Assembly: GCA_023150775.1 (NCBI GenBank)
Contig: JAKLKE010000005.1
Location: 608-64,607 of the forward strand
From: Myxococcota bacterium
GTDB taxonomy: Bacteria; Myxococcota_A; UBA796; CAJQPC01
DNA length: 64,000 nt
Direction of reading: 5' to 3'
Shown: positions 1 to 64,000 of the stretch, in pieces
Position numbering within the stretch: the stretch's first letter is position 1
How the letters are laid out: every line of letters starts with the position of its first letter
Made by a program: the position numbers and the translations under genes
The notes under the pieces: generated by a model
Database searches by the model: none
Told to the model about the DNA's origin: nothing
What the model saw: the letters and a program-made list of their open reading frames with translations, nothing else

Positions 1-9
1 TGTGATGCC

Positions 10-531
10 GTGATCACGCTGCTGCTCCTGCTCTCCTCGCCCGCCCATGCTGAGGAGGCCTGCTCACCGGACGCCTACGAGAACGCTATCTATGACGATG
101 GCTCTTGCACACTGTTCGGACCCGAGGAGTTCTGTGCTGACATTTATAACGACGACTGCCCCACCTACGATGAGATAACAGACGGGGTGGAGGGCCAACG
201 GGGAGAGATCACGCGCTGCGGACCGGGGAGCGACGCCGCGGTGATCGTCGAGTTCACCTACACCGAAGGGGGAACAGAGTACTACTTCAACGAGGCCGGG
301 GAGATGATCGGCGCCTACCAGTGGATCTCCGAGGGCACGGGTTGGTGTTGTGAGGGTCAAGTCGGCGAGGCCATGCTCTTCGGGATCGAGCCCGCCACCT
401 GCACCCCCGTCCCAGAGGAGGAGCCCAAAGACTCCCGCTGGTCCTGCGCCAAGCTCAGCCCCCAAGCGCCGGGGCTCGTCCTCCTCGCCGCCTCTTCCCT
501 GCTCACCCTCCGCCGGAGACGCCAGCCATGA
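10..531 (+). CDS. Secreted Cys-rich protein with MYXO-CTERM-like C-terminal sorting tail (tandem paralog 1); 5' end possibly upstream of window
   Basis: 173-aa ORF with a hydrophobic N-terminus ending AHA/EE (signal-peptide-like). Multiple conserved Cys. The C-terminus SCAKLSPQAPGLVLLAASSLLTLRRRRQP is Cys + hydrophobic helix + Arg cluster. The frame stays open back to position 1. High similarity to the next ORF. Confidence 0.75.
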   Translation: MITLLLLLSSPAHAEEACSPDAYENAIYDDGSCTLFGPEEFCADIYNDDCPTYDEITDGVEGQRGEITRCGPGSDAAVIVEFTYTEGGTEYYFNEAGEMIGAYQWISEGTGWCCEGQVGEAMLFGIEPATCTPVPEEEPKDSRWSCAKLSPQAPGLVLLAASSLLTLRRRRQP

Positions 532-1076
532 GCCTCCCCTCGCTCCTCCTCTTCACCCTGCCGAGCGTGGCGCTCGCTGAGGACGAATGCTCACCCGACA
601 ACTACGAGGGTGCCATCTACGAGGACGGCGCCTGCAAACTTTTTGGTCCAGACGAGTTCTGTGCAGAGATTTATAACGGTGACTGTCCTACCTTCGATGA
701 GACAACAGACGGGGAGGATGGCCCTGGGACAGAGATCACGCGCTGCGGACCGGGAAGCGACGTCGCGTCAATCGTCGAGTTTTCGCACAACGAAGGTGGC
801 AGTCGATACTACTTCAACGACGCTGGAGACATGCTCGGCGCGTACAACTGGAGCTTCTTGGGCCCTGATTGGTGCTGTGAGGGTCAAACTGGAGACTCCA
901 TGCTCTTCGGGATCGAGACCCCCACCTGCACCCCTGTCCCAGAGGAGGAGCCCAAAGATTCCCGCTGGTCCTGCGCCAAGCTCAGCACCCAGGCGCCGGG
1001 GCTCGTCCTCCTCGGCGCCGCCCTGCTCCTCACCCGGCGCCGCCGCCCCCCTTCCTTCCCGGCGCTCGGCGGTTAA
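528..1076 (+). CDS. Secreted Cys-rich protein with MYXO-CTERM-like tail (tandem paralog 2)
   Basis: 182-aa ORF. Its ATG overlaps the previous stop (ATGA at 528-531). Signal-like MSLPSLLLFTLPSVALA/ED. Same Cys spacing as paralog 1. C-terminus SCAKLSTQAPGLVLLGAALLLTRRRR. Confidence 0.8.
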   Translation: MSLPSLLLFTLPSVALAEDECSPDNYEGAIYEDGACKLFGPDEFCAEIYNGDCPTFDETTDGEDGPGTEITRCGPGSDVASIVEFSHNEGGSRYYFNDAGDMLGAYNWSFLGPDWCCEGQTGDSMLFGIETPTCTPVPEEEPKDSRWSCAKLSTQAPGLVLLGAALLLTRRRRPPSFPALGG

Positions 1077-1106
1077 CTTCTGGCTCCCGCACCCCCGAGG
1101 AGCCCC

Positions 1107-2258
1107 ATGACCGCCGACCCCAGCGCCTTCGACACCGCGCGCGCCGTGCTTGAGCCCGCGGGCACCCGCGTCCGCGACCCGATCTCCAACAAGTCGGTGT
1201 GGCTCGCCGGGATGCTCACCGATGGCCGCGTCGAGGACAACGCCCTCAAGTTCAACTTTGAGTTCACCGCCCAGCACAGCCGCGACGACCGGGCGCGGAT
1301 GGTCGAGGCCCTCGCGCTCAACATCCGCGAGCACGGCTGGCCGGGGGAGGTGGTGCCCAACGTGCTCGTCGAGGGCGTGCGCCGCGCCGCCACACCCGCC
1401 AGCCCTCGCCCCGCCGCCGCCGCGCCGCCCAAGGCCCCCGACCCCGTGCGGGGCATGTCGGGCCCCGGGATGCAGGCCCACGGCGGGCCGATCACCCTGC
1501 AGCCTATCCCCGGCGTCAAACACCTCGTCGCCGTGGCCTCGGGCAAAGGTGGCGTCGGCAAGTCCACCGTGGCCACCAACCTCGCCGTGAGCTTGGCCAA
1601 GCTGGGTTACCTCGTCGGCCTCATGGACGCCGACATCTACGGCCCGTCTTTGCCCCTGATGATGCACATCAAGGGCAAACCCATGGCGAACGCCGAGAAG
1701 AAGGTGCTCCCGCTCATGTCCTATGGCGTGAAGTGTATGTCCATCGGCTTCATGGTGGACGACGCCGAGCCCATCATCTGGCGCGGGCCTATGGTCATGG
1801 GTGTGGTCAAGCAGTTCTTGCATGACGTGGCCTGGGCGCCGCTCGACTACCTCATCGTCGATCTGCCCCCGGGCACCGGCGACGCCCAGCTCACGATGAT
1901 CCAGGGCGCGCCCATCGCCGGGGCCGTCATCGTCACCACGCCGCAAGACATCGCGCTCCTCGACGCCGTGCGCGGCCTGGAGATGTTCAAGAAGCTCAAC
2001 GTGCCCATCTTGGGTGTGGTCGAGAACATGAGCTGGATGGAGCTGCCCGGCGGCGCGGGCAAGATCTTCCCCTTCGGCGAAGGCGGCGGTGTGCGCCTCG
2101 CCCAGCGCTACGAGACGGCCCTGCTCGGCCAGGTGCCCTTAGACCAGGCCGTGCGTGAGGGCGGCGACGAGGGCAGCCCGGCCTCTCTGGAGGACGGCCC
2201 CATCGCGGAGGTGTTCTTGGGCCTCGCCACCGCGGTCAACCGCGCTCTCCCCGTGTAA
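1107..2258 (+). CDS. apbC: Mrp/ApbC/NBP35-family Fe-S cluster carrier ATPase
   Basis: Deviant Walker A VASGKGGVGKSTVATNLA, then MDADIYGPS and VDLPPGTGD motifs. N-terminal DUF59-like domain plus Ala/Pro linker. GAGGAG Shine-Dalgarno just upstream of the ATG. Confidence 0.93.
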   Translation: MTADPSAFDTARAVLEPAGTRVRDPISNKSVWLAGMLTDGRVEDNALKFNFEFTAQHSRDDRARMVEALALNIREHGWPGEVVPNVLVEGVRRAATPASPRPAAAAPPKAPDPVRGMSGPGMQAHGGPITLQPIPGVKHLVAVASGKGGVGKSTVATNLAVSLAKLGYLVGLMDADIYGPSLPLMMHIKGKPMANAEKKVLPLMSYGVKCMSIGFMVDDAEPIIWRGPMVMGVVKQFLHDVAWAPLDYLIVDLPPGTGDAQLTMIQGAPIAGAVIVTTPQDIALLDAVRGLEMFKKLNVPILGVVENMSWMELPGGAGKIFPFGEGGGVRLAQRYETALLGQVPLDQAVREGGDEGSPASLEDGPIAEVFLGLATAVNRALPV

Positions 2259-2267
2259 GGTGGCTGG

Positions 2268-3260
2268 ATGAACGCACCCAACCCGCTCATCGACCGCTTC
2301 GGGCGGGTCCACACCTACCTGCGGGTCTCGGTCACCGACCGCTGCAACTTCCGCTGCGTCTACTGTATGCCTGAAGACGGCATGGCCTGGATGCCCAAGG
2401 CCGACATCCTCAGCTACGAGGAGATCGCCCGGCTGGTCGGCGTGTTTGTGGGCCTGGGCGTGCGGCGGGTGCGCCTGACCGGCGGTGAGCCCCTGGTGCG
2501 CGCCGACTTAGAGCTGCTCGTCGAGGCCCTGGGCAGGCTCCCCGGCTTAGACGACCTCACCATGACCACCAACGGCCACCGCCTCGCGGGCTGCGCCGAG
2601 CGCCTCTACGCCGCCGGGATGCGCCGGGTGAACGTGTCCTTGGACTCGCTGAACCCCGAACGTTTCGCCGCGCTCACCCGGGGGGGCCGTCTCGACAAGG
2701 TGCTCGACGGCCTCGACGCCGCCCGCGCCGCCGGGATGCGCCCGGTGAAGGTCAACGCCGTGATCCTGCGCGGCGAGAACGATGACGAGGTGCTGCCCCT
2801 GGTGGAGCACTTCTCAAACACCGCCGAGAGCACGGTGCTGCGCTTCATCGAGTACATGCCTTTTGAGGCGCGCTGGCACCAGTCCGTCCCGGCGAGAGAG
2901 CTGCGCGCGAAGATCAGCGCCCGCTACACCCTCGATCGCCACGAAGAGAGCTTGGGCGACGGCCCGGCGGTCTACTGGAGGGTGCGGGAGACGGGCCTCA
3001 TCGTGGGCTTCATCTCGCCGCTCTCGGAGAAGTTCTGCTCGACCTGCAACCGCCTGCGCCTGATGGCCGACGGTCGCCTGCGCACCTGCCTGAGCGACGA
3101 CGGCACACCCTCCTTGTTGGCGATGCTGCGCGAGGGCGCCGATGACGCCACCCTCGCGAGGGCCGTGCGGGCCATGGTCCTGGGCAAACGAGAGGGCCAC
3201 GGCTGCATGGAGGAGGGCGGCACCCCCTTCGAGGGCGTGATGACCCGCGTCGGCGGCTAG
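2268..3260 (+). CDS. moaA: GTP 3',8-cyclase MoaA (radical SAM, molybdenum cofactor biosynthesis)
   Basis: N-terminal LRVSVTDRCNFRCVYCMPE (CxxxCxxC radical-SAM motif). LTGGEPL. C-terminal CSTCNRLRLMADGRLRTCL second-cluster motif. 330 aa. Confidence 0.95.
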   Translation: MNAPNPLIDRFGRVHTYLRVSVTDRCNFRCVYCMPEDGMAWMPKADILSYEEIARLVGVFVGLGVRRVRLTGGEPLVRADLELLVEALGRLPGLDDLTMTTNGHRLAGCAERLYAAGMRRVNVSLDSLNPERFAALTRGGRLDKVLDGLDAARAAGMRPVKVNAVILRGENDDEVLPLVEHFSNTAESTVLRFIEYMPFEARWHQSVPARELRAKISARYTLDRHEESLGDGPAVYWRVRETGLIVGFISPLSEKFCSTCNRLRLMADGRLRTCLSDDGTPSLLAMLREGADDATLARAVRAMVLGKREGHGCMEEGGTPFEGVMTRVGG

Positions 3261-3662
3261 TCAGACGTCCACGAAGTTGTAGGCGCGCACCTTGACCGTG
3301 CCCCCGGTGATCTCCGAGCAGCAGCCGAGGCGCAGGTTGGCCGGGAAGCCGTTGGCGGCGAGGGTCTGCTTCTCCCGGGGAGACTGCGGCGAGAGGTGCT
3401 CCGCGCCCTCGATGACCTCAATCCGGCAGGTGGCGCAGGACGAGTCGTTGCAGCCCGAGGCGATGGGCCGCTCCATGTTGCCGCTGATGTAGAGGGGCGA
3501 CGAGCCGACGTCGCCGGAGAAGGTCTGCTCCTTGCCCCGATCGTCCACGAGCACCAGGGTGACCTTGGGGCGCTCGGGGCGCTTCGCCGGGGCACGATCG
3601 TCGGCGCTCGTGCTGAGCCCCATGAGCGACTTGAGCTTCTTGCGGATTCCGAAGGGGGTCAT
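3261..3662 (-). CDS. Plant-type [2Fe-2S] ferredoxin-domain protein with basic N-terminal extension
   Basis: The last 133 codons of the 382-aa track ORF start at MTPFGIRKKLK (CAT at 3660-3662). Cys pattern GCNDSSCATC...GCC (C-x4-C-x2-C...C). The longer upstream part of that ORF is antisense to the PEGA gene. Confidence 0.75.
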   Translation of the reverse strand: MTPFGIRKKLKSLMGLSTSADDRAPAKRPERPKVTLVLVDDRGKEQTFSGDVGSSPLYISGNMERPIASGCNDSSCATCRIEVIEGAEHLSPQSPREKQTLAANGFPANLRLGCCSEITGGTVKVRAYNFVDV

Positions 3663-3837
3663 TCTGCGCTCCTGTGCAGGGAGAGGGGGATCTTGGGGTC
3701 TTCTTGGCCTTGAATCGGGGGCCTCGGCGGCCATCATACAGGGCGAGATCTGCGCCGGGTGGCGCCGCTTGCCTTGTCTTCTGCGCGCGGTCGTGGCAAG
3801 GTTCAAGATTGAGAAAAAGATCTCTCCTGAGGCCCTG

Positions 3838-4917
3838 ATGCTGCTGCTCTCGCTGCTGACCTTCTCGCAGGTGGCCTTCGCCCAAGATGTAGGCTCGATC
3901 ACCGTCACCGTGTCCAGCGGTCCCAACGGCAAGATCCTCGTCGATGGCAAAGACACCGGGCTCACCACCCCGGCCACGGTGCCCAACGTCCCCGCGGGCA
4001 ACCACCTCGTGCAGGTGCAGGTGCCCGAGCGTTGTCTCGGCGGCGTCACGAGCGTCGATGTCGCCCCCAGCCGCGAGGCCCGCGCCGAGCTCAACCTGAG
4101 CACCCAAGGCGGCTTCACCCAGATCAAGGTCACCCCCGAGACGGCTTCAGTGCTCATCGACGACAAGATGGTGCCGATGCCCTTCGCCGACGAGCTGACC
4201 TGCGGCAAACACAAGCTCCAGGTGACCGCGCCGGGCTTCGTGCCCGAGACGCGCGAGGTGATCGTGGAGATGGGCAGCGCGCCCACCTTCCGTTTTGAGC
4301 TTCTGGAGGAGGGCTTCGGCGCCGTCGTCGTGCAGGTCAGCCCCCCGAGCTCCAAGGTGCTCCTCGACGGCAAACAGGTCGCCACGGGCAGCGAGACCTT
4401 AAACAACATCCCATCAGGCAGCCACGTCGTCCGGGCCGAGCTCGACGGCTACAACCCCGCCGAGCAGCCCGTCACCGTGCGGGCGAACGGCTCGACCCAG
4501 GTGAACCTCAGCCTCACGCCGATGAGCGGCGCCAACCCCATCGACACCACCAAGCCCCCGAAGGAGCCCAAGGAGCCCAAAGAGGGCATGGGCAAGAAGG
4601 TCGCCGGCGGCGCGGCCTTGGCCGTCGGCTTAGGCGTCGGCGGCGTCGGCGCCGCGATGTACTCCGGGGCCCGCAGCGCCTATGTGAACAGCTACGGCCC
4701 CCTGTACAACGAGGGCAACTGCGGCCCCGACTCCACCGGCCCCGCCAACCCCGAGCTGTGTGAAGAGGCCCAAGGAATCTACGACGCCGAGGTCGCCGGG
4801 CCCTACCGCGCCGGGATCGGCCTCATGGTCGCGGGCGGGGCCTTGGTCGCCAGCGGCGGCGTGCTGCTCTTCGTGAGCGATGATCAGGCGATGATCGGCT
4901 ACACCCGCGAGTTCTGA
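3838..4917 (+). CDS. PEGA-domain protein with C-terminal membrane/anchor module
   Basis: ATG at 3838 is preceded by GAGG. An alternative GTG at 3793 lies in an AT-rich stretch that looks non-coding. Signal-like MLLLSLLTFSQVAFA. At least three PEGA-like repeats (ILVDGKDTG..VPAGNHLVQV, VLIDDKMV..CGKHKLQV, VLLDGKQV..IPSGSHVVRA). KEPKEPKE linker and two Gly/Ala-rich hydrophobic segments. Confidence 0.85.
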   Translation: MLLLSLLTFSQVAFAQDVGSITVTVSSGPNGKILVDGKDTGLTTPATVPNVPAGNHLVQVQVPERCLGGVTSVDVAPSREARAELNLSTQGGFTQIKVTPETASVLIDDKMVPMPFADELTCGKHKLQVTAPGFVPETREVIVEMGSAPTFRFELLEEGFGAVVVQVSPPSSKVLLDGKQVATGSETLNNIPSGSHVVRAELDGYNPAEQPVTVRANGSTQVNLSLTPMSGANPIDTTKPPKEPKEPKEGMGKKVAGGAALAVGLGVGGVGAAMYSGARSAYVNSYGPLYNEGNCGPDSTGPANPELCEEAQGIYDAEVAGPYRAGIGLMVAGGALVASGGVLLFVSDDQAMIGYTREF

Positions 4918-4922
4918 TCCGC

Positions 4923-6320
4923 ATGGGCGCCGCCCTCATCACCGACCCGAGCCTCATCCTGGGCTACCTGCGTGACGCCTCGAACACCGAGGGGCACGCC
5001 GATGGGCTCTTGCGCCCGAACAACGCCCAAGAGGTCGCGGCGATCCTCCGCGACTGCCAGGCCGCGGGGCGCCCGGTCACCGTCACCGCCCAGCGCACGA
5101 GCACCACGGGCGGCCCGGTGCCCGATGGCGGCTGGCTGCTCTCCACGGAGCGCCTGAACCGTGTGCGCGCCCTCGGCCCCGATCACGCCGTCGCCGAGGG
5201 TGGGGTGCTCCTGGGCGAGCTGCAGCGGGAGATCGAGGCCACGGGGCGGTTTTACCCGCCCGACCCCACCTCGAAGGACGAGTGCAGCCTCGGCGGCTCA
5301 ATCGCCTGCAACGCCTCGGGCGCCCGCACCTTCTGTTACGGCCCCACCCGGCCCTGGGTGGAGGCCGTCGAGCTGGTGCTGCCGACGGGTGAGCTGCTCA
5401 CTGCCACCCGCGACACGCCCATCCCGGCGAGCTGGCCCCGCCTCAACTGGCGTGAGCCCAAGGTGAAGACGGCGGCCGGGCTCTACCCCGCAGACAACCT
5501 CCTCGACCTGATCATCGGCTCCGAGGGCATCTTGGGCGTGATCACCGAGGCCACGCTATGGCTGACGGCCTTGCCCAAGCGGGTGTTCTCGATCCTCATC
5601 CCTTTCCCCAGCGCTGAGGCCGGCCTCAGCTTCGTGATGAGGCACCGGCGGGTGGGGCCGCTCTCCCCGAGGCTCATGGAGTGGTTCGACAGCCACAGCC
5701 TGGACATGGTCCGCGCCCGGGTGCCCGACCTGCCCGCCGACGCCCAGGCCGCCCTGTGGTGTGAACAAGAGGCCACGGATGAGGACGCGGACGCGCTCAT
5801 GGAGGCTTGGCTTGAGGCTCTGGAGGAGAGCGGCGCGATGATGAACGCGGTCATCTTCGCCGATGATCCGTCGAGCCTAGAGCGCCTGCGCCTCTTCCGC
5901 CACGCCTTGCCCGCGGCGGTGAACGAGCGCGTGGCGCACAACGGGATGCCCAAGGTCGGCACCGACTTCGCCGTGCCTGACGCGGCCCTGCCGGAGATGA
6001 TGGCGGCCTACGCCGAGGTCACCCTGCCCCATGTGCTCTTCGGGCACATCGGCGACAACCACCTGCACATGAACCTCTTCCCACGAAGCCCTGAGGAGCT
6101 GATCGCCGCCCGGGCGGTGTGGGCGGGCTTGTTCCGCAAGGCGATCTCCCTGGGCGGCACGGTCTCCGCCGAGCACGGCGTCGGCAAGCTCAAACGCCGG
6201 TTCTTGGCGGAGATGGTCGGTCCCGAGGTGCTCTCCTCCTTTGTGGCGCTCAAGCGTCATGTGGACCCGGCGTGGATCCTCGGGCGCGGCACGATGCTGG
6301 AGATCCCCGAGTCGAGCTGA
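4923..6320 (+). CDS. FAD-binding oxidoreductase (GlcD / D-lactate dehydrogenase family)
   Basis: 465 aa. The N-terminal FAD-binding PCMH-type region (VTVTAQRTSTTGG, GELQREIEATGRFYPPDP..ECSLGGSIACNASG) and the C-terminal HIGDNHLHMN and GTVSAEHGVGKLK are typical of FAD-linked oxidases. Confidence 0.85.
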   Translation: MGAALITDPSLILGYLRDASNTEGHADGLLRPNNAQEVAAILRDCQAAGRPVTVTAQRTSTTGGPVPDGGWLLSTERLNRVRALGPDHAVAEGGVLLGELQREIEATGRFYPPDPTSKDECSLGGSIACNASGARTFCYGPTRPWVEAVELVLPTGELLTATRDTPIPASWPRLNWREPKVKTAAGLYPADNLLDLIIGSEGILGVITEATLWLTALPKRVFSILIPFPSAEAGLSFVMRHRRVGPLSPRLMEWFDSHSLDMVRARVPDLPADAQAALWCEQEATDEDADALMEAWLEALEESGAMMNAVIFADDPSSLERLRLFRHALPAAVNERVAHNGMPKVGTDFAVPDAALPEMMAAYAEVTLPHVLFGHIGDNHLHMNLFPRSPEELIAARAVWAGLFRKAISLGGTVSAEHGVGKLKRRFLAEMVGPEVLSSFVALKRHVDPAWILGRGTMLEIPESS

Positions 6321-6389
6321 ATGGTGTAAGGTTCACCTCCCTCCGGTCGTTGCCCGCCCGGAGGCTGACGATGGAGCGAACAAGCGCTG

Positions 6390-6986
6390 ATGATGGTGGG
6401 AGCTGCCACCGCCGACGAGGGGCTCCTCGACCCTCCTCACGAGCTTGGGCTCGTCGAGCGGCTCAAGCGTGGCGAGCGCGCGGCCTTGGGCGAGCTGTAC
6501 GCCGCTTATGGGGACCGCCTCTTTCGCGCCGTGATCCTCCCCCGCCTGCCGATCCGCGAGCTCGCCGAGGACGTTCTTCGAGACACGTTCCGCCTCGCGC
6601 TCGAACGAATCCACCAGTACACCCCGGCGGATCGTTCGGTCTTCTTCTGGATGCGCCGCATCGCCATCAACCGGGCGATGGACGTTCACCGCGCGCACAA
6701 ACGCCAAGAGGCGCTGCGCGAGAAGGCCGAGCAAGATCCCGAGCGTGTGATGGGTGTCCCGCCGCCCCGACCTGATCGGGGCCAAGAGCTCATCGAGACG
6801 CGGGAGCTCATCGAAGAGTCTCTCGCGCAGATCAACCCCCGCTACGCCCAGGCCCTCCGCCTGCGCCTGCTCGACGACAAAGATCGTGAAGAGTGCGCCG
6901 CGCTGATGGAGGTCACCGTGGCTACCTTCGATGTGATCCTCCACCGCGCCTGCAAGGCCTTTCGAGAGAAGTACCCCCCGCGATGA
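6390..6986 (+). CDS. ECF (sigma-70 family group 4) RNA polymerase sigma factor
   Basis: 198 aa. Region 2-like LVERLKRGERAALGELYAAYGDRLFRAV..DTFRLALERI and region 4-like YAQALRLRLLDDKDREECAALMEVTVATFDVILHRACKAFRE. Confidence 0.88.
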   Translation: MMVGAATADEGLLDPPHELGLVERLKRGERAALGELYAAYGDRLFRAVILPRLPIRELAEDVLRDTFRLALERIHQYTPADRSVFFWMRRIAINRAMDVHRAHKRQEALREKAEQDPERVMGVPPPRPDRGQELIETRELIEESLAQINPRYAQALRLRLLDDKDREECAALMEVTVATFDVILHRACKAFREKYPPR

Positions 6987-8371
6987 CCCCCGAAGAACGC
7001 CAGGCATCGACGCTCGCAGATTGGCTGGAGGCCGATCCGGGGGCTCCTCCGCCAGAGGAGCTCGACCCGGAGGTCATCGAGGCGACCTACGCGCTGCGCC
7101 CCTCGATGGCCCCGGCCGCGCGGGTGAGCCTCGATGACATCCTCGCGGGGGTGACCGCCGGGCCCTTCGCCCCCCACGCCGCGCCGCTGCCCGACGCCGC
7201 GCCTGAGGCTCTGCCGGCCCCGGCGAACGTGCCCGACTTCGGCGGCGCCGTCGCCCCGGCCCCGCCCAACCGCCGCCAGAGCCTCTGGGGCGCGCTCGGG
7301 GCCTTGGCCGCCGCCGCCCTGGTGCTGGTGACCGTGCTGCCGCTGCAAGACGAGGTCACCGCGCCCCCCGAGGCCGCCGCGCCGCCGATGTTGGACGCGC
7401 CCCAGACCGCCGCGCCCGCCGAGCCCGAGGCGCAGCGCGTCATGCCCCTGGGCGACATCGCCGAGTCCAAGGCCGATCTGGCCCAGGGCCGGCAGACGAG
7501 CGGCCCCATGCCGCTCACCGAGGTCACCCCCTCGCCGCCGCCGCCGCCTGCCCAGGCCGCCCCCGTCGCGGCCCCCCGCTACGAAGACACCCTCGTCTTG
7601 GACGGCAGCTACGGCAAAAAACAAGAGGCCCTCGCCTTGGACGAGAAGGTCGCTGAGGAGGCCGACGATGCGGGCGGGTACAGCCAGAACGGCGTCGTCG
7701 GCGGCGTCGCGGCCGAAGGTTACGCCTCGACGGGCAGCACGGCCACCCGAGACGTGACGCGGTCGCAGGACGTCCTGGCCGCGAAGGAGTCCGCTCGGCG
7801 GGATCGCACGCCGATGAGCAGCCGAGGCGCGGCGAACAACAGCGTCGCCGTCCCCGCGGAGGCCGAGGAGGCGCGGGCCCAGGCCAGCGCGGACTACGAC
7901 GCCCAGGCCGTCGCGGCGCCAGCCCCGACGAAGACCGCCGCGAAAGCTCCGAGCTCCCTCGCCAGCCAGCGCGCCGCGGCCATGCCCGCCGACTACCGGG
8001 CGAGCTGGTACACGGGCCTCTCCGACGCCACCCTCGTGGCCCAGCTCAGCGCCGCCGAGGCCACGGCGAAGGCCGCCGCCGCCAAGGGCGACTACACCGC
8101 CGCCTTCGCCGCCGTGGGCCCCTTCGTGAACCACGCCGACGCCCGGGTCGCCCAAGACTTCGCCGGTCGCGCCGCGGACTACTCGATCAAGGCCGGCAGC
8201 GCCAACGCCGCGCTCAGCACGATCCGGGCCGCGAAGAGCCGGTCGAGCAGCAACACGCCCTACCTCGCCCGGCTGTGGGCCATCGAGGGCGCGGCGTATG
8301 AGGCCCTCGGCGACGTCGAGTCTGCCCAGCGCGCCTACGCCGAGGCCACCCGGCTCAACCAGAGCCGCTGA
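6983..8371 (+). CDS. Putative anti-sigma factor / single-pass membrane protein with TPR-like C-terminus
   Basis: The ATG overlaps the sigma-factor stop (ATGA at 6983-6986). One predicted TM (SLWGALGALAAAALVLVTVLPL). Ala/Pro-rich periplasmic part. C-terminal helical repeats (YLARLWAIEGAAYEALGDVESAQRAYAEA). No zinc-binding HxxxCxxC motif. Confidence 0.65.
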   Translation: MTPEERQASTLADWLEADPGAPPPEELDPEVIEATYALRPSMAPAARVSLDDILAGVTAGPFAPHAAPLPDAAPEALPAPANVPDFGGAVAPAPPNRRQSLWGALGALAAAALVLVTVLPLQDEVTAPPEAAAPPMLDAPQTAAPAEPEAQRVMPLGDIAESKADLAQGRQTSGPMPLTEVTPSPPPPPAQAAPVAAPRYEDTLVLDGSYGKKQEALALDEKVAEEADDAGGYSQNGVVGGVAAEGYASTGSTATRDVTRSQDVLAAKESARRDRTPMSSRGAANNSVAVPAEAEEARAQASADYDAQAVAAPAPTKTAAKAPSSLASQRAAAMPADYRASWYTGLSDATLVAQLSAAEATAKAAAAKGDYTAAFAAVGPFVNHADARVAQDFAGRAADYSIKAGSANAALSTIRAAKSRSSSNTPYLARLWAIEGAAYEALGDVESAQRAYAEATRLNQSR

Positions 8372-8382
8372 GCCCAGCGCCC

Positions 8383-9114
8383 CTAAGCCGTGGCGACGAG
8401 CACGCCGTCGCGGACGACGTAGCCCCGCACGGGGCGGGCCTCTAAGGCGGCGGCGGACTCGGCGTCGAAGGCCCAGCGGCGGGTGGAGGCGATGTGCGCC
8501 ACCCGGGCGCGCAGGCGCGTAGACTCCTCTTTGGGGTTCACCAAGGCGCTGATCAGGCCCTCACGAACCTCTGCCGTCTCGTCTTGGGCGGCGAGCACCT
8601 CGACGGCGGCGTAGCGGCAGCCCTCGTCGTAGTCGGGCAAGGCCGAGCGGGCGACGGCGACGAGGCTGGCGTCCTTAAAGTCCGCGAGCTTCACCAGCAG
8701 GTTGCGCCGCTTGTCGGGGTGAAGCTCGGCGCGGGTGGCCTCGGCCTCGATCATCTCCACGGTGAGGCGCATGGCCTCGTCTTGGCTGGTGAGCTGGGCG
8801 TAGAGCGCGAGGGGCCGGGCGAACTTCTCGGTCTTGAGCAGGCACGCCCGCAGGGGATCCACCGCCGCCTGGCCGAGCCCGATGAGGAGCTGGCTGACCT
8901 CCTCCTTCTCGGCGGTGTCTTTCATGCCGTGCTCGTAGTCCATCTCGAAGCGGCCGATGAGGCCCCGAATCGCCGCCGGGCTGCCGTTCTCGGCGAGCCA
9001 ATGCGCGGAGGCCTGGCGGTCCTCGATCGGCGTGTCTTTGGACTTAATCCGCTTGGCGTGCTTCTGAATCTGCTGCTCTACGGAGCCGCCGAAGAGGAAG
9101 TCGAACAGGCCCAT
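8383..9114 (-). CDS. HEAT-repeat-like protein
   Basis: Start taken at MGLFDFLFGG (CAT at 9112-9114); the track ORF extends to 9168. Helical-repeat sequence (AHWLAENGSPAAIRGLIGRF, RYAAVEVLAAQDETAEVREGLISAL) resembles HEAT/PBS-lyase repeats. Confidence 0.6.
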   Translation of the reverse strand: MGLFDFLFGGSVEQQIQKHAKRIKSKDTPIEDRQASAHWLAENGSPAAIRGLIGRFEMDYEHGMKDTAEKEEVSQLLIGLGQAAVDPLRACLLKTEKFARPLALYAQLTSQDEAMRLTVEMIEAEATRAELHPDKRRNLLVKLADFKDASLVAVARSALPDYDEGCRYAAVEVLAAQDETAEVREGLISALVNPKEESTRLRARVAHIASTRRWAFDAESAAALEARPVRGYVVRDGVLVATA

Positions 9115-9178
9115 GATGTCTCGTCTCCGATGCGGGGCGAGGGATAAACACCTCGCCCGGTCGGACAAGCGACGTACA

Positions 9179-9982
9179 TCAAGGATCGTTCGCTCCGCAG
9201 GGCGTTCGGGCGCCGATCCACAGCCGCGCGCCGACGTCCGCCGCGGCCGGGGTGAGCCCCGCGCTCAGCTCGATCCCCGCCCGGGCGGCCCCTCGCGCGC
9301 CCTCAACGCCCAGGCCCAGGCTGAGATCCGCCGGGTTTCGTGGGGAGGGCAGGCGCCCACCGGCCCGGGCCAGCACCCGCGTCGGCCCCAGCGGGCGCGA
9401 GGCGGCGAGGAGCACCAAGGCCGCGTCGTCTTGGGCGGAGTACCGCAGGGGATCGCCGAGGATCACGAGCCCCGCCCCGGCGGTCAAGGTGCCTGCAGGC
9501 CCAGCCCAGCGCGCCAAGGCCATCGCCGCCACGTCGGTCTCGTCGGTGCCCAGGCCACGCTCCGTCGAGGCGTTCGGGAGCTTGACCTCCCAGTCGAGCC
9601 AGAGCGCCGGACGGGGGCCAAGACCGGGGAGGATCCTTGCGCTTGTCCCGAGGCGGAGATCCCCCGGCCCGAGAGATCGGGATCCATCGGGCCAGCTCGC
9701 CCCGAGGCCCTCCATTCTGATCCGCAGCTCAACGGCCTCAGCGGGGGCATAACGCGCGTTTATCCCTACCGATCCGCGACGCTCTTCGACGGCCTCAAAA
9801 GGCGCCACCCAGCCGCTCATTCCGCCAAGATCAAGGCAGAATGAGCAATATGGGCCGCTTCCTAAGGGCGAGAGTGCGTCGGGCCAAAGAACGTCCGTGG
9901 CTTGGGCGGCGCGGGGGATCAAGCCCAACAACCCGAGGCTGAGGACAAGAAAATTCAGAGAAGTTGCCGGAGACTTGCCCAA
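9179..9982 (-). CDS. Secreted hypothetical protein (possibly beta-barrel/outer-membrane)
   Basis: 267-aa ORF with a TTG start. Signal-like LNFLVLSLGLLGLIPRAAQA. Alternating Gly/Ala/Leu/Arg beta-like segments. No family recognised. Confidence 0.55.
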   Translation of the reverse strand: MGKSPATSLNFLVLSLGLLGLIPRAAQATDVLWPDALSPLGSGPYCSFCLDLGGMSGWVAPFEAVEERRGSVGINARYAPAEAVELRIRMEGLGASWPDGSRSLGPGDLRLGTSARILPGLGPRPALWLDWEVKLPNASTERGLGTDETDVAAMALARWAGPAGTLTAGAGLVILGDPLRYSAQDDAALVLLAASRPLGPTRVLARAGGRLPSPRNPADLSLGLGVEGARGAARAGIELSAGLTPAAADVGARLWIGARTPCGANDP

Positions 9983-9985
9983 AAG

Positions 9986-10015
9986 TTGACGCTCCCTCAG
10001 GGGTCCGTGTACCTT
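9986..10015 (+). promoter_or_regulatory. Candidate sigma-70-type promoter for the PKD/GT-C operon
   Basis: TTGACG (9986-9991), an 18-nt spacer, then TACCTT (10010-10015). It lies in a locally AT-richer divergent intergenic region about 80 nt upstream of the ATG at 10094. Confidence 0.3.
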
Positions 10016-10093
10016 AGCTCGACCCGGTCTTCATCGTCTCCCGGAAGGGCCACACCCTCATCCCGCGAACCTCTCCAGCTCGGAGCGTCAGGA

Positions 10094-11479
10094 ATGTCCC
10101 AAACCATGTTCAGGCTCACGCCCCTCGCGCTCTTGGTCAGCCCCCTCGCGTTGCAGAGCTGCGGCGACAAAGACTCTGAGGACACCAGCGTCACCGCCTA
10201 TTGTTCTCCCGAGTCCAACGCGGGCGCCGACCAGTCCGTCGCCCTCGCCTCGCTGGTGACCCTCGACGCCACGGCCTCGGGTTACCCCGAGAGCTGCAAC
10301 CAAGAGGGTGAGGACGCCCTCACCTACACCTGGTCGTTCGACGCGGTGCCGGTCGACTCCTTTATCGACGTGAGCGCCCTCAGCGACAACGGCACGAACG
10401 CGGCCGCCTCGGCGACGTTCACCCCCGACCTCTCCGGCACCTACGTCCTGAGCCTGCTCGTCTGCGACGAGACCTCCTGCTCGCCCCCCGACATCGTGGT
10501 GGTCACCGCCTCGGCGGGTGACGCCGCCCCCGTCGCCGACGCCGGCGCCGACGCCAGCGCCGAGGTCGACACCCGCGTTGAGCTCGACGGCTCCGCCTCT
10601 TACGACCCCGAGGGCGCCGAGCTTGAGTTCTCTTGGGCCCTGTCCTCGGCGCCGTCCTGCTCGGCGCTCGGCCCGGACGACCTCTTCAACCCCACGTCCT
10701 CCAAGCCGACGCTCATCTGCGACTGTGACGGCGTGTTCGTGGCCTCCTTGGTCGTGAGCGACAGCAGCGCGTGGTCGTCTCCCGACTACGTCTCCGTCAC
10801 CTGCTCTTCCGGCAACCAGCTCCCCATCGCCGACGCCGGTGACTCCGAGTCTTTGGCCCCCTGCGACGGCTCGACGATCCAGCTCAACGGCTTCGGCTCT
10901 TACGACCCCGAGGGCGAAGAGCTGGAGTACCAGTGGACGGTGGTGTCGGTGCCCTCGGGCTCCACGGTGGATGAGGCGGCCCTCACCTCGCTCTCCGAGG
11001 CCAGCCCGTACTTCACCTGGGACGTCCCCGGCGAGTACACCTTCCAGCTTCAGGTCTACGACGGCACCCTGTGGTCCGCGCCCGACGTGGTCACCCTCGT
11101 CGCCCAAGACATCACGGCCAACCTCAAGCCCGTCGCCAACGCCGGTGAAGACCAGTCCACGAGCGCCACGGCCTCGTGCACCACCTCGGCGTATGTCTGG
11201 AGCTGCGACGACTGCGAAGGCCAAGAGTTTGACCTCGACGCCTCCGGCTCCTACGACCCCGACGGCGACAGCCTGAGCTACACCTGGACCGACCTCTCCG
11301 GCGTGTCCACCATCGCCAGCCGCAACAGCGCCAGCTCGCTCATCAGCGTCCCGGCCACGGCGGCCACCTACAACGTCTCCACCTCCCACTCGTTCAACGT
11401 GCAGCTTGATGTCGCGGACTGCGCGACCAGCAGCTCCGACGTCGTCACCGTCACCGTGAGCTGCAAGGGCGAGAAGTGA
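10094..11479 (+). CDS. PKD-repeat lipoprotein
   Basis: Start at MSQTMFRLTPLALLVSPLALQSC (lipobox-like LQSC). Four repeats of the type (A/N)AG.D....V.LDGSGSYDP(E/D)G..L.Y.W, characteristic of PKD/Ig-like domains. Confidence 0.85.
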   Translation: MSQTMFRLTPLALLVSPLALQSCGDKDSEDTSVTAYCSPESNAGADQSVALASLVTLDATASGYPESCNQEGEDALTYTWSFDAVPVDSFIDVSALSDNGTNAAASATFTPDLSGTYVLSLLVCDETSCSPPDIVVVTASAGDAAPVADAGADASAEVDTRVELDGSASYDPEGAELEFSWALSSAPSCSALGPDDLFNPTSSKPTLICDCDGVFVASLVVSDSSAWSSPDYVSVTCSSGNQLPIADAGDSESLAPCDGSTIQLNGFGSYDPEGEELEYQWTVVSVPSGSTVDEAALTSLSEASPYFTWDVPGEYTFQLQVYDGTLWSAPDVVTLVAQDITANLKPVANAGEDQSTSATASCTTSAYVWSCDDCEGQEFDLDASGSYDPDGDSLSYTWTDLSGVSTIASRNSASSLISVPATAATYNVSTSHSFNVQLDVADCATSSSDVVTVTVSCKGEK

Positions 11480-11517
11480 TGCCCGCGCGCTGCAACCCCC
11501 TCTTAGGAGCCGCCCCC

Positions 11518-12894
11518 ATGCCCCGCGTCATGGCTCTCCCGTCCCTCTTTTTGCTCGCCTCCTTCGTCGCCTGCGGTGACAAGGTCGAAGACAGCACCGA
11601 GACCGGCGTCGCCGTCAACACGCCCCCGTCCGCGAACGCGGGTGTTGACCAGACCGTCTCCGCCGATGGCGCGGTCAGCCTCGACGGCTCCGGCTCTTAC
11701 GACGCTGACGGCGACACCCTCACCTACCGCTGGGAGTTCGAGCACGTCCCCGACGACTCGACCATCCAGTCCAAGGAGGCGCCGTTCTCTCGCAACGGCT
11801 CCGCCGAGGCCGCCACCACCACCTTCACCCCCGACGCCATCGGCACCTACGTCGTGTCGTTGTGGGTCTCTGACGGTGAGGAGCAGTCCGCCAAGGACTA
11901 CGTCGTCATCACCACCCAGACGCCGGACACCCTGCCCGTCGCCGACGCCGGTGACGACGTGACGGTGGACGTGGACGCCGTCGTCTCCCTCGACGGCAGC
12001 GGCTCTTACGATCCCCTCGGCCGCGCGGTCACCTACGCCTGGACGATCGTCGACACCCCCGACGCCTCGTCGCTCACGGCCTTGGCCGGCGCCGACACCG
12101 CCTCGGCGAGCTTCACCGCTGACGCCCGCGGCGTCTACGTCATCAACCTCGTCGTCGACAACGGCCTCACCAGCTCCTTGGCCGACGCCGTCATCATCAC
12201 CGCCGTCGGTGAAGACAGCGCGCCCACGGCCAACGCTGGCGAAGACATCGTCGCTGAAGACTGCACCGCCATCTCGCTCGACGGCTCGGGCTCCGTAGAC
12301 CCCGACGGCGACAAGCTCAAGTACTCTTGGGAGATCCAGAAGAAGCCCGCGGGCTCCAAAGTGAGCGCGGCGAGCTTCTCGGACGCCACCGCCGCCGAGC
12401 CGACCTTCTTCGCCGACATCGCCGGGGAGTACCGCCTCTCGTTGAGCGTCAACGACGGCACGAGCTGGTCCGCCCCGGATCTGCTCACCCTCACCGTCGG
12501 CGAGCGCTCCTACAACACCGCGCCCAAGATCACGATCACGGACTTCCCGGTGATCGACGCGGGCGAGGCCGAGTGTGAAGAGAGCGGCTACACCTACAAC
12601 TGCGACGACTGCTCCGATCAGACGATCTCTTGGGGCACCAACGTCACCGTGACCGACGCTGACGGCGACGCCTACACCTCGGCCTGGACGCTCAGCAGCG
12701 GCAGCGGCGTCATCGCCTCCTCGACCTCCATCGAGACCAGCGTGAAGCTCGAAGACATCACCTGCTCCGAGCCCGGCGTCACCGACGACAACGAGTACGT
12801 CTTCTCGCTGACCGTCATCGACTGCACCGGGGCCTCCACCACGGCCACGGGCACGGCGACCGCGCAGTGCACGGGCGTTGAGGCCACGGAGTAG
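11518..12894 (+). CDS. PKD-repeat lipoprotein (paralogous architecture)
   Basis: The ATG at 11518 is preceded by AGGAG. MPRVMALPSLFLLASFVAC lipobox. Repeats ANAGVDQTV..LDGSGSYDADGDTLTYRWEF, ADAGDDVTV..LDGSGSYDPLGRAVTYAWTI and ANAGEDIV..LDGSGSVDPDGDKLKYSWEI. Confidence 0.85.
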   Translation: MPRVMALPSLFLLASFVACGDKVEDSTETGVAVNTPPSANAGVDQTVSADGAVSLDGSGSYDADGDTLTYRWEFEHVPDDSTIQSKEAPFSRNGSAEAATTTFTPDAIGTYVVSLWVSDGEEQSAKDYVVITTQTPDTLPVADAGDDVTVDVDAVVSLDGSGSYDPLGRAVTYAWTIVDTPDASSLTALAGADTASASFTADARGVYVINLVVDNGLTSSLADAVIITAVGEDSAPTANAGEDIVAEDCTAISLDGSGSVDPDGDKLKYSWEIQKKPAGSKVSAASFSDATAAEPTFFADIAGEYRLSLSVNDGTSWSAPDLLTLTVGERSYNTAPKITITDFPVIDAGEAECEESGYTYNCDDCSDQTISWGTNVTVTDADGDAYTSAWTLSSGSGVIASSTSIETSVKLEDITCSEPGVTDDNEYVFSLTVIDCTGASTTATGTATAQCTGVEATE

Positions 12895-14371
12895 GCTGGC
12901 TCTGCGCCCCGCGCTCCATCGTCTGTTCTCTTCGACGCGCCTCGCCCCTCACCGGGCCGGGCGCGTCGCGCTGTTGGGGGTGCTCATTGTGGGCCTGGCG
13001 CTTCGCCAAGGCGCCGGAGAGGCCCAAGAGGGCGGGCGCCTGTCTCCTGAGGCCGCCGTGCCGCTGGGGCGCCTCTCGGTCTCGTCGCTGCGGCCAGGGG
13101 TCGGCCAAGAGGTGTGGGTGGAGGTGCCCTACGCGGGGCCTTTCCCCGCGGATCCCGCCTGGGAGGGCGTGAGTGAGGAGCGGGGCACCCTGGCCCGGCT
13201 GATCACCGAGGCCCCGGGGCCGGTGACGGTGAGGGCGTTTGGGTTCTCGGTGACCTTGGCGGTGCAGCCCGGCGCGAACCGTGGCCCGCTGCCCAACCCC
13301 AAGGCCCCGGCGCGAGCCTTGCCCTTCGTCTCCGAGCCTTGTGACGACCCTCGGCTCCCCCAGCTCTCGGGTCTCTGGGCCATCGGCTGTGACGGCGAGC
13401 CCCTGAGCCGCGCCGAGCACATCCTCAGCGGTGAGCAGGTCTCGCTGGAGGGCGCCCCGGTGAGGCCGGGCTTGGGCGGCGGCGTGGTCTACGGCGCGGG
13501 CCCCAAGGATCATGGCCTCTGGCGGCCGCCGAGCGTGGTGTCCTCCCCCGACGCCCACCGGGTGACCGAGGCGGGCGTCGCGCCGCCGGGGACGGACGGC
13601 CGGACCGGGGCCTTGTCGGTGTCCGACGCGCTGTGGGTGTTTGAGCTCGAAGGTCGCCTGCGGGAGAGCCTGCGGGCCCGCCCGGCGCCGTGGATGCCCC
13701 CCGCCGTGGACGGGCCCTGGGTGGCCTGGGTCGATGTGGGCGAGGCCTGGCTCTTCGGGGAAGACATCTACGTCCGGCACCAAGACTGGCGAGAGGGCGC
13801 GCCGCTCGTGCGTCGGGCGGGCAGCCAGCGCCACGTCGCGGCGTCGGAGGGTTTTGTGGGCTGGATCGAGGACGCGGCGGTGTGTGTGGAGTCCCTGGCG
13901 TCGGGCGAGCGCCGCTGCGTGCCCGCGAGCCCCGGCCCCAGCCGCCGCCTGAGCCTGTGGGGCGCGGTGGCCTGCTGGGAGGACTACGGCGGCGACGACA
14001 TCGACGTGGTGTGCAGTGACGGCCTCGCCCTGCGCCGCCCGGGCCACCAGCGCAGCCCCTCCCGGATCGGCCCCTGGCTCTTGTTCCGCGAAGGAAACCA
14101 GACCTTGCTCGCCCAAGCGGAGTGGATCGTGCTCGACGATGACGACCTGCGCGCGGCCTCCTTCGGCGCCACCCTCGCCGACCCCCTCGCCCTGCGCGGC
14201 GCGCGGGCCGAGGGCGGGGCGCGCTACACCCTGAGCTTGCCGCCGGGCGCCTACACCGTCGAGCGCCGGGTCGGCGAGGCCTGGACGCCGGGAGAGACCG
14301 TCGAAGGCGGCGTTTCGCTGCAGATCGAGGCCCCCCACGGCGACGCCGTCCGCCTCAGGCCCGCGCCATGA
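12878..14371 (+). CDS. Membrane-anchored hypothetical protein with repeated W-[VIE]-[ED] motifs (beta-propeller-like?)
   Basis: 497-aa ORF with strong GC3 bias in this frame, so the antisense 507-aa ORF is rejected. N-terminal hydrophobic segment RVALLGVLIVGLAL. Recurring motifs VAWVD, VGWIED, VACWED and PWLLFRE about every 35-40 aa. The TTG start at 12878 is uncertain. Confidence 0.6.
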   Translation: MRPRSRLALRPALHRLFSSTRLAPHRAGRVALLGVLIVGLALRQGAGEAQEGGRLSPEAAVPLGRLSVSSLRPGVGQEVWVEVPYAGPFPADPAWEGVSEERGTLARLITEAPGPVTVRAFGFSVTLAVQPGANRGPLPNPKAPARALPFVSEPCDDPRLPQLSGLWAIGCDGEPLSRAEHILSGEQVSLEGAPVRPGLGGGVVYGAGPKDHGLWRPPSVVSSPDAHRVTEAGVAPPGTDGRTGALSVSDALWVFELEGRLRESLRARPAPWMPPAVDGPWVAWVDVGEAWLFGEDIYVRHQDWREGAPLVRRAGSQRHVAASEGFVGWIEDAAVCVESLASGERRCVPASPGPSRRLSLWGAVACWEDYGGDDIDVVCSDGLALRRPGHQRSPSRIGPWLLFREGNQTLLAQAEWIVLDDDDLRAASFGATLADPLALRGARAEGGARYTLSLPPGAYTVERRVGEAWTPGETVEGGVSLQIEAPHGDAVRLRPAP

Positions 14372-16227
14372 CGCCCCAGCGTGAGCGCCTCGGCGGACAG
14401 CTCGCCGCGTTTGGCGCCCTGGCGCTCCTGATCCTGGCCTTCACCTTCGACCCCAGCCCCGCCGTGAGCCCCGAGGCCTTGCCCCGCGCCGCCCGGGGCC
14501 TCGCCGGGGCGTCGATCTGGATCCTCGCCGCCACGGGCCTGGGCGGGGCGATCTTGGGCTCCTCAAGCCTCGCCGGGGCCTTGTTCTTGGGCAGCGGCGT
14601 CTTGGGCCTGGGCCTGTTCGGTCTGGCCTGGGTGGGGCTGTTCTCGGGCCCGGCCCTCGGCGGGGTGGCCGTCGCCGCGTCCTGTGGCTGGCTCCTGCGC
14701 CCGAAGATTGAGTGGCCCAAGCTCGACGCCGCGGGCTGGGCGGTGGCCTTGGTCTGCGGGGCCCCGGCCTTGATCAACGCCCTCGCGCCGCCGACCGACA
14801 CCGACGAGATCTACCAGCACCTCGCGATCCCCTCCCAGCTCCTCCACGTCCGGGGGCTCCTGGGTGGGCTCCTGCACCCCGACGCCTCGCGGCCGATCCC
14901 CGTGCACACGCTCTACGCCGCGGCGATGTCCTTTGGCGGCGAGCCCGCGCCGAAGCTCCTGCACCTGCTCTGGGCCGCCGTGGGCCTCCACCACCTGCGG
15001 GGCCTCGGCGACCGCTGGCTCGGCGCTCCGGCCGGCGGCGCGGCCGCGCTCACGCTCTTGGGGAGCTTCACCTTCGCCCGTGAGCTGGGCCTCGCCTACA
15101 ACAACCTCCCGGCGGCGTGGTGGGGCCTGCTCGCCGTCGAGGCCGCCGTGGAGGGCCGCCGAAAGGAGCTCGCGGCCTATGCGGGCATGGCCCTGGCCTG
15201 CAAGTACACCGCCGCCCCCGTCGTGGTCGCCGCCTACCTGATCACCTGGCGGAGCCTGGGCGTTCGCGCCGTGCCGACGATGGCGGCCCTGACCGCCGGG
15301 GCCTTGGCCTGGGTGGCGCCCTACTGGCTGAGGAACGCCTCTGAGGGCCTACACCCGCTCTTCCCTTACGCGGGCTGGCCCGAGGCCGAAGGCATCGTCT
15401 TCACCTACAACGAGCGCTACGGCCTGGGCCGAGACTGGGCCTCGATGCTGCTCTTGCCGTGGAACATGGTCGTCCACGCCGAGACCACGTCCTACAAGTT
15501 TTTGGGGCAGGTGAGCCCGGCGGGGCTCCTGGCGATCCCCGGCATGGCGCTCGCGGCCTGGAGCCGACCGGCGGCGCGGCCTGTGCTGGCGGCGGCGGCG
15601 GTGGCCTTCGTCGGCTGGGCCTTGGGGCCGCACTGGCTGCGTTATCTGCTCCCGGCGGCGCCGCTGCTGGGCCTCGCCGTGGGCGCGGCGGCGGTGACGC
15701 TGCCGTCTTGGGGTCGGGCGGTGTTGGTGATCGGCGGGGTGCTCGGCCTCCCGGCGAGCTGGGGGCCTTGGCTCGGGCCGACGGCACAAGAGGCCGCCGT
15801 GGTCGTCGGCGCCGCCTCGCGGGAGAGCCTGCTCAAGGAGCGGGTGCCGGGCTGGGGCGCCATAGAATACATCAACAAGTACACAGAACCCGACGCCCGG
15901 GTCGCGCTCCTCTTCTCTTGGCCGGGCTACTACGTCGAGCGGCCTTACGTCTTGGGCTCGGTGGAGGACCACGTCCCCGCCCGGCACCTGCTCCTGACCC
16001 AAGGCGACGCGGCGCTGACCACCCTTCGTGACCTCGGGGTCACCCACGCCGTCGTGGGTGAGGTACGATTCCTCAAGAAGACCTACCCCTTCCTCGACGA
16101 GGGGCGCTTCCGCAGAGAGTTCACCGAGCCCGAGGCGGCCTTGGGGGAGCTGCTCTTGAAGGAGGGCACCGTCGTCTTTGAGGAGGGTCGAACCGCCGTG
16201 TGGAGATTCCCGGATGGACGCCCCTGA
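14368..16227 (+). CDS. Polytopic membrane protein, GT-C fold (ArnT/PMT-like) glycosyltransferase candidate
   Basis: The ATG overlaps the upstream stop (ATGA at 14368-14371). More than 10 hydrophobic segments. An acidic motif in the first extracytoplasmic loop (PPTDTDEIYQHL) resembles the DE/DxD loop motif of GT39/GT83 enzymes. C-terminal soluble domain of about 150 aa. Confidence 0.6.
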   Translation: MTPQRERLGGQLAAFGALALLILAFTFDPSPAVSPEALPRAARGLAGASIWILAATGLGGAILGSSSLAGALFLGSGVLGLGLFGLAWVGLFSGPALGGVAVAASCGWLLRPKIEWPKLDAAGWAVALVCGAPALINALAPPTDTDEIYQHLAIPSQLLHVRGLLGGLLHPDASRPIPVHTLYAAAMSFGGEPAPKLLHLLWAAVGLHHLRGLGDRWLGAPAGGAAALTLLGSFTFARELGLAYNNLPAAWWGLLAVEAAVEGRRKELAAYAGMALACKYTAAPVVVAAYLITWRSLGVRAVPTMAALTAGALAWVAPYWLRNASEGLHPLFPYAGWPEAEGIVFTYNERYGLGRDWASMLLLPWNMVVHAETTSYKFLGQVSPAGLLAIPGMALAAWSRPAARPVLAAAAVAFVGWALGPHWLRYLLPAAPLLGLAVGAAAVTLPSWGRAVLVIGGVLGLPASWGPWLGPTAQEAAVVVGAASRESLLKERVPGWGAIEYINKYTEPDARVALLFSWPGYYVERPYVLGSVEDHVPARHLLLTQGDAALTTLRDLGVTHAVVGEVRFLKKTYPFLDEGRFRREFTEPEAALGELLLKEGTVVFEEGRTAVWRFPDGRP

Positions 16228-17926
16228 GCCACGCCGCGCCGCGCTCGACCCCTGGCGGGTTGGGGGCCTGATCGTCGGCGCGCTCGTGGACCTCGGCCTG
16301 CTCTACGCCCTGGTGCGCCTGCGCTGGGACAGCCGCTGGATCGGCCCGCCGCGGGAGGGCGTGGAGGGGGTGGAGCACATCCCCGAGGGCTGGTGGCGCT
16401 GGGGCACGCTCTCCGACGCCTTGCTCTATGGCCCCGACGCCGGGAACTGGGCGGCGAACGTCGAGGCCGCCTTGGCCGGGCGCACCCTCGATCTTTACCG
16501 GATGCCGGTCTACACCTACCTCACGGCCTGGATGACCCGGCTGTTTGAGGACGTGGTCTTCGCTGGGCACATGGTGAACCACGCGGCCTCGGCCCTCGTG
16601 CCGCTCCTGGCGTACCTCTTTGGCCGCGCCACCTCAGGCCGCGCCCCGGCCTTCGCCGCCGCCGCGCTCACGGCCTTGACCCCGGCGCTGCTCAACTCCG
16701 CCGGGCTCTTCGGGGTTGACCCGAGCCTGCAGCTCGCGGTGATGCTGCTCGTGGCGACGGGCTTCTGGGCGCTGAGCGGGCCGTGGTGGGTGGTGCCCAT
16801 CGCCGGGGTCGCCGCCGGGATCTGCGCTGGAGCGCATTATCTCGGGCTCTTGTTCCCGTTTGTGCTCGGGCCGCTCCTGCTCACCCGGGACGGGCGCTGG
16901 TGGTCACGTCTGCTCGCCGTCGTCGTGTTCTTCGCCGTCGGCGCCGGGGTGTGGCGGCTCTTGTTCTTGGAGTACCCGCCCTTGGCCTGGGGCGACGTGG
17001 CCCACGTCTACGCTGAGGGGGTGATCGGCAGCTCGGGCAAAGCCCAGGCCCAGCATGGTCAGGGCCTCTCTCACGCCGTCGCGTTGGTGCTCGCCCAGGC
17101 CGGAGGCGCCTTGCCGATGGCGGTGCAGCGTGGGCTGAGCCCTCTGGCCGTGGGCGCCGCGCCCTGGGGTCTGCTCGTCGGGGCCTTCTGGCTCGGCGTG
17201 ATCGGGCCTTGGCTGCGGCCACGGGAGGGTCGCCTCGGCTGGGACTGGCGACCGGCGCTGACCTTGGCTGGCCTGCTCGCGCCCCTGGCCGCTTTGGAGG
17301 CCGCCCGGGCGCCGGAGCGTTACGCCTTCTACTCAATCCCCCTGGTGTATCTCTGCGTCGCCCGGGGCCTCGCCGCGCCCTTCGGCGCCATCGACACGCT
17401 CATCCAGCGTCGGCTCCCGCGCTGGCCGAGGGGCGTCTTGGCCTGGGCGCCTTGCCTCTGGCTGCTCTCGGGGCTCATCGCGCCGCTGCAGTCCCAGCGC
17501 CCGGGCCCACCGCCGCCGGAGGAGCCGCTGCAAGACCTCCAGGTGGGCCAGGCGATCCGTGAGGAGTTCGCGCCGGGCGACCACATCGTGAGCAACAACC
17601 AGACCTTACACTACTACAGCGGCCGCAAACGCTGCCTGCTCCAGCCCTGCGCCAACCTAGGCGCCGAGACCGAGTCCGCCTGCGCCCGCACCCTGCTCGC
17701 GGGCTGCTCGGGCCGGGGGGACCTCCCCTACATCATCGAGGAGCGCCCGCAGTACGGCTTCGCCAACAAGCCCGATGAGCTCATGGACACGATGGTGACC
17801 ACCCACTTTGAGCGGGTGTTTCGTTCGCCGGGGCAGCAGCGCAGCGTGAGCTTGTACAAGGTGGACCGGGCGACCTTACAGCGCCTCGCCGAGCAGGCCG
17901 CGCCGGGCCCGGCGGCGACCCCCTGA
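16214..17926 (+). CDS. Second polytopic membrane protein, GT-C-like glycosyltransferase candidate
   Basis: Start at MDAPEPRR (ATG 16214) overlaps the upstream gene by 14 nt. Many TM segments. First-loop LSDALLYGPDAGNWAANVEA. C-terminal soluble domain. Same overall architecture as the previous gene. Confidence 0.55.
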   Translation: MDAPEPRRAALDPWRVGGLIVGALVDLGLLYALVRLRWDSRWIGPPREGVEGVEHIPEGWWRWGTLSDALLYGPDAGNWAANVEAALAGRTLDLYRMPVYTYLTAWMTRLFEDVVFAGHMVNHAASALVPLLAYLFGRATSGRAPAFAAAALTALTPALLNSAGLFGVDPSLQLAVMLLVATGFWALSGPWWVVPIAGVAAGICAGAHYLGLLFPFVLGPLLLTRDGRWWSRLLAVVVFFAVGAGVWRLLFLEYPPLAWGDVAHVYAEGVIGSSGKAQAQHGQGLSHAVALVLAQAGGALPMAVQRGLSPLAVGAAPWGLLVGAFWLGVIGPWLRPREGRLGWDWRPALTLAGLLAPLAALEAARAPERYAFYSIPLVYLCVARGLAAPFGAIDTLIQRRLPRWPRGVLAWAPCLWLLSGLIAPLQSQRPGPPPPEEPLQDLQVGQAIREEFAPGDHIVSNNQTLHYYSGRKRCLLQPCANLGAETESACARTLLAGCSGRGDLPYIIEERPQYGFANKPDELMDTMVTTHFERVFRSPGQQRSVSLYKVDRATLQRLAEQAAPGPAATP

Positions 17927-17934
17927 AGCGACGA

Positions 17935-17963
17935 CGCCGCCCCCGAAGGGACGGCGCCGTTTG
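17935..17963. terminator. Candidate bidirectional hairpin between convergent genes
   Basis: CGCCGCCCC (17935-17943), loop CGAA, then GGGACGGCG (17948-17956). This is a 9-bp GC stem with one C/A mismatch, followed by CCGTTTGG (weak T tract). Confidence 0.35.
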
Positions 17964-17976
17964 GACCAGCGACCGA

Positions 17977-18597
17977 TCAGGTGCGCTGCGAGTAGAACTC
18001 GATGATGGCCTGGAGGTTGCACTCGAAGGGCAGGTCTTCGAGCTCGGGCGAGGTGATCATCTTGCCCGTGGCCTTGGCGGGGTCGAGCTCCAGGTAGCGC
18101 GGACGCTGCTTGGAGGCGGCGCCCTCAAGGGCCTCCTGCACAAACTTCTTGCTGCGGGCCTTCTCACGGATCGCGATCTCCTGGTTGGGAGACACGGAGA
18201 AGGAGGGGCGGTCCACGCGCTTGCCGTCGACGGTGATGTGGCCGTGAACGACGAGCTGGCGAGCGCCCGCGATGGTGTTGGCGAGGCCGAGACGCCAGAC
18301 GATGTTGTCCAGGCGGCTCTCAAGCAGGCTCACCAGCTCACGACCCGTCGGGCCACGGCGGCGAGAGGCCTCCTTGATGTAACGGATGAACTGAGTCTCC
18401 AGCACACCATAGTGCCAGCGAAGCTTCTGCTTCTCGATCAGTCGGGTCTTGTAGTCGGAGGGCTTCCCCTTCCGGCGTTGTCCATGAACGCCAGGGCCAT
18501 ACTCACGCTTCCCGAGGGTACGCTGAGAGACAAGGCCAGGAAGCACCACACCCACGGCCCGGCATCGTTTGAGCCGGGGTCCACGATAACGCGCCAT
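17977..18597 (-). CDS. rpsD: 30S ribosomal protein S4
   Basis: MARYRGPRLKRCRAVG...KQKLRWHYGVLETQF...LESRLDNIVWRLGLA..ARQLVVHGHITVDGKRVDRPSF. Collinear with bacterial S4, including the S4 RNA-binding domain. 206 aa. Confidence 0.97.
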   Translation of the reverse strand: MARYRGPRLKRCRAVGVVLPGLVSQRTLGKREYGPGVHGQRRKGKPSDYKTRLIEKQKLRWHYGVLETQFIRYIKEASRRRGPTGRELVSLLESRLDNIVWRLGLANTIAGARQLVVHGHITVDGKRVDRPSFSVSPNQEIAIREKARSKKFVQEALEGAASKQRPRYLELDPAKATGKMITSPELEDLPFECNLQAIIEFYSQRT

Positions 18598-18773
18598 TTA
18601 GAACGCTCCATCGGTGCTGTTGAATGACCCTGAGAGGGGGATTGATCGGAAGATCGTGGGCTCTGCAGGGCTTGTCGTCCGCCGGGCACACCCCGGAGGC
18701 AGACCCGGCCTCTTATGGTTACCCATTCACCCCGTCAACCCAATCGCCGCATAACGACCCCATCGGAGGCACC

Positions 18774-19253
18774 ATGGACTCCCTTCGTGACGCGCTCAAG
18801 GGCGCGTTGGCCCCAAACGAGGGCCTCGTCGCCCGGGATCCTTCCCCCCAAGATGACGCCCGCCGCGCGCCAGAGCCCCTGGATCCCACGGGGAGCGCCT
18901 GGCTCACCGAGCTCGCCCGGCACACGAAGATCCCCAAAGACACGAAGACCTCCACCCTGCGCCAGCTCACCGATCGTCTGGTCAAAGAGCTCGCGACCGC
19001 CGGCAAAGGCCGCGACTCCCGGGCCCTGGCCGACGCCCGCGACGGTTACCTCCGCGCCGCCGAGCGCGCCGCCTGGGACCACATCAAGCGCCGTTTTGAG
19101 GAGCTGGAGCTCTCGGACAAGGCCTACCGGGCGCTCAAGCAGGCCAAGAACGTGCACCCGGAGAAGGTGCTGGCGGCCTTGTACACCAAACGCGCCGAGA
19201 CCTACCGGGGCGCCTCGGCGGAGCGGGTGCGGGACTGGCTCCTGAGCCTGTGA
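18774..19253 (+). CDS. Hypothetical protein (helical, charged)
   Basis: The ATG at 18774 is preceded by GGAGG. Good GC3 bias. 159 aa. No family recognised. Confidence 0.55.
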   Translation: MDSLRDALKGALAPNEGLVARDPSPQDDARRAPEPLDPTGSAWLTELARHTKIPKDTKTSTLRQLTDRLVKELATAGKGRDSRALADARDGYLRAAERAAWDHIKRRFEELELSDKAYRALKQAKNVHPEKVLAALYTKRAETYRGASAERVRDWLLSL

Positions 19254-19346
19254 TCGGCCTCGATGAGCCGGGGTAAGGTCAAGCCCCGACTGGACAAAAA
19301 CGCCGCCTTATGCCAGGATGAGCGGGAACAGGGACTGGAGGTCCTC

Positions 19347-20072
19347 ATGCGCCCCATCGCGCCTCAGCACCCTCGGCACATCCGGCGCGGCTTCACGCTC
19401 CTGGAGGTGATGATCGTCGTGGCGATCATCACGATCCTCGCGGCGCTCGGCACCGGCTCTCTGCGTGAGCTGATCCCCCGGATGCGCACCCGAAAGGTCG
19501 CCCACGAGTTCGCCCAGCAGGTCGAGTTCATCCGCCAGCAGGCGATCCTCAACAACCGCGAGTCCTCGCTCACGATCACCGACTGGGACGACGCCTACTC
19601 CGACCCCGGCCAAGACCAGCGCGGCGCCTGGAACCTCGCCGTGGGCAACCGCTCCTTGGGCTCGACCACCTGGGACATCCTCCCCGTAGACGCCGACGTA
19701 GACGGCGTAGACGACATGGCGAGCGAAGGCAGCTACGACCTCCAGCCCGGCGCCCTCCAGGCCACGCCCTATGTCGGCCTGCTCCAGCCGGTGACCCAGC
19801 AGATCCTCTTCACCCCCCGCGGGATGCTCGCCAACTCCGTCGGTGAGCTCTCCACAGGCGGCTACTTAGAGTTCACCTTCGCCAACAAGATCGCCCTGGG
19901 CCAAGGCGTGGACGACTTCTGGGTGGTGCGGGTGTACCGAGGCGGCATGGTGCGCGTCGAGCCCGGTCAGGGCGACTACTACCAGAACGACGACGGCGGC
20001 ACCGACGACCACAGCACGGTCAGCTCGGGCTCACCCTCCTCGGGCGGCGGCGGCAGCGGCAGCCCGCAGTAG
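19347..20072 (+). CDS. Prepilin-type N-terminal methylation-domain protein (GspH/FimT-like minor pseudopilin)
   Basis: The ATG at 19347 is preceded by GGAGG. RRGFTLLEVMIVVAIITILAALG is the class III signal/methylation motif (G/FTLxE). Gly/Ser-rich C-terminal tail. Confidence 0.8.
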   Translation: MRPIAPQHPRHIRRGFTLLEVMIVVAIITILAALGTGSLRELIPRMRTRKVAHEFAQQVEFIRQQAILNNRESSLTITDWDDAYSDPGQDQRGAWNLAVGNRSLGSTTWDILPVDADVDGVDDMASEGSYDLQPGALQATPYVGLLQPVTQQILFTPRGMLANSVGELSTGGYLEFTFANKIALGQGVDDFWVVRVYRGGMVRVEPGQGDYYQNDDGGTDDHSTVSSGSPSSGGGGSGSPQ

Positions 20073-20080
20073 GGGGCCGC

Positions 20081-20584
20081 TCACCAGGGGAGCTGGCGAC
20101 CGTCCCAGCTCCACAAGCTGCCTGAGGTGGCCATCGTCAGCTCGTCCAGGCGCGCGAGCACCCCCTCGGCGACGGCCTCTGGCGCCGCATGAGGCTCAAC
20201 CGCCACGAGCACCACCGCCACCCCACGCTCGGCCATCCCCCGCGCCCAGGCCAAGGCCGCCATGTTCCGCGCCGCCAGCGCCGCCCGTAACCCCGGACGA
20301 TCCCCGGCGACGGCCAGCCCCAAGGATCCCAAGCGCTCGGTGAGCACAGCGATCTTCGCGCCCTTCGGCGGCGTGAGCTGGTGAAGCCAGGCCAGCGGCG
20401 CCTCAACGAAGGGGCCCCACAAGGCACCCAGGGCCCCAAAACCCGTCTCTGGGGCGCTGGGCGCGGGGATCACCACACGCTCCACGTCGAGATCTTCGAC
20501 GATCCGCCCGCCCCGGGCTTGGACCGCCGTGACGAGGGCCGGTCCGAGGCCCAACCTCGGCTGAATGTTCCACCGCTGCACCAT
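20081..20584 (-). CDS. Short SDR/CsgA-like protein lacking canonical cofactor and catalytic motifs
   Basis: Start at MVQRWNIQP (CAT at 20582-20584). The C-terminal ...SGSLWSWDGRQLPW resembles the C-termini of C-factor-type short-chain dehydrogenases. LRAALAARNMAA sits where YxxxK is expected. No TGxxxGxG motif. Confidence 0.45.
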   Translation of the reverse strand: MVQRWNIQPRLGLGPALVTAVQARGGRIVEDLDVERVVIPAPSAPETGFGALGALWGPFVEAPLAWLHQLTPPKGAKIAVLTERLGSLGLAVAGDRPGLRAALAARNMAALAWARGMAERGVAVVLVAVEPHAAPEAVAEGVLARLDELTMATSGSLWSWDGRQLPW

Positions 20585-20652
20585 CGAATGTGCCCTCCAC
20601 GAGACGCTTGGCGGTACACTATCCCCCAAACCGGCGATCAAGGAGGAGCGCC

Positions 20653-22968
20653 ATGCGTACCCTGTGGATTCTGGGCCTCAGCGCCCTGGTGATGACGGGC
20701 TGCAAAGGAGAGACGGACGGCACGGTCGAGGAGACCGGCGTTGAGGGCGGCGACAGCGCCGGGGCCGATAGCGGCGGCGGCGACAGCGACAGCGACCAGC
20801 CCCTCGACGAGGACGGCGACGGCGTCACCGCCGACACCGACTGCGACGACCTCGACGCCGCCATCTTCCCCGGCGCCGATGAGCTCTGCGACGAGCGCGA
20901 CAACGACTGCGACGGCGAGATCGACGAGGACGCGATCAACCCCGCCACCTTCTACGCCGACAAAGACGGCGACGGCTACGGCGCCGACGACGAGCCCCTG
21001 AAGGCCTGCGTCCAGCCCGAGGGCTACGTCACCCCGGCGGGGGACTGCGACGACGAGGACGCGCGCTTTTACCCCAGCGCTGAGGAGTCCGACTGCGAGG
21101 ACCCCAACGACTACAACTGCGACGGCTCCGTAGGCTATGACGACGCCGACGCCGACGGCTTCCCCGCCTGCAACGACTGCAACGACAAAGACGGCACGAT
21201 CAGCCCCGACGGTCTGGAGGTCTGCGACGGCGCCGACAACGACTGCGACGGCCTCAAGGACGACGGCGACGACAGCCTCGACGTGAGCACGACGACGACG
21301 GCTTACCAAGACAACGACAGCGACGGCTACGGCGACGCCGACTTCGCCCTGCAGCGCTGCGCGACGCCCCCGGGCTACGCGCCGCTCTCCGGCGACTGCG
21401 ACGAGGCCAACCCCGCGGTGAACCCCGGCGCGACCGAGATCTGCGACGGCCTCGACAACGACTGCGACACCTTGGCCGACGACGCCGACGACAGCCTCGA
21501 CTCCTCCACGGCCTCCACCTTCTACGCCGACGACGACGGAGACAGCTTCGGCGACGCCGCCGACGCGCTCTTGGCCTGTGAGCAGCCCGCGAGCGCCGTC
21601 GCCGACAGCCAAGACTGCGATGACACCGACGCGGAGATCAACCCCGACGGCGTCGAGATCTGCGACGGCGCCGACAACAACTGCGACGGCGTCACCGACA
21701 CCGACGCCGTCGATGTCTCCACCTGGTACGACGACGCCGATGGCGACGGCTACGGCGACGCCAGCGCCTCAAGCGACGCCTGCGAGGCCCCCTCGGGCGC
21801 CGTCGCCGACGCCACGGACTGCGACGACACGAACGGCGCGGTGAGCCCCGGCGCCGTAGAGCTGTGCAGCGACAAGCTCGACAACGACTGCGACGGCCTC
21901 ACCGACGACTCCAGCGCCTCGGACGCCAAGACCTACTACGCCGACGCCGACGGCGACGGCGAGGGCGACGCCAGCGTGGTGATCAAGGCCTGCTCCCGCC
22001 CGTCCGGGGCCATCGGCAACAAGAAGGACTGCGACGACACCGACGCCGACGTGTACTCCAGCGCCACCGAGGTCTGCGACGACAAAGACAACGACTGCGA
22101 CGGCGACATCGACGGCGACGCCGTAGACGCGACGAGCTGGTTCAACGACGACGACGGCGACACCTTCGGCGACCCGGGCGCCGAGACCATCGCCTGCGAC
22201 CAGCCCTCGGGCACGGTCACCGACGACCTCGACTGCGACGACGTGGACGAGACGGTGAACCCCGACGCGGACGAGGTGTGTAACGGCGTCGATGACGACT
22301 GCGACGGCAGCGCCGACACCACCGCCGACCGCGCCTACGACGCCGACGGCGACGGGGTCTACAACTGCGCCGACAGCACGGTCTACAGCTACAACTACGA
22401 CGACAGCGCCTTCACCGGCTGGACCACGACGGACCTCAGCGGCGGCGGCAACGCGGGCTCGTGGAAGATGTCCGGCGGCTACCTCTACGAGTCGTCCAAC
22501 GCCGCGAACGCCGTCGCCGTGGGCCCCGACATGGGGGAGATGGAGTCGTTCACCGTCAGCGCCGAGGTCTACGCGAACGGCACGGCGACGACCGGCGCCA
22601 TCAACGGCTGCGGCCTCGCCTTCGGCTACGTCGACGCCTCAAACTACTGGCTCGTGCGTTGGCTCGATCCCAACGCCTTCTACGGCTCCTACAGCAGCAA
22701 AGGCCAGATCGACCTCTACCGCTGCGTGAGCGGCGCCTGCGCCAGCCTCGCGACCGACGACAACAGCCGCGACCTCACCCGCGACAAGACCTGGACCGAC
22801 ATCTCGATCACCGTCGTCGGCCCCGACGTCACGGTCACCTTCGACGGCGTCGAGGTCTTGGACTACGAGGCGTCCACCTCGCCCATCGGCCTCAACAAGC
22901 CCGGCGTGTGGAGCTACGACGCCGACTCCGGCTGCTACTTCGACAACTTCGTCGTCACGAGCCCCTGA
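20653..22968 (+). CDS. Lipoprotein with about 8 Cys/Asp-rich MopE-type putative metal-binding repeats and a C-terminal LamG/DUF1080-like domain
   Basis: AGGAGGAG Shine-Dalgarno, then ATG at 20653. LSALVMTGC lipobox. Repeats D.DGDGyG.....C..P.G......DCDD.d..i.PgA.E.CdG.DNDCDG. The C-terminal ~200 aa are beta-rich and end ...CYFDNFVVTSP. Confidence 0.85.
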   Translation: MRTLWILGLSALVMTGCKGETDGTVEETGVEGGDSAGADSGGGDSDSDQPLDEDGDGVTADTDCDDLDAAIFPGADELCDERDNDCDGEIDEDAINPATFYADKDGDGYGADDEPLKACVQPEGYVTPAGDCDDEDARFYPSAEESDCEDPNDYNCDGSVGYDDADADGFPACNDCNDKDGTISPDGLEVCDGADNDCDGLKDDGDDSLDVSTTTTAYQDNDSDGYGDADFALQRCATPPGYAPLSGDCDEANPAVNPGATEICDGLDNDCDTLADDADDSLDSSTASTFYADDDGDSFGDAADALLACEQPASAVADSQDCDDTDAEINPDGVEICDGADNNCDGVTDTDAVDVSTWYDDADGDGYGDASASSDACEAPSGAVADATDCDDTNGAVSPGAVELCSDKLDNDCDGLTDDSSASDAKTYYADADGDGEGDASVVIKACSRPSGAIGNKKDCDDTDADVYSSATEVCDDKDNDCDGDIDGDAVDATSWFNDDDGDTFGDPGAETIACDQPSGTVTDDLDCDDVDETVNPDADEVCNGVDDDCDGSADTTADRAYDADGDGVYNCADSTVYSYNYDDSAFTGWTTTDLSGGGNAGSWKMSGGYLYESSNAANAVAVGPDMGEMESFTVSAEVYANGTATTGAINGCGLAFGYVDASNYWLVRWLDPNAFYGSYSSKGQIDLYRCVSGACASLATDDNSRDLTRDKTWTDISITVVGPDVTVTFDGVEVLDYEASTSPIGLNKPGVWSYDADSGCYFDNFVVTSP
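20806..22320 (+). repeat. About eight tandem ~180-nt coding repeats (Cys/Asp-rich motif)
   Basis: The recurring nucleotide strings gacaacgactgcgacggc and gacggcgacggctacggcg are visible through this interval. They correspond to the DNDCDG and DGDGYG peptide motifs. Confidence 0.8.
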
Positions 22969-22992
22969 GCGAAGAGGCCGACGCCGAGCGGC

Positions 22993-23994
22993 TCAGCGGG
23001 GCGACCCCTCGCTGAGCTGCACGTCGATGGCGACGTCTACGGCGCCTGAGCCATAGAGCAGGTCATCCCGCCGGGCGAGGTATTGAAGCTCACCCAGGCG
23101 GCGCAGGGCCGTCGTCGCCGCGGTCACGCGGTCGGCGCGCACCCGCATCACGACCTGGGCCTGGGTGGCGCTGTCAAAGGCGCGGAGGTCCATGGCTTCG
23201 CCCGTCGAGGCGTCGATGAGCTGCCCGCCGTTTAGGCGCGCGAGCTCGTTGAGCTGGCTGAGCACCCGCTTGTCGCTGGCCCGCAGGCGGTAGCTCATCG
23301 CGGCGTCGAGGCCCCTCTGGCCCCCGGCGCCGAGGCTGCCGCGTGTGGGATCCGCGGGGGCGGCGGCGGAGAGCTCCGCCGAGGCGAGGCCGTCGAGACC
23401 AGCCTCGGAGGCCGCGTCGCTCGGGGCGGGATCGGGCAGGCGCAGGCTCGGGTTGGAGCGGGGCCGGGCCTGGGCCACGGCGTCCGGGGTGGCCACGGTG
23501 AGGCCCGCGTCTGGGCCTTGGGCGAGGGCGGCAGGCGGCGGGCTGGGCGCGGCGGCGGGGGCGAGGGCCGGGGCCCCCTCCACACCCACGGCGGGCCGCC
23601 CCTGGGCCACGGCGTCAACACCAGCGTCTTCAGCGCCCGTCGTCGCCGGGGTCTGCTGCGGCGCGCTCTGCACAAAAAACAGCACCAAGGCCCCGGCCGC
23701 CGCCAAGGCGAGGCCCTCCCAAGGGAGCTGGCGCAGGGCGTCCCGCAGGCGCTCAAAGAGGCTCGGCGGGGCGAGCTCGGCGTCGATGCGGGCGTTGAGG
23801 CGCTCGGCGAAGCCCGCCGGGGGCTCCACCGGGCCGTGCTCTCGGGTGAACTCCATCGCCCCTTGCAGAGCGTGCAGCTCAGCGCGCAGGGCGGGATCTT
23901 CCCGGAGCGCGCGCTCGACGGCCTCGACCTCATCCGGGTCAAGCTCACCGTCAAGGAGCGCGGAGAGGTTCTCAGGAGCGCGGGGGTCAGTCAT
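22993..23994 (-). CDS. Anti-sigma factor (single-pass membrane, no zinc motif)
   Basis: N-terminal LSALLDGELDPDEVEAVERALREDPALRAELHALQ is typical of anti-sigma N-terminal domains. TM segment LPWEGLALAAAGALVLFFV. Located directly downstream of an ECF sigma gene. Confidence 0.8.
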   Translation of the reverse strand: MTDPRAPENLSALLDGELDPDEVEAVERALREDPALRAELHALQGAMEFTREHGPVEPPAGFAERLNARIDAELAPPSLFERLRDALRQLPWEGLALAAAGALVLFFVQSAPQQTPATTGAEDAGVDAVAQGRPAVGVEGAPALAPAAAPSPPPAALAQGPDAGLTVATPDAVAQARPRSNPSLRLPDPAPSDAASEAGLDGLASAELSAAAPADPTRGSLGAGGQRGLDAAMSYRLRASDKRVLSQLNELARLNGGQLIDASTGEAMDLRAFDSATQAQVVMRVRADRVTAATTALRRLGELQYLARRDDLLYGSGAVDVAIDVQLSEGSPR

Positions 23995-24024
23995 GGTGCG
24001 TCCGTGAGGAAGAAGAGGAGGAGG

Positions 24025-24651
24025 TCAGACGACATCTTCGAGGCCGACCTTGCGGGAGAGGCGGCGGGCGAGCTCGGCGCGGGCGCGGTGCAGGCGCGAC
24101 TTGACCGTGCCTTTGGGGAGCTGGAGCAGCTCGGCGATCTCTTCGTAGCTGAGATCATCCACGTCCCGCAGGAGCACGATCTCGCGCTGGTCGTCGTCCA
24201 AGGCGTCGAGCGCGGCCTGGAGGAGCCTGCTCGCCTCAGCGCGGTTGATCGAGGCGTCGGGGCCCGGCGCGTCGATGGCGTACTGCTTGACCGGGCCGTC
24301 GTCGTCGCCGCCGACCGGGGCGTCGATGGACTCGTGGCGATCTTCACGGCGGCGGTTGCCGTAGACGAGGCGGTTCTTGCAGTGGTTCGTGGCCACCCGG
24401 AAGATCCAGGTGGAGAGCTTGGACTCACCGCGAAAGTCGGCGAGGCTCTTGTAGAGGGCGATGAAGACGTCTTGGGCGACCTCTTCAGCCTTGGCGGGGT
24501 CGCGCAGCCAACGAAAACACAGGCTATAAACCCGGCTTTGGTAGCGGCGCACGAGCTCACTAAACGCGGATCGATCACCGGACCCGAACCTCCTCACTAG
24601 CTCTTCATCGGAGGTGACGCCCAGCGTCATGGCGAGCAGTGTCGCGAACAT
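24025..24651 (-). CDS. ECF RNA polymerase sigma factor (RpoE-like)
   Basis: LVRRFGSGDRSAFSELVRRYQSRVYSLCFRWL..AEEVAQDVFIALYKSL (region 2) and DDLSYEEIAELLQLPKGTVKSRLHRARAEL (region 4.2). GGAGG lies 8 nt upstream of the ATG at 24651. Confidence 0.92.
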   Translation of the reverse strand: MFATLLAMTLGVTSDEELVRRFGSGDRSAFSELVRRYQSRVYSLCFRWLRDPAKAEEVAQDVFIALYKSLADFRGESKLSTWIFRVATNHCKNRLVYGNRRREDRHESIDAPVGGDDDGPVKQYAIDAPGPDASINRAEASRLLQAALDALDDDQREIVLLRDVDDLSYEEIAELLQLPKGTVKSRLHRARAELARRLSRKVGLEDVV

Positions 24652-24671
24652 GCCGAGCGCCTCCGAAAGAG

Positions 24672-24700
24672 CAGACCGCGCGGGGGTGCGGAAGGTTCCG
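24672..24700 (-). promoter_or_regulatory. Candidate ECF-type (autoregulatory) promoter GGAAC-N18-GTC
   Basis: The minus strand reads GGAACC (24699-24694), then TTCCGCACCCCCGCGCG, then GTCT (24676-24673). This is followed by the GGAGG Shine-Dalgarno and the sigma ATG. It resembles the GGAAC-N17/18-GTT/GTC consensus of RpoE/SigE-like ECF promoters. Confidence 0.4.
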
Positions 24701-24732
24701 CGCGCGGCCGGTGAGGAAGGTTCAAGGAGCGT

Positions 24733-25242
24733 TTAGAGATCGTCGTCTTGGCTCTTCTTCTCAAGCTTGATCTTCGCGCCCGTGCGCAGGGAGTCCTGCA
24801 CCTGGTGCAGCGAGAGCCTCGGCGTGGGGAAGATCGTCTTGCGGATGCGGGCGCCCTTGAACGAGCAGCCGTCGATGTTCGCGCAGTCGAGGTCGGCGTC
24901 CTCTAAGATCGCGTCGTCGAAGCAGGCGTCCTTGAGGTTCGCGTTCCACATCGACGCGCCGCTCAAGTCCGCGCCGCGGAAGGAGCAGCGGGCGAGGTTG
25001 GCCTCGGCGAGCTTGATCCAGCGGAGCTTGGCGCCGTCGAACGACACGCCGCTGAGGTCAGCGCCGCGCAGGTCGAGGTGCTCTAAGTTCCCGTTCTTGC
25101 GCAGCATGTCGACGATCTGCTTACGCGACGGGATGCGGGTGTTCTCTAAGGAGAGGATGTCCTTGCCCGTGGCGTTCAGGGGGAGGACACCTGGGGGGGT
25201 AACCGGAGGCTGATCTGAGTCGCGACGTGAGCTTCGAGCCAT
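24733..25242 (-). CDS. Pentapeptide-repeat protein
   Basis: Consecutive A(D/N)LxX pentapeptides (LDLRGADLSGVSFDGAKLRWIKLAEANLARCSFRGADLSGASMWNANLKDACFDDAILEDADLDCANIDGCSF). The ATG at 25242 would overlap the gshB 3' end by 67 nt, so the start is uncertain. Confidence 0.8.
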   Translation of the reverse strand: MARSSRRDSDQPPVTPPGVLPLNATGKDILSLENTRIPSRKQIVDMLRKNGNLEHLDLRGADLSGVSFDGAKLRWIKLAEANLARCSFRGADLSGASMWNANLKDACFDDAILEDADLDCANIDGCSFKGARIRKTIFPTPRLSLHQVQDSLRTGAKIKLEKKSQDDDL

Positions 25243-26171
25243 TGAATCACCGGGGCGGTGAGGTCGAGACCAGTGAACTCCTGAATCATGTGGAGCCCAC
25301 CAGGGTTGAGGGTGTTGACCTCTACCACCTGCCCTCCAATAACATCGACGCCAGCGAACCAGACGCCGTCAGCGCGGAGGTGGGGTGTGAGAGCGTCAAC
25401 CAGCGCGTGATCTTGAGGGGTGATCTCGCAAGGTTCCGGTTGACCGCCTTGTTTGAGGTTGTGCCGGAACTCACCTGGAGCTCGCCGCCGGAGGTAACCG
25501 CCGAGCAAGCGCCCGTCCAACCACACGAGGCGCTTCTCGCCCTCCTCGGCGGCGACGAGGTACTCTTGGGCGACGATGTAGCCGTCTCCGGCGTCTCTCG
25601 CGCCGTCCAAGGCCTGCTCTAGGGGCATCGGGCTCTGGGGCGGCACGAGCTGGATGCCGCGGCCTCCCGAGGCCCGGGCGGGCTTGATGATCGTGCCCGT
25701 GGGCTGGTCGGCGGCGAAGGCCGCGAGGGTCGAGAACGAGCGGCTCACCAGCGTGCGCGGCGTCGGCACGTCCGTCAGCGTCGCCAGATAGGCCTTGTTG
25801 GAGGTGCGCACCAGGGCGCTCGGGGCGCACAAGACCGGCACGCCGAGGCGCTCGACCAAAGACGCGAAGCTCAACACCGAGGCGTTGATCGGGTTGATGC
25901 GTAACAACAGGAGGTCGAGGCGGCCGAGCTCGACGTAACGCCGGGCCGCCGTGCGGCCGCGCAGCTTCTCGCAGAGGCTCTCGCGGCTGATCTCTTGGGG
26001 CGGGAAGACGTGCGCGCGCGCCACGAGGCGGCCCTCGGCGTCGATCTCGAAGTCCCAGGGCTCGATGAAGCGCAGCTCATGCCCGGCGCGGAGCGCGCCG
26101 CAGGCGATGTGAACGGTGGTCCAGGTCGGCTCGACCTGGGAGGCCCGGGTGATCGCGACGCCGATGCGCAG
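25176..26171 (-). CDS. gshB: Glutathione synthetase (ATP-grasp, GshB family); apparent non-canonical CTG start
   Basis: Collinear with E. coli GshB from the first residues (LRIGVAITRASQVEP.. vs MIKLGIVMDPIANIN..). Also IIKPARASGGRGI, EGEKRLVWLDGRLL and NLKQGGQPEPCEIT. There is no ATG/GTG/TTG in frame near the conserved N-terminus. The CTG at 26171-26169 is preceded by GGAG with a 6-nt spacer. Confidence 0.8.
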   Translation of the reverse strand: MRIGVAITRASQVEPTWTTVHIACGALRAGHELRFIEPWDFEIDAEGRLVARAHVFPPQEISRESLCEKLRGRTAARRYVELGRLDLLLLRINPINASVLSFASLVERLGVPVLCAPSALVRTSNKAYLATLTDVPTPRTLVSRSFSTLAAFAADQPTGTIIKPARASGGRGIQLVPPQSPMPLEQALDGARDAGDGYIVAQEYLVAAEEGEKRLVWLDGRLLGGYLRRRAPGEFRHNLKQGGQPEPCEITPQDHALVDALTPHLRADGVWFAGVDVIGGQVVEVNTLNPGGLHMIQEFTGLDLTAPVIQWLEAHVATQISLRLPPQVSSP

Positions 26172-26201
26172 GGGAGGCTCCGTTGTGCTAGTCTTCGGGG
26201 G

Positions 26202-27692
26202 ATGCGCGCGCTGATGGACCGAGTCGGCCTGCTCTTGAAGGCCCGATACCCGCTGCTCTACCTGCTCACCTATGAAGAGGAGCGTGTGGAGCGTAACTTG
26301 CTGAAGCTCTGTGAGCGCCAGAGCCTGTCCATCTGGCGCTGGAGGTTGACGGAGGGCCTCGGCCCGCTGGGTGGCGCCCCCCGCGACGGCACCAAGGATC
26401 CCCTCGACGCCCTGAACGAGGTGGCGCGAGTGACCGAGCCGGCGCTGTTTGTCATGGCGGATCTGCACGTCGCCTTCGACCGCCCCGACGTCATCCGCCG
26501 CCTGCGCGACCTCGAGCCCATGCTCGGCGCCCGGGGCCAGGCCATCGTCTTGCTCTCCCCCACCCTGCGCCTGCCCCGTGAGCTGGAGAAGGACCTCACC
26601 GTGCTCGACGTGCCGCTGCCCGACGCGGAGGAGGTCGGCCGGGTGCTCAAGGCGCTCTTGCGCAAACAGAACCAGGAGCTCACCCAAGAGCTCTTTGAGC
26701 AGATCGTGCGCATCTCGCTGGGCCTCACCGAGAAGGAGATCAAGCGCACCTTCGCCCGGGTGGTGCTCGATGGCGGCGGCTTCTCCACGGAGCGCCTCAA
26801 AGATCTCGCCGAGGCCAAACGCCAGGCGATCCGCCGCAGCCCGCACCTGGAGTTCTACGACCACGTCGAAGAGATGGGCGATGTGGGCGGCTTGGGCAAC
26901 CTCAAGGAGTGGCTCGGCCGCCGCGCCGTGGCCTTCTCCGAGCGCGCCCGAGAGTACGGCCTGCCCGAGCCCAAGGGCGTGTTCTTGTTGGGTGTGCAGG
27001 GCTGCGGAAAGTCCCTCACCGCCAAGGCCGTCGCCGGGCTGTTCCGCATCCCGCTCCTGCGTATGGACGTCGGCGCCTTGTTCTCTGGCTCAGACCGGGT
27101 GGAGGACTCGCTGCGGGAGACGATCCGCATCGCCGAGTCGATCTCCCCGGCGGTGTTGTGGATCGATGAGCTGGAGAAGGGCTTTCTGAACCAAGGCCAG
27201 TCGGCCTCGGGCAGCGCCTTCGGCACCTTCTTGACCTGGATGCAGGAGAAGTCGAAGCCGGTGTTTGTCGTGGCCACGGCGAACGAGGTGCGCTCCTTGC
27301 CGCCAGAGCTCCTGCGTAAAGGCCGCTTCGACGAGATCTTCTTCGTGGACCTGCCCGACGTTCACGAGCGCCTGCAGATCCTCGACATCCACCTGCGCCG
27401 CCGCGGGCGGGATCCTTCGGGCCTCGATCTGTACCAATGCGCTGAAGAGAGCGACAAGTACTCCGGCGCCGAGCTAGAGCAGGTCGTCATCGAGGCCTTG
27501 TTCAACACCTTCGCCGACCAGCGCCCCCTCAACGAGCGTGAGCTGTTACGCGTCATTCGCGAGACGGTGCCTTTGGCCGTGACGATGGACGACCGCCTCA
27601 AGGAGCTTCGGGAGTGGGCCCGGCCCCGCACCCGCCCCGCGAGCGCCGACCGCCGACGCATCGACTACTTCGAGGAGTTTCAGGAGTCATGA
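26202..27692 (+). CDS. AAA+ family ATPase with ~230-aa N-terminal domain
   Basis: Start at [29 protein letters not shown]. Walker [19 protein letters not shown]. Walker [43 protein letters not shown] (sensor/Arg finger region). Confidence 0.88.
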
Positions 27693-28708
27693 GCCAACCT
27701 CACCTCACCCGCTGCGCCGTCTTGGGCGCGGGCTCTTGGGGCACGGCCCTCGCGATGCAGCTCGGGCGCTGCGGCCACGAGGTCTGGCTCTGGGACCACC
27801 GCGCCGACCGCGCCGCCGAGGCCCAGGCCGCCCGGCAGAACCGCCGTTACCTCCCCGGCCGCGCCTTCCCCGACACGCTCACCGTCACCGGGGACATGGA
27901 CTCCGCCTTGGACGACGCCGAGCTCGTCGTCACCGTGGTGCCGTCCCACACCATGCGCTCGGTGATGGCCGCCGCCGCCCCGGCGCTCTCCCCCCGGGCC
28001 ATCGTCTGCTGCGCCTCCAAAGGCATCGAGGAGCAGACGGTCTGCACCATGGACGAGGTGCTGCAGTCGGTCTTGCCCGAGGCGCTGCACGGCCGCATCT
28101 GCGCGCTCTCGGGGCCGAGCTTCGCCGCTGAAGTCGCCAACGACCTCCCCACCGCCGTCGTCGTCGCCGGTCGGGATGACCTCGCCACCCACCGCGTCGC
28201 CGCCGCCTTTCATGGCAGCAACTTCCGGGTCTACACCTCCGACGACCTCATCGGCGTGGAGATCGGCGGCGCGCTCAAGAACGTCATGGCCATCGCCTGC
28301 GGCGTGGCCGACGGCATGGGCCTGGGCCAGAACGCCCGGGCGGGCATCATCACCCGGGGCCTCGCCGAGATCACCCGCCTCGCCGTCTCTCGCGGCGCGA
28401 ACCCGCTCACCTTGGCCGGCCTCGCGGGCATGGGGGACTTGGTGTTGACCTGCACCGGCGACCTCTCCCGAAACCGCCGCGTCGGCATCGCGCTTGGCCA
28501 AGGCCGCACGCTGGAGGCCGTGCTCACTGAGCTGGGTCAGGTCGCTGAGGGTGTGATCACCGCGCGGTCTGCCCGGCAGCTCGGCGAACGTTTAGGCGTA
28601 GAGCTGCCGATCACTGAAGAGATCTACAACATCCTCTACGCGGGCAAACCGTCCGCCCAGGCGATGATGGATCTGCTCGGGCGGCGCCGGAAGGCCGAGC
28701 GCGACTAA
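27689..28708 (+). CDS. gpsA: NAD(P)H-dependent glycerol-3-phosphate dehydrogenase
   Basis: The ATG overlaps the AAA stop (ATGA at 27689-27692). AVLGAGSWGTALAMQL Rossmann motif. GIE..T, GALKNVMAIACG and GDLVLTCTGDLSRNRRVG motifs. Confidence 0.93.
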   Translation: MSQPHLTRCAVLGAGSWGTALAMQLGRCGHEVWLWDHRADRAAEAQAARQNRRYLPGRAFPDTLTVTGDMDSALDDAELVVTVVPSHTMRSVMAAAAPALSPRAIVCCASKGIEEQTVCTMDEVLQSVLPEALHGRICALSGPSFAAEVANDLPTAVVVAGRDDLATHRVAAAFHGSNFRVYTSDDLIGVEIGGALKNVMAIACGVADGMGLGQNARAGIITRGLAEITRLAVSRGANPLTLAGLAGMGDLVLTCTGDLSRNRRVGIALGQGRTLEAVLTELGQVAEGVITARSARQLGERLGVELPITEEIYNILYAGKPSAQAMMDLLGRRRKAERD

Positions 28709-28748
28709 TCCGTTCACACGACGCGCAGGACGCGCGGCAGGAGGGAAG

Positions 28749-29276
28749 GTGCAGATCATGGACGATCGGCTGGATGAGGTGGCGCGAAACCTACGCGCCA
28801 ACCCGATCTTCAAGAGCATGGGCGCCGTGGAGGCCGTGAGCGTGCTCAAGGCGGGCACGACGATGGCCTGCGGCGAGGGCGAGGTGCTCTTCGCCGAGGG
28901 TGACCCCTGCGATGGCTTCTATGTCGTGTTGACCGGGCGTTTTGGGGTGATGGGCGTGCGCGACGGCGAGCCCTTGGCCTTGGCGATCATCGGCCCCGGC
29001 GAGTGCATCGGCGAGATGAGCCTCACCCGGGCCACGCCGCGCTCGGCCACGGTGCGGGCGCTCTCCAACTCCACGGTGTGGCACCTCGCGGGCAGCGTGT
29101 TCGAGACGCTCATCGCCCAGGGCGACACCCGGGCCACCCACATCCTCCAGGGCCTCCAGGTGGAGATCTGCCGTCGTTTTCGCGACGAGCTGATCGTCGG
29201 CGCCGAGCTCGCCGCCCGGGCCTCGGCGGTGGATGAAGGTCGCCTGCTCGTCGAGAGCCTTGGCTGGGAGGTCTGA
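28749..29276 (+). CDS. Stand-alone cyclic-nucleotide-binding (CAP/CNB) domain protein
   Basis: ANPIFKSMGAVEAVSVLKAG..CGEGEVLFAEGDPCDGFYVVLTGRF...GPGECIGEMSL..ATPRSATVRAL is a typical cNMP-binding beta-roll with the phosphate-binding cassette (GE.S....PRSATV). The start is GTG 28749 or ATG 28758. Confidence 0.82.
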   Translation: MQIMDDRLDEVARNLRANPIFKSMGAVEAVSVLKAGTTMACGEGEVLFAEGDPCDGFYVVLTGRFGVMGVRDGEPLALAIIGPGECIGEMSLTRATPRSATVRALSNSTVWHLAGSVFETLIAQGDTRATHILQGLQVEICRRFRDELIVGAELAARASAVDEGRLLVESLGWEV

Positions 29277-29277
29277 G

Positions 29278-29754
29278 ATGATTCACCCCCGTGAGCTCGA
29301 CAACGTCTCCTGCCTCGCCCTGCTCTCCGTCGAGGAGCGCGCCGCCCTGGCCCTGCGCATGATCGAGATCCCCGTCTTGCCCGGCCAAGACATCCTTCGC
29401 GAGGGCAGCCCCAGCTCGGCGGCCTTCGTGCTGCTCGAAGGCCAGCTCTCCGTGCGTAAACGCCTCGTCGTGAACGAGCAGCCCTACGAGCTCCCCGGCA
29501 TCTTGCCCGTGGGCGAGTGGTTCGGCCTCGTCTCCGTGCTCGACGGCTCCCCGGCGAGCGCCCGGGTGCGCGCGGTCACCGCCGCCCGCCTGGGCGCCAT
29601 CGGCAAAGAAGACTTCGAGGCGCTCATCCGCTCCGGCGACCCCGTGGGCCCCAAGCTGCTGCGCGCCTGGCTCAGCTCCATCGCCGACCAGCTCCAGCGG
29701 GTGAACGAGTCCGTGCTCATGCTGCGCCTGTTCTTGGAGCAGAACAAGCTCTGA
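29278..29754 (+). CDS. Second stand-alone cyclic-nucleotide-binding-like domain protein
   Basis: The ATG at 29278 lies 1 nt after the previous stop. LDNVSCLALLSVEERAALALRM..LPGQDILREGSPSSAAFVLLEGQLSV...GEWFGLVSVLDGSPASARVRAV is CNB-like, but the phosphate-binding cassette is degenerate (no PRSA; SPASARV instead). Confidence 0.72.
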   Translation: MIHPRELDNVSCLALLSVEERAALALRMIEIPVLPGQDILREGSPSSAAFVLLEGQLSVRKRLVVNEQPYELPGILPVGEWFGLVSVLDGSPASARVRAVTAARLGAIGKEDFEALIRSGDPVGPKLLRAWLSSIADQLQRVNESVLMLRLFLEQNKL

Positions 29755-29787
29755 GCGACCCGCCCAAGAACCCGTTAGAGGCCCGGC

Positions 29788-30645
29788 ATGGCGATCCCCA
29801 ACGAGACGACCCTCCGCAAGCAGATGATCCAGTTCGGCCGACTGTGCTACGAGCGGCACCTGCTCGTGGCCATGGACGGCAACCTCAGCGCGCGCCTGCC
29901 CGACGGCAACATCCTCTGCACCCAAGCCGGCTGTCACAAGGGCTTCTTGGAGGACGAGCACCTCGTCGTCATCGACCGCCAAGGCAAGAAGCTGCGGGGC
30001 AAAGGCAAACCCACGAGCGAGATGGCCATGCACCTCGCCTGCTACGACGAGCGCCCCGACTGCCTCGCCGTGGTGCACGCCCACCCGCCCATCGCCATCG
30101 CCTTCACCATCGCCAACGTGAGCATGGCCCGCTGTGTTCTGCCCGAGGTCGTGTTGACCTTAGGCACCGTGCCCACCGTCGAGTACGAGACCACCGGCAC
30201 CCAGACCCTCGCGAACCGCATCCGCCCCTACGTTCGCACCCACGACGCCATCCTCATGGACCGCCACGGCGCCGTGTGCCTGGGCACCGACCTGATGGAG
30301 GCGTTCTGCCGTCTGGAGACCTTGGAGCACACCGCGCTCATCACGAAGACCGCCCGTGACCTGGGCGGCGTGAAGGAGCTGCCCCCGGAGGAGGCCGTCA
30401 AGCTGCGGTCCTTGGGGCTCAAGCGGTATGGCGGGCCGCCCCTCTCCGTGTCCAAAGCGGACGCGCCGGGGGCGGACTTGCCTGAGGCGTGTTTGACGTG
30501 CTCGGGCTGTGGGAACCCGAGCCCTCAGGGGATCGCGCCCAAGTCGGAGATGAAGTTGGCGCGGCTGGTGGAGACGCAGGCCGGGCAGACGACGCGGCTG
30601 GAGCAGATCATCGCGGAGGAGATTGGGCGGGCCTTGGGGCGGTGA
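29788..30645 (+). CDS. Class II aldolase/adducin-family protein with ~70-aa C-terminal extension
   Basis: FGRLCYERHLLVAMDGNLSARL..., GKPTSEMAMHLACY and AVVHAHPP (metal-binding His cluster) are typical of fuculose-1-phosphate aldolase-like enzymes. The extension contains CLTCSGCGN and a terminal amphipathic helix RLEQIIAEEIGRAL. Confidence 0.85.
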   Translation: MAIPNETTLRKQMIQFGRLCYERHLLVAMDGNLSARLPDGNILCTQAGCHKGFLEDEHLVVIDRQGKKLRGKGKPTSEMAMHLACYDERPDCLAVVHAHPPIAIAFTIANVSMARCVLPEVVLTLGTVPTVEYETTGTQTLANRIRPYVRTHDAILMDRHGAVCLGTDLMEAFCRLETLEHTALITKTARDLGGVKELPPEEAVKLRSLGLKRYGGPPLSVSKADAPGADLPEACLTCSGCGNPSPQGIAPKSEMKLARLVETQAGQTTRLEQIIAEEIGRALGR

Positions 30646-30805
30646 CGGCGCAACGCCGCACAGATGAGCTTCACCCCCGCAGGCGTCTCAGGGCGACAGG
30701 GCGCGAGTCTTGGCGCCTGCGCGCTCACCGAGGACGACGGCGCGTTTGAGCGGGGCAGAGCTTAATCGTGGAGAGGCTGCCAACCTGAGATTGGAGCATC
30801 GGCCT

Positions 30806-31363
30806 ATGGAGACCCTGATCCCTCCTGAGCGTCTTGAGACCCCGACCTTTGTGCTGAGGTCTTACCAGCTGGGCGACGGGCCGCTGCTCGCCGCGGCCAC
30901 AAACGCCTCCTATGAGCACCTGCGCACGTTTATGCGCTGGTCGCGCCCCCACACCACAGAGGCCGAGGCCGAGGTACACGCCCGGCACTTTCGCGGCCGC
31001 TGGCTTCTATCCCAAGACTTCAGCGTGGCGATCGTGTCCCCCGATGGCCAGCGGCTCTTGGGGAGCACGGGCTTTCACCCCCGCTCAGGCGGCCTTGAGA
31101 CGCGTCGTGTGGAGGTGGGCATGTGGATTCGCGCCGACGAGGCGGGGCGGGGTCTCGGCGCCGAGGTGCTGCGGGTGATGCTGCGGTGGGGCTTCAGCGA
31201 CTGGCCTTGGGAGGAGCTGATCTGGCGGACGGCGCCGGAGAACGTGGCCAGCCAGCGCACCGCGCGGCGCGTCGGCCTGGTGGAGCACGAGACCCCAGAC
31301 CCAGATGGGATGCGGCGGTTTCATCTGTCGCGGGGCGCCTTTGGGGGAGGCGCTGTCGGGTGA
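30806..31363 (+). CDS. GNAT-family N-acetyltransferase (RimJ/RimL-like)
   Basis: Start at METLIPPERLETPTFVLRSY. VEVGMWIRADEAGRGLGAEVLRVMLRWGF (motif A, R-x-x-G-x-G). APENVASQRTARRVGL. Confidence 0.8.
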   Translation: METLIPPERLETPTFVLRSYQLGDGPLLAAATNASYEHLRTFMRWSRPHTTEAEAEVHARHFRGRWLLSQDFSVAIVSPDGQRLLGSTGFHPRSGGLETRRVEVGMWIRADEAGRGLGAEVLRVMLRWGFSDWPWEELIWRTAPENVASQRTARRVGLVEHETPDPDGMRRFHLSRGAFGGGAVG

Positions 31364-31364
31364 G

Positions 31365-31559
31365 GCGCCGAGCTGCGGTGGGCCGCCCCACGCGCTGCAA
31401 TTGGAGCTGCGGGTGCAGGCGGCGCGGGCGGCCTTGGCCCGGGGGGCCGCCGGGGCCGAGCTCGCCACGGAGCTGGGCTTCTTTGACCAGAGCCACTTCA
31501 GCCGGCACTTCAAACGGATCGTCGGGGTGACGCCGAGCCAGTACGCCCAGGCCTGCTGA
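31365..31559 (+). pseudogene. Remnant of an AraC/XylS-family transcriptional regulator (C-terminal HTH only)
   Basis: The translated fragment ...GGPPHALQLELRVQAARAALARGAAGAELATELGFFDQSHFSRHFKRIVGVTPSQYAQ matches only the end of HTH1, the linker helix and HTH2 of AraC-type DNA-binding domains. No sensor domain or HTH1 lies upstream. It abuts the GNAT 3' end. Confidence 0.55.
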
Positions 31560-31653
31560 GCGCAAAGCGAAGGTTCAGGACGTACAAGACGCCGGGCGGG
31601 GCCCGGGGGCAGAGTGGGCGCGACGACACGCCCCGCTCCCACCCGATCCCCCG

Positions 31654-32376
31654 ATGCCCGCCGTGAAGCCCGACCTGTACCTCTTCGGCTCGACCAGCGA
31701 GATCCTGCGCCAGCTCGTGCGTGAGCACCGCGACTGGATTCAGGCGAACACCCGCCGCGTCATCGTCTCCCAGCGCGGCGAGGTGCCCGCGGAGTACGAC
31801 GGCCTGATCTACGCCTCCGTCCCCCTGGACTGCGCCGAGCCCCGGGCTCTCCGCCAAGGGCTCACAAAGCTCATCGCCGAGCATGTGGAGCCCGGGCACC
31901 CGAACCTCGTGATGTCCACCTACGGCAAGCTCTCCTGGGATTACGCGCCCAAGAGCCCCTGCTTCCGGTTCAGCGACGAGGGATACCAGGTGAACCTCGT
32001 CTCGCGGCTGCAGCTCCTCGACGCCTTCAGGCCCCACGCCGCGACGACGCGGTTTCACCTGTTCGGCTCGTTGTTCGCCAACTTCCCGTACTTGGGGGAC
32101 TACGCCCTGAGCATGTGGGCGGTGAACCAGCTCCCCCTGAGCCCGGAGTACCGCGACTTAAACCTCATCGTCACGAACATTGGCGGGTGCAAGACGCGGT
32201 TCTGGGACCATACGTCGATGGGCACGAGCCACCCGTTTATGCACCAGGAGGTGCCGACGACGGCGCTGTTTGAGGCGGTGTTTCTGTCGGAGCAGCGTGG
32301 GGTGGTGACGTTTTATCCGTCGGTCGGCGCGCGGATTGGGTGCGCGCTGGGGCGGATGGGGGTGCGGGTGTTGTGA
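31654..32376 (+). CDS. Rossmann/SDR-like hypothetical protein with non-canonical motifs
   Basis: 240 aa. LYLFGSTSEILRQLV sits where TGxxxGIG is expected. GDYALSMWAVNQL sits where YxxxK is expected (K replaced by M). NIGGCKTRFW resembles the PG..T segment. The 3' third is strikingly G-rich. Confidence 0.55.
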   Translation: MPAVKPDLYLFGSTSEILRQLVREHRDWIQANTRRVIVSQRGEVPAEYDGLIYASVPLDCAEPRALRQGLTKLIAEHVEPGHPNLVMSTYGKLSWDYAPKSPCFRFSDEGYQVNLVSRLQLLDAFRPHAATTRFHLFGSLFANFPYLGDYALSMWAVNQLPLSPEYRDLNLIVTNIGGCKTRFWDHTSMGTSHPFMHQEVPTTALFEAVFLSEQRGVVTFYPSVGARIGCALGRMGVRVL

Positions 32377-32434
32377 GGGGCGGTGGCGGGTGGTTTATGC
32401 TCTGCGCTGTGTGACCCCTCGCCCACCGCCCAGG

Positions 32435-33196
32435 ATGGCCCCGATGTTTGCTTACCCCGCGAGCCCGAGCTCCGAGCAGCTCCATGACCTACAAGCCCGG
32501 CTCGGCGTGACCTTCCACGACGAGGCGCTGCTCCTCCAGGCGCTCACGCATCGGTCTTGGGTTGAGGAGGCCGCCCGGGGTGGCCTCGCGTTGGCCCACC
32601 AGTCTTACGGGCGCCTCGCGTTCTTGGGGGACGCGAAGCTGGGAGAGGTCGTCGCGCGGACCTTGTTCGCGGCGCACCCAACGGCGTTGGAGGGGGGCCT
32701 CACCCGCGCCGCTGAAGTGTTTAAGTGTGAGGGCTGGCTCATCGCGAAGGGTAAGGAGCTGGGCCTCGGTGACCTGATGCGGGTGGGGCGCGGCGCAGAG
32801 GTGAACCTCCAAGGCCACTACAAGGTGATCGAGCACTCCATGGAGGCGGTGCTGGGCGCCTTGGTCGCCGATGGACAGGGCGACGCCGTGGAGCGCATCG
32901 TGGCCGGCTGGATCAACAACCACACGTCGCTGCTTCATTACATGCAATCCACCGACAACTGCTCCAACCCCGTCGGCGCGTTCAACGAGCTCTACCAGCG
33001 GCTCAAGCGCATAAGCGCCCCGGCGCCAGAAGCGTGGTCCGAGGGGACTCCTCAGGACCTGAGCTGGCATGTGCGCATTGATCTGACGGACATCGGCCTC
33101 GGCGTGTATCTCGGCGCAGGCAGAAGCAAGAAGCGAGCAAAGTTCGAAGCGCTCAGCGCGGCCTACCCAGACGCTGTCGCACATGGCCTCCTCTAA
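32435..33196 (+). CDS. RNase III homolog (RNase III domain + dsRBD-like C-terminus) with substituted catalytic residues
   Basis: LQARLGVTFHDEALLLQALTHRSW, then GRLAFLGDAKL (signature ERLEFLGD with both Glu replaced), IEHSMEAVLGAL (the D of DxxEA replaced by H), and a C-terminal NPVGAFNELYQRL...GAGRSKKRAKFEALSAAY dsRBD-like motif. Collinear with E. coli Rnc. Confidence 0.8.
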   Translation: MAPMFAYPASPSSEQLHDLQARLGVTFHDEALLLQALTHRSWVEEAARGGLALAHQSYGRLAFLGDAKLGEVVARTLFAAHPTALEGGLTRAAEVFKCEGWLIAKGKELGLGDLMRVGRGAEVNLQGHYKVIEHSMEAVLGALVADGQGDAVERIVAGWINNHTSLLHYMQSTDNCSNPVGAFNELYQRLKRISAPAPEAWSEGTPQDLSWHVRIDLTDIGLGVYLGAGRSKKRAKFEALSAAYPDAVAHGLL

Positions 33197-33269
33197 GGGG
33201 TCGCCCCCCTCACCTCCCGCTTGTGTCCCCCTTCCCCCTGGGTTACGGCCCCGCCCCGAGAGGTGCTGT

Positions 33270-34406
33270 GTGACCCCAGACTGGAGCCTGCTCGCGCCCC
33301 ACCGGCCCGTCGATTCCGGCGGGGATCAGTATGTGCCGCCCCCCTCCAACATCGGCGAGGCCATGGCGCGGTGGGCGCTCGCCTCGGGCGCGCCCGTGCT
33401 CGTCGGCGGGCCCACGGGCGTCGGCAAGAGCACCGAGCTGGCCCAGGCCGCCGCGCAGCTTCAGTCAGATCGCGCCGTCTGCCTGATTCAGCTTGACCGG
33501 CTGGAGAACATGCGGCGGCTGGAGCCTGAGCGGATGCTCAGCCGGGTGGCGCAGCTCGTCGGGCAGCCGCGTGGTGGCGCGGGTCAAGGCGTGAGCGTGT
33601 CCGACGTCGCAAAGGGGGTCGCCGCGCTTGGCAGCGCGCTCACCATTGCGTCGGCTGTAGGCGCGGCGGCGCACGTCCTCGCCAGCTTAGACACCCAGCT
33701 CCCTCCCGCCGACGCCGCCCTCTCCTCCGTCCGCGCCCTGGCCCGCCTCACCGGGCGCCGCGTCGCCCTGCTCATCGACGGCTTAGAGAAGGTGCCCGAC
33801 GGCGCCCAGGCGCGGGCGCTGTTTGACGTGCTGCGGCCTCTGGCGGAGGAGGCTGATCTGATCGCCGTCGCCCCCTGGAGCCTCGCCTTTGGCGCCGAGG
33901 CGAACGAGCCCTTGGTGAGGCAAGGCGAACGATTCTTCTTTGTGCGGGCCCCCGAGGTGGAGCCCGTCGAGACCGCGCCGGGGCTGCCCTTCCTCCTCCA
34001 TCTCTTGGAGCGACGCCTCCAGATCGGCGACATGCGGCGCCAGACCCCCGCGGGCTTTGGCCCGATCTTCCGAGACGCCGCCGTGGCCAGCGGCGGGCTG
34101 CCCCGCGTGTTCTTGCAGCTCATCGCCGACTGCGCCACCTACGCGCGCTTGCACCGAGACGCCGACTGGCCCGAGCTCTCCGATCTTGAAGACGCCATGG
34201 CCGACCAACGCGACGGGATGCGGCGCGGGCTCTTGCCCAAAGACCTCAAGCTCATCCAGTGGGTAGACGGCACCCCAGGGTTGGACCTGGCGATCGACGC
34301 CAAGGTGCGGCTCTTGGCGCATGGCCTCTTGCTGGAGCGCGTGACGCCAGCGGGTGTTGTGCTGCGGCCTCACCCCCTGCTGCGCCCCCTCTTGCGCGAG
34401 GCTTGA
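33270..34406 (+). CDS. P-loop NTPase, ORC/Cdc6- or STAND-like ATPase with C-terminal helical/winged-helix-like region
   Basis: Walker A LVGGPTGVGKSTEL. Walker B-like RVALLIDGLEKV. SGGLPRVFLQLI lid-like motif. The GTG at 33270 is preceded by GAGAGG; the alternative ATG at 33183 overlaps the RNase III-like gene by 14 nt, but its first 29 codons have poor GC3. Confidence 0.7.
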   Translation: MTPDWSLLAPHRPVDSGGDQYVPPPSNIGEAMARWALASGAPVLVGGPTGVGKSTELAQAAAQLQSDRAVCLIQLDRLENMRRLEPERMLSRVAQLVGQPRGGAGQGVSVSDVAKGVAALGSALTIASAVGAAAHVLASLDTQLPPADAALSSVRALARLTGRRVALLIDGLEKVPDGAQARALFDVLRPLAEEADLIAVAPWSLAFGAEANEPLVRQGERFFFVRAPEVEPVETAPGLPFLLHLLERRLQIGDMRRQTPAGFGPIFRDAAVASGGLPRVFLQLIADCATYARLHRDADWPELSDLEDAMADQRDGMRRGLLPKDLKLIQWVDGTPGLDLAIDAKVRLLAHGLLLERVTPAGVVLRPHPLLRPLLREA

Positions 34407-34409
34407 GTC

Positions 34410-34952
34410 ATGCGGGACAGCGTGAACGCCATCTGGAGCGCGCTCCAGCAGCCCCCGCTCGTCGTCGTGCTCTACGACGATTATGGACTCCTGGAGAGCG
34501 CCCAGGAGGAGGTGGCCTCGATCGCGAACCCGAGCTGGCCTGTGCGCCGGGTCTCTACGGTTGAGGACGCCCTGAGCACCTCCGCCGACACCTTGGCGCT
34601 CTTGGCGCCGGTCGACGAGGTGGCCACCATCGAGGAGCTGGACGGCGGACGAGATCGTTTTGTGGAGCGCGCCGTGCCCGTGGTCGTGTTCTTACTGCGC
34701 GGGGGCGCTGGAGAGCGCGCCTTGACCCAAGCGCCGAGCCTGCTGAGCTGGGTGCGCGGCAACCTGATCGATCCCAGCGCGCAAGACCCCTTCGACCCCG
34801 ACGCCGCTCGCGAAGAGTTCATCCGCCACGCGGGCCGCACGCCTGAGGAGTGGCTAATGATGCGGCGCCGCGGGGAGCTCGACGGATCGCCTGAGTCTCT
34901 CGGCCTCACCTACCGCGCCTTGTTGTTGGAAGGGCCTGATGATCTGGCGTGA
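34410..34952 (+). CDS. Hypothetical protein (alpha/beta pattern), operon member
   Basis: 180 aa. The ATG lies 3 nt after the upstream stop. Alternating hydrophobic strands (LVVVLY, TLALLAP, VPVVVFLL) and helices. Clear coding periodicity. No family recognised. Confidence 0.6.
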   Translation: MRDSVNAIWSALQQPPLVVVLYDDYGLLESAQEEVASIANPSWPVRRVSTVEDALSTSADTLALLAPVDEVATIEELDGGRDRFVERAVPVVVFLLRGGAGERALTQAPSLLSWVRGNLIDPSAQDPFDPDAAREEFIRHAGRTPEEWLMMRRRGELDGSPESLGLTYRALLLEGPDDLA

Positions 34953-35514
34953 GCTTGTCGATCAGCACGACGCGGCGCGGGAGCGCGGCTATCCCAAGGT
35001 CGAGATGGAGCTACGCAAACGGGTCGCTTGGCTCGCGGAGCGTGGTCACTGCTCGCGCGTGTACCAAGGGAGGCTCAGCGACAAGACCAAAGACAAACGC
35101 TCCAGACGAACCCAGGTCATGATCAAGGGCGAACAATCCCCCATCGGCGACCCGATCCCGCTCCTCAACCTGCCCAACGTCGAGCACCCGAAGCTCTGGA
35201 TCTACGCGCTCCTTGACGACCACGACAAGCGCCTGCTCAAGTTCACCGTTCGTCTCGACGCCCGGTGGGCCGCTGACAAGGTCCCGTTCACGATCTCCGT
35301 GGAGCTTGACGATCGAACCATGGGCAGCGGGGCCTGCGGTCACCCGATCTTGCACTGCCATATGGGCGTCGATCACGACCGCCGACCGCAGTTTCGCCTG
35401 CCGCTGCCCGCGCTCACGCCTTGGGAGGCGCTTGACTGGCTGATCACGCAGCTCGATGAGGCCCACGAGCCCGCACCCTGGACCGCGCCGATGTTCTCCC
35501 GGGCTGCTCCTTAG
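34939..35514 (+). CDS. Hypothetical protein with His/Cys cluster, operon member
   Basis: 191 aa. The ATG overlaps the upstream gene by 14 nt. Basic segment KTKDKRSRRTQ. Cluster GACGHPILHCHMGVDHD. No family recognised. Confidence 0.6.
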   Translation: MIWRELVDQHDAARERGYPKVEMELRKRVAWLAERGHCSRVYQGRLSDKTKDKRSRRTQVMIKGEQSPIGDPIPLLNLPNVEHPKLWIYALLDDHDKRLLKFTVRLDARWAADKVPFTISVELDDRTMGSGACGHPILHCHMGVDHDRRPQFRLPLPALTPWEALDWLITQLDEAHEPAPWTAPMFSRAAP

Positions 35515-35587
35515 ACGTGCGGATTCGTGCAGGTCGTCGCCAAAGGTCGTCTTGTGCAGGCCTGGAGAGGCGAGGCACAACGCCCCC

Positions 35588-37105
35588 TCACCTCCCCGCC
35601 ACCCACCACGCCGCCCCGCCCTGCGCCGCGAGGTCCGGCGGCCCCAACCGCGCCGTCACCTCCTCCACAAACGCCTCGCGCACCACCACCGCGCCCACCC
35701 CCGCCTCGGCGAGCCCAGCCCAAGACGGCGCCTCCGGTGGGCGGGCGCCGCGCGGCAAGGCCAAGGTGTTGAGCCAGCGCGCGGTGGGATCGTCCCGCAG
35801 CTCACCCAGGTCACCGGGGCGGTTTGGCGAGAGGCGTAGCGGGCGGCCATGGGCGCGCTGCTCGTAGAGCGGGCGCTGGGTGTGAACGCCGGGGCCCGCC
35901 AGCGGCAGCGGCAGCACGGCGCCGGGCACAGCCTTGAGGGCCGACCACAGCGGGTCAATGTGCGCCGAGGTCGTCGGCAAAGGCAGCGGCGTGGGCGACA
36001 AGAGGCTCAGCTCAAGGGCGATCAAGAGCGCCAGCGCCGTCTGAACCCGGCCCTCTTTGCCGGGCCAGCGCGCAGCCACGGTGACCGCGCCCCGGGCGGC
36101 CAAGGCGGCCAGGGCGAGCTGCCCGATCAACATCACCCGGGCGTGGTGGTTCAACAGCTCGGCGCCGGGCAAGAGGCGAAGGAGCCGCACCGCCGGGTTG
36201 TCGAGGCCCAGGGGCTCCCCCATCAAGCTCAGGCGCGGCCCTGCGGCGAGGGCCATCGCCGCGACGAGCGCGATCCAGAGCGGGTGACGCCCGCCGATCA
36301 GCGCCAACACCAAGGGCACGACGCCCAGGGCGGTCGGGTGAATCCGCATCAGCGCGCCCTCGGGGGGCTGGGCCTCACCGACGGCGACGAAGGAGGCCAG
36401 ATCGGCGCCACGCCAAGGGTTGAGGCGCCACGCGGGCTCGGGCTGCTCCATCGGGGCGCCGCTGCGGTGACCCTCGCCGCCGAGGCGGGTGGCGTGGCTC
36501 CACGCGGCGGGGGCGGCCAAGGCCAAGGCGAGCAAGGCGGCGGACAGCCAGCGGCCCAGACGCGCGGGCCTGCGCCAGAGGTCAACGAGGCCCAAGACGA
36601 CCGCGCCCAGAGCGCCCAAGGCCCCGAGCACCAAGCCGCTCGCGGCGGTGAGGCCCAAGAGCGCGCCACCGAGCAGGCTCATCCCAAAACCTTCGCCGAG
36701 GAGCGCGGCATAGGCCAAGGCGAGCAGGCCCAGCCCAGCGTCTTCGCTGAGGCCTGAAGACAAGGAGCCCAAGAGCGGCGGGGAGAGCGCGACGAGCACC
36801 CCGGCCACCGCAGGGGCGCCGCCGACCCGACGACCCAGGGCCGCGCCGCCGACATAGGCCAAGGCGACGGCGCCCAGCACCAAGGCGTTCCAGGCCGAGA
36901 CGGCGCCGAGCACACGGCTCAAGACAGCGACGGTCAAGGTGGTCAGAGGGTCGATGACCGGCCAGGGCTCGGCGCCCAAGGCGAGGTCTGTGCCTGAGGG
37001 CCAGGCGGGCAGAGCCTCGGCGTGCCAATGGATCACCCAGAGGTGGCCGAAGAGCTCGCCGCCCTCGTGGCCTAAGAAGAGCCCGGGGCGCAGGCCCGAG
37101 CCCAC
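35588..37105 (-). CDS. Polytopic membrane protein of unknown function
   Basis: 505-aa ORF, Gly/Ala/Leu-rich, with about 10 hydrophobic segments and a C-terminal soluble region. GC3 bias supports the minus frame. The N-terminus is uncertain (see finding). Confidence 0.65.
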   Translation of the reverse strand: MGSGLRPGLFLGHEGGELFGHLWVIHWHAEALPAWPSGTDLALGAEPWPVIDPLTTLTVAVLSRVLGAVSAWNALVLGAVALAYVGGAALGRRVGGAPAVAGVLVALSPPLLGSLSSGLSEDAGLGLLALAYAALLGEGFGMSLLGGALLGLTAASGLVLGALGALGAVVLGLVDLWRRPARLGRWLSAALLALALAAPAAWSHATRLGGEGHRSGAPMEQPEPAWRLNPWRGADLASFVAVGEAQPPEGALMRIHPTALGVVPLVLALIGGRHPLWIALVAAMALAAGPRLSLMGEPLGLDNPAVRLLRLLPGAELLNHHARVMLIGQLALAALAARGAVTVAARWPGKEGRVQTALALLIALELSLLSPTPLPLPTTSAHIDPLWSALKAVPGAVLPLPLAGPGVHTQRPLYEQRAHGRPLRLSPNRPGDLGELRDDPTARWLNTLALPRGARPPEAPSWAGLAEAGVGAVVVREAFVEEVTARLGPPDLAAQGGAAWWVAGR

Positions 37106-37152
37106 CAGCGCGGCGCAGGCGAAGGCACCCAGCGCGAGGGCGGCTCGGGAGA

Positions 37153-37815
37153 TCAGAGCACCTGGCTCAAGAAGAGGCGGCGATCCGTCGTCACCTGGCC
37201 GTCGATGCGGCGGGAGTGGACCTCCATGTACACGCCGATGTCCTGAAAACCCCGCTTGAGGTACATGTCGTAGCCCGCGTGGCGCGTGGCGGACGTGCGC
37301 AGCAGGACGTGGCTGTACTTGGCGCGGTTGATCATCTCTAGGCGCAGGCGGATCAGCTCCCCGCCGAGGCCGAGGCCCCGGACCTTGTTGAGCATCCCCA
37401 GCTCGGAGAGGTAGTAGGTCGGCTGAATCGGCAGCAGACCTTGGACCTCTCGGGCCACGTCTTTGCGGTGCGCCAGCGGCACCGCGAAGCCAAAGCCCAC
37501 CACGGTGATGCCCCGCACGGCCAACAAGGCGATGTGGTCTGGCGTCTGGAGCGTGCGCGCCAGGACCCCTTCGGCCTCGTAGGGGTAAAAGAGCTCGTTG
37601 TACGGCGGCTCAGAGAAGATGGTCTGGTACGCCCCCACGAAGGACGGGCGGTAGACCGCGGCCTCTTGCTCGTCGTGAAGGCGAATGATGTCGATGTCGG
37701 CGATTTTGGTGAGGTGCTGCACAGCCGCCAAGTATGCCTCAGAGGGAAGGGGCGCGAGAGGAGGTGGTTGGATCTCTCGCACAAAATTGTGCGTTTGGGG
37801 AGGGCAAATGGGCAA
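37153..37815 (-). CDS. GNAT-family acetyltransferase
   Basis: LLAVRGITVVGFGFAV..., YLSELGMLNKVRGLGLGGELIRLRL (motif A) and GYDMYLKRGFQ (motif B). The start is TTG 37815 or GTG 37782. Confidence 0.7.
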   Translation of the reverse strand: MPICPPQTHNFVREIQPPPLAPLPSEAYLAAVQHLTKIADIDIIRLHDEQEAAVYRPSFVGAYQTIFSEPPYNELFYPYEAEGVLARTLQTPDHIALLAVRGITVVGFGFAVPLAHRKDVAREVQGLLPIQPTYYLSELGMLNKVRGLGLGGELIRLRLEMINRAKYSHVLLRTSATRHAGYDMYLKRGFQDIGVYMEVHSRRIDGQVTTDRRLFLSQVL

Positions 37816-37861
37816 GGATCGTGAGGCGGCGAGGCGGGCGGGGGTGGCGCGGGCTGGCCCC

Positions 37862-38932
37862 TCACCCCACCCCCTCGTCGTCGTCCTCCACGGCCCCGCC
37901 GACGCCCTCGTCTACGACCGGCGCGGACTCGGGCTCCTCCGGGCGCTGGCGGCGCTGGCCGCGCAGCTCCAGAAGGCGCGACTGCAGCAAGGCCCCGGGC
38001 TCACCCAAGGCGCGGCACTGGGACAAGGCGTCGAGCAGGGTGGCGGCCTCGGCCTCGGGATCCTCAAGGCCTCGGGCTTGGGCGAGGTCGATGGACGCCG
38101 AGGCGAAGGCGAGCCAGCTTCGGCGCTCTAAGGCGAGGGCCTGGCAGCTCGCGGCGAGGGGGCCCGCGCGGCGCCCGTCGCCCTCGGCCAAGGCGAGGCC
38201 GCTCAGCAAGAGCCCCGCCGTGAGGCGTAAGGCCGGCTCCCCCTCCACCCACACCGCGTTGAGCAGGGGCGCGGCGTGGCGGGGCAGGCCGTGGCGCAGG
38301 AGGCTCAGGGCGCGGATCAGCGCCACACGGGCGGCCAGCGACAGGTCTTGGAAACTCTGCGCGAGGGCCTGGGCTCGGGCGTAGGCGCCGTCGGCCTCGC
38401 GCCAGCGGGCGTCACGCTCCAAGGCCTCACCCAGCGCCAACCAGCCGTCGTGCTCTTCGCGGCGGCGGCTCACCGGGCCGGGCTCGGCCAAGGCGCGCTG
38501 GAGGCTGGAGGTGGCGCCCTCCAAGCGCAGGGCGGCGCGGGCGAGGCCCCGGGTGAGCTGGGTGGCGGGGAAATGTTCGGCGTCGCGGTCAGCGCGCTCC
38601 ATCAAGGCCCGGGCGTCGGCCACGCTGCCGAGCTCGGCCAAGGCCCGCACACACCACAGCCGGGCGTGGGCGTCCCGCTCGGCGTCGCCCAAGGCCATCG
38701 CCCGGCGAGAGGCCTCGGCGAAGGTGGCCGCGGCCTCTTCGTGACCGAGCACGAGCTGGCGTTCGCCCCGGCGGATCAAGGCGCGCACGGCGAGCGGCGC
38801 GTCGGGGGCGCGGCCCAAGGCCTGCACCAGAGCGGCGTCGAGGGTCGTGGCCTCGGCGAGCGCTGGGCCGAAGGGCGGCAGGGCCTCCAGGGCGTCGGTG
38901 AGGGCCGTGGCCTGGGAGGGGGTCTGGCTCAT
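37862..38932 (-). CDS. Ala/Leu/Arg-rich helical-repeat (TPR-like) protein
   Basis: 356 aa. The ATG overlaps the upstream stop (ATGA on the minus strand at 38932-38929). Repeated ...A.A..L.G....A...ARA helix pairs. Acidic C-terminal tail. Confidence 0.6.
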   Translation of the reverse strand: MSQTPSQATALTDALEALPPFGPALAEATTLDAALVQALGRAPDAPLAVRALIRRGERQLVLGHEEAAATFAEASRRAMALGDAERDAHARLWCVRALAELGSVADARALMERADRDAEHFPATQLTRGLARAALRLEGATSSLQRALAEPGPVSRRREEHDGWLALGEALERDARWREADGAYARAQALAQSFQDLSLAARVALIRALSLLRHGLPRHAAPLLNAVWVEGEPALRLTAGLLLSGLALAEGDGRRAGPLAASCQALALERRSWLAFASASIDLAQARGLEDPEAEAATLLDALSQCRALGEPGALLQSRLLELRGQRRQRPEEPESAPVVDEGVGGAVEDDDEGVG

Positions 38933-40518
38933 GCGCCCCCCGTCGCGGTCAAGGCGACCCGGCCCACGGCGCCGAAGCAGCTCTCCCGCACCAACAGGAG
39001 GCGCTCGCTCCAGCGGCGTAAGGCGGCCTCAGCGTCGTGAAGGCTGGGCTCGGCGTCGTCCATGGGCTCGCCGACGAGGTTCTCCAGGCGGCGGCCGACC
39101 CGGATGGACTCTCGGGCGATCTCGCGGAGCTCCTCGTCCACGGCGCGGAGGATGGCGCGCAGGCGGGTCTGCACCGGGGCCCCGGCGGCGCGTAGGGCGG
39201 CGATGGCGGCGCAGGCGGCCTCGGCCTGGGCGCGGCCGGCGCTGCCCACGAGCGTCTCGATGCTGTCGATGAGCGGCTGGAGCTGATCGGGCTCCAGATG
39301 GGTGAGCACCTCTTCGCCTTGGCCGATCAGCTCGGCGAAGATGGCGTCGAAGGCCGCGGTCTGGGCGTCGATGGTGAGGTCGCCGCTGTGGTGGCGGGCC
39401 ATCGACTGCGGCGGGCGCACGGGCCAAGGCTTCACGACGTGGTCGATGGCGGCGTCGAGGAGGCCCTGGGCGCGGCGGCCGGGGGCGGGGCCACGGGCGG
39501 CGCGGCCCGGCGTCGGGGGCAGCTCGCCGCGCACAGCCTCGTCAAAGATGAAGTGCGCCGCGAGGCGGCTGCGCTGGGCGCAGATGTGGGCGGCGGCGCG
39601 GCCTTGGCGGCGGGCGTCACGCTCTAAAGCGATCGTCGCCGCCTGGTTGACCGCGGCGAGCTCCACCCGCTCGGCCTCGATCACCAAAGCCAAGGTGCCC
39701 AAGGCCCCGCCCCGGGCGACCTGGGCGGCGAGGCCCGGCCCCCCGGCGGTGGGGCCCAAGAGGCGCCCCATGGCGCGGGCGAGGGGGTCTTGGGCGGCGC
39801 CGCTCAAGAACTGGCCGAGCTCCATCACCACGACGAGGCCCTCGGGGGCGAGGGTGAGGTCTTCGGGCTCCGGGTCCCAGTCCGCGTGCTCCACGGGCTC
39901 CTGCAGCCAGCCCCAGACGGCGTCGAGGCGCTCGTCGCCTTGGGGGGCCTCGGGGTGGTTCAGGGGCGGCAGCTCGTCTAAGTAGATCGTCTCTTCGTCG
40001 TCGTCGTCGGACTTGAGCTTGTCCTGGGCCATGCCGAAGCCGGTCTGGGCCTGGGCGCGGCGGAAGGCGCGGCGTTTGGGGTTGACCGGGGGCGGGTCCG
40101 CGTCGTCGTCGCCGCCGAACTGCTGGTCGTAGTCGGCGCCGGCGCCTCCGCCGGCCTCGGTGCCTTGGCCCGCGGACTGCGGCGCGCCCATGCTGGAGGA
40201 GAACGCGGCCTCTAGCCCCTCGTCCCAGCCCTCGTCCTCCTCTTGTTCTTGCTCCTCCTCTTGCTCTTGCTCCTCGACCTGCTCCACCTCGATCGCCGGG
40301 CCCTCTTGGCGGCCCACGTCGCGGAGCATCTTCGCCAAGGCCGCGTTGCCGACCTGGGCGGCCAGGGCGCGGGCGTTCTCTGGGGAGACCTGGGAGTCGG
40401 GGCCCTGGATCTCTTGTTGCAGCTCTTGGGCCGTCTTCTTGTCGGGGACGACCTCGGGCGCCTTCTTCTGCAGCTCGGCGACGAGCTCGCGGCGCGCCTG
40501 ACGGGACGTGTTGGACAA
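38929..40518 (-). CDS. Hypothetical protein with acidic low-complexity N-terminal region
   Basis: The track ORF starts at GTG 40557. The TTG at 40518 is preceded by GGAGG. It contains the ARALAAQVGNAALAKMLR motif, the acidic tract EQVEEQEQEEEQEQEEDEG and a helical C-terminal ~300 aa. No family recognised. Confidence 0.6.
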   Translation of the reverse strand: MSNTSRQARRELVAELQKKAPEVVPDKKTAQELQQEIQGPDSQVSPENARALAAQVGNAALAKMLRDVGRQEGPAIEVEQVEEQEQEEEQEQEEDEGWDEGLEAAFSSSMGAPQSAGQGTEAGGGAGADYDQQFGGDDDADPPPVNPKRRAFRRAQAQTGFGMAQDKLKSDDDDEETIYLDELPPLNHPEAPQGDERLDAVWGWLQEPVEHADWDPEPEDLTLAPEGLVVVMELGQFLSGAAQDPLARAMGRLLGPTAGGPGLAAQVARGGALGTLALVIEAERVELAAVNQAATIALERDARRQGRAAAHICAQRSRLAAHFIFDEAVRGELPPTPGRAARGPAPGRRAQGLLDAAIDHVVKPWPVRPPQSMARHHSGDLTIDAQTAAFDAIFAELIGQGEEVLTHLEPDQLQPLIDSIETLVGSAGRAQAEAACAAIAALRAAGAPVQTRLRAILRAVDEELREIARESIRVGRRLENLVGEPMDDAEPSLHDAEAALRRWSERLLLVRESCFGAVGRVALTATGGA

Positions 40519-40604
40519 GCGACCTCCGGGCGGCTCAGCGTAGCATGGACTGGCCACGAGCCCGCCTTGGGATGATAGGATCCCGGAGACTCCTTGAGGG
40601 CTGA

Positions 40605-43016
40605 ATGGACACCATCGCTGGCTACCAGAAGACGGGTCGGGTGACGATCGGACCCGGCGCTGACCTCGTTGAGCTGAGCTCAGACAACGGCTTCCGCCAC
40701 ACCGCCGTGGCGTTTCACCCGCCGTACCGCGCGCACCCGGCGATCGGTCCCGGGCTAGAGGTCGTCAAGGGCTTCTTGGAGGCGCCCTACGTCACCGGGC
40801 TCTTGGAGCTCGTCGCCCATGATCCCAAGCAGGGCGCCTTCGTGTACCCCACGGGGCAGGCGTGGTCGGCCTATGAGGTCGTGCGCACCTTGTCCGACCT
40901 GGGCCAGAACGCCGGGATCCGCGCGGGCCTAGAGCTGATGTACACCGCCGGAGAGATCCTCCTGAACGCCGCCGAGGCCGGTGAGCCCGCGGGCGTCTAC
41001 TCCCACGGCGGCCTCACGCCCTGGCGTGTCATGGTGAAGGCCGACGGTCAGGTCGAGATCATGGGCTACGCCTTGCCCCAGGTCGAGATCCTGCAGTTCC
41101 AGGCGAACAACAACGAGATCCCCGGCGAAGACAGCTTCCGTTATTGCCCGCCGGAGAGAATGGTCTCCACCAAAGAGGACGTCTCCGCCGACCTCTTCGC
41201 CTTGTCCCTCGTCGCCTTTGAGCTGATGACCGGCAAGCCCGTGTACGACGGCCTGGTGAACGACATCCGCACCCAGGCGAGCCGCGGCGAGGGCACCCGG
41301 CGCCTGTTCAGGTTCAAAGATCAGCTCCCGAACGGCGTGCGTGACCTGCTCAACCTCTGCCTGAAGCCTTCGCCCCGCGACCGTTTCCCCGACGGCGCGA
41401 GCTACCTGCGCGCGGTGCAGAAGGTGCTCTCCAGCGCTGAGGCCAGCGGCCCGTCGCTGATGGACACCATGTCCCGGGTCTCCAAGACCCAGCGGCGCAC
41501 CGGAGAGTCTCTGGACGCCGGGAAGACGCAGTCCTTGTCCAAGGCCGATCTCGCGCGGATCTTGGCCGAGCAAGACAACGAGCCCGAGCCGCCGCGCCCC
41601 AGCCGCCCGGTCCCGGCCAAAGGCGCCGCCTGGACGCCCCCGGCCAAAGGCAAAGCCGCCGAGCCCGCGCCCTCCCCCAAGGCCACGCCGGTCGCCGAGG
41701 TGAAGGCCGCGCCCCGCGCCGAGCCCCCACGCGCCGCGCCGCCGCCCCAGCCCTCCGACAGCCGCTGGGGTCGCCCCGCCGAAGGCCGCCGCGCCCGGGC
41801 CCCACGCACGACCCGGCCTGGGGAGGTCGGCGACGAGGAGGAGGAGCTCGATGGACCGGCGCCGATGGGCAGCGCGCCGCAGCCGGCCGCAGCCGCCGCC
41901 GCCCCCGCCGACGCGCCGCGCTCCCGCATCAGCGCCGACGAGCTGATCCGCTCGATCAGCTCCTCCACCGACGGCGGGCTGCGCCGGGCGCTCAACCGCT
42001 CGCAGTCCTCGGCTAGCTCGGTGATCGACGCCATCCTGAGCGACGCCACCCCCAAACGGGCCGAGGCCGCCGGGCCCGAGGCCCTGCCGAGCACCCCCGA
42101 GGGTGGCCTGGGGGTGCGCCGCGCCCCGCCCCGGGCCCGGGCGCCGCTGCCGAGCTTTGACGATCCGCCCCCCGAGGTCCGCCGCCCCGAGCCCTCTCGC
42201 CCCGAGCCCGCGCCGCCGCCGCCCCGTGTGGTCGAGCCCGCGCCGCCGCCCCGCGCCCCAGATCCGGTGACCTTGCCGCCGGTGATGACCACGCCGAAGC
42301 CGCCGCCCTTCGCGCCGGAGCCGCCCAAGCCCGTCGAGCCGCCAAAGGCCGTTGAGCCGCCCAAGCCCGTTGAGGCCCCCAAGCCCGTCGAGGCCCCGCG
42401 CCCCGTGGCCTACGACGCCGCCGAGGTCACCGCGCCCCGCATCGAGTCGGGCCCAGCGCCCCTGAGCCTCACCGGGGGCAGCGCGTCCATCGACCTGCAG
42501 AACATCCGCCCCCCCGACGCGCTGAAGGCCACCGCCGGCGGCCCCAGCCTCTCTTACCGCGTGCTCCGGGGCCCGAACGGCTCGGCGATCAAGTCGCGGC
42601 TGCCCGGGGGCTTCACGCTCTCTGAAGCCGTGTCTTACCTCACCGCGACCTTCGTGCCCCTGCGCGCCGACCTCCAGGGCCGCATCACCCTGCACTATCG
42701 CCTCGGCCCCGAGACCGGCCCCGCCGCCGGGGAGACCTTACTCTCCACCTACCCCGAGGGCTCCACCCTGGTGCTCCACCCCGTCGTGGCCCGAGAGCGC
42801 TGGGTTCATTTTGAGGTGGCCGACCCAGAGCACGCCGCCCGGTTCCGCGCGCCGATCTCGACAGCGCTGCCGGCCTGCGCCGTGGTCGATCATCTCTGCG
42901 CTTGGCTGCGACTTCCGGCGGGCGCCTGGAACTTGTGCCAGGGTGAGCGTATCTTCTCCCCACACCTCCTCATGGATGAGGTGGACTTCAACCAACCGCT
43001 GGTGTTGAAGCGATGA
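40605..43016 (+). CDS. Hanks-type pseudokinase with long Pro-rich linker and C-terminal beta-rich domains
   Basis: Kinase-fold landmarks are retained (PPERM = APE, DLFALSLVAFELMTG = DxWSxG, RDRF subdomain XI). The catalytic motifs are replaced: AVAFH for VAIK, YSHGGLTPWRV for HRDxKPxN, IMGYA for DFG. No TM segment. GAGGG lies upstream of the ATG. Confidence 0.8.
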   Translation: MDTIAGYQKTGRVTIGPGADLVELSSDNGFRHTAVAFHPPYRAHPAIGPGLEVVKGFLEAPYVTGLLELVAHDPKQGAFVYPTGQAWSAYEVVRTLSDLGQNAGIRAGLELMYTAGEILLNAAEAGEPAGVYSHGGLTPWRVMVKADGQVEIMGYALPQVEILQFQANNNEIPGEDSFRYCPPERMVSTKEDVSADLFALSLVAFELMTGKPVYDGLVNDIRTQASRGEGTRRLFRFKDQLPNGVRDLLNLCLKPSPRDRFPDGASYLRAVQKVLSSAEASGPSLMDTMSRVSKTQRRTGESLDAGKTQSLSKADLARILAEQDNEPEPPRPSRPVPAKGAAWTPPAKGKAAEPAPSPKATPVAEVKAAPRAEPPRAAPPPQPSDSRWGRPAEGRRARAPRTTRPGEVGDEEEELDGPAPMGSAPQPAAAAAAPADAPRSRISADELIRSISSSTDGGLRRALNRSQSSASSVIDAILSDATPKRAEAAGPEALPSTPEGGLGVRRAPPRARAPLPSFDDPPPEVRRPEPSRPEPAPPPPRVVEPAPPPRAPDPVTLPPVMTTPKPPPFAPEPPKPVEPPKAVEPPKPVEAPKPVEAPRPVAYDAAEVTAPRIESGPAPLSLTGGSASIDLQNIRPPDALKATAGGPSLSYRVLRGPNGSAIKSRLPGGFTLSEAVSYLTATFVPLRADLQGRITLHYRLGPETGPAAGETLLSTYPEGSTLVLHPVVARERWVHFEVADPEHAARFRAPISTALPACAVVDHLCAWLRLPAGAWNLCQGERIFSPHLLMDEVDFNQPLVLKR
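42318..42407 (+). repeat. Five tandem 18-nt coding repeats (EPPKPV-type)
   Basis: gagccgcccaagcccgtc / gagccgccaaaggccgtt / gagccgcccaagcccgtt / gaggcccccaagcccgtc / gaggccccgcgccccgtg, read directly from the sequence. Confidence 0.85.
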
Positions 43017-44608
43017 GCAGCCAGGAACGCTGGGACGTCGTGCTGAGGGTCTTAAGCGGCCCTCTGGAGCTTGAGGGCGACATCGTCTGTCGCGGGCCCG
43101 TGGTGCGTATGGGCGCCCGGCCTGGCCCTGGCGGGCTCAACCTCAAGGACTACCGCGGCTTGGATGACCGCCAGGCCGTGATCTCCGCCTATGACGGCGC
43201 CACGGTGTCTCTGGCGCCCGTCGGCACCAACCAGGTGCGTATGGCGCCGCACCCCAACGTCGATTGGGGCGAGCTCCAGCCCCTGCGAAACCCGGCCTAC
43301 CTCACCGACGGCTGCGCCTTCCACCTCGGCCCCCCGGGGCGTGGGGTGACGATTCAGTTCGTCGAGGCCCGGCGCCTGGGTGTGTGGGAGCAGAACCGCA
43401 TCCTCTCCGACGCCGCCGCGGGCAGCCCTGAAGTGCAGCCCAGCGACGTGAAGGAGCTGCGCACGAACAAAGGCATCCCGGCCTGGTTCTTGGGCGGCCT
43501 CATGTTCATCGCCATGGGCATCGCCGTGGCCGTGGTGATCCCGCTGGTGCAAGAGTACCAGAAGGGCATCACCAAGCTCGGCGCCACCGACGACGGCGAA
43601 GAGTACTACGAGGTCGTCACCGACGAGATCGTCACCGACGCGAACCTCCTCGAAGGTTTCGACCAGGCCTGGTTCGACTTTGTGCAGAAGCCCAACGCCG
43701 AGCTCGCCCGGCGCAAAGACCTCCGCGACAAAGAGAACTGGGACACCCTGCTGCTCGACTACGTCACGCGCTCGGCCCAGCAGCACATCAAGGCCCGGGT
43801 GTTCTGGGCGCGGCTGGAGGCCGTCAAGAGCGAGTACGCCTTCGTCGTCGGTGAGCTGCGCGCCGAGAAGCTGCCCGAGGTGTTCGCCGCCGTGCCGTAC
43901 CAAGAGTCCCGCTACCGCGCCGGGGCCGTGTCTCCGGTCTGCGCCACGGGCTACTGGCAGTTTATGCCAGAGGTCGGCCGCCGCGCCGGGATGCAGGTCG
44001 CCAACTGCAAGATCAAGGGCCTGACCGACCCCTGGACGCCCGACCGGGTGACGCCGCCGCCGAACGTGCTCAAGAACGCGCCTTACGTCAAAGACAACAA
44101 GTGCATCATCGACCGCTGCTCCCCCGACGAGCGCACCGACCTCGCGGCCTCGACCCGGGGCGCGATGCAGCTCTTGCGTGAGCCCCTGGAGGACCCGCTC
44201 ATCGCCGACTCCGGCGCCGCGGTGCAGATCGCCATCGCCTCGCACAACGCGGGCTACGACGACACCCGCTACGACGGCAACAAGGGCCGCCCCCGCAACC
44301 TCAAGCACGCCTACGCGAGCTGGCTCAAGACGCAGAAGCTGGAGTTTGACCCGGGCTACCTGGGCAAACAGGTGAAGTGTAAAGACGCCTCGTTCTTGGA
44401 GCAGGACGGCTGCGGCTCAACCCTCCACCGCGAGACCCAACACTACGCCTACGCGATCATCGCCCAGCACCTCCTCGCGGTCTGCTACTACGGCCAGAAC
44501 TACGCCGACATGCCCGAGTTCCGGGTCTGGAAAGACTACGCCCGGGGCGACGGCTACTGCACCCGCATCCAGATCCCGACGAGCGAGGAGGCCAAAAAAT
44601 GGATGTGA
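43013..44608 (+). CDS. FHA-like domain / TM / lytic transglycosylase (SLT family) fusion protein
   Basis: The ATG overlaps the pseudokinase stop (ATGA at 43013-43016). The N-terminal ~130 aa have a weak FHA-like pattern (VVRMGARPG...LDDRQAVIS...GTNQVRM). TM segment IPAWFLGGLMFIAMGIAVAVVIPLV. Periplasmic PYQESRYRAGAVSPVCATGYWQFMPEVG (catalytic E-S motif) and IASHNAGY motifs of SLT domains. Confidence 0.8.
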   Translation: MSSQERWDVVLRVLSGPLELEGDIVCRGPVVRMGARPGPGGLNLKDYRGLDDRQAVISAYDGATVSLAPVGTNQVRMAPHPNVDWGELQPLRNPAYLTDGCAFHLGPPGRGVTIQFVEARRLGVWEQNRILSDAAAGSPEVQPSDVKELRTNKGIPAWFLGGLMFIAMGIAVAVVIPLVQEYQKGITKLGATDDGEEYYEVVTDEIVTDANLLEGFDQAWFDFVQKPNAELARRKDLRDKENWDTLLLDYVTRSAQQHIKARVFWARLEAVKSEYAFVVGELRAEKLPEVFAAVPYQESRYRAGAVSPVCATGYWQFMPEVGRRAGMQVANCKIKGLTDPWTPDRVTPPPNVLKNAPYVKDNKCIIDRCSPDERTDLAASTRGAMQLLREPLEDPLIADSGAAVQIAIASHNAGYDDTRYDGNKGRPRNLKHAYASWLKTQKLEFDPGYLGKQVKCKDASFLEQDGCGSTLHRETQHYAYAIIAQHLLAVCYYGQNYADMPEFRVWKDYARGDGYCTRIQIPTSEEAKKWM

Positions 44609-45318
44609 ACTGGCGCCTCTTCATGGCCGGGGCGAGCCTGTTCTTGGGCATCGGCGTCAACGGCTACCTCTTGAGCGTCGAGGACATCTCCGGCGTCGAG
44701 CAGGGCTCGAAGCAGCTCATCCGCGCCGAGGATCCTCTGCGCATCAGCTACGTCGCCGCCGAGCGTGAGAACAACATGAAGACCTTCGGCCTCGACGACG
44801 CCAAGGCGAAGCAGGCCTCCAAGAAGGTTCAGGACCTCCAGGACGACTACGGCGAGCGCCTCACCGTGCTCCTGCGTGAGGCGGGCGACCCCAACCAGCT
44901 CGCCGACGCGCTCTGCGGCGAGACCCAAGACGTGCGCCCCCGCTACGGCGCCTTACGCTACATCATCAACGAAGAGAAGGGCCGCCGCCAGGTGGTCAAC
45001 CTGCGCCGGGTCTCGGGCATCGAGGCCCAAGACTGGTACCTGCTCTCGTCGGTCGGCGAGGTCTACCGCGAGGCGGAGCTCCTCGACGATCGCCAGCCAG
45101 ACGCCACGGTGATGGCCATCGCCGCGATCCTGCTCGCCAAAGAGTCTGAGCTGCTCGACCACAACGCGCCGTGGGGCCGGGGGATCGCGCTGCAGTGGTC
45201 GTGGGACAAGGTGAAAAAGGAGAACGCCGGCGTTGAGGAGCGGGTGATCGAGTACCTCGCGACGATGCACCTGCTGGTCGAGCTCGCCCAGGCTGAAGGG
45301 GGCCTGTGTGATGGATGA
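44599..45318 (+). CDS. Small membrane-anchored hypothetical protein
   Basis: 239 aa. GAGGAGG Shine-Dalgarno. The ATG overlaps the upstream gene by 10 nt. N-terminal TM LFMAGASLFLGIGVNGYLL, then a charged helical region. Confidence 0.65.
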   Translation: MDVNWRLFMAGASLFLGIGVNGYLLSVEDISGVEQGSKQLIRAEDPLRISYVAAERENNMKTFGLDDAKAKQASKKVQDLQDDYGERLTVLLREAGDPNQLADALCGETQDVRPRYGALRYIINEEKGRRQVVNLRRVSGIEAQDWYLLSSVGEVYREAELLDDRQPDATVMAIAAILLAKESELLDHNAPWGRGIALQWSWDKVKKENAGVEERVIEYLATMHLLVELAQAEGGLCDG

Positions 45319-45408
45319 GCAGCGCGTGCAGAGGTGCCGCCCCCTGGACCGGATATACTCGCCAAGCGCTCCCGCAGGCGCGGAAGTAAATCACCCTGGA
45401 GCCCCCGC

Positions 45409-47736
45409 ATGAACCCGAGGCGTCGATTTCGCTTCCTCAAGGAGCTGGCCCAGGGCGGGTTCGGGAAGGTCTACCTCGCTGAGATGGTCACCTCGGACAA
45501 CTTCTCGTCCGTCGTGGCGATCAAGGTGCTGCATGGCCAGTGGACAACCCACGAAGAGATCGCCCAGCGCGCCCGCGATGAGGCCCGCCTGCTCGGCCGC
45601 CTCCGCCACCGAAACATCGTGCGTGTGGAAGATCTCACCTCGGTCCGTGGCCAGGCCGCGGTCATCATGGAGTACCTCGAGGGCGTAGACCTCAAGTCTC
45701 TGAGCGGCTACCTCGCCTCGGTCAGCCAGCCGTTCTCGCTCCCGGCGGCCTTTGAGTGTATCCGCGCCGTCGCCTCCGCCTTAGACGCCGCCTACAACAC
45801 CGTGCCGCTCCAGGGCGGCGAGCCCCTGCGCCTCATCCACCGCGACATCAAGCCGTCCAACGTCATGTTGACCATCGACGGCGACGTAAAACTCCTGGAC
45901 TTCGGCACGGCCCGGGCCAACTTTGAGGACCGCGAGGCCAAGACCCAGGCCCTCGCCTTCGGCTCTCAAGCGTACATGGCGCCAGAGCGCCTCCTGGGCG
46001 ACCCCGACACGCCCGCGGGCGACATCTTCTCTCTGGGCGTCACCTTCTACGAGGTGCTCACCTGCCAAGCCTACGGGAAGATTCACATCCGCCCCGAACG
46101 CTATGAGCGGTCGATGCTCCAGCGCGTCGCCGAGATCGAGCTGGGCAACTTAGAGGGCGGCCTCGCCGAGCGCCTGCGCGGCATACTGCGCTCGATGTTG
46201 AGCTACGAGCCCACCGACCGCCCCAGCGCCGATCAGCTCACCGACCTGATGGAGGAGCTGCTGGAGGACACGCCGGGGATGCGGCTGAGCCGCTTCGCGA
46301 AGCAGGCCGTGCGCGCCTGCATCGACGCGAACCCCCACACGCCCTCGGACGACGACGATCTCGCGGGCTCGACGGTGTTTGAGGACCGCAGCGCCTCCTT
46401 CGACACCGAGGGTGTGGGCCCCGGCAGCGGCGACCGCACCATCCCGCCGCCCTCGGAGATGACGATCCCGCCCGACGACGGCCCCTCGTCTTCGCCCCGC
46501 AGCCGCCCGCCCAAACGGGACGCGATCCCCTTCGTGCCGCCGACCTCCTCGGGCGCGACGGTGAGCCCGCCCCCGGCCGAGCCGCGCCCCGCCTTCGAGG
46601 CGATGCCGCTCCCCCCGCCCCCGCTGGTGCCCGCCGACTCCACGTTCATCGTGCAAGAGCCGCTCAGCCATGACGCCGCCTCGGATGAGCTGCCCCCGGC
46701 GGCGCCCAGCGCCGAGGCGCCGTCGAGCGGCCCCGCTGAGGACGCCCCGGCCCAAGACGCCCCGGCCCAAGACGCCTCGGCGCTGGAGGACGCCGCCCAA
46801 GAGGAGCCCGCGCCCGCCGAGGCCCCGTCGAGCGCCGCTGACGCGCCTCCGCCCGTCGAGGCCTCCCCTGACGCCGTCCCGACCGCCCAAGACGAGCCGC
46901 TCTTCACGCCCCCGGCCGCGCCGCCGGTCGTAGACAACGAGCCGAGCCTCGGGATCGGCGCCTCCTTGGGCTTGAACGAGCCCGCCGCGCCCAAGGTCGA
47001 TCCGCCCACCGTCGTCCCGCCCAAGGTTGAGGCGCCGAAGGTTGAGGCGCCGAAGGTCACGCCGCCCAAGGTCGAGCGCCCCGCCCCGCCGGATGTGGTC
47101 GATCCGCCCGCGAACCGCGGCGGCGTCGGCAAGTGGGTGGGCCTCGCCGTCGCCTTCTTGTTGGCCATCGGCGTCGGCGTCGCGGTGACCGGCGGCGGAG
47201 ACGACCCGCCCCCGGCGCCCCCCACCGTCGCGCCCCAGACCCCCGCCGAGGTGACGACCCCGACGCCGCCCCCGGCCGAGGTCACGCCGCCACCGGCCGA
47301 GGTCACGCCGCCCCCGGCCAACCCGCCGCCCACGAACCCGACGCCGGAGACCCCGCCGACGGGCCCCAAGCCCGGCACCCCTCCGACGATCGCCCAGACG
47401 CCGAAGAACCCTGGCGTGGTCGGGCCGACCCCCACCCCGACGGTGGCGACGACGCCCTCGGCGAGCGGCGGCAACCTCGTGATGATGATCGTGCCCATCG
47501 GCGCCGGAGAGCTCAGCGTCAACAGCAGCTTCGGCTTCTCCAAAGAGTGGGACGGCAGCGGCGGGCGCCTCAAGCTCGACAACGTGCCCGCGGGCAGCTA
47601 TCGCACCAAGGTCACGCCCAAAGACGGCGGCGTGCCTCGGCGGAGCACGGTCAAGGCGGTCGCGGGCAAGACCTGCACCTTCCGCCTCGATCTGGCGAAC
47701 GACAACTCGGACTGGGAGCTGCGCGGATGCGAATGA
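45409..47736 (+). CDS. Transmembrane Hanks-type Ser/Thr protein kinase with extracytoplasmic PEGA/Ig-like domain
   Basis: LAQGGFGKVYLA, VVAIKVL, HRDIKPSNVML, DFGTAR, YMAPE and DIFSLGVTFYEVLT (complete catalytic set). TM segment VGKWVGLAVAFLLAIGVGVAV. C-terminal ...LKLDNVPAGSYRTKVTPKDG.... Confidence 0.92.
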   Translation: MNPRRRFRFLKELAQGGFGKVYLAEMVTSDNFSSVVAIKVLHGQWTTHEEIAQRARDEARLLGRLRHRNIVRVEDLTSVRGQAAVIMEYLEGVDLKSLSGYLASVSQPFSLPAAFECIRAVASALDAAYNTVPLQGGEPLRLIHRDIKPSNVMLTIDGDVKLLDFGTARANFEDREAKTQALAFGSQAYMAPERLLGDPDTPAGDIFSLGVTFYEVLTCQAYGKIHIRPERYERSMLQRVAEIELGNLEGGLAERLRGILRSMLSYEPTDRPSADQLTDLMEELLEDTPGMRLSRFAKQAVRACIDANPHTPSDDDDLAGSTVFEDRSASFDTEGVGPGSGDRTIPPPSEMTIPPDDGPSSSPRSRPPKRDAIPFVPPTSSGATVSPPPAEPRPAFEAMPLPPPPLVPADSTFIVQEPLSHDAASDELPPAAPSAEAPSSGPAEDAPAQDAPAQDASALEDAAQEEPAPAEAPSSAADAPPPVEASPDAVPTAQDEPLFTPPAAPPVVDNEPSLGIGASLGLNEPAAPKVDPPTVVPPKVEAPKVEAPKVTPPKVERPAPPDVVDPPANRGGVGKWVGLAVAFLLAIGVGVAVTGGGDDPPPAPPTVAPQTPAEVTTPTPPPAEVTPPPAEVTPPPANPPPTNPTPETPPTGPKPGTPPTIAQTPKNPGVVGPTPTPTVATTPSASGGNLVMMIVPIGAGELSVNSSFGFSKEWDGSGGRLKLDNVPAGSYRTKVTPKDGGVPRRSTVKAVAGKTCTFRLDLANDNSDWELRGCE
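47020..47079 (+). repeat. Four tandem 15-nt coding repeats (PKVEA-type)
   Basis: cccaaggttgaggcg / ccgaaggttgaggcg / ccgaaggtcacgccg / cccaaggtcgagcgc. Confidence 0.85.
47245..47316 (+). repeat. Tandem 21-nt coding repeats (AEVTPPP-type)
   Basis: gccgaggtcacgccgccaccg / gccgaggtcacgccgcccccg, preceded by a degenerate copy gccgaggtgacgaccccgacgccgcccccg. Confidence 0.8.
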
Positions 47737-48749
47737 CCCTCTCCAACCCTCTGCGGGTCCTCGGCCTCGGCTTGGGTCTCGGCCTGCTCTCCGCGCCCTC
47801 CGCTTGGGCGGGCAAGGTCGAAGATGACGTCCAGGCCGCGCTCACCGCGATCAACGACGGCGACTTTGAGCAGGCGCGTGTGCGCCTCGACGAGGCCGAA
47901 GCCGACGCCTTGATCTCCTCCTCCGTCGTGCTCAGCCAGTCCTTGGCGTCGATCTGGTTCTACCGGGGCGTGCTGGAGTACTACGACGGCGACCGCGACC
48001 AGAAGACGCTGGAGCTCTGGCGCCTCGCCTTGCTCGCCGATCTTGAGTACGCCTTCGACACCACCCTCGTCGCCGACCAAGAGCCCCAAGACCTGTTCGA
48101 GGCCCTGCGCCTTGAGGTCGGCGCGCGCACCCACGTTGAGCCCGGCGTGCGTGAAGATCGCCCCAACGTGAAGGTCTTCGTCGATGGCCGCCTGCTCAAC
48201 CAGTTTGAGCTCGTGGTCGAGGGTCGGCACCTGGTGCAGGTCCACTGCCCCGACGCCAAGCTGTACAACGAGTGGTACACCTTCGGACAGGCGCCGAACT
48301 ACTACGCGCTCTGCGAAGGCGGCACCTTGGGCGGCGGCGCCGTGGCAGACGCGGGCGGCGGAAAAGGCGGGAAAGGCGGCAAGAAGCCCGATGAGGACAA
48401 GCCGCCGAGAGAGCCCAAGGAGCCCAAAGATCCGCGCCCCGAGCGCGACATCAACATGACCCGGGTGGCGGTCATGGGCGCGGGCGGCGCGCTGTTCTTG
48501 GGCGGCGCTGTGCTCAACTTCGCCGCGGTGAACCCCACCTACGCCGAGATCGAGGCCGTGCGGGCCGCGCCCGCCACCATGAACCGCGCCGAGGCCGACG
48601 CGCTCAGCGCCCAGTTCAACATGCTGCGCTTCTCGACGATCGGGCTGCTGGGCGTCGGCGCCGCGGGGCTCGGCGTCGGGTACTTCGTGACCGACGACAC
48701 CGCGCTCTTGGTGAGCCCCGCCGGCGTCGGGCTCACGGGGCGCTTCTGA
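47727..48749 (+). CDS. Secreted PEGA-like protein with the same C-terminal anchor module as the 3838-4917 protein
   Basis: The start (ATG 47727 or 47733) overlaps the kinase stop. Signal peptide LRVLGLGLGLGLLSAPSAWA. VKVFVDGRLLNQFELVVEGRHLVQVHCPD (PEGA-like). PREPKEPKDP linker. Two Gly/Ala-rich hydrophobic segments. Terminal ...GLTGRF. Confidence 0.75.
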   Translation: MRMTLSNPLRVLGLGLGLGLLSAPSAWAGKVEDDVQAALTAINDGDFEQARVRLDEAEADALISSSVVLSQSLASIWFYRGVLEYYDGDRDQKTLELWRLALLADLEYAFDTTLVADQEPQDLFEALRLEVGARTHVEPGVREDRPNVKVFVDGRLLNQFELVVEGRHLVQVHCPDAKLYNEWYTFGQAPNYYALCEGGTLGGGAVADAGGGKGGKGGKKPDEDKPPREPKEPKDPRPERDINMTRVAVMGAGGALFLGGAVLNFAAVNPTYAEIEAVRAAPATMNRAEADALSAQFNMLRFSTIGLLGVGAAGLGVGYFVTDDTALLVSPAGVGLTGRF

Positions 48750-48773
48750 CGTCTACGCCCGAGGCGGCCCGTC

Positions 48774-49982
48774 GTGCAGCTTGACCTCGACACCCTCCCG
48801 CTGGCCCTCGCCCGCGCCATTCGTCGCGCCTTGACGGCCGCTCAAGCGGCGCGTTGGGAGGACGCGGGTGAGGCCTGGGTTGAGGCCTGTGAGCTGGCCC
48901 TCGCCGAGCGTCGCCTGGACATCGCCCGCCTCGCGGCGCTCCAGTCCGTAGACGCCTTCCGCCGCGACGACCGCCCCGCGGCGACCCTCATCGGCGTCGA
49001 GCGCGCGCTCCAGCTCAGCGAAGATCCCGTCCAGCGCGCGGGCTTGTCGGCCTATCTCATCGCCTGCCTGCTTGACGCGGGGCAGCTTCAGCTCGCCGAG
49101 CAGACCGCCCGGGAGCGCCTCGCCGCCGGGGTGCCGCCGAACATTCACGCGATCTTGCTCGACAGCCTCGCCGGGGCGCTCCTCGCCCGGGGGGATCTCA
49201 TCGGGCTCCAGGCCGTCGTTCATCAGCTTCGATCCGGCGCCGAGGGCCTGCTCGCCGAGGCGGCGCGTTTTCGTGAGGCCCAGCTCGCCCGGCTGCTTGG
49301 CCATCTGGACGAGGCCGAGCGCGGCTTTCACGACGTCGCCGAGGCCCTGGGCGACCAGCCCGCGGCGCGTGGGGCCTGCGCCGCCGCCGTCGGAGAGCTG
49401 GCGGAGCTGGCCTGGGTCTCCGGTGAGGCCGCCGAGGCGCTCACCTTGTACGACGAGGCCGCCCGGCTGTGGACCGAGGCGGGGCGGCGCGGCGGCCTGT
49501 TCTCGGTGAGCGCGGGCCGGGCCTTGGCGGCCTTGGCGGCGGGGGCGCGGCCCTTGCCCAGCGCGCTCGACGAGCCCATCGCCTACGCCGAGAGCCGGGG
49601 GATGCCCCTCTTGGAGTCCCGCGCGCGCCTCGCCCGGGCCTTGGCCCGCCACGCCGCGGGCCTCGCCGGCGCCTTGGACGACCTCAACCTGGCCCTGCGC
49701 CTCGCCGATGAGGCCCAGGCGCCGTGGCTCGCGGGCATGTCCCGGGTGCTCGCCGCCGAGGCCGGGCTGCTCTCCGGCGTCGAGGCCCTGCAGCGCGCGG
49801 TCGAGGACTGCTCGGGCAACACGCCCTGGTACGCCCGCGCCGCCTTGCTCCTCGCCGAGCGGCTCCTGGAGCAAGATCCCGTCGAGGCCGGTAAACTCGC
49901 CGCCATCGCGCTCTCTCGGTTCACGGTCATGGAGATCGAGGCCGGGGCAGAACGAGCCAGGGCGCTGCTCAGCCGGGTCTAA
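48774..49982 (+). CDS. Ala/Leu-rich helical-repeat (TPR-like) protein
   Basis: 402-aa ORF with a GTG start. GC3 bias favours this frame over the 819-aa antisense ORF. Repeated helix-pair pattern (..AEALTLYDEAARLWTEAG..). Confidence 0.6.
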   Translation: MQLDLDTLPLALARAIRRALTAAQAARWEDAGEAWVEACELALAERRLDIARLAALQSVDAFRRDDRPAATLIGVERALQLSEDPVQRAGLSAYLIACLLDAGQLQLAEQTARERLAAGVPPNIHAILLDSLAGALLARGDLIGLQAVVHQLRSGAEGLLAEAARFREAQLARLLGHLDEAERGFHDVAEALGDQPAARGACAAAVGELAELAWVSGEAAEALTLYDEAARLWTEAGRRGGLFSVSAGRALAALAAGARPLPSALDEPIAYAESRGMPLLESRARLARALARHAAGLAGALDDLNLALRLADEAQAPWLAGMSRVLAAEAGLLSGVEALQRAVEDCSGNTPWYARAALLLAERLLEQDPVEAGKLAAIALSRFTVMEIEAGAERARALLSRV

Positions 49983-50042
49983 GACCGGGCGACGGGCCTG
50001 GGGGGCGCTCAACTTGACCGGGATCAGTGTAGGATCCCCGGC

Positions 50043-51419
50043 ATGTCTGAGCTCGTCCCCGCCCCCTCCGCCCCGCCGTCCCTCTTCTCCCAGCTCGCCG
50101 GGGTCACCGCGCCCGTCGGCCGTCAGCTCTACGCCTCCGCCGGCTTCGGCCTCATGGGCGTGAAGTATGTCGTCGAGGCGGCCTTCGTCTACGCTTATAC
50201 GCAGACGCTCTATCCGCTCTACGCCTTCCTCTCGCCCCTCGCGTCGGTGCGTGTCGCCCCGGCGGGGGACGCGCCGGAGTGGCTCTTCGCGCTGTGGGCG
50301 CTGTGGACCTTGCCCTTCGCTTGGATCGGCGTGAGCATGTCCGTGCGCCGGGCCCGAGACGCGGGGCTCCCGGCCTTCTTTGGCCTGTTCTTCTTCGTGC
50401 CCTTCCTGAACTTCTTGTTCTTGCTGCTGCTCGCGGCCATGCCCAGCCGGGTGGCGCGGCCGATCACGACGCCGCTTCGGGGCGAAGATCGGGTCTTGTG
50501 GGCGGCGCTGACCGGGGTGGGCGGCGGGGCCCTGCTCGGCGTGGGCATGACGATGTTCTCGGTGTTTGTGCTCGGCGAGTATGGCAACGCGCTCTTCGTC
50601 GGCACCCCGGCGATGATGGGCATGGTGGCGGGCTTCTTGCTCAACGCCAGATCGCCCCAAGGGCTCCTGCCAAACCTCATCGTCGGCGCGCTCACCGTGG
50701 CGATCAGCGGCTCCTTGCTGCTGCTCACGGCGCTGGAGGGCATCATCTGCCTGATGATGGCCGCGCCGCTCGTGATGCCGCTGGCGCTGCTCGGCGTGTT
50801 TTTGGGCGCCGGGCTCGCCCGGGTTGAGGCCCAGCGCGCCTTGGCCGCGCCGCTCGGGGCCTTGCCGTTTCTGGGCATCGCCGAACCGCCCCCGGCCCAA
50901 GAGCGCATCGTCGAGACGACGGTGGACATCGCCGCCCCGCCCGAGGCCGTGTGGGACGCGGTCATCGGCTTCGGCGGCGTCGAGCTGCCCGAGCCCCCGG
51001 AGTGGTACTTCCACACCGGCATCGCCTACCCCATCCGCGCCCGAATCGAAGGCGACGGCGTGGGCGCGGTGCGCTACTGCGAGTTCTCCACGGGCCCCTT
51101 CGTCGAGCCGATCACCACCTGGGATCCCCCTCACCACCTCGCCTTCGACGTGCTGGAGAGCCCGCCGACGATGCACGAGTGGAGCCCCTACAACACCGTC
51201 TACGCGCCACACCTCGACGGCGTGCTCAAGAGCCGCCGGGGCGAGTTTGTGCTCACGGCCTTAGACGACGGCGGCACCCGGCTCACCGGCCGCACGGTCT
51301 ACACCTTCGACATGGCCCCGGAGCCCTTCTGGGGCCTGTGGAGCGACGCCTCGATTCACGCGATCCACCTGCGGGTGCTGCACCACATCGCCGGGGTGGT
51401 CGAGGGCGAAGCGCGCTGA
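50043..51419 (+). CDS. Fusion of a DUF805-like polytopic membrane domain with a C-terminal SRPBCC (START/polyketide-cyclase-like) domain
   Basis: WIGVSMSVRRARDAGLPAFFGLFFFVPFLNFLFLLLLAAMPS resembles the DUF805 RRxHD..SGW motif region. Several further TM segments follow. The C-terminal TVDIAAPPEAVWDAVIGF...VGAVRYCEFSTGPFVEPIT.W is typical of SRPBCC. Confidence 0.7.
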   Translation: MSELVPAPSAPPSLFSQLAGVTAPVGRQLYASAGFGLMGVKYVVEAAFVYAYTQTLYPLYAFLSPLASVRVAPAGDAPEWLFALWALWTLPFAWIGVSMSVRRARDAGLPAFFGLFFFVPFLNFLFLLLLAAMPSRVARPITTPLRGEDRVLWAALTGVGGGALLGVGMTMFSVFVLGEYGNALFVGTPAMMGMVAGFLLNARSPQGLLPNLIVGALTVAISGSLLLLTALEGIICLMMAAPLVMPLALLGVFLGAGLARVEAQRALAAPLGALPFLGIAEPPPAQERIVETTVDIAAPPEAVWDAVIGFGGVELPEPPEWYFHTGIAYPIRARIEGDGVGAVRYCEFSTGPFVEPITTWDPPHHLAFDVLESPPTMHEWSPYNTVYAPHLDGVLKSRRGEFVLTALDDGGTRLTGRTVYTFDMAPEPFWGLWSDASIHAIHLRVLHHIAGVVEGEAR

Positions 51420-51527
51420 GGTCGTAACCCAAGCCCGCCCCTGTCAGCCGCCGCCGGCCCAAAGCGCCGCCCTTGACCCCGCCAGGGCCCTCCGCGCCTT
51501 GGCATAGACCTTGCGAAGCGCGGGGCC

Positions 51528-53741
51528 ATGCCCACCGCCGCGCCGCTGTTGATCCCTGGCCTGCTCACCGCCTTGGGCGTGGTGTTGTGGCCTTGGCTCC
51601 AGCCCAACCCGGCGCACACGCTCTTGGCCTTGGGCGCCTTGGCCTTGATCGCCCTCGCGGTCGGTGAGCGGGGCCTCGGCTGGCTCGCCACCTGGGCCGC
51701 GGCCTTGTGTCTGGGCCTCAGCGCCCCGGGCCTGCGCGCGCCGGGGCCGCTCCTCGACGGGCCGGTGCAGCTTCGGGGCGAGGTGGTGGAGCTGCGCGGC
51801 AGCCGGGCCATCCTTGAGGTGAGCCAGCTCGGCGCGTCCCCGCTCACCGGGCCCGTGGAGCTGAGCGGCGGGGGAGATCTCCGCGTCGGCGACCGCGTCT
51901 CCGTTCGGGGAGAGGCCCGGCCCCTGCGCCGTGAGGCTCTGCCCGGCGAGCCCGACCCGGTGAGGGACGACCTCCTGCGTGGCCTCCGAAGCGGCGTGCG
52001 CGCCCAGTCCACCCTCACCTTGGGCCCTCACCCCGGCCCGGCGCCGCCAGACCCCTTCGAGCACGCCACCCACCGGGGCCTGCTCCGCGCCTTGGCTTTG
52101 GGGGATCGCGCCGGCCTCGACGACGACACCAAGGCGCTCCTGCGGCGCACGGGCACCACCCACCTCGTCTCGGTCTCGGGCCTACACTTCGTGATGATCG
52201 CGGCGATGGCCTCGGGGATCGTCACGGCCCTGATCCGCCCGCTGAGCCTCCTGCGCCCACAAGGAGGGCTCAACCGCCTCGCGCCTCTGGCCGGGCTCGC
52301 CGCGCTCTTGGCCTTCGGGGGCCTCGTGGGCTGGCCGATCCCGGCGGTGCGCGCGGGCTGGATGACCGCCGGGGTGGTCGCCGGTCAGGCCACAGCCCGA
52401 GGGGCGAACCCCTGGAACCTCCTGGGCCTCGCCGCCGGGGTGATGGTGCTCTGTGAGCCCAGCGCCGCCCGCAGCGTCTCGGCCTGGCTCTCTTTTGGCG
52501 CCGTCATCGGCATGTTGACCGTGGGCGCCAAGCTGGGGCGGATGATCCCGCCCGACCTGCCCTGGCTGGTGAAGGGCCTCGCCGGGGCGGTCACCACCAC
52601 CTTAGGGGCCACGGCGGGCACCTTGCCGGTCTCGGTGTGGATCTTCCAAGAGCTCTCCCTCACCGCGCCCCTCGCCAACCTCGTCGCCATCCCCCTCACC
52701 TCGATCTTCGCCACCCCCGGCGCGCTCTTGGCCCTGGGCGGAGGTGGGATTGTGCCCTTGGCCATCGCCGATGGCGCCTGTGAGGCGACGATCCTCTGGT
52801 TGGGCCTCATCGACGCCCCGGTCGCCCACCCCGCCGCGGGCCCCCTCGGCGCGGCGCTGCTCGTCCTCGCCTGCCTCTCGGCCCGCCACCACGGCCTCGC
52901 CGGGGTCTTCGCGCTCCTCTCGCTCCTGCGAATCCTCCCCGCCGAGGGCCTACACGTCACCTTCTACGCCATCGGCCAAGGTGACGCCGCGCTCATCCAG
53001 CTCCCCGGCTACACCGCCCTGATCGACGCCGGGCCCCCCGGAGACGAGGTGCTCCGGGCCCTACGCCGCGCCGGGATTCGCGAGGTGGATGAGCTGTGGG
53101 TGAGCCACCCGCACCCCGACCACATGGGCGGCGCCAAAGACGTGGTCGAGGGCCTCAAGGTGGGCGCCTTACGCATCACCCGTCCCCCCTTGGCCGATGA
53201 GGCCGCCTACCAAGACCTCTGGCGCGCGGCGGCCTTCGCCGGAACCCCCGCCCGAGCGCTCGATGTGCCCCCCGGTCACCCCGCGCTCACGATCCTCCAT
53301 CCCAAGCCTGGAGAACACTACAAGGAGGTCAACGACCAGTCGATCACCCTGCTCCTCCGCCACGGCGATCACAGCCTGCTCTTCCCCGGGGACGTCGAGG
53401 CCGAGGCCGAGGCCGCGCTCATCACCACCTGGGACAAGCTCGGTTTGGGCCCGATCACCGCCCTCAAGGTGGCCCACCACGGCAGCCGCACCAGCTCCGA
53501 TCCGGCGTTGTTGGCCCGGCTTCGGCCCCTGCTGGCGATCTTCTCCTGCGGGGTGGACAACCGCTTCGGCCACCCCCACCCCGACGTGCTGCGCCGCTAC
53601 GCCGCCTCCATCCAGCACCGCACCGACCGCCAGGGCACGCTGCAGCTCCGCTCCAACGGCCAGACGATGTGGCGCCGAAGCCACCTCCCAGGCCGAGGCT
53701 TCAGCGTTTGGTCTGCCCTGCCGCCTTCCACTTCGAGATGA
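51528..53741 (+). CDS. comEC: DNA internalization-related competence protein ComEC/Rec2 (with metallo-beta-lactamase domain)
   Basis: LLRRTGTTHLVSVSGLHFVMIA (ComEC core motif) and multiple TM segments. C-terminal MBL domain (FYAIGQGDAALIQLPGYTALIDAGP, VSHPHPDHMGG, LKVAHHGS). Confidence 0.9.
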   Translation: MPTAAPLLIPGLLTALGVVLWPWLQPNPAHTLLALGALALIALAVGERGLGWLATWAAALCLGLSAPGLRAPGPLLDGPVQLRGEVVELRGSRAILEVSQLGASPLTGPVELSGGGDLRVGDRVSVRGEARPLRREALPGEPDPVRDDLLRGLRSGVRAQSTLTLGPHPGPAPPDPFEHATHRGLLRALALGDRAGLDDDTKALLRRTGTTHLVSVSGLHFVMIAAMASGIVTALIRPLSLLRPQGGLNRLAPLAGLAALLAFGGLVGWPIPAVRAGWMTAGVVAGQATARGANPWNLLGLAAGVMVLCEPSAARSVSAWLSFGAVIGMLTVGAKLGRMIPPDLPWLVKGLAGAVTTTLGATAGTLPVSVWIFQELSLTAPLANLVAIPLTSIFATPGALLALGGGGIVPLAIADGACEATILWLGLIDAPVAHPAAGPLGAALLVLACLSARHHGLAGVFALLSLLRILPAEGLHVTFYAIGQGDAALIQLPGYTALIDAGPPGDEVLRALRRAGIREVDELWVSHPHPDHMGGAKDVVEGLKVGALRITRPPLADEAAYQDLWRAAAFAGTPARALDVPPGHPALTILHPKPGEHYKEVNDQSITLLLRHGDHSLLFPGDVEAEAEAALITTWDKLGLGPITALKVAHHGSRTSSDPALLARLRPLLAIFSCGVDNRFGHPHPDVLRRYAASIQHRTDRQGTLQLRSNGQTMWRRSHLPGRGFSVWSALPPSTSR

Positions 53742-54495
53742 ACACCAAGCTGGCGATGGTGGCGATGATGAGCGAGATCGCCTGGGCGTTGGAGATCGTC
53801 GGGCCCAGGGTGTCCTCCAAGAAGAAGCCCCGCTCGGCGTCGTTGCGCAAGATCTCATTGAGCGAGCGCAGCACCGGGTAGATCATCAGGTAGAGCAGGA
53901 TGAGCTGGCCATCAAACCGTTTGCGGCTGCGAAGGGCGTAGAGCGTGGCGAACAACATCGCCGAGTACGCCACCTCATAGAGCTGGGTGGGGTGCAGCGG
54001 CACCCCCTTGGGCGCGATGCTCAGCGGGTCGGTGAAGGTGACGGCCCAAGGCAGGTCCGTCTCGTGGCCGTAGCAGCAGCCCGCGCCGAAACAGCCGATT
54101 CGACCAAACATCTGACCGAATGGAATCAAGGGCGCGAGGATGTCCAAGACCTTGCCCGCGGGCAGGCGGCGCACCTGCACGATCACCAAGAACGCCACGA
54201 GCACGCCGATGAGCCCGCCGTAGTAGACGAGGCCGCCGTCGCGCACGTTGAGCATGTCGGTGAACGAGCGGTTGGCGAAGAGGTGCCAGTTCACCCGCAG
54301 GTACTCCAGCCGCGCGCCCACCACGCCGCCGACGATGGCCCAGAAGCCCAGATCGGGGAAAACATCCTTGTGGATGCCCTCCTTCGCGCCCCAGCGCGTC
54401 GCGATGAACACCGCGCAGAGGGTGCCGACGGCGATGGCGACCCCGTAGGTGTGAACCGAGAAGCCGTTGGGCAGGGTGAACAGGACGGGGTGCAT
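53701..54495 (-). CDS. lgt: Prolipoprotein diacylglyceryl transferase
   Basis: MHPVLFTLPNGFSVHTYGVAIAVG..., GGVVGARLEY, GGLVYYGGLIG, GRIGCFGAGCCYG and PLHPTQLYE are canonical Lgt motifs. 264 aa. Confidence 0.95.
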   Translation of the reverse strand: MHPVLFTLPNGFSVHTYGVAIAVGTLCAVFIATRWGAKEGIHKDVFPDLGFWAIVGGVVGARLEYLRVNWHLFANRSFTDMLNVRDGGLVYYGGLIGVLVAFLVIVQVRRLPAGKVLDILAPLIPFGQMFGRIGCFGAGCCYGHETDLPWAVTFTDPLSIAPKGVPLHPTQLYEVAYSAMLFATLYALRSRKRFDGQLILLYLMIYPVLRSLNEILRNDAERGFFLEDTLGPTISNAQAISLIIATIASLVFISKWKAAGQTKR

Positions 54496-54507
54496 GGTCG
54501 CCTGGGG

Positions 54508-55062
54508 TCAGGAGGGAGAGGGCGCGGCGGGCTCAGCCGCAGGGGAGGGCTCTTCAGCGAGCACGACCTGGTGGAACAACCACACCGAGAGCCCGAAGAG
54601 GATGCAGACATCCGCGAGGTTAAACGCCGGGAGCTCCGCGAAGCCCAGCGCCCGACGCAAGAGCGGCGCGAGGCGCGGGTGCTCGGTGTACACACGCACA
54701 AAGTCGAAGACTACCCCGTCGTGCAAACGATCCAGGGCGTTGCCCAAGGCGCCTCCGGCCGCGCCGCCCAAGGCCAGCAGCACGGGCCAGGCGCGGGTGG
54801 GGAGCTGCCGGGCGCTCAGGGCCATGAGCCCGACGGCGAACACGGCGAAGGCCGCGAGGATCGGCCCTCGGCCGGGGAGCTCGGCGAAGAGGCCCACCAT
54901 CGCCCCGGGGTTCAGGGCGTGAACAAGCTGCACAAGGCCCGGGACGAGCGCCTCGGCGTCGTAGAGCTCGGGCACGCGGCGAAGCGCCCAGGCCTTCGTG
55001 AGCCAATCACCGCCCAGGGCGAGGGCCGCGGCGACGCAGAAGATCGGGAGGTTGACCTGCAC
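54508..55062 (-). CDS. lspA: Lipoprotein signal peptidase (signal peptidase II)
   Basis: GDWLTKAWA, LVHALNPGAMVGLF, GNALDRL..GVVFDFV and PAFNLADVCILFG are LspA motifs, including the catalytic Asp contexts. GTG start. Lies 12 nt upstream of lgt. Confidence 0.9.
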   Translation of the reverse strand: MQVNLPIFCVAAALALGGDWLTKAWALRRVPELYDAEALVPGLVQLVHALNPGAMVGLFAELPGRGPILAAFAVFAVGLMALSARQLPTRAWPVLLALGGAAGGALGNALDRLHDGVVFDFVRVYTEHPRLAPLLRRALGFAELPAFNLADVCILFGLSVWLFHQVVLAEEPSPAAEPAAPSPS

Positions 55063-55142
55063 GTTCGCCCGGGGTCCTGTCTAGAAAAGGGGGCTCGCGG
55101 CCACGCCGCGCCGACGCCTCTAACGCGCCGTCGCCCCAACCG

Positions 55143-55162
55143 CTGAATGAGGAGTCATTCAG
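55143..55162. promoter_or_regulatory. Perfect 8+4+8 palindrome upstream of the ETF-QO gene (candidate operator)
   Basis: CTGAATGA GGAG TCATTCAG at 55143-55162, about 75 nt upstream of the ATG at 55236. It lies in a 173-nt intergenic region. Confidence 0.4.
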
Positions 55163-55235
55163 TCAACCCTGCGCCGCGGCTGCGGTTCGTGTTAAGCCTG
55201 TTCTTCCAGAAGACCTCTGCCCCCAGGGAGCCGCC

Positions 55236-56936
55236 ATGTCAGAGATCGAGCGCGAGAGTATGCCCGTAGACGTCCTCTTCGTGGGCGGCGGCCCTGCCTG
55301 TCTGGCGGGCGCCATTCACCTGATGGACCTGATCGCCAAACACAACGAAGGGGTCGCCAGCGGGGCCATCCAAGGGGCGACGATCAACGAGCCCACGATC
55401 GCGCTCATCGAGAAAGGCAGCGAGATCGGCTCCCACGCCGTCTCCGGCGCCGTGCTCGACCCCCGCGCCCTCGCCGAGATCATCCCCGACTGGGCCGCTC
55501 GCGAAGACTTCCCCCTGGAGCGCACCGTCGAGCGGGAGTCGATGCTCCTGCTCACCGAGACGAAAGGTTTCCCCGCCCCGCTCATGCCGCCCGAGTTTAA
55601 GGATCACGGCAAGCCCATCATCTCCATCGCCAAGTTCCAGAAGTGGATGGCGGGCATCGCTGAAGAGAAGGGCGTGATGATCTTCCCGGGCTTCGCCGGG
55701 GTTGAGCTCCTGTACGACGCCGACGGCAAGGTCAGCGGCGTGCGCACCGGCGACAAAGGCATCGACGCGCATGGCGAGCCCAAGGACAACTTCGAGCCCG
55801 GGATGCTCCTGGAGTCCAAGGTCACCATCATCGGCGAGGGCCCCCGCGGCCACCTCGCCCGCCAGCTCATGAAGAAGTACGGCCTACAAGAGGGCCGCAA
55901 CGAGATGGCGTATGAGATGGGCTGCAAGGAGGTGCTGGAGTTCCCCCCCGGCACCATCAAGGACGGCTTCGTAACCCTCACCGCCGGTTACCCGCTGGGC
56001 GAGACCTTCGGCGGCGCCTTCATCTACTCCATGGGCGGCGACCGCGCGTGCATCGGCCTGCTCGCCGTGCTCGACGCCAAAGACCCCGCCCAGGACGTGC
56101 ACTACCTGCTCCAGAAGCTCAAGATGCACCCCAGCATCCGGGCGATCCTGGGCAAGGGCAAGGTCATCAAGTACGGCGCCAAGGCCGTCACCGTGGGCGG
56201 CTGGGGCTGTATGCCCAAGCTCTACGCCCCGGGCGCGATGTTGGTCGGCGACACGGCCTCGTTCCTCAACGCCGCGCGCATCAAGGGCATCCACCTCGCG
56301 ATGAAGTCGGGCATGTTGGCCGCGGAGACGGCCTTTGAGTCGCTCAAGTCCGGCGACAACAGCGAGCAGGCCCTCGCGCTGTTCAAGCAGAAGGTCGACG
56401 CCTCCTGGATCCGCGAAGAGATGGAGACCTCCCAGAACTTCCACGCGTTTATGTCGAAGTACGGCCTCGTCGGCGGCGCGGTGAAGTACGGCATGGCCAA
56501 GGTCTTCGGCCCGGGCAAGATCGAGCCCACCCACCCCGACCACAAGGGCATGGAGCGCCTCTCGTTGGTGCACGCCAGCAATGAGATGCCCGCCCGGGAC
56601 GACGTGCCCTTCGACGGCAGCTACCTCGTCGATAAGCTCACCGACGTCTACCTCTCGGGCACCAAACACGACGAGCACCAGCCCTGCCACCTCCAGGTCT
56701 CCGACACCGAGATCTGCGCCACGAAGTGCGCCACGGAGTACGGCAACCCCTGCGAGCGCTTCTGCCCGGCCCAGGTCTACAACATGGTGTTCAACGAGGA
56801 GCGCAAACGGAAAGAGCTGCGGGTGGACTTCTCAAACTGCGTGCACTGCAAGACCTGCGACATCCGCGATCCTTACCAGATCATCAAGTGGGTGCCCCCG
56901 AACGGCGGCGACGGCCCCGAGTACGGCATCCTCTGA
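55236..56936 (+). CDS. Electron-transfer flavoprotein:ubiquinone oxidoreductase (ETF-QO)
   Basis: N-terminal FAD motif VDVLFVGGGPACLAGA, LVGDTASFLN, and C-terminal 4Fe-4S motifs (C..FCPAQVY, CVHCKTCDIRDP). 566 aa, collinear with ETF-QO. Confidence 0.92.
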   Translation: MSEIERESMPVDVLFVGGGPACLAGAIHLMDLIAKHNEGVASGAIQGATINEPTIALIEKGSEIGSHAVSGAVLDPRALAEIIPDWAAREDFPLERTVERESMLLLTETKGFPAPLMPPEFKDHGKPIISIAKFQKWMAGIAEEKGVMIFPGFAGVELLYDADGKVSGVRTGDKGIDAHGEPKDNFEPGMLLESKVTIIGEGPRGHLARQLMKKYGLQEGRNEMAYEMGCKEVLEFPPGTIKDGFVTLTAGYPLGETFGGAFIYSMGGDRACIGLLAVLDAKDPAQDVHYLLQKLKMHPSIRAILGKGKVIKYGAKAVTVGGWGCMPKLYAPGAMLVGDTASFLNAARIKGIHLAMKSGMLAAETAFESLKSGDNSEQALALFKQKVDASWIREEMETSQNFHAFMSKYGLVGGAVKYGMAKVFGPGKIEPTHPDHKGMERLSLVHASNEMPARDDVPFDGSYLVDKLTDVYLSGTKHDEHQPCHLQVSDTEICATKCATEYGNPCERFCPAQVYNMVFNEERKRKELRVDFSNCVHCKTCDIRDPYQIIKWVPPNGGDGPEYGIL

Positions 56937-56952
56937 GCCCGAACAGGCCCCT

Positions 56953-56976
56953 CCCAGCGCGTGGTATCGTGCTGGG
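56953..56976 (+). terminator. Candidate GC-rich hairpin downstream of ETF-QO (no U tract)
   Basis: CCCAGCGCG (56953-56961), loop TGGTAT, then CGTGCTGGG (56968-56976). 9-bp stem with one G-U pair. Confidence 0.3.
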
Positions 56977-56996
56977 GTGGCCACTCGGAGTTCCCT

Positions 56997-57611
56997 ATGA
57001 AGGGCGTCTATTTGCCGCTGCTGCTCCTGGTCGCCGCCTGTGTGCGTGACGGCGACTGGCGTGACGGTGGAGACTACATCCCCGGCGGCGGCTGGCCTAC
57101 GCCTGAGGACGACACCGGCGGCGGAGACGACTCCGGCGCCGATGACAGCGGCGGCGGCGGAGACAGCGACGCGCCCTTCACCGCGGACGACTGCGGGCTG
57201 AGCGTCGGTGAGATCGCCTGCGACCTTCAGAGCGTGGACCAGCTCGGCGAAGACTTCTCGCTGTGGGCGCTCTACCCCTCGCCGACGGTGATCGTCTTCG
57301 GCGACGCTTATGACGGCTACCTCCAGAAGGCGTCCGCGTGGCTCGCGGGCCTCAGCGACGACGGCGTGGTGCCCATCGTCGTGCTCCTCGACAACCAGAA
57401 CGTCATGCCCGCCACGACCGCCGACGCCGCGGCCTGGGCGGAGACCTACGGCCTGCCCATCGTGCTCACCGACCCCACCGGGGACCTGGACGCCACCTGG
57501 GCGCCGACGACCCCCATGACCAGCCTGCTCGTCGGGCCGGACATGAGGATCGTTGCGGTCAACTACGGCTATCTCGACGAAGACCAGACCCGCGCGGCCC
57601 TGGGCCTCTGA
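56997..57611 (+). CDS. Thioredoxin-fold (TlpA/redoxin-like) lipoprotein lacking the CxxC motif
   Basis: MKGVYLPLLLLVAAC lipobox and an acidic Gly/Asp linker. PTVIVFGDAYDGYLQKA sits where the redoxin FWAxWCxxC is expected. A PIVVLLD...ETYGLPIVLTDPTGDL...SLLVGPDMRIV layout follows. Confidence 0.6.
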   Translation: MKGVYLPLLLLVAACVRDGDWRDGGDYIPGGGWPTPEDDTGGGDDSGADDSGGGGDSDAPFTADDCGLSVGEIACDLQSVDQLGEDFSLWALYPSPTVIVFGDAYDGYLQKASAWLAGLSDDGVVPIVVLLDNQNVMPATTADAAAWAETYGLPIVLTDPTGDLDATWAPTTPMTSLLVGPDMRIVAVNYGYLDEDQTRAALGL

Positions 57612-57615
57612 GCCC

Positions 57616-58671
57616 TCACTCCTCGGCGGCGGCGGCCTTCTTCTTGCCCTTCTTGTTTTTTTTGTGCTTCTTGGCCACCTTGACCTCCTCGTCGGCGGCC
57701 ACGGGCAGGCCGTCGAGGCTGTCGTCGGCGAGCACGGCGTCGATGGCGGCGAGCACGTCGGGGGTGAGCTGAGGGACCACGTCCAGGGCCAGCAGGTTGT
57801 GGATGACCTGCTCCACGCGGCTCGCCCCGGTGATGACCGTGCTCACGAAGTCGGGGCGCGCGGCCCAGGCCAGGCTGAGCTGGGCCAAGGAGCAGTCGAG
57901 CTCATCGGCCACACGCTGGAGGCGCTTCACCTGGGCGATGCGCACGGGGGTGATCACCATGTCGCGCAGCCAGTCCATGGACTCGGCGCTCAGGCGAGAG
58001 CCTTTGGGCATCCCCTCGTTGTATTTGCCGGTGAGCAGGCCCGAGGCCAGGGGGCTCCAGACGGTCGTGCCCAAGCCGCGCTCGGCGTAGAGCGGGGCCA
58101 GCTCAACCTCCACCCGCTCGCGGTGGAAGAGGTTGTACTGCGGCTGCTCACAGGTGGGGGCGATGAGGTGGTGGGCGTCGCAGATGGCGAAGGCCTCGCG
58201 GAGCTGCTCAGCGCTCCACTCCGAGGTGCCCCAGTACATCACCTTGCCTTGGCGGATGAGGTTGTCCATCGCCAGGGCCGTCTCTAAGACGGGGGTGTTG
58301 GGGTCGGGGCGGTGGCAGAGGTAGAGGTCGAGGTAGTCGAGGCGCAGGCGCTTGAGCGCGGCGTTGCAGGCCTCGACGACGTGTTTGCGGGACAGGCCGA
58401 CGTCGTTCGGGCCCTCGCCACCCCAGAACACCTTGGACGAGATGACGAGCTGCTCCCGGGGGAGGTGGCTCAGGATCTTGCCCACGACGCGCTCGGCCTC
58501 ACCTTCAGCGTAGGCCTCGGCGTTGTCGAAGAAGTTGATCCCCGCGTCAAACGCCGCGTGAATGCAGCGTTTTGCCTCTTTCTTGTCGACCTGGCCCCCG
58601 TAGGTGACCCAAGAGCCTAAAGAGAGGCGAGAGACCTTGAGGCCGGAGCGGCCGAGCTGGCTGTAGATCAT
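57616..58671 (-). CDS. Aldo/keto reductase, Kv-beta-subunit-like, with Lys-rich C-terminal tail
   Basis: Start at MIYSQLGRSGLKVSRLSLGSWVTYGGQV (CAT at 58669-58671). FFDNAEAYAEGEAE, LDYLDLYLCHRPD and YWGTSEWS are present. Tail KVAKKHKKNKKGKKKAAAAEE. The upstream part of the 554-aa track ORF is rejected. Confidence 0.9.
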   Translation of the reverse strand: MIYSQLGRSGLKVSRLSLGSWVTYGGQVDKKEAKRCIHAAFDAGINFFDNAEAYAEGEAERVVGKILSHLPREQLVISSKVFWGGEGPNDVGLSRKHVVEACNAALKRLRLDYLDLYLCHRPDPNTPVLETALAMDNLIRQGKVMYWGTSEWSAEQLREAFAICDAHHLIAPTCEQPQYNLFHRERVEVELAPLYAERGLGTTVWSPLASGLLTGKYNEGMPKGSRLSAESMDWLRDMVITPVRIAQVKRLQRVADELDCSLAQLSLAWAARPDFVSTVITGASRVEQVIHNLLALDVVPQLTPDVLAAIDAVLADDSLDGLPVAADEEVKVAKKHKKNKKGKKKAAAAEE

Positions 58672-58779
58672 GGTGTTGAACCTTGAGGATCGTGGAGGCG
58701 CGGGGCGTGTGCGCGCCTGCTCCCCTATCTCCGGGCCCACCACACGCAAGGCGGGGCGCATCAGGCTAAGAGAGGCGGC

Positions 58780-59691
58780 ATGGACGACGCGCTCACCCGC
58801 CTCACGCGGCATTTCATCGCGGGCCGCTACGCCGCCGTGCTCGACGAGGCCCGCGCCCACCCCAGCGCTGAGGCCCGCGCCTGGGCCGCCCGCGCCACCC
58901 AGCGCCTCGGCCACGCCGATGAGGCCCTGGGCATGGCCCGGGCCGCGCTCTTGGAGAAGAACACCCCGCTCTCGCGCCTGGTGCTCGCCGAGGCGCTGCT
59001 CGGCGCGGCGAAGTACAGCGAGGCCCGGGGGCTCACCCGCGGGGCGTCGGAGCACCCGGCGCGTCGGCTCTACGCCGAGCTCTGCGGCCTGCTCGGCGAG
59101 GCTGAAGAGGGCATGGTGCACGCCCGCCTGCTCCTCGACGAACAAGAGGACCCCTTCGAGCGCGCCCAGACTGAAGCCACCCTCGCCGTCTGCCTGCATC
59201 GCGCCGGGCGCTACGAAGACGCCCGCGCCCGCTGGGACGCCGCCCTGCGCGGGCACATCGCCGTCTTGGGCGAAGATCACCCCGAGGTCGCCGCGCTCTT
59301 GGACGGCCTCGGCGCCACCTTACGCCGCGTCGGCCTCGCTGAAGAGGCCTTGGACCTTCACCAGCGCGCCTTGCCGATGCACGAGCGGGCCTTCGGGGCG
59401 CTGCACCCCGCCGTCGCCGGGAACCTCCACGCCCAGGCCCAGTGCCAGCGGCGACTGGGCGACTTTGAGGGCGCGCGGCAGGCCCTCGACGACGCCTTGA
59501 TCGTCTCCACCCAGGCCCAAGGCGCGGATCACCCCGACACCCTGGTCACCGCCTTTGAGCTCGGGCGCTTGGAGGTGGACTGCGGGCTCGTCGCCGAGGG
59601 TTTTGAGCGTATGTCCCGGGCGATGAGCGCGGCCCTTGACCAGCTCGGCCCCAACCACCCCACCGCCCGGGCGATGAAGGCCTGGATGTAG
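58780..59691 (+). CDS. TPR-repeat protein (TPR_10/12-like)
   Basis: Repeats such as GEDHPEVAALLDGLGATLRRVGLAEEALDLHQRAL and GADHPDTLVTAFELGRLEV are typical of kinesin-light-chain-type TPRs. Confidence 0.75.
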   Translation: MDDALTRLTRHFIAGRYAAVLDEARAHPSAEARAWAARATQRLGHADEALGMARAALLEKNTPLSRLVLAEALLGAAKYSEARGLTRGASEHPARRLYAELCGLLGEAEEGMVHARLLLDEQEDPFERAQTEATLAVCLHRAGRYEDARARWDAALRGHIAVLGEDHPEVAALLDGLGATLRRVGLAEEALDLHQRALPMHERAFGALHPAVAGNLHAQAQCQRRLGDFEGARQALDDALIVSTQAQGADHPDTLVTAFELGRLEVDCGLVAEGFERMSRAMSAALDQLGPNHPTARAMKAWM

Positions 59692-59709
59692 CCCCATGGA
59701 CGAGCCCTC

Positions 59710-60984
59710 GTGAGCATTGAGCAGGACGACCACGACACGATCCGCAGCGTAGACGAGGCCCTGCCCGACGTCGTGCGCCTCGCCTTGGCCGTGCGAAAGG
59801 CCGGGGGCCGCGCCTTGCTCGTCGGCGGCTGGGTGCGTGACCGCGCCTTGGGCGTTCAGAGCAAAGACCTCGACGTCGAGGTCCACAGCCTTGATGAAGA
59901 TCGCCTCGCCGAGATCCTGCGGAGACTGGGCCGGGTGAACGTCGTCGGGCGCAGCTTCGGCGTGTACAAGCTCACCGTCGGGGCCCACACCCTCGACGTG
60001 AGCCTGCCCCGCCGCGACTCCAAGGTCGGGCCGGGCCACCGGGGCATCATGATTCACGGCGATCCCCACATGGGCATCGTCGAGGCCGCCCGCCGCCGGG
60101 ATCTCACCGTGAACGCGATGCTCTACGATCCCCTCACCGGCGAGACCCTCGACCCCCACGGCGGCCTAGAGGACCTCGCCGCGCGCCGCCTGCGCGAGGT
60201 CGATCCCACGACCTTCTTGGAGGATCCGCTGCGCGCCCTTCGCGCCGTGCAGTTCGCCGCACGTTTTGAGTTCACCATGACCGAGAGCCTACGTGCCCTG
60301 TGCCGGGTGGCCCCGCTCATGGAGCTGCCCGCCGAGCGGGTCGTCTGGGAGATCGAGAAGCTCTTGCTCAAGGCCCCGCGGCCTAGCGACGGCCTCAAGC
60401 TCCTCGTCGAGCTTGAGCTGCTGCCCCAGGTCTTCCCCGGGCTCGTCGGCCTCGTGACCCCGAGGCTCCTGGAGACCCTCGACCGCGCCGCCCTGGAGCG
60501 TGAGGGCCTACACACCGAGGCCGAGCGGCTCACGGTGATGTGGGCGGCCTTGCTCTCGCCATTTACGGGCGATCCGCTGCTCATCGCCCTGGATCGCCTC
60601 GGCCTGCACACCCACAACAAGTACCCCCTGCGCGCCCGGGTCATCGACGCGCTGCGGGAGGCCAAGCCGACGCCGCTCTCTGACGCCGACCTCCGCCGCC
60701 TCGCCGACGTCTTGCCCCTGCCGATCCTCCTCCGCGTGCGCGCCGCCCGTTTTGCCGAGGCGCCCTCCGCCCCCGACCTGCTCCGCGCCGACACCCTCGG
60801 CGTGCTCGACGGTCCCCTTCCCCGCCTGCTCAACGGCGGCGACCTCGCCCGCCTCGGCGTGCCTCCCGGGCCCCAGATGGGCGCGCTCCTCGACGCCGCC
60901 CGCGACGCCCAGACCCGGGGCGAGCTTCACAGCCGCGAAGACGCGCGGGCCTGGCTCACACACACGCTCAACACCGCGGGTTGA
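59710..60984 (+). CDS. cca: tRNA nucleotidyltransferase / poly(A) polymerase family protein (CCA-adding-like)
   Basis: GGRALLVGGWVRDRALG...KDLDVEV (GG.VRD...DxD head-domain motif) and RRDLTVNAMLYD (RRD.T.NA motif). GTG start. 424 aa. Confidence 0.85.
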   Translation: MSIEQDDHDTIRSVDEALPDVVRLALAVRKAGGRALLVGGWVRDRALGVQSKDLDVEVHSLDEDRLAEILRRLGRVNVVGRSFGVYKLTVGAHTLDVSLPRRDSKVGPGHRGIMIHGDPHMGIVEAARRRDLTVNAMLYDPLTGETLDPHGGLEDLAARRLREVDPTTFLEDPLRALRAVQFAARFEFTMTESLRALCRVAPLMELPAERVVWEIEKLLLKAPRPSDGLKLLVELELLPQVFPGLVGLVTPRLLETLDRAALEREGLHTEAERLTVMWAALLSPFTGDPLLIALDRLGLHTHNKYPLRARVIDALREAKPTPLSDADLRRLADVLPLPILLRVRAARFAEAPSAPDLLRADTLGVLDGPLPRLLNGGDLARLGVPPGPQMGALLDAARDAQTRGELHSREDARAWLTHTLNTAG

Positions 60985-61029
60985 GCGGCTATAGTGCTCC
61001 GTCTCCCCGAATCCATTGACCGAGGCCCC

Positions 61030-62529
61030 ATGACGCGCCTGCGCTTCGTGCTGACCCTGCTCCTCCTGGCCCCCGCTCCCCTGGCCTTCGCCCAAGAGAC
61101 GCCCCCGGTGGTCTCCCCGGCGGCGGCGGTCTCGGTGAGCGCCGATCTGCGCGGCGAGTACATTCAGGGGGAGCCGATCCTCATCCGCTTCACCGTCAAC
61201 AACACCGGGGCCGACGCCGCACGTTTCTCCGACCTGAGCCGCCGCCCTTGGCTCGTGCGGTTTGACCTCACCTACCCCAACGGCAAACAGCAGAGCTGGT
61301 TCACGACGCCCCCCGCCGTCGATCCCGGCGAGGTGTGGAGCATCCCGCCGCGCGGGCAAAAACGTGTGCTGCTGGAGATCCCCTCCAGCCAGCGCCTCGC
61401 CGCCGGGGACTACACCCTCACCGTGCGGCTGCTGAACGAGGGCGCGGAGATCGTGCTCCCCGCCCACAAGCTCAAGATCGCCCCCGCCGCTCCCGTCGCG
61501 GGCAACATCTACGACGAGCCCCTGGGCCTCGACCGCAGCGGCCACCAGGTCGTCTGGGTTCATAAGGCCAGCCAAGGATTTGATCTTTACCTGCACCACG
61601 CCGACCCCAACACCCCCACCCGGGCCCTGGGCGACTACCACCTCCTGCACATCGACAGCCTGGTGCGCCCGGTGCTCACCGCCGCCCGGCCTGAAGAGCG
61701 CTCCGACCGCTTCATCTACTGGCAGCCCGACGAGCGCACGGTTCAATACGTGCAGCTCCAGTCAAACGCCTTACGCAGCGCCACCCCGCAGAGCTTCCGC
61801 ACGCCCTACCCCAAGGTGGAGATCATCGGCCGGGGCTCCACGGACACCCAAGGTGGGCTGCACGTCCCCTTGTGGATCCCCGCGCCCTCGGGCTCTGGCG
61901 GTGAGCTCCGCGTCGCGTCCGTGCGCGATCGTGGCGGTCCCGTGTTCCGCGCCGTCGTGCGCCTGCCCGCCAAGCCGAGCTGGGTGCAGACCGCCGTAGA
62001 CGGCAACGGCGACCTCCGCCTCATCTTGGCCCGGGACGGTCTGCTCGACCTCTACACCCTGCGCGCTGAAGGGGATCTCCCGGCCTCCGGCGTGGCGCTC
62101 TACCGCCCGGCGAAGCCCGCCGAAGGGGAGGCCCCGCCGCCGACGCTCACGCCGACACTCGCGCGGTTTGGGTATCGCGCCGGGACAAACGAGGAGGCCG
62201 GCGGCATGGCCGTGCTCGTGCTGCTGCGCTCTGAGGTCGGCTTGGAGGCGCGCTGGCTGAGCCTCGGCGGTCGTGAGCTCGCGGCCTTGGAGGGTGTGCC
62301 TCTGGCCGCCGACGCCAAGGTGATCGACGGCCTCAACATCGGCGACACCGGCTGGGGCGCCTTGGTGCAGACCGGCGGCAAGACCCTCTACGTCTCGCCG
62401 GGGGCCGAGGCCCAGCCGCTCTCTGGCGCCGCGGGCACCCTCACCCGTACCCCCAAAGGCGGCGTGTTGTCGCGGACGCTGCGCAGCGGCGGCCCCATCA
62501 ACAACGAGACCCTACGCGCCGCCCAATGA
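61030..62529 (+). CDS. Secreted hypothetical protein
   Basis: Start at MTRLRFVLTLLLLAPAPLAFAQ (signal peptide). Strong GC3 bias. 499 aa. No family recognised. Confidence 0.6.
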   Translation: MTRLRFVLTLLLLAPAPLAFAQETPPVVSPAAAVSVSADLRGEYIQGEPILIRFTVNNTGADAARFSDLSRRPWLVRFDLTYPNGKQQSWFTTPPAVDPGEVWSIPPRGQKRVLLEIPSSQRLAAGDYTLTVRLLNEGAEIVLPAHKLKIAPAAPVAGNIYDEPLGLDRSGHQVVWVHKASQGFDLYLHHADPNTPTRALGDYHLLHIDSLVRPVLTAARPEERSDRFIYWQPDERTVQYVQLQSNALRSATPQSFRTPYPKVEIIGRGSTDTQGGLHVPLWIPAPSGSGGELRVASVRDRGGPVFRAVVRLPAKPSWVQTAVDGNGDLRLILARDGLLDLYTLRAEGDLPASGVALYRPAKPAEGEAPPPTLTPTLARFGYRAGTNEEAGGMAVLVLLRSEVGLEARWLSLGGRELAALEGVPLAADAKVIDGLNIGDTGWGALVQTGGKTLYVSPGAEAQPLSGAAGTLTRTPKGGVLSRTLRSGGPINNETLRAAQ

Positions 62530-62591
62530 GCGGCTCGTAGGGCCTCGGTGAACCTGGCGCTCGGCGACGGGGCGCTCCCGCTCAGCTCAGC

Positions 62592-63407
62592 TCACTCAAC
62601 CTCAGTGCAGAGGTCGTCGAGCTCACCGGCGCAGTAGAGCTCCTCTAAGGTGGAGAAGCCCTCGCCCGTGCCCTCGTTCTCTAAGGCACACTCGGGATCC
62701 GCCGCCACGGCGGAGACGAGGTCCGCGCAGGTGTCCCCGGCGCCGATCTCGACGACCGTGGCCGCGTAGTGCACGACGTAGTCATCGATCGGCACCGACC
62801 ACAGGCGCAAGAGCACGGTGTAGTCGCGGCCGGGGTGCAGGGAGGTGTCGATCTCGCAGAACTCAGGGGTGGCCCGACCCGCGTGGGCGCCGGCCTGGCC
62901 ACGCTGGCCGGTCATCAAACACTCGTTCGCCTCGAAGACGACCTCGTTGCCGAGGCTGTCTTCGTAGACCTGCTCAAAGTTGCCGACGGTGACGCCGGGC
63001 GTGCCGTTGTAGTACGCCGAGAGGCCCACCTCAAGGTCGAGGTCGCCGTCGTCGTAGTTGTTGTCCTCGCAGATGTAGCCGTCGGCGGGTGAGCGCACAT
63101 CGACAGACTGGAGCCAGAACACCGCCTCGGGGTCAACCAACACGCAGACGGTGCCGCCGGTGCCCTGAAAGGTGAAGGTGGCGCCGCCCCACTGGCCGAT
63201 GGCCGCGTTCTCGCCGAGGCCGTCGTAGATCGACTTCTCGGCGCGGGTGCTCGGGTCAAGCCAGTCCGCGAGGGTGAGGGGCGTGAACTCCCCGAGATCT
63301 ACGACGCCAGGGTACTCGGCGACGGGCTGGGGGAAGTACTTCTCGTTGTCACGATCACATGCGACGAAGGCCGAGACGAAGCCCACGGCGAGCAGAAGTC
63401 GAGGCAT
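62592..63407 (-). CDS. Cys-containing lipoprotein, unknown function
   Basis: MPRLLLAVGFVSAFVAC lipobox. The ATG at 63407 shares one nucleotide with the upstream stop (TGATG); the track start is GTG 63410. Visibly lower GC than the window average. Confidence 0.65.
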   Translation of the reverse strand: MPRLLLAVGFVSAFVACDRDNEKYFPQPVAEYPGVVDLGEFTPLTLADWLDPSTRAEKSIYDGLGENAAIGQWGGATFTFQGTGGTVCVLVDPEAVFWLQSVDVRSPADGYICEDNNYDDGDLDLEVGLSAYYNGTPGVTVGNFEQVYEDSLGNEVVFEANECLMTGQRGQAGAHAGRATPEFCEIDTSLHPGRDYTVLLRLWSVPIDDYVVHYAATVVEIGAGDTCADLVSAVAADPECALENEGTGEGFSTLEELYCAGELDDLCTEVE

Positions 63408-64000
63408 CACTTCTCCACCTGAAAGTCGTAGACGAGGGTGAACGTCGGCGCGGCTTCGCGGAAGGCGTCCGCGTCTTCATACGTCAGCTCAACGGGCTCG
63501 TTGACGACGAAGTCACCGATGTCGATGTAGTTGCTCGGGAAGTTGAGCAGATCGATGTACGAGGAGCCCGTGGTGAAGCTCGCCGAGTACTGGTTGAACT
63601 GCTGGCCGTTCGCCGGATCGCAGGTCGTGAAGTCGAAGTTGCTGTCGGGGGCGTCCATCCAGCCCCAGACCTTCATGCCCGCGTGGTAGTTGACGCGCCA
63701 CATCGTGAACTCGGCCTCAAAGTCGCCATCGGCGTTCTCTTTGAAGTCGAGGCCGTCTTCGCCCGCCAAGAACAAAAGCTCAGCGTCTTCGGTGTACTCG
63801 AAGAGGTCGTAGCACGAGGTGCGGAAGTAGTCGGGGGACTGCACCTCGGCGCCTTGCTCGTCTACGACGGGCTGGTCGAGGGTGTTGGACCAGAAGTCCA
63901 AGAGCGAGCTGTAGTCCGCGTACCGCCCGGTCACGACCTTACACAAGGTCGAGGTGTAGCAGGCGAAGTCAAAGACGCCGACCGTGCCACCGCCGTAGGG
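63407..64000 (-). CDS. Hypothetical secreted-type protein, 5'-truncated by the window end
   Basis: The reading frame stays open from 63407 to the window end (…PYGGGTVGVFDFACYTSTLCKVVTGRY…). Acidic/aromatic-rich. Coupled to the downstream lipoprotein gene. Confidence 0.55.
   Translation of the reverse strand, partial: PYGGGTVGVFDFACYTSTLCKVVTGRYADYSSLLDFWSNTLDQPVVDEQGAEVQSPDYFRTSCYDLFEYTEDAELLFLAGEDGLDFKENADGDFEAEFTMWRVNYHAGMKVWGWMDAPDSNFDFTTCDPANGQQFNQYSASFTTGSSYIDLLNFPSNYIDIGDFVVNEPVELTYEDADAFREAAPTFTLVYDFQVEK

Follow-up and report, generated by a model that had tools for sequence, protein, structure and literature searches.

An accessory RNase III paralog with a probably weakened catalytic centre in a variable genomic island of wastewater Myxococcota

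Introduction

Bacterial class-1 RNase III (Rnc) consists of one nuclease domain and one dsRNA-binding domain (dsRBD), and its gene is commonly, though not universally, linked to era. In the structures of the Aquifex enzyme, the equivalents of E41 and D114 (E. coli numbering) bind the first Mg2+ together with E117, and E38 acts in the outer sphere. A published table of E. coli RNase III mutants (PMC8708148, Table 1) lists D45A as inactive in vivo and of low activity in vitro, E117K, E117A and E117Q as inactive but still binding dsRNA, and the single mutants E38A, E41A and D114A as having weak activity when Mg2+ is in excess. The most damaging losses are those of D45 and E117. The protein described here has lost carboxylates at the same positions as the last three mutants, but it has three natural changes together, one of them to His.

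In eukaryotes, degenerate RNase III domains act without cutting, in editosomes and in mitoribosomes. The eukaryotic ribosomal protein mL44, for example, uses its RNase III-like and dsRBD-like domains structurally, without catalysis. In trypanosome editosomes, KREPB4 and KREPB5 are still essential although their RNase III domain has lost catalytic residues; one proposal is that they serve as the half of an RNase III dimer that does not catalyse (PMC5648035). They differ from the present protein in being eukaryotic and mitochondrial, in having zinc-finger and PUF motifs and no dsRBD, and in that the present protein retains D45 and E117. On the other hand, relatives of its gene occur as tandem copies of two types (A and B), which invites the idea of a similar pairing of enzyme and pseudoenzyme. 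To our knowledge, based on a survey that was not exhaustive, there is no earlier description of a bacterial class-1 paralog that is maintained while its active site decays, and targeted literature searches on inactive RNase III paralogs in bacteria and on RNase III in Myxococcus returned nothing specific.

Closer in the tree is a family of rarer RNase III paralogs that carry the motif 'PGG...(Q/N)QRLEFLGDA' (alignment A4). These share with the present protein an insert ahead of the signature and an E-D/H pair in the second motif, but they keep E41, D45, D114 and E117 (only E38 is changed, to Q), and they are recognised by Pfam dsrm.

The gene considered here lies in a 64,000-nucleotide stretch of Myxococcota DNA (the window; assembly GCA_023150775.1, contig JAKLKE010000005.1). 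The best explanation, to which we give about an even chance, is that it encodes an accessory, lineage-specific class-1 RNase III paralog in which the fold, the dimer interface and the dsRBD would have been kept while the two-metal catalytic centre was weakened.

The gene and its domains

The paralog (type B; identified with Pfam, TIGR02191, AF2 and Foldseek) is encoded on the forward strand at 32444..33196 and has 250 aa. An alternative upstream ATG at 32435 would give 253 aa, the numbering of P0001, which is used for the residues below. The start at 32444 appears likelier, since all homologs open with MF(A/V)YP, database gene calls give 250 aa and an AGGA lies 8 nt upstream.

The protein passes the Pfam gathering cut-offs for PF14622 (Ribonucleas_3_3; 63.3 bits, cut-off 35, E=3e-17) and PF00636 (Ribonuclease_3; 38.4 bits, cut-off 27). 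TIGR02191, the Rnc model, aligns with it end to end (model positions 1-216 of 219), bearing out the preliminary description of an RNase III homolog collinear with that of E. coli. The score of 104.3 bits, however, misses the cut-off of 166.25, and the E38/E41/D45 signature is incomplete, whereas the C-terminal dsRBD expected of Rnc is there. The match to mL44 (Pfam RM44_endonuclease) is weak (25 bits, cut-off 27), and mitoribosome chains are among the Foldseek matches, but mL44 resembles the protein no more closely than other RNase IIIs do. Two features are additional: the N-terminus is extended by a conserved MFxYPxSPS stretch, and the insert ahead of the signature ('EE..GG..H.S') is longer.

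The nuclease-like domain spans residues 29-160 (32519..32914, forward strand; Pfam Ribonucleas_3_3). The best Foldseek matches of the AF2 model (mean pLDDT 90.7) are bacterial RNase III structures, and the nuclease domain superimposes on 3o2r_B with a TM score of 0.87 and an rmsd of 1.8 Å, and on 2a11 with a TM score of 0.81. The all-helical RNase III domain fold is thus present in the predicted model.

The dsRBD-like C-terminus noted earlier is likewise present, at residues 179-249 (32969..33181, forward strand), where AF2 predicts an alpha-beta-beta-beta-alpha arrangement with block pLDDT values of 96-98 over residues 181-240, dropping to about 85 at the C-terminus. It has an SKKRAK motif of the KKxAK type. 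However, the loop-2 GPxH reads GTPQD, so that the loop-2 His is gone, Pfam dsrm gives no match to the domain, and within type B it varies more than the nuclease domain, the most conserved part of the protein (mean entropy 1.07 versus 0.57). For these three reasons, dsRNA binding is not assured.

A homodimer was predicted with a score of 0.80, compared with 0.12 for the best control; the mark used for calibration was reached by 20 of 30 one-chain-pair structures and by one of 23 single-chain structures. At least 76% of the contacts agreed between runs, and the partner pLDDT was at least 79. As in Rnc, the predicted dimer is symmetric and its interface passes through the signature helix and the 'ball' Phe, retained here as F63. 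Similar complexes have already been solved, and the result may therefore only mirror the likeness to them. On the best explanation given above, an RNase-III-type homodimer would form and would still bind dsRNA, cutting it poorly or not at all.

The active site

Residue equivalences were established by HMMER alignments to the RNase III structures from T. maritima (1o0w), E. coli (7r97) and M. tuberculosis (2a11), and by multiple alignments of 19 to 231 sequences. The degenerate signature YGRLAFLGD (32606..32632, forward strand) falls on N-E/A-(K/R)-LEFLGD, with G59 at the position of E38, A62 at that of E41 and D45 kept as D66. In the second catalytic motif, EHSMEAVLG (32831..32857, forward strand), EHSMEAV falls on AD(A/T)xEAL, with H134 in place of D114 and E117 kept as E137. 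The E65 equivalent is also retained. These are the states that the preliminary description had read by eye; the profile alignment revealed no shift in that reading and placed no acidic residues at E38, E41 or D114.

How unusual are these changes? In an aligned set of 202 other RNase III homologs, the D45 and E117 positions are Asp and Glu throughout (202/202 each), and the E41 position is Glu in 200. The E38 position is more tolerant (E in 160, Q in 37, D in three and A in two) but is never Gly. With Glu in 200 of 202 at E41 and Gly in none at E38, the changes of E38 to Gly and E41 to Ala are, within this sample, truly unusual. The D114 position, on the other hand, is Asp in only 130 (N in 42, A in eight, G in eight, S in six and R in three), and an Asp there is thus not strictly defining for Rnc; the 36% of sampled homologs that have something else include otherwise canonical enzymes. 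Nevertheless, His at this position occurs in none of the 202 homologs outside the narrow clade described below, and the combination of all three substitutions has no counterpart among the homologs sampled. Within the clade, all six clusters of the closest subgroup carry this His, and so does one cluster outside that subgroup, P0013.

Could such a protein still work as an endonuclease, but use metals differently or turn over more slowly? This is possible, if rather doubtful. D66 and E137 would hold one metal, and H134, with E133 beside it, would replace the lost carboxylates; perhaps Mn2+, Co2+, Zn2+ or another transition metal would be favoured, or a narrower set of substrates. The losses that would mark a pseudoenzyme, those of the D45 and E117 equivalents, have not occurred. 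Rather, both residues are invariant in 13 of 13 type-B clusters (those nearest the paralog) and drift only in type A, a pattern that fits continued metal binding or catalysis. The fixation of His in the closest subgroup points the same way, as do the weak activity of the E. coli E38, E41 and D114 single mutants (PMC8708148) and the many canonical enzymes with Asn, Ala, Gly or Ser at D114. Conservation within the protein, moreover, peaks in the signature helix, and no ten-residue stretch varies less in type B than LAFLGDAKLG (entropy 0.16). A role of this helix in the dimer interface would, however, explain its conservation equally well, and the near-universal Glu at E41 has been lost here along with two other acidic residues. 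The type-A copies also speak against this reading. All three lack E41, D114 and E117, and D45 is missing as well from P0014 and P0124, yet the gene persists, which argues that the function of the family does not need catalysis.

Weakened catalysis, the preferred reading, is favoured by the unmatched combination of three substitutions and by the stepwise loss of the core within the clade. Catalytic inactivity is plausible, even likely, but D114 is variable among RNase IIIs, the E. coli single mutants are weakly active, and D45 and E117 are invariant around this gene.

A resident rnc gene

The preliminary description had suggested that a second, canonical rnc gene be sought elsewhere in the genome, and that the paralog was not a housekeeping processing enzyme. 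Both ideas held up. A canonical rnc is found on contig C107, with era directly downstream; its TIGR02191 score of 211 bits exceeds the cut-off, and its two motifs read NERLEFLGD and ADAFEALLG. The paralog shares only 33% identity with this gene, belongs to a different clade of the tree and is not linked to era, its neighbours being an SDR-like gene and an inserted NTPase cassette. Housekeeping processing would thus be left to the resident rnc-era gene. With a normal rnc kept elsewhere, the paralog is probably a dsRNA binder with poor cutting activity or none; it might serve to bind or mask dsRNA, or might cut very slowly or selectively. In annotation, the name "ribonuclease III", which some sources give to its relatives, should be avoided for this gene.

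Evolution of the clade

The paralog belongs to a narrow clade of about 16 protein clusters, all confined to a single genus of wastewater Myxococcota. In the tree, these 16 clusters form a group with SH-aLRT support of 100, nested in the A4 family, their nearest outgroup, and separated from canonical rnc with support of 98. Restriction to one genus, quick evolution and the residues G, A and H at E38, E41 and D114 set the paralog apart from Rnc, which otherwise matches it best in sequence and fold. P0122 and P0012, the members whose core is intact, fall outside the well-supported derived group, and the order of losses can be followed: all four core residues were kept early, E41 was then replaced by Ala, and D114 was replaced by His on the way to the paralog. 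The His-bearing subgroup to which the paralog belongs is the sister of the type-A copies (SH-aLRT 95). Such a stepwise series indicates relaxed constraint on catalysis. It also constitutes a natural series from an intact to a fully lost core that could be used to separate residues needed for binding from those needed for cleavage, and it would show that a selectable function was kept after catalysis had weakened.

Is this simply a duplicate without function that is turning into a pseudogene? The stepwise loss of catalytic residues could be taken in that sense, and so could the failure to find the gene in the sister genome G002 (90% complete), a GC3 of 0.83 compared with 0.90-0.93 in core neighbours, and a dN/dS above that of the flanking genes (0.32, measured against the L017 ortholog, versus 0.12 and 0.05). 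However, this dN/dS lies well under 1 (and is lower still, 0.24, in the first 130 codons), and the gene is maintained under purifying selection. Full-length intact ORFs are present in 15 of the 16 aligned clusters, which range from 40% to 85% identity, and intact ORFs in at least 13 type-B clusters; 55 of the 132 nuclease-domain positions are invariant among type B, and the predicted AF2 fold is of high confidence. The copy in G003 does have frameshifts and stops, but these are not relied on as evidence of a pseudogene there, since the 'tig' contig names suggest a long-read assembly in which they may be errors, and an intact database protein, P0010, matches the copy. Decay into a pseudogene is therefore considered very unlikely, and the maintained but catalytically weakened paralog is retained as the preferred reading.

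The genomic island

The gene sits in a variable island. On the left, the island is bordered by a conserved class II aldolase gene (29788..30645, forward strand; Pfam Aldolase_II), which is 98% identical in G001 and whose 3' end is duplicated within the G001 island. It is followed by an AraC-family regulator remnant (31305..31559, forward strand) that, from its ORF translation, has only the C-terminal HTH; in the matching place, G001 has a full 288-aa AraC protein (HTH_18 and AraC_binding) and L017 an AraC_binding fragment. Directly upstream of the paralog is the gene for a 240-aa protein, p240 (31654..32376, forward strand), also found upstream of the type-B copy in G001, where it is 81% identical, and absent beside the L017 copies. 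For p240, an ESM-Atlas feature search pointed to SDR families, which serves as a lead only. The right border, in four of four genomes compared, is a conserved gene for a 505-aa membrane protein (35588..37105, reverse strand), convergent with the paralog gene and 91-95% identical at the amino acid level to its counterparts in G001, G003 and L017 (dN/dS 0.12-0.13). A search for a type-A copy in the source genome (94.5% complete) with the L017 type-A protein as query found none. Rfam gave nothing within 28000-39000, and a scan for promoters and terminators gave nothing above chance.

Between the paralog and the membrane gene, the source lineage has a specific insertion of about 2.36 kb (33219..35581, forward strand, defined by comparison with relatives), flanked by two copies of a 15-bp direct repeat, GCCCCCTCACCTCCC, at 33204..33218 and 35582..35596, the latter overlapping the stop codon of the membrane gene. 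The insertion encodes a STAND-like NTPase (probable start 33363, end 34406, forward strand; weak AAA_16, nSTAND5 and mads_8 matches), a 180-aa ORF, p180 (34410-34952, forward strand), and a 191-aa ORF, p191 (34939-35514, forward strand). The paralog could accordingly be seen as the first gene of a four-gene defence-type operon, acting, for example as a dsRNA sensor or effector, with the NTPase and the two small proteins. The four genes are on the same strand and tightly spaced, the NTPase has its weak STAND and mads_8 matches, and the junction of paralog and insertion recurs in independent wastewater assemblies. (No contig joining 33218 to 35582 was seen in four runs, and contigs cannot show the absence of the insertion-free form.) Furthermore, the island of the sister genome G001 contains a Septu system (PtuA 354 bits, PtuB 187 bits) upstream of its type-A copy. 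Against this, the insertion is absent from L017, G001 and G003, where the stop of the paralog abuts that of the membrane gene, so that the downstream NTPase genes are a later insertion and not a conserved operon partner. The long form of the NTPase ORF overlaps the stop of the RNase III gene, but it begins outside the insertion, and the overlap is thus probably not the real start. PADLOC gave no match for the paralog (E<=0.1), p240, p180 or p191; the sole defence-like neighbour in the window is the weakly matching STAND-like NTPase. Such an operon is quite improbable.

A broader proposal is that defence islands of Myxococcota took up RNase III as a component that diversifies: from an active form in DISARM would have descended a lineage, limited to one genus and often found as A and B copies in tandem, whose catalytic centre decayed. 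Its dimer would sense or clamp dsRNA or, paired with an active subunit, would nick single strands in RNA of phages or other mobile elements. The A4 family is sporadic and accessory in its distribution: of about 400 Myxococcota genomes, few have extra copies. Its member in G034 does lie between drmD and drmMI within a DISARM locus. In G303, a giant SIR2-domain protein is encoded about 2 kb away; the copies in G040 and G247 are found with genes for secreted and outer-membrane proteins and with an SDR gene, respectively, with no defence context in either, and no neighbour is consistent among the four genomes. Searches for a link to mobile elements (tblastn against plasmids and phages, and IMG/VR viral contigs) returned only distant RNase IIIs of at most 38% identity. 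The proposal is unlikely to be correct. If it were, the drop in nucleotide identity between otherwise near-identical genomes, from about 97% to 60-77% exactly over the paralog, would reflect arms-race turnover of alleles. For the weakened paralog itself, location in a fast-changing island and evolution much faster than that of its flanks suggest a conflict or niche-specific role. The variable, defence-rich island provides a testable lead to dsRNA recognition in bacterial conflict systems.

Expression and occurrence

A single metatranscriptome contained one 165-nt contig (33043-33207), which does not suffice for a claim of expression; there are also RNA-labelled runs, but these are probably DNA. 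Beyond the two studies from which this DNA may come, ten others have near-identical sequence (79-95% of sampled words) in their assemblies from wastewater and sludge.

Gene, fold and active site

The RNase III-like gene lies in one long ORF, 32336–33196 on the forward strand. The start adopted in the preliminary description, 32435 (MAPMF...), is possible, but the gene is more appropriately taken as 32444–33196, since all relatives begin MF(A/V)YP, the database gene calls for the family are 250 aa long, and an AGGA lies 8 nt 5' of the ATG at 32444. (Residue numbers refer to P0001, the protein counted from 32435.) The protein matches Ribonucleas_3_3 (E=3e-17) and Ribonuclease_3 in Pfam, and the NCBIfam model TIGR02191 aligns with it end to end at 104 bits, below the cut-off of 166. 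The AlphaFold2 model is confident (pLDDT 90.7) and consists of a helical nuclease domain and a dsRBD; its best structural neighbors are bacterial RNase IIIs, with the nuclease domain superposing at ~2 Å. The dsRBD-like C-terminus recognized earlier is borne out by this model as an alpha-beta-beta-beta-alpha dsRBD at residues 179–249, which retains the SKKRAK motif and has lost the loop-2 His. Pfam dsrm does not detect this predicted domain.

HMMER alignments to the solved RNase IIIs of T. maritima, E. coli and M. tuberculosis identify YGRLAFLGD as the signature motif and EHSMEAV as the second motif. The by-eye alignment was not shifted: E. coli E38, E41, D45, D114 and E117 correspond to G59, A62, D66, H134 and E137, and the degenerate pattern is thereby confirmed. 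Seven acidic positions were read in an alignment of 231 homologs of 190–310 aa, in which the 202 sequences outside the paralog clade and its parent family served as background. D45 and E117 are Asp and Glu in all 202, as in the paralog. At E41 (Ala in the paralog) the background has Glu in 200 and Ala in 2, and at E38 (Gly in the paralog) it has Glu in 160, Gln in 37, Asp in 3 and Ala in 2. The D114 position is His in the paralog, a residue peculiar to its clade; in the background Asp occurs there in 130, only 64%, with Asn in 42, Ala in 8, Gly in 8, Ser in 6 and Arg in 3, and the motif print-outs place Asn, Ala, Ser or Gly there in enzymes with a perfect NERLEFLGDA. From these counts and print-outs, D114 is a tolerant position, and E41→Ala and E38→Gly are the strong anomalies.

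Is the paralog catalytically dead? In E. coli RNase III, the single mutants E38A, E41A and D114A have weak activity in excess Mg2+, D45A has no activity in vivo and low activity in vitro, and E117K/A/Q, though inactive, still bind dsRNA (review table in PMC8708148). By these activities, the paralog keeps the two most critical residues. The earlier reading thus stands as far as a non-housekeeping paralog with a weakened catalytic center is concerned, but "catalytically dead" is best treated as an inference, since the D45 and E117 equivalents are retained and each changed position, taken singly, tolerates substitution. The same two observations favor an enzyme that retains activity with altered metal use, which we nevertheless consider somewhat unlikely. 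A dimer that mainly binds and cleaves poorly has about an even chance of being the correct description. Among the closest analogies are the degenerate eukaryotic RNase III proteins KREPB4/5 (PMC5648035) and mL44.

A second, canonical rnc, which the preliminary description proposed to look for, is present on contig C107 of the same 7.0-Mb assembly, where TIGR02191 hits only this gene and the paralog. It encodes 262 aa (211 bits) with NERLEFLGD and ADAFEALLG, is directly followed by era, and is 33% identical to the paralog. Canonical rnc genes in two same-family genomes, apparently sole copies, have Gly (VLAGAVEAV; L008, G009:C194) or Asn (LLANALEAV; L010, G018:C109) at D114. An unrelated metagenomic RNase III homolog, P0035 (224 aa), has AARLAFLGDA, with Ala at both E38 and E41 and Glu at D114, and is a second, independent degenerate signature.

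Graded loss of core residues

In the tree, the paralog clade is monophyletic (SH-aLRT 100) and nested within a rarer paralog family with a "PGG..H.SQQRLEFLGDA" insert and signature; canonical rnc genes, including that of the same genome, are separate (SH-aLRT 98). Ten of the 12 sampled members of this parent family keep E41, D45, D114 and E117, the exceptions being P0125 (Asn at D114) and P0140 (Ala at E41, Thr at D114); at E38, Gln is the commonest residue. Within the clade, all four core residues are intact in P0012 and in P0122, the type-B copy of the same-genus genome G001, both positioned outside a derived group with good support. In other members E41→Ala is the lone change, and D114→His is added in the subgroup holding the paralog. 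Across the 13 clusters of type B (the paralog and its nearest relatives), D45 and E117 are invariant; at the E41 position 10 clusters have Ala and 3 have Glu, and at the D114 position 7 have His, 2 have Asn and 4 have Asp. Sister to the subgroup with D114→His (SH-aLRT 95) are the type-A copies, which have lost E41, D114 and E117, with D45 lost as well in two of three members, and which also lack the signature-helix "ball" Phe. This graded loss argues that the function of the family would tolerate, and not depend on, efficient catalysis, which is no proof that the paralog itself is dead.

One intact-core member of the parent family lies between drmD and drmMI of a class-1 DISARM locus (L043 4719–14006 and L174 991–7172, G034:C394; DrmD 1055 bits, DrmMI 1235 bits), which is full, with DrmA (split into two ORFs), DrmB and DrmC downstream. 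The neighborhood also includes a Schlafen/AlbA_2 gene and a capP/RmrA-like gene. Extra RNase III copies occur in only a handful of ~400 Myxococcota genomes, and the others among them have unrelated contexts. A link of such paralogs to defense is suggestive, not established.

Selection and predicted dimer

Compared with its ortholog in the metagenome locus L017 (77% amino acid identity), the paralog has a dN/dS of 0.32 (dS 0.43); the values are 0.12 (dS 0.33) for the membrane gene on the right flank and 0.05 (dS 0.21) for the left-flank aldolase against G001. Selection on the paralog is purifying but relaxed. In type B, the most conserved block is the signature helix LAFLGDAKLG (entropy 0.16), and the most variable parts are the linker (1.76) and the dsRBD (1.07). 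That the gene is simply a decaying duplicate seems improbable to us.

In the predicted homodimer, the chains are arranged as in solved RNase III dimers, with an interface of residues 54–93 and F63 in the partner's socket. The score was 0.80, against 0.12 for the best control, and the runs had at least 76% of contacts in common and a partner pLDDT of at least 79. Of 30 proteins with solved structures as one-chain pairs, 20 attained the dimer mark, as did 1 of 23 with single-chain structures. Because similar complexes have already been solved, the prediction shows a likeness to these, not binding.

A variable island

The paralog lies in an island with a class II aldolase on the left (98% amino acid identity to G001) and, on the right, a convergent 505-aa membrane protein (91–95%); the gene content between these two differs in every genome compared. 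Here it comprises a GNAT gene, an AraC remnant, p240 (31654–32376), the paralog, an NTPase gene and two small ORFs. The 240-aa p240 protein has no Pfam match; an ESM-Atlas feature search, to be taken as a lead only, groups it with the short-chain dehydrogenases (score 0.97). The G001 island contains Septu, a type-A copy, a second aldolase 3' end, AraC in full length, p240 (81% identical) and, after it, the type-B copy. Septu is complete (L015 3076–5285, G001:C101; PtuA 354 bits, PtuB 187 bits) and lies just 5' of the type-A copy, which is immediately followed by the second aldolase end (L015 7266–7460; last ~65 codons, 94% amino acid identity). This duplicate resembles an integration scar, left by an element that entered the aldolase 3' end.

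In L017, an AraC fragment accompanies adjacent type-A and type-B copies. Such tandem copies, ~100 nt apart, occur at L017 5791–7400 and L018 7153–8399, two metagenome loci that probably derive from the same organism, since the copies are identical. Their type-A copy has lost E41, D114 and E117 and kept D45, and the pair may form an enzyme/pseudoenzyme or pseudo/pseudo heterodimer. Between the same-genus genome G003 (L016 8834–9700) and L017 (6590–7400), nucleotide identity is ~97% in the flank and 60–77% in the paralog, the drop coinciding with the gene and having a sharp edge at its stop codon. The pattern points to replacement of the allele or to very rapid divergence, confined to the paralog.

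Between the stop codons of the paralog and the membrane gene lies a cassette of ~2.36 kb (33219–35581) with a STAND-like NTPase and ORFs of 180 and 191 aa. It has a copy of the 15-bp direct repeat GCCCCCTCACCTCCC on each side (33204–33218 and 35582–35596) and no recombinase of its own. In G001, G003 and L017 the cassette is absent, and the two stop codons abut. Judging from this comparison, its three genes are an insertion, and their position beside the paralog is secondary. The paralog–cassette arrangement recurs in independent wastewater assemblies; functional coupling of the two is nonetheless doubtful, given the absence of the insertion from these three relatives.

Distribution

Close relatives of the paralog form about 16 clusters at 40–85% identity. 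Among 41 related genomes it is restricted to its own genus, with two copies in G001, one in G003 and none found in G002 (90% complete); in genomes of other genera the matches are all weaker (E of 4e-25 at best), with mostly a single match in each. Known plasmids, phages and IMG/VR contigs yielded nothing close. Near-identical sequence is present in wastewater and activated sludge sequencing runs, and with two possible source studies set aside, 79–95% of sampled words are present in ten further studies. In a wastewater metatranscriptome run, X17, a single 165-nt contig matches 33043–33207, the 3' end of the paralog, with zero mismatches, and gives a weak hint of its transcription.
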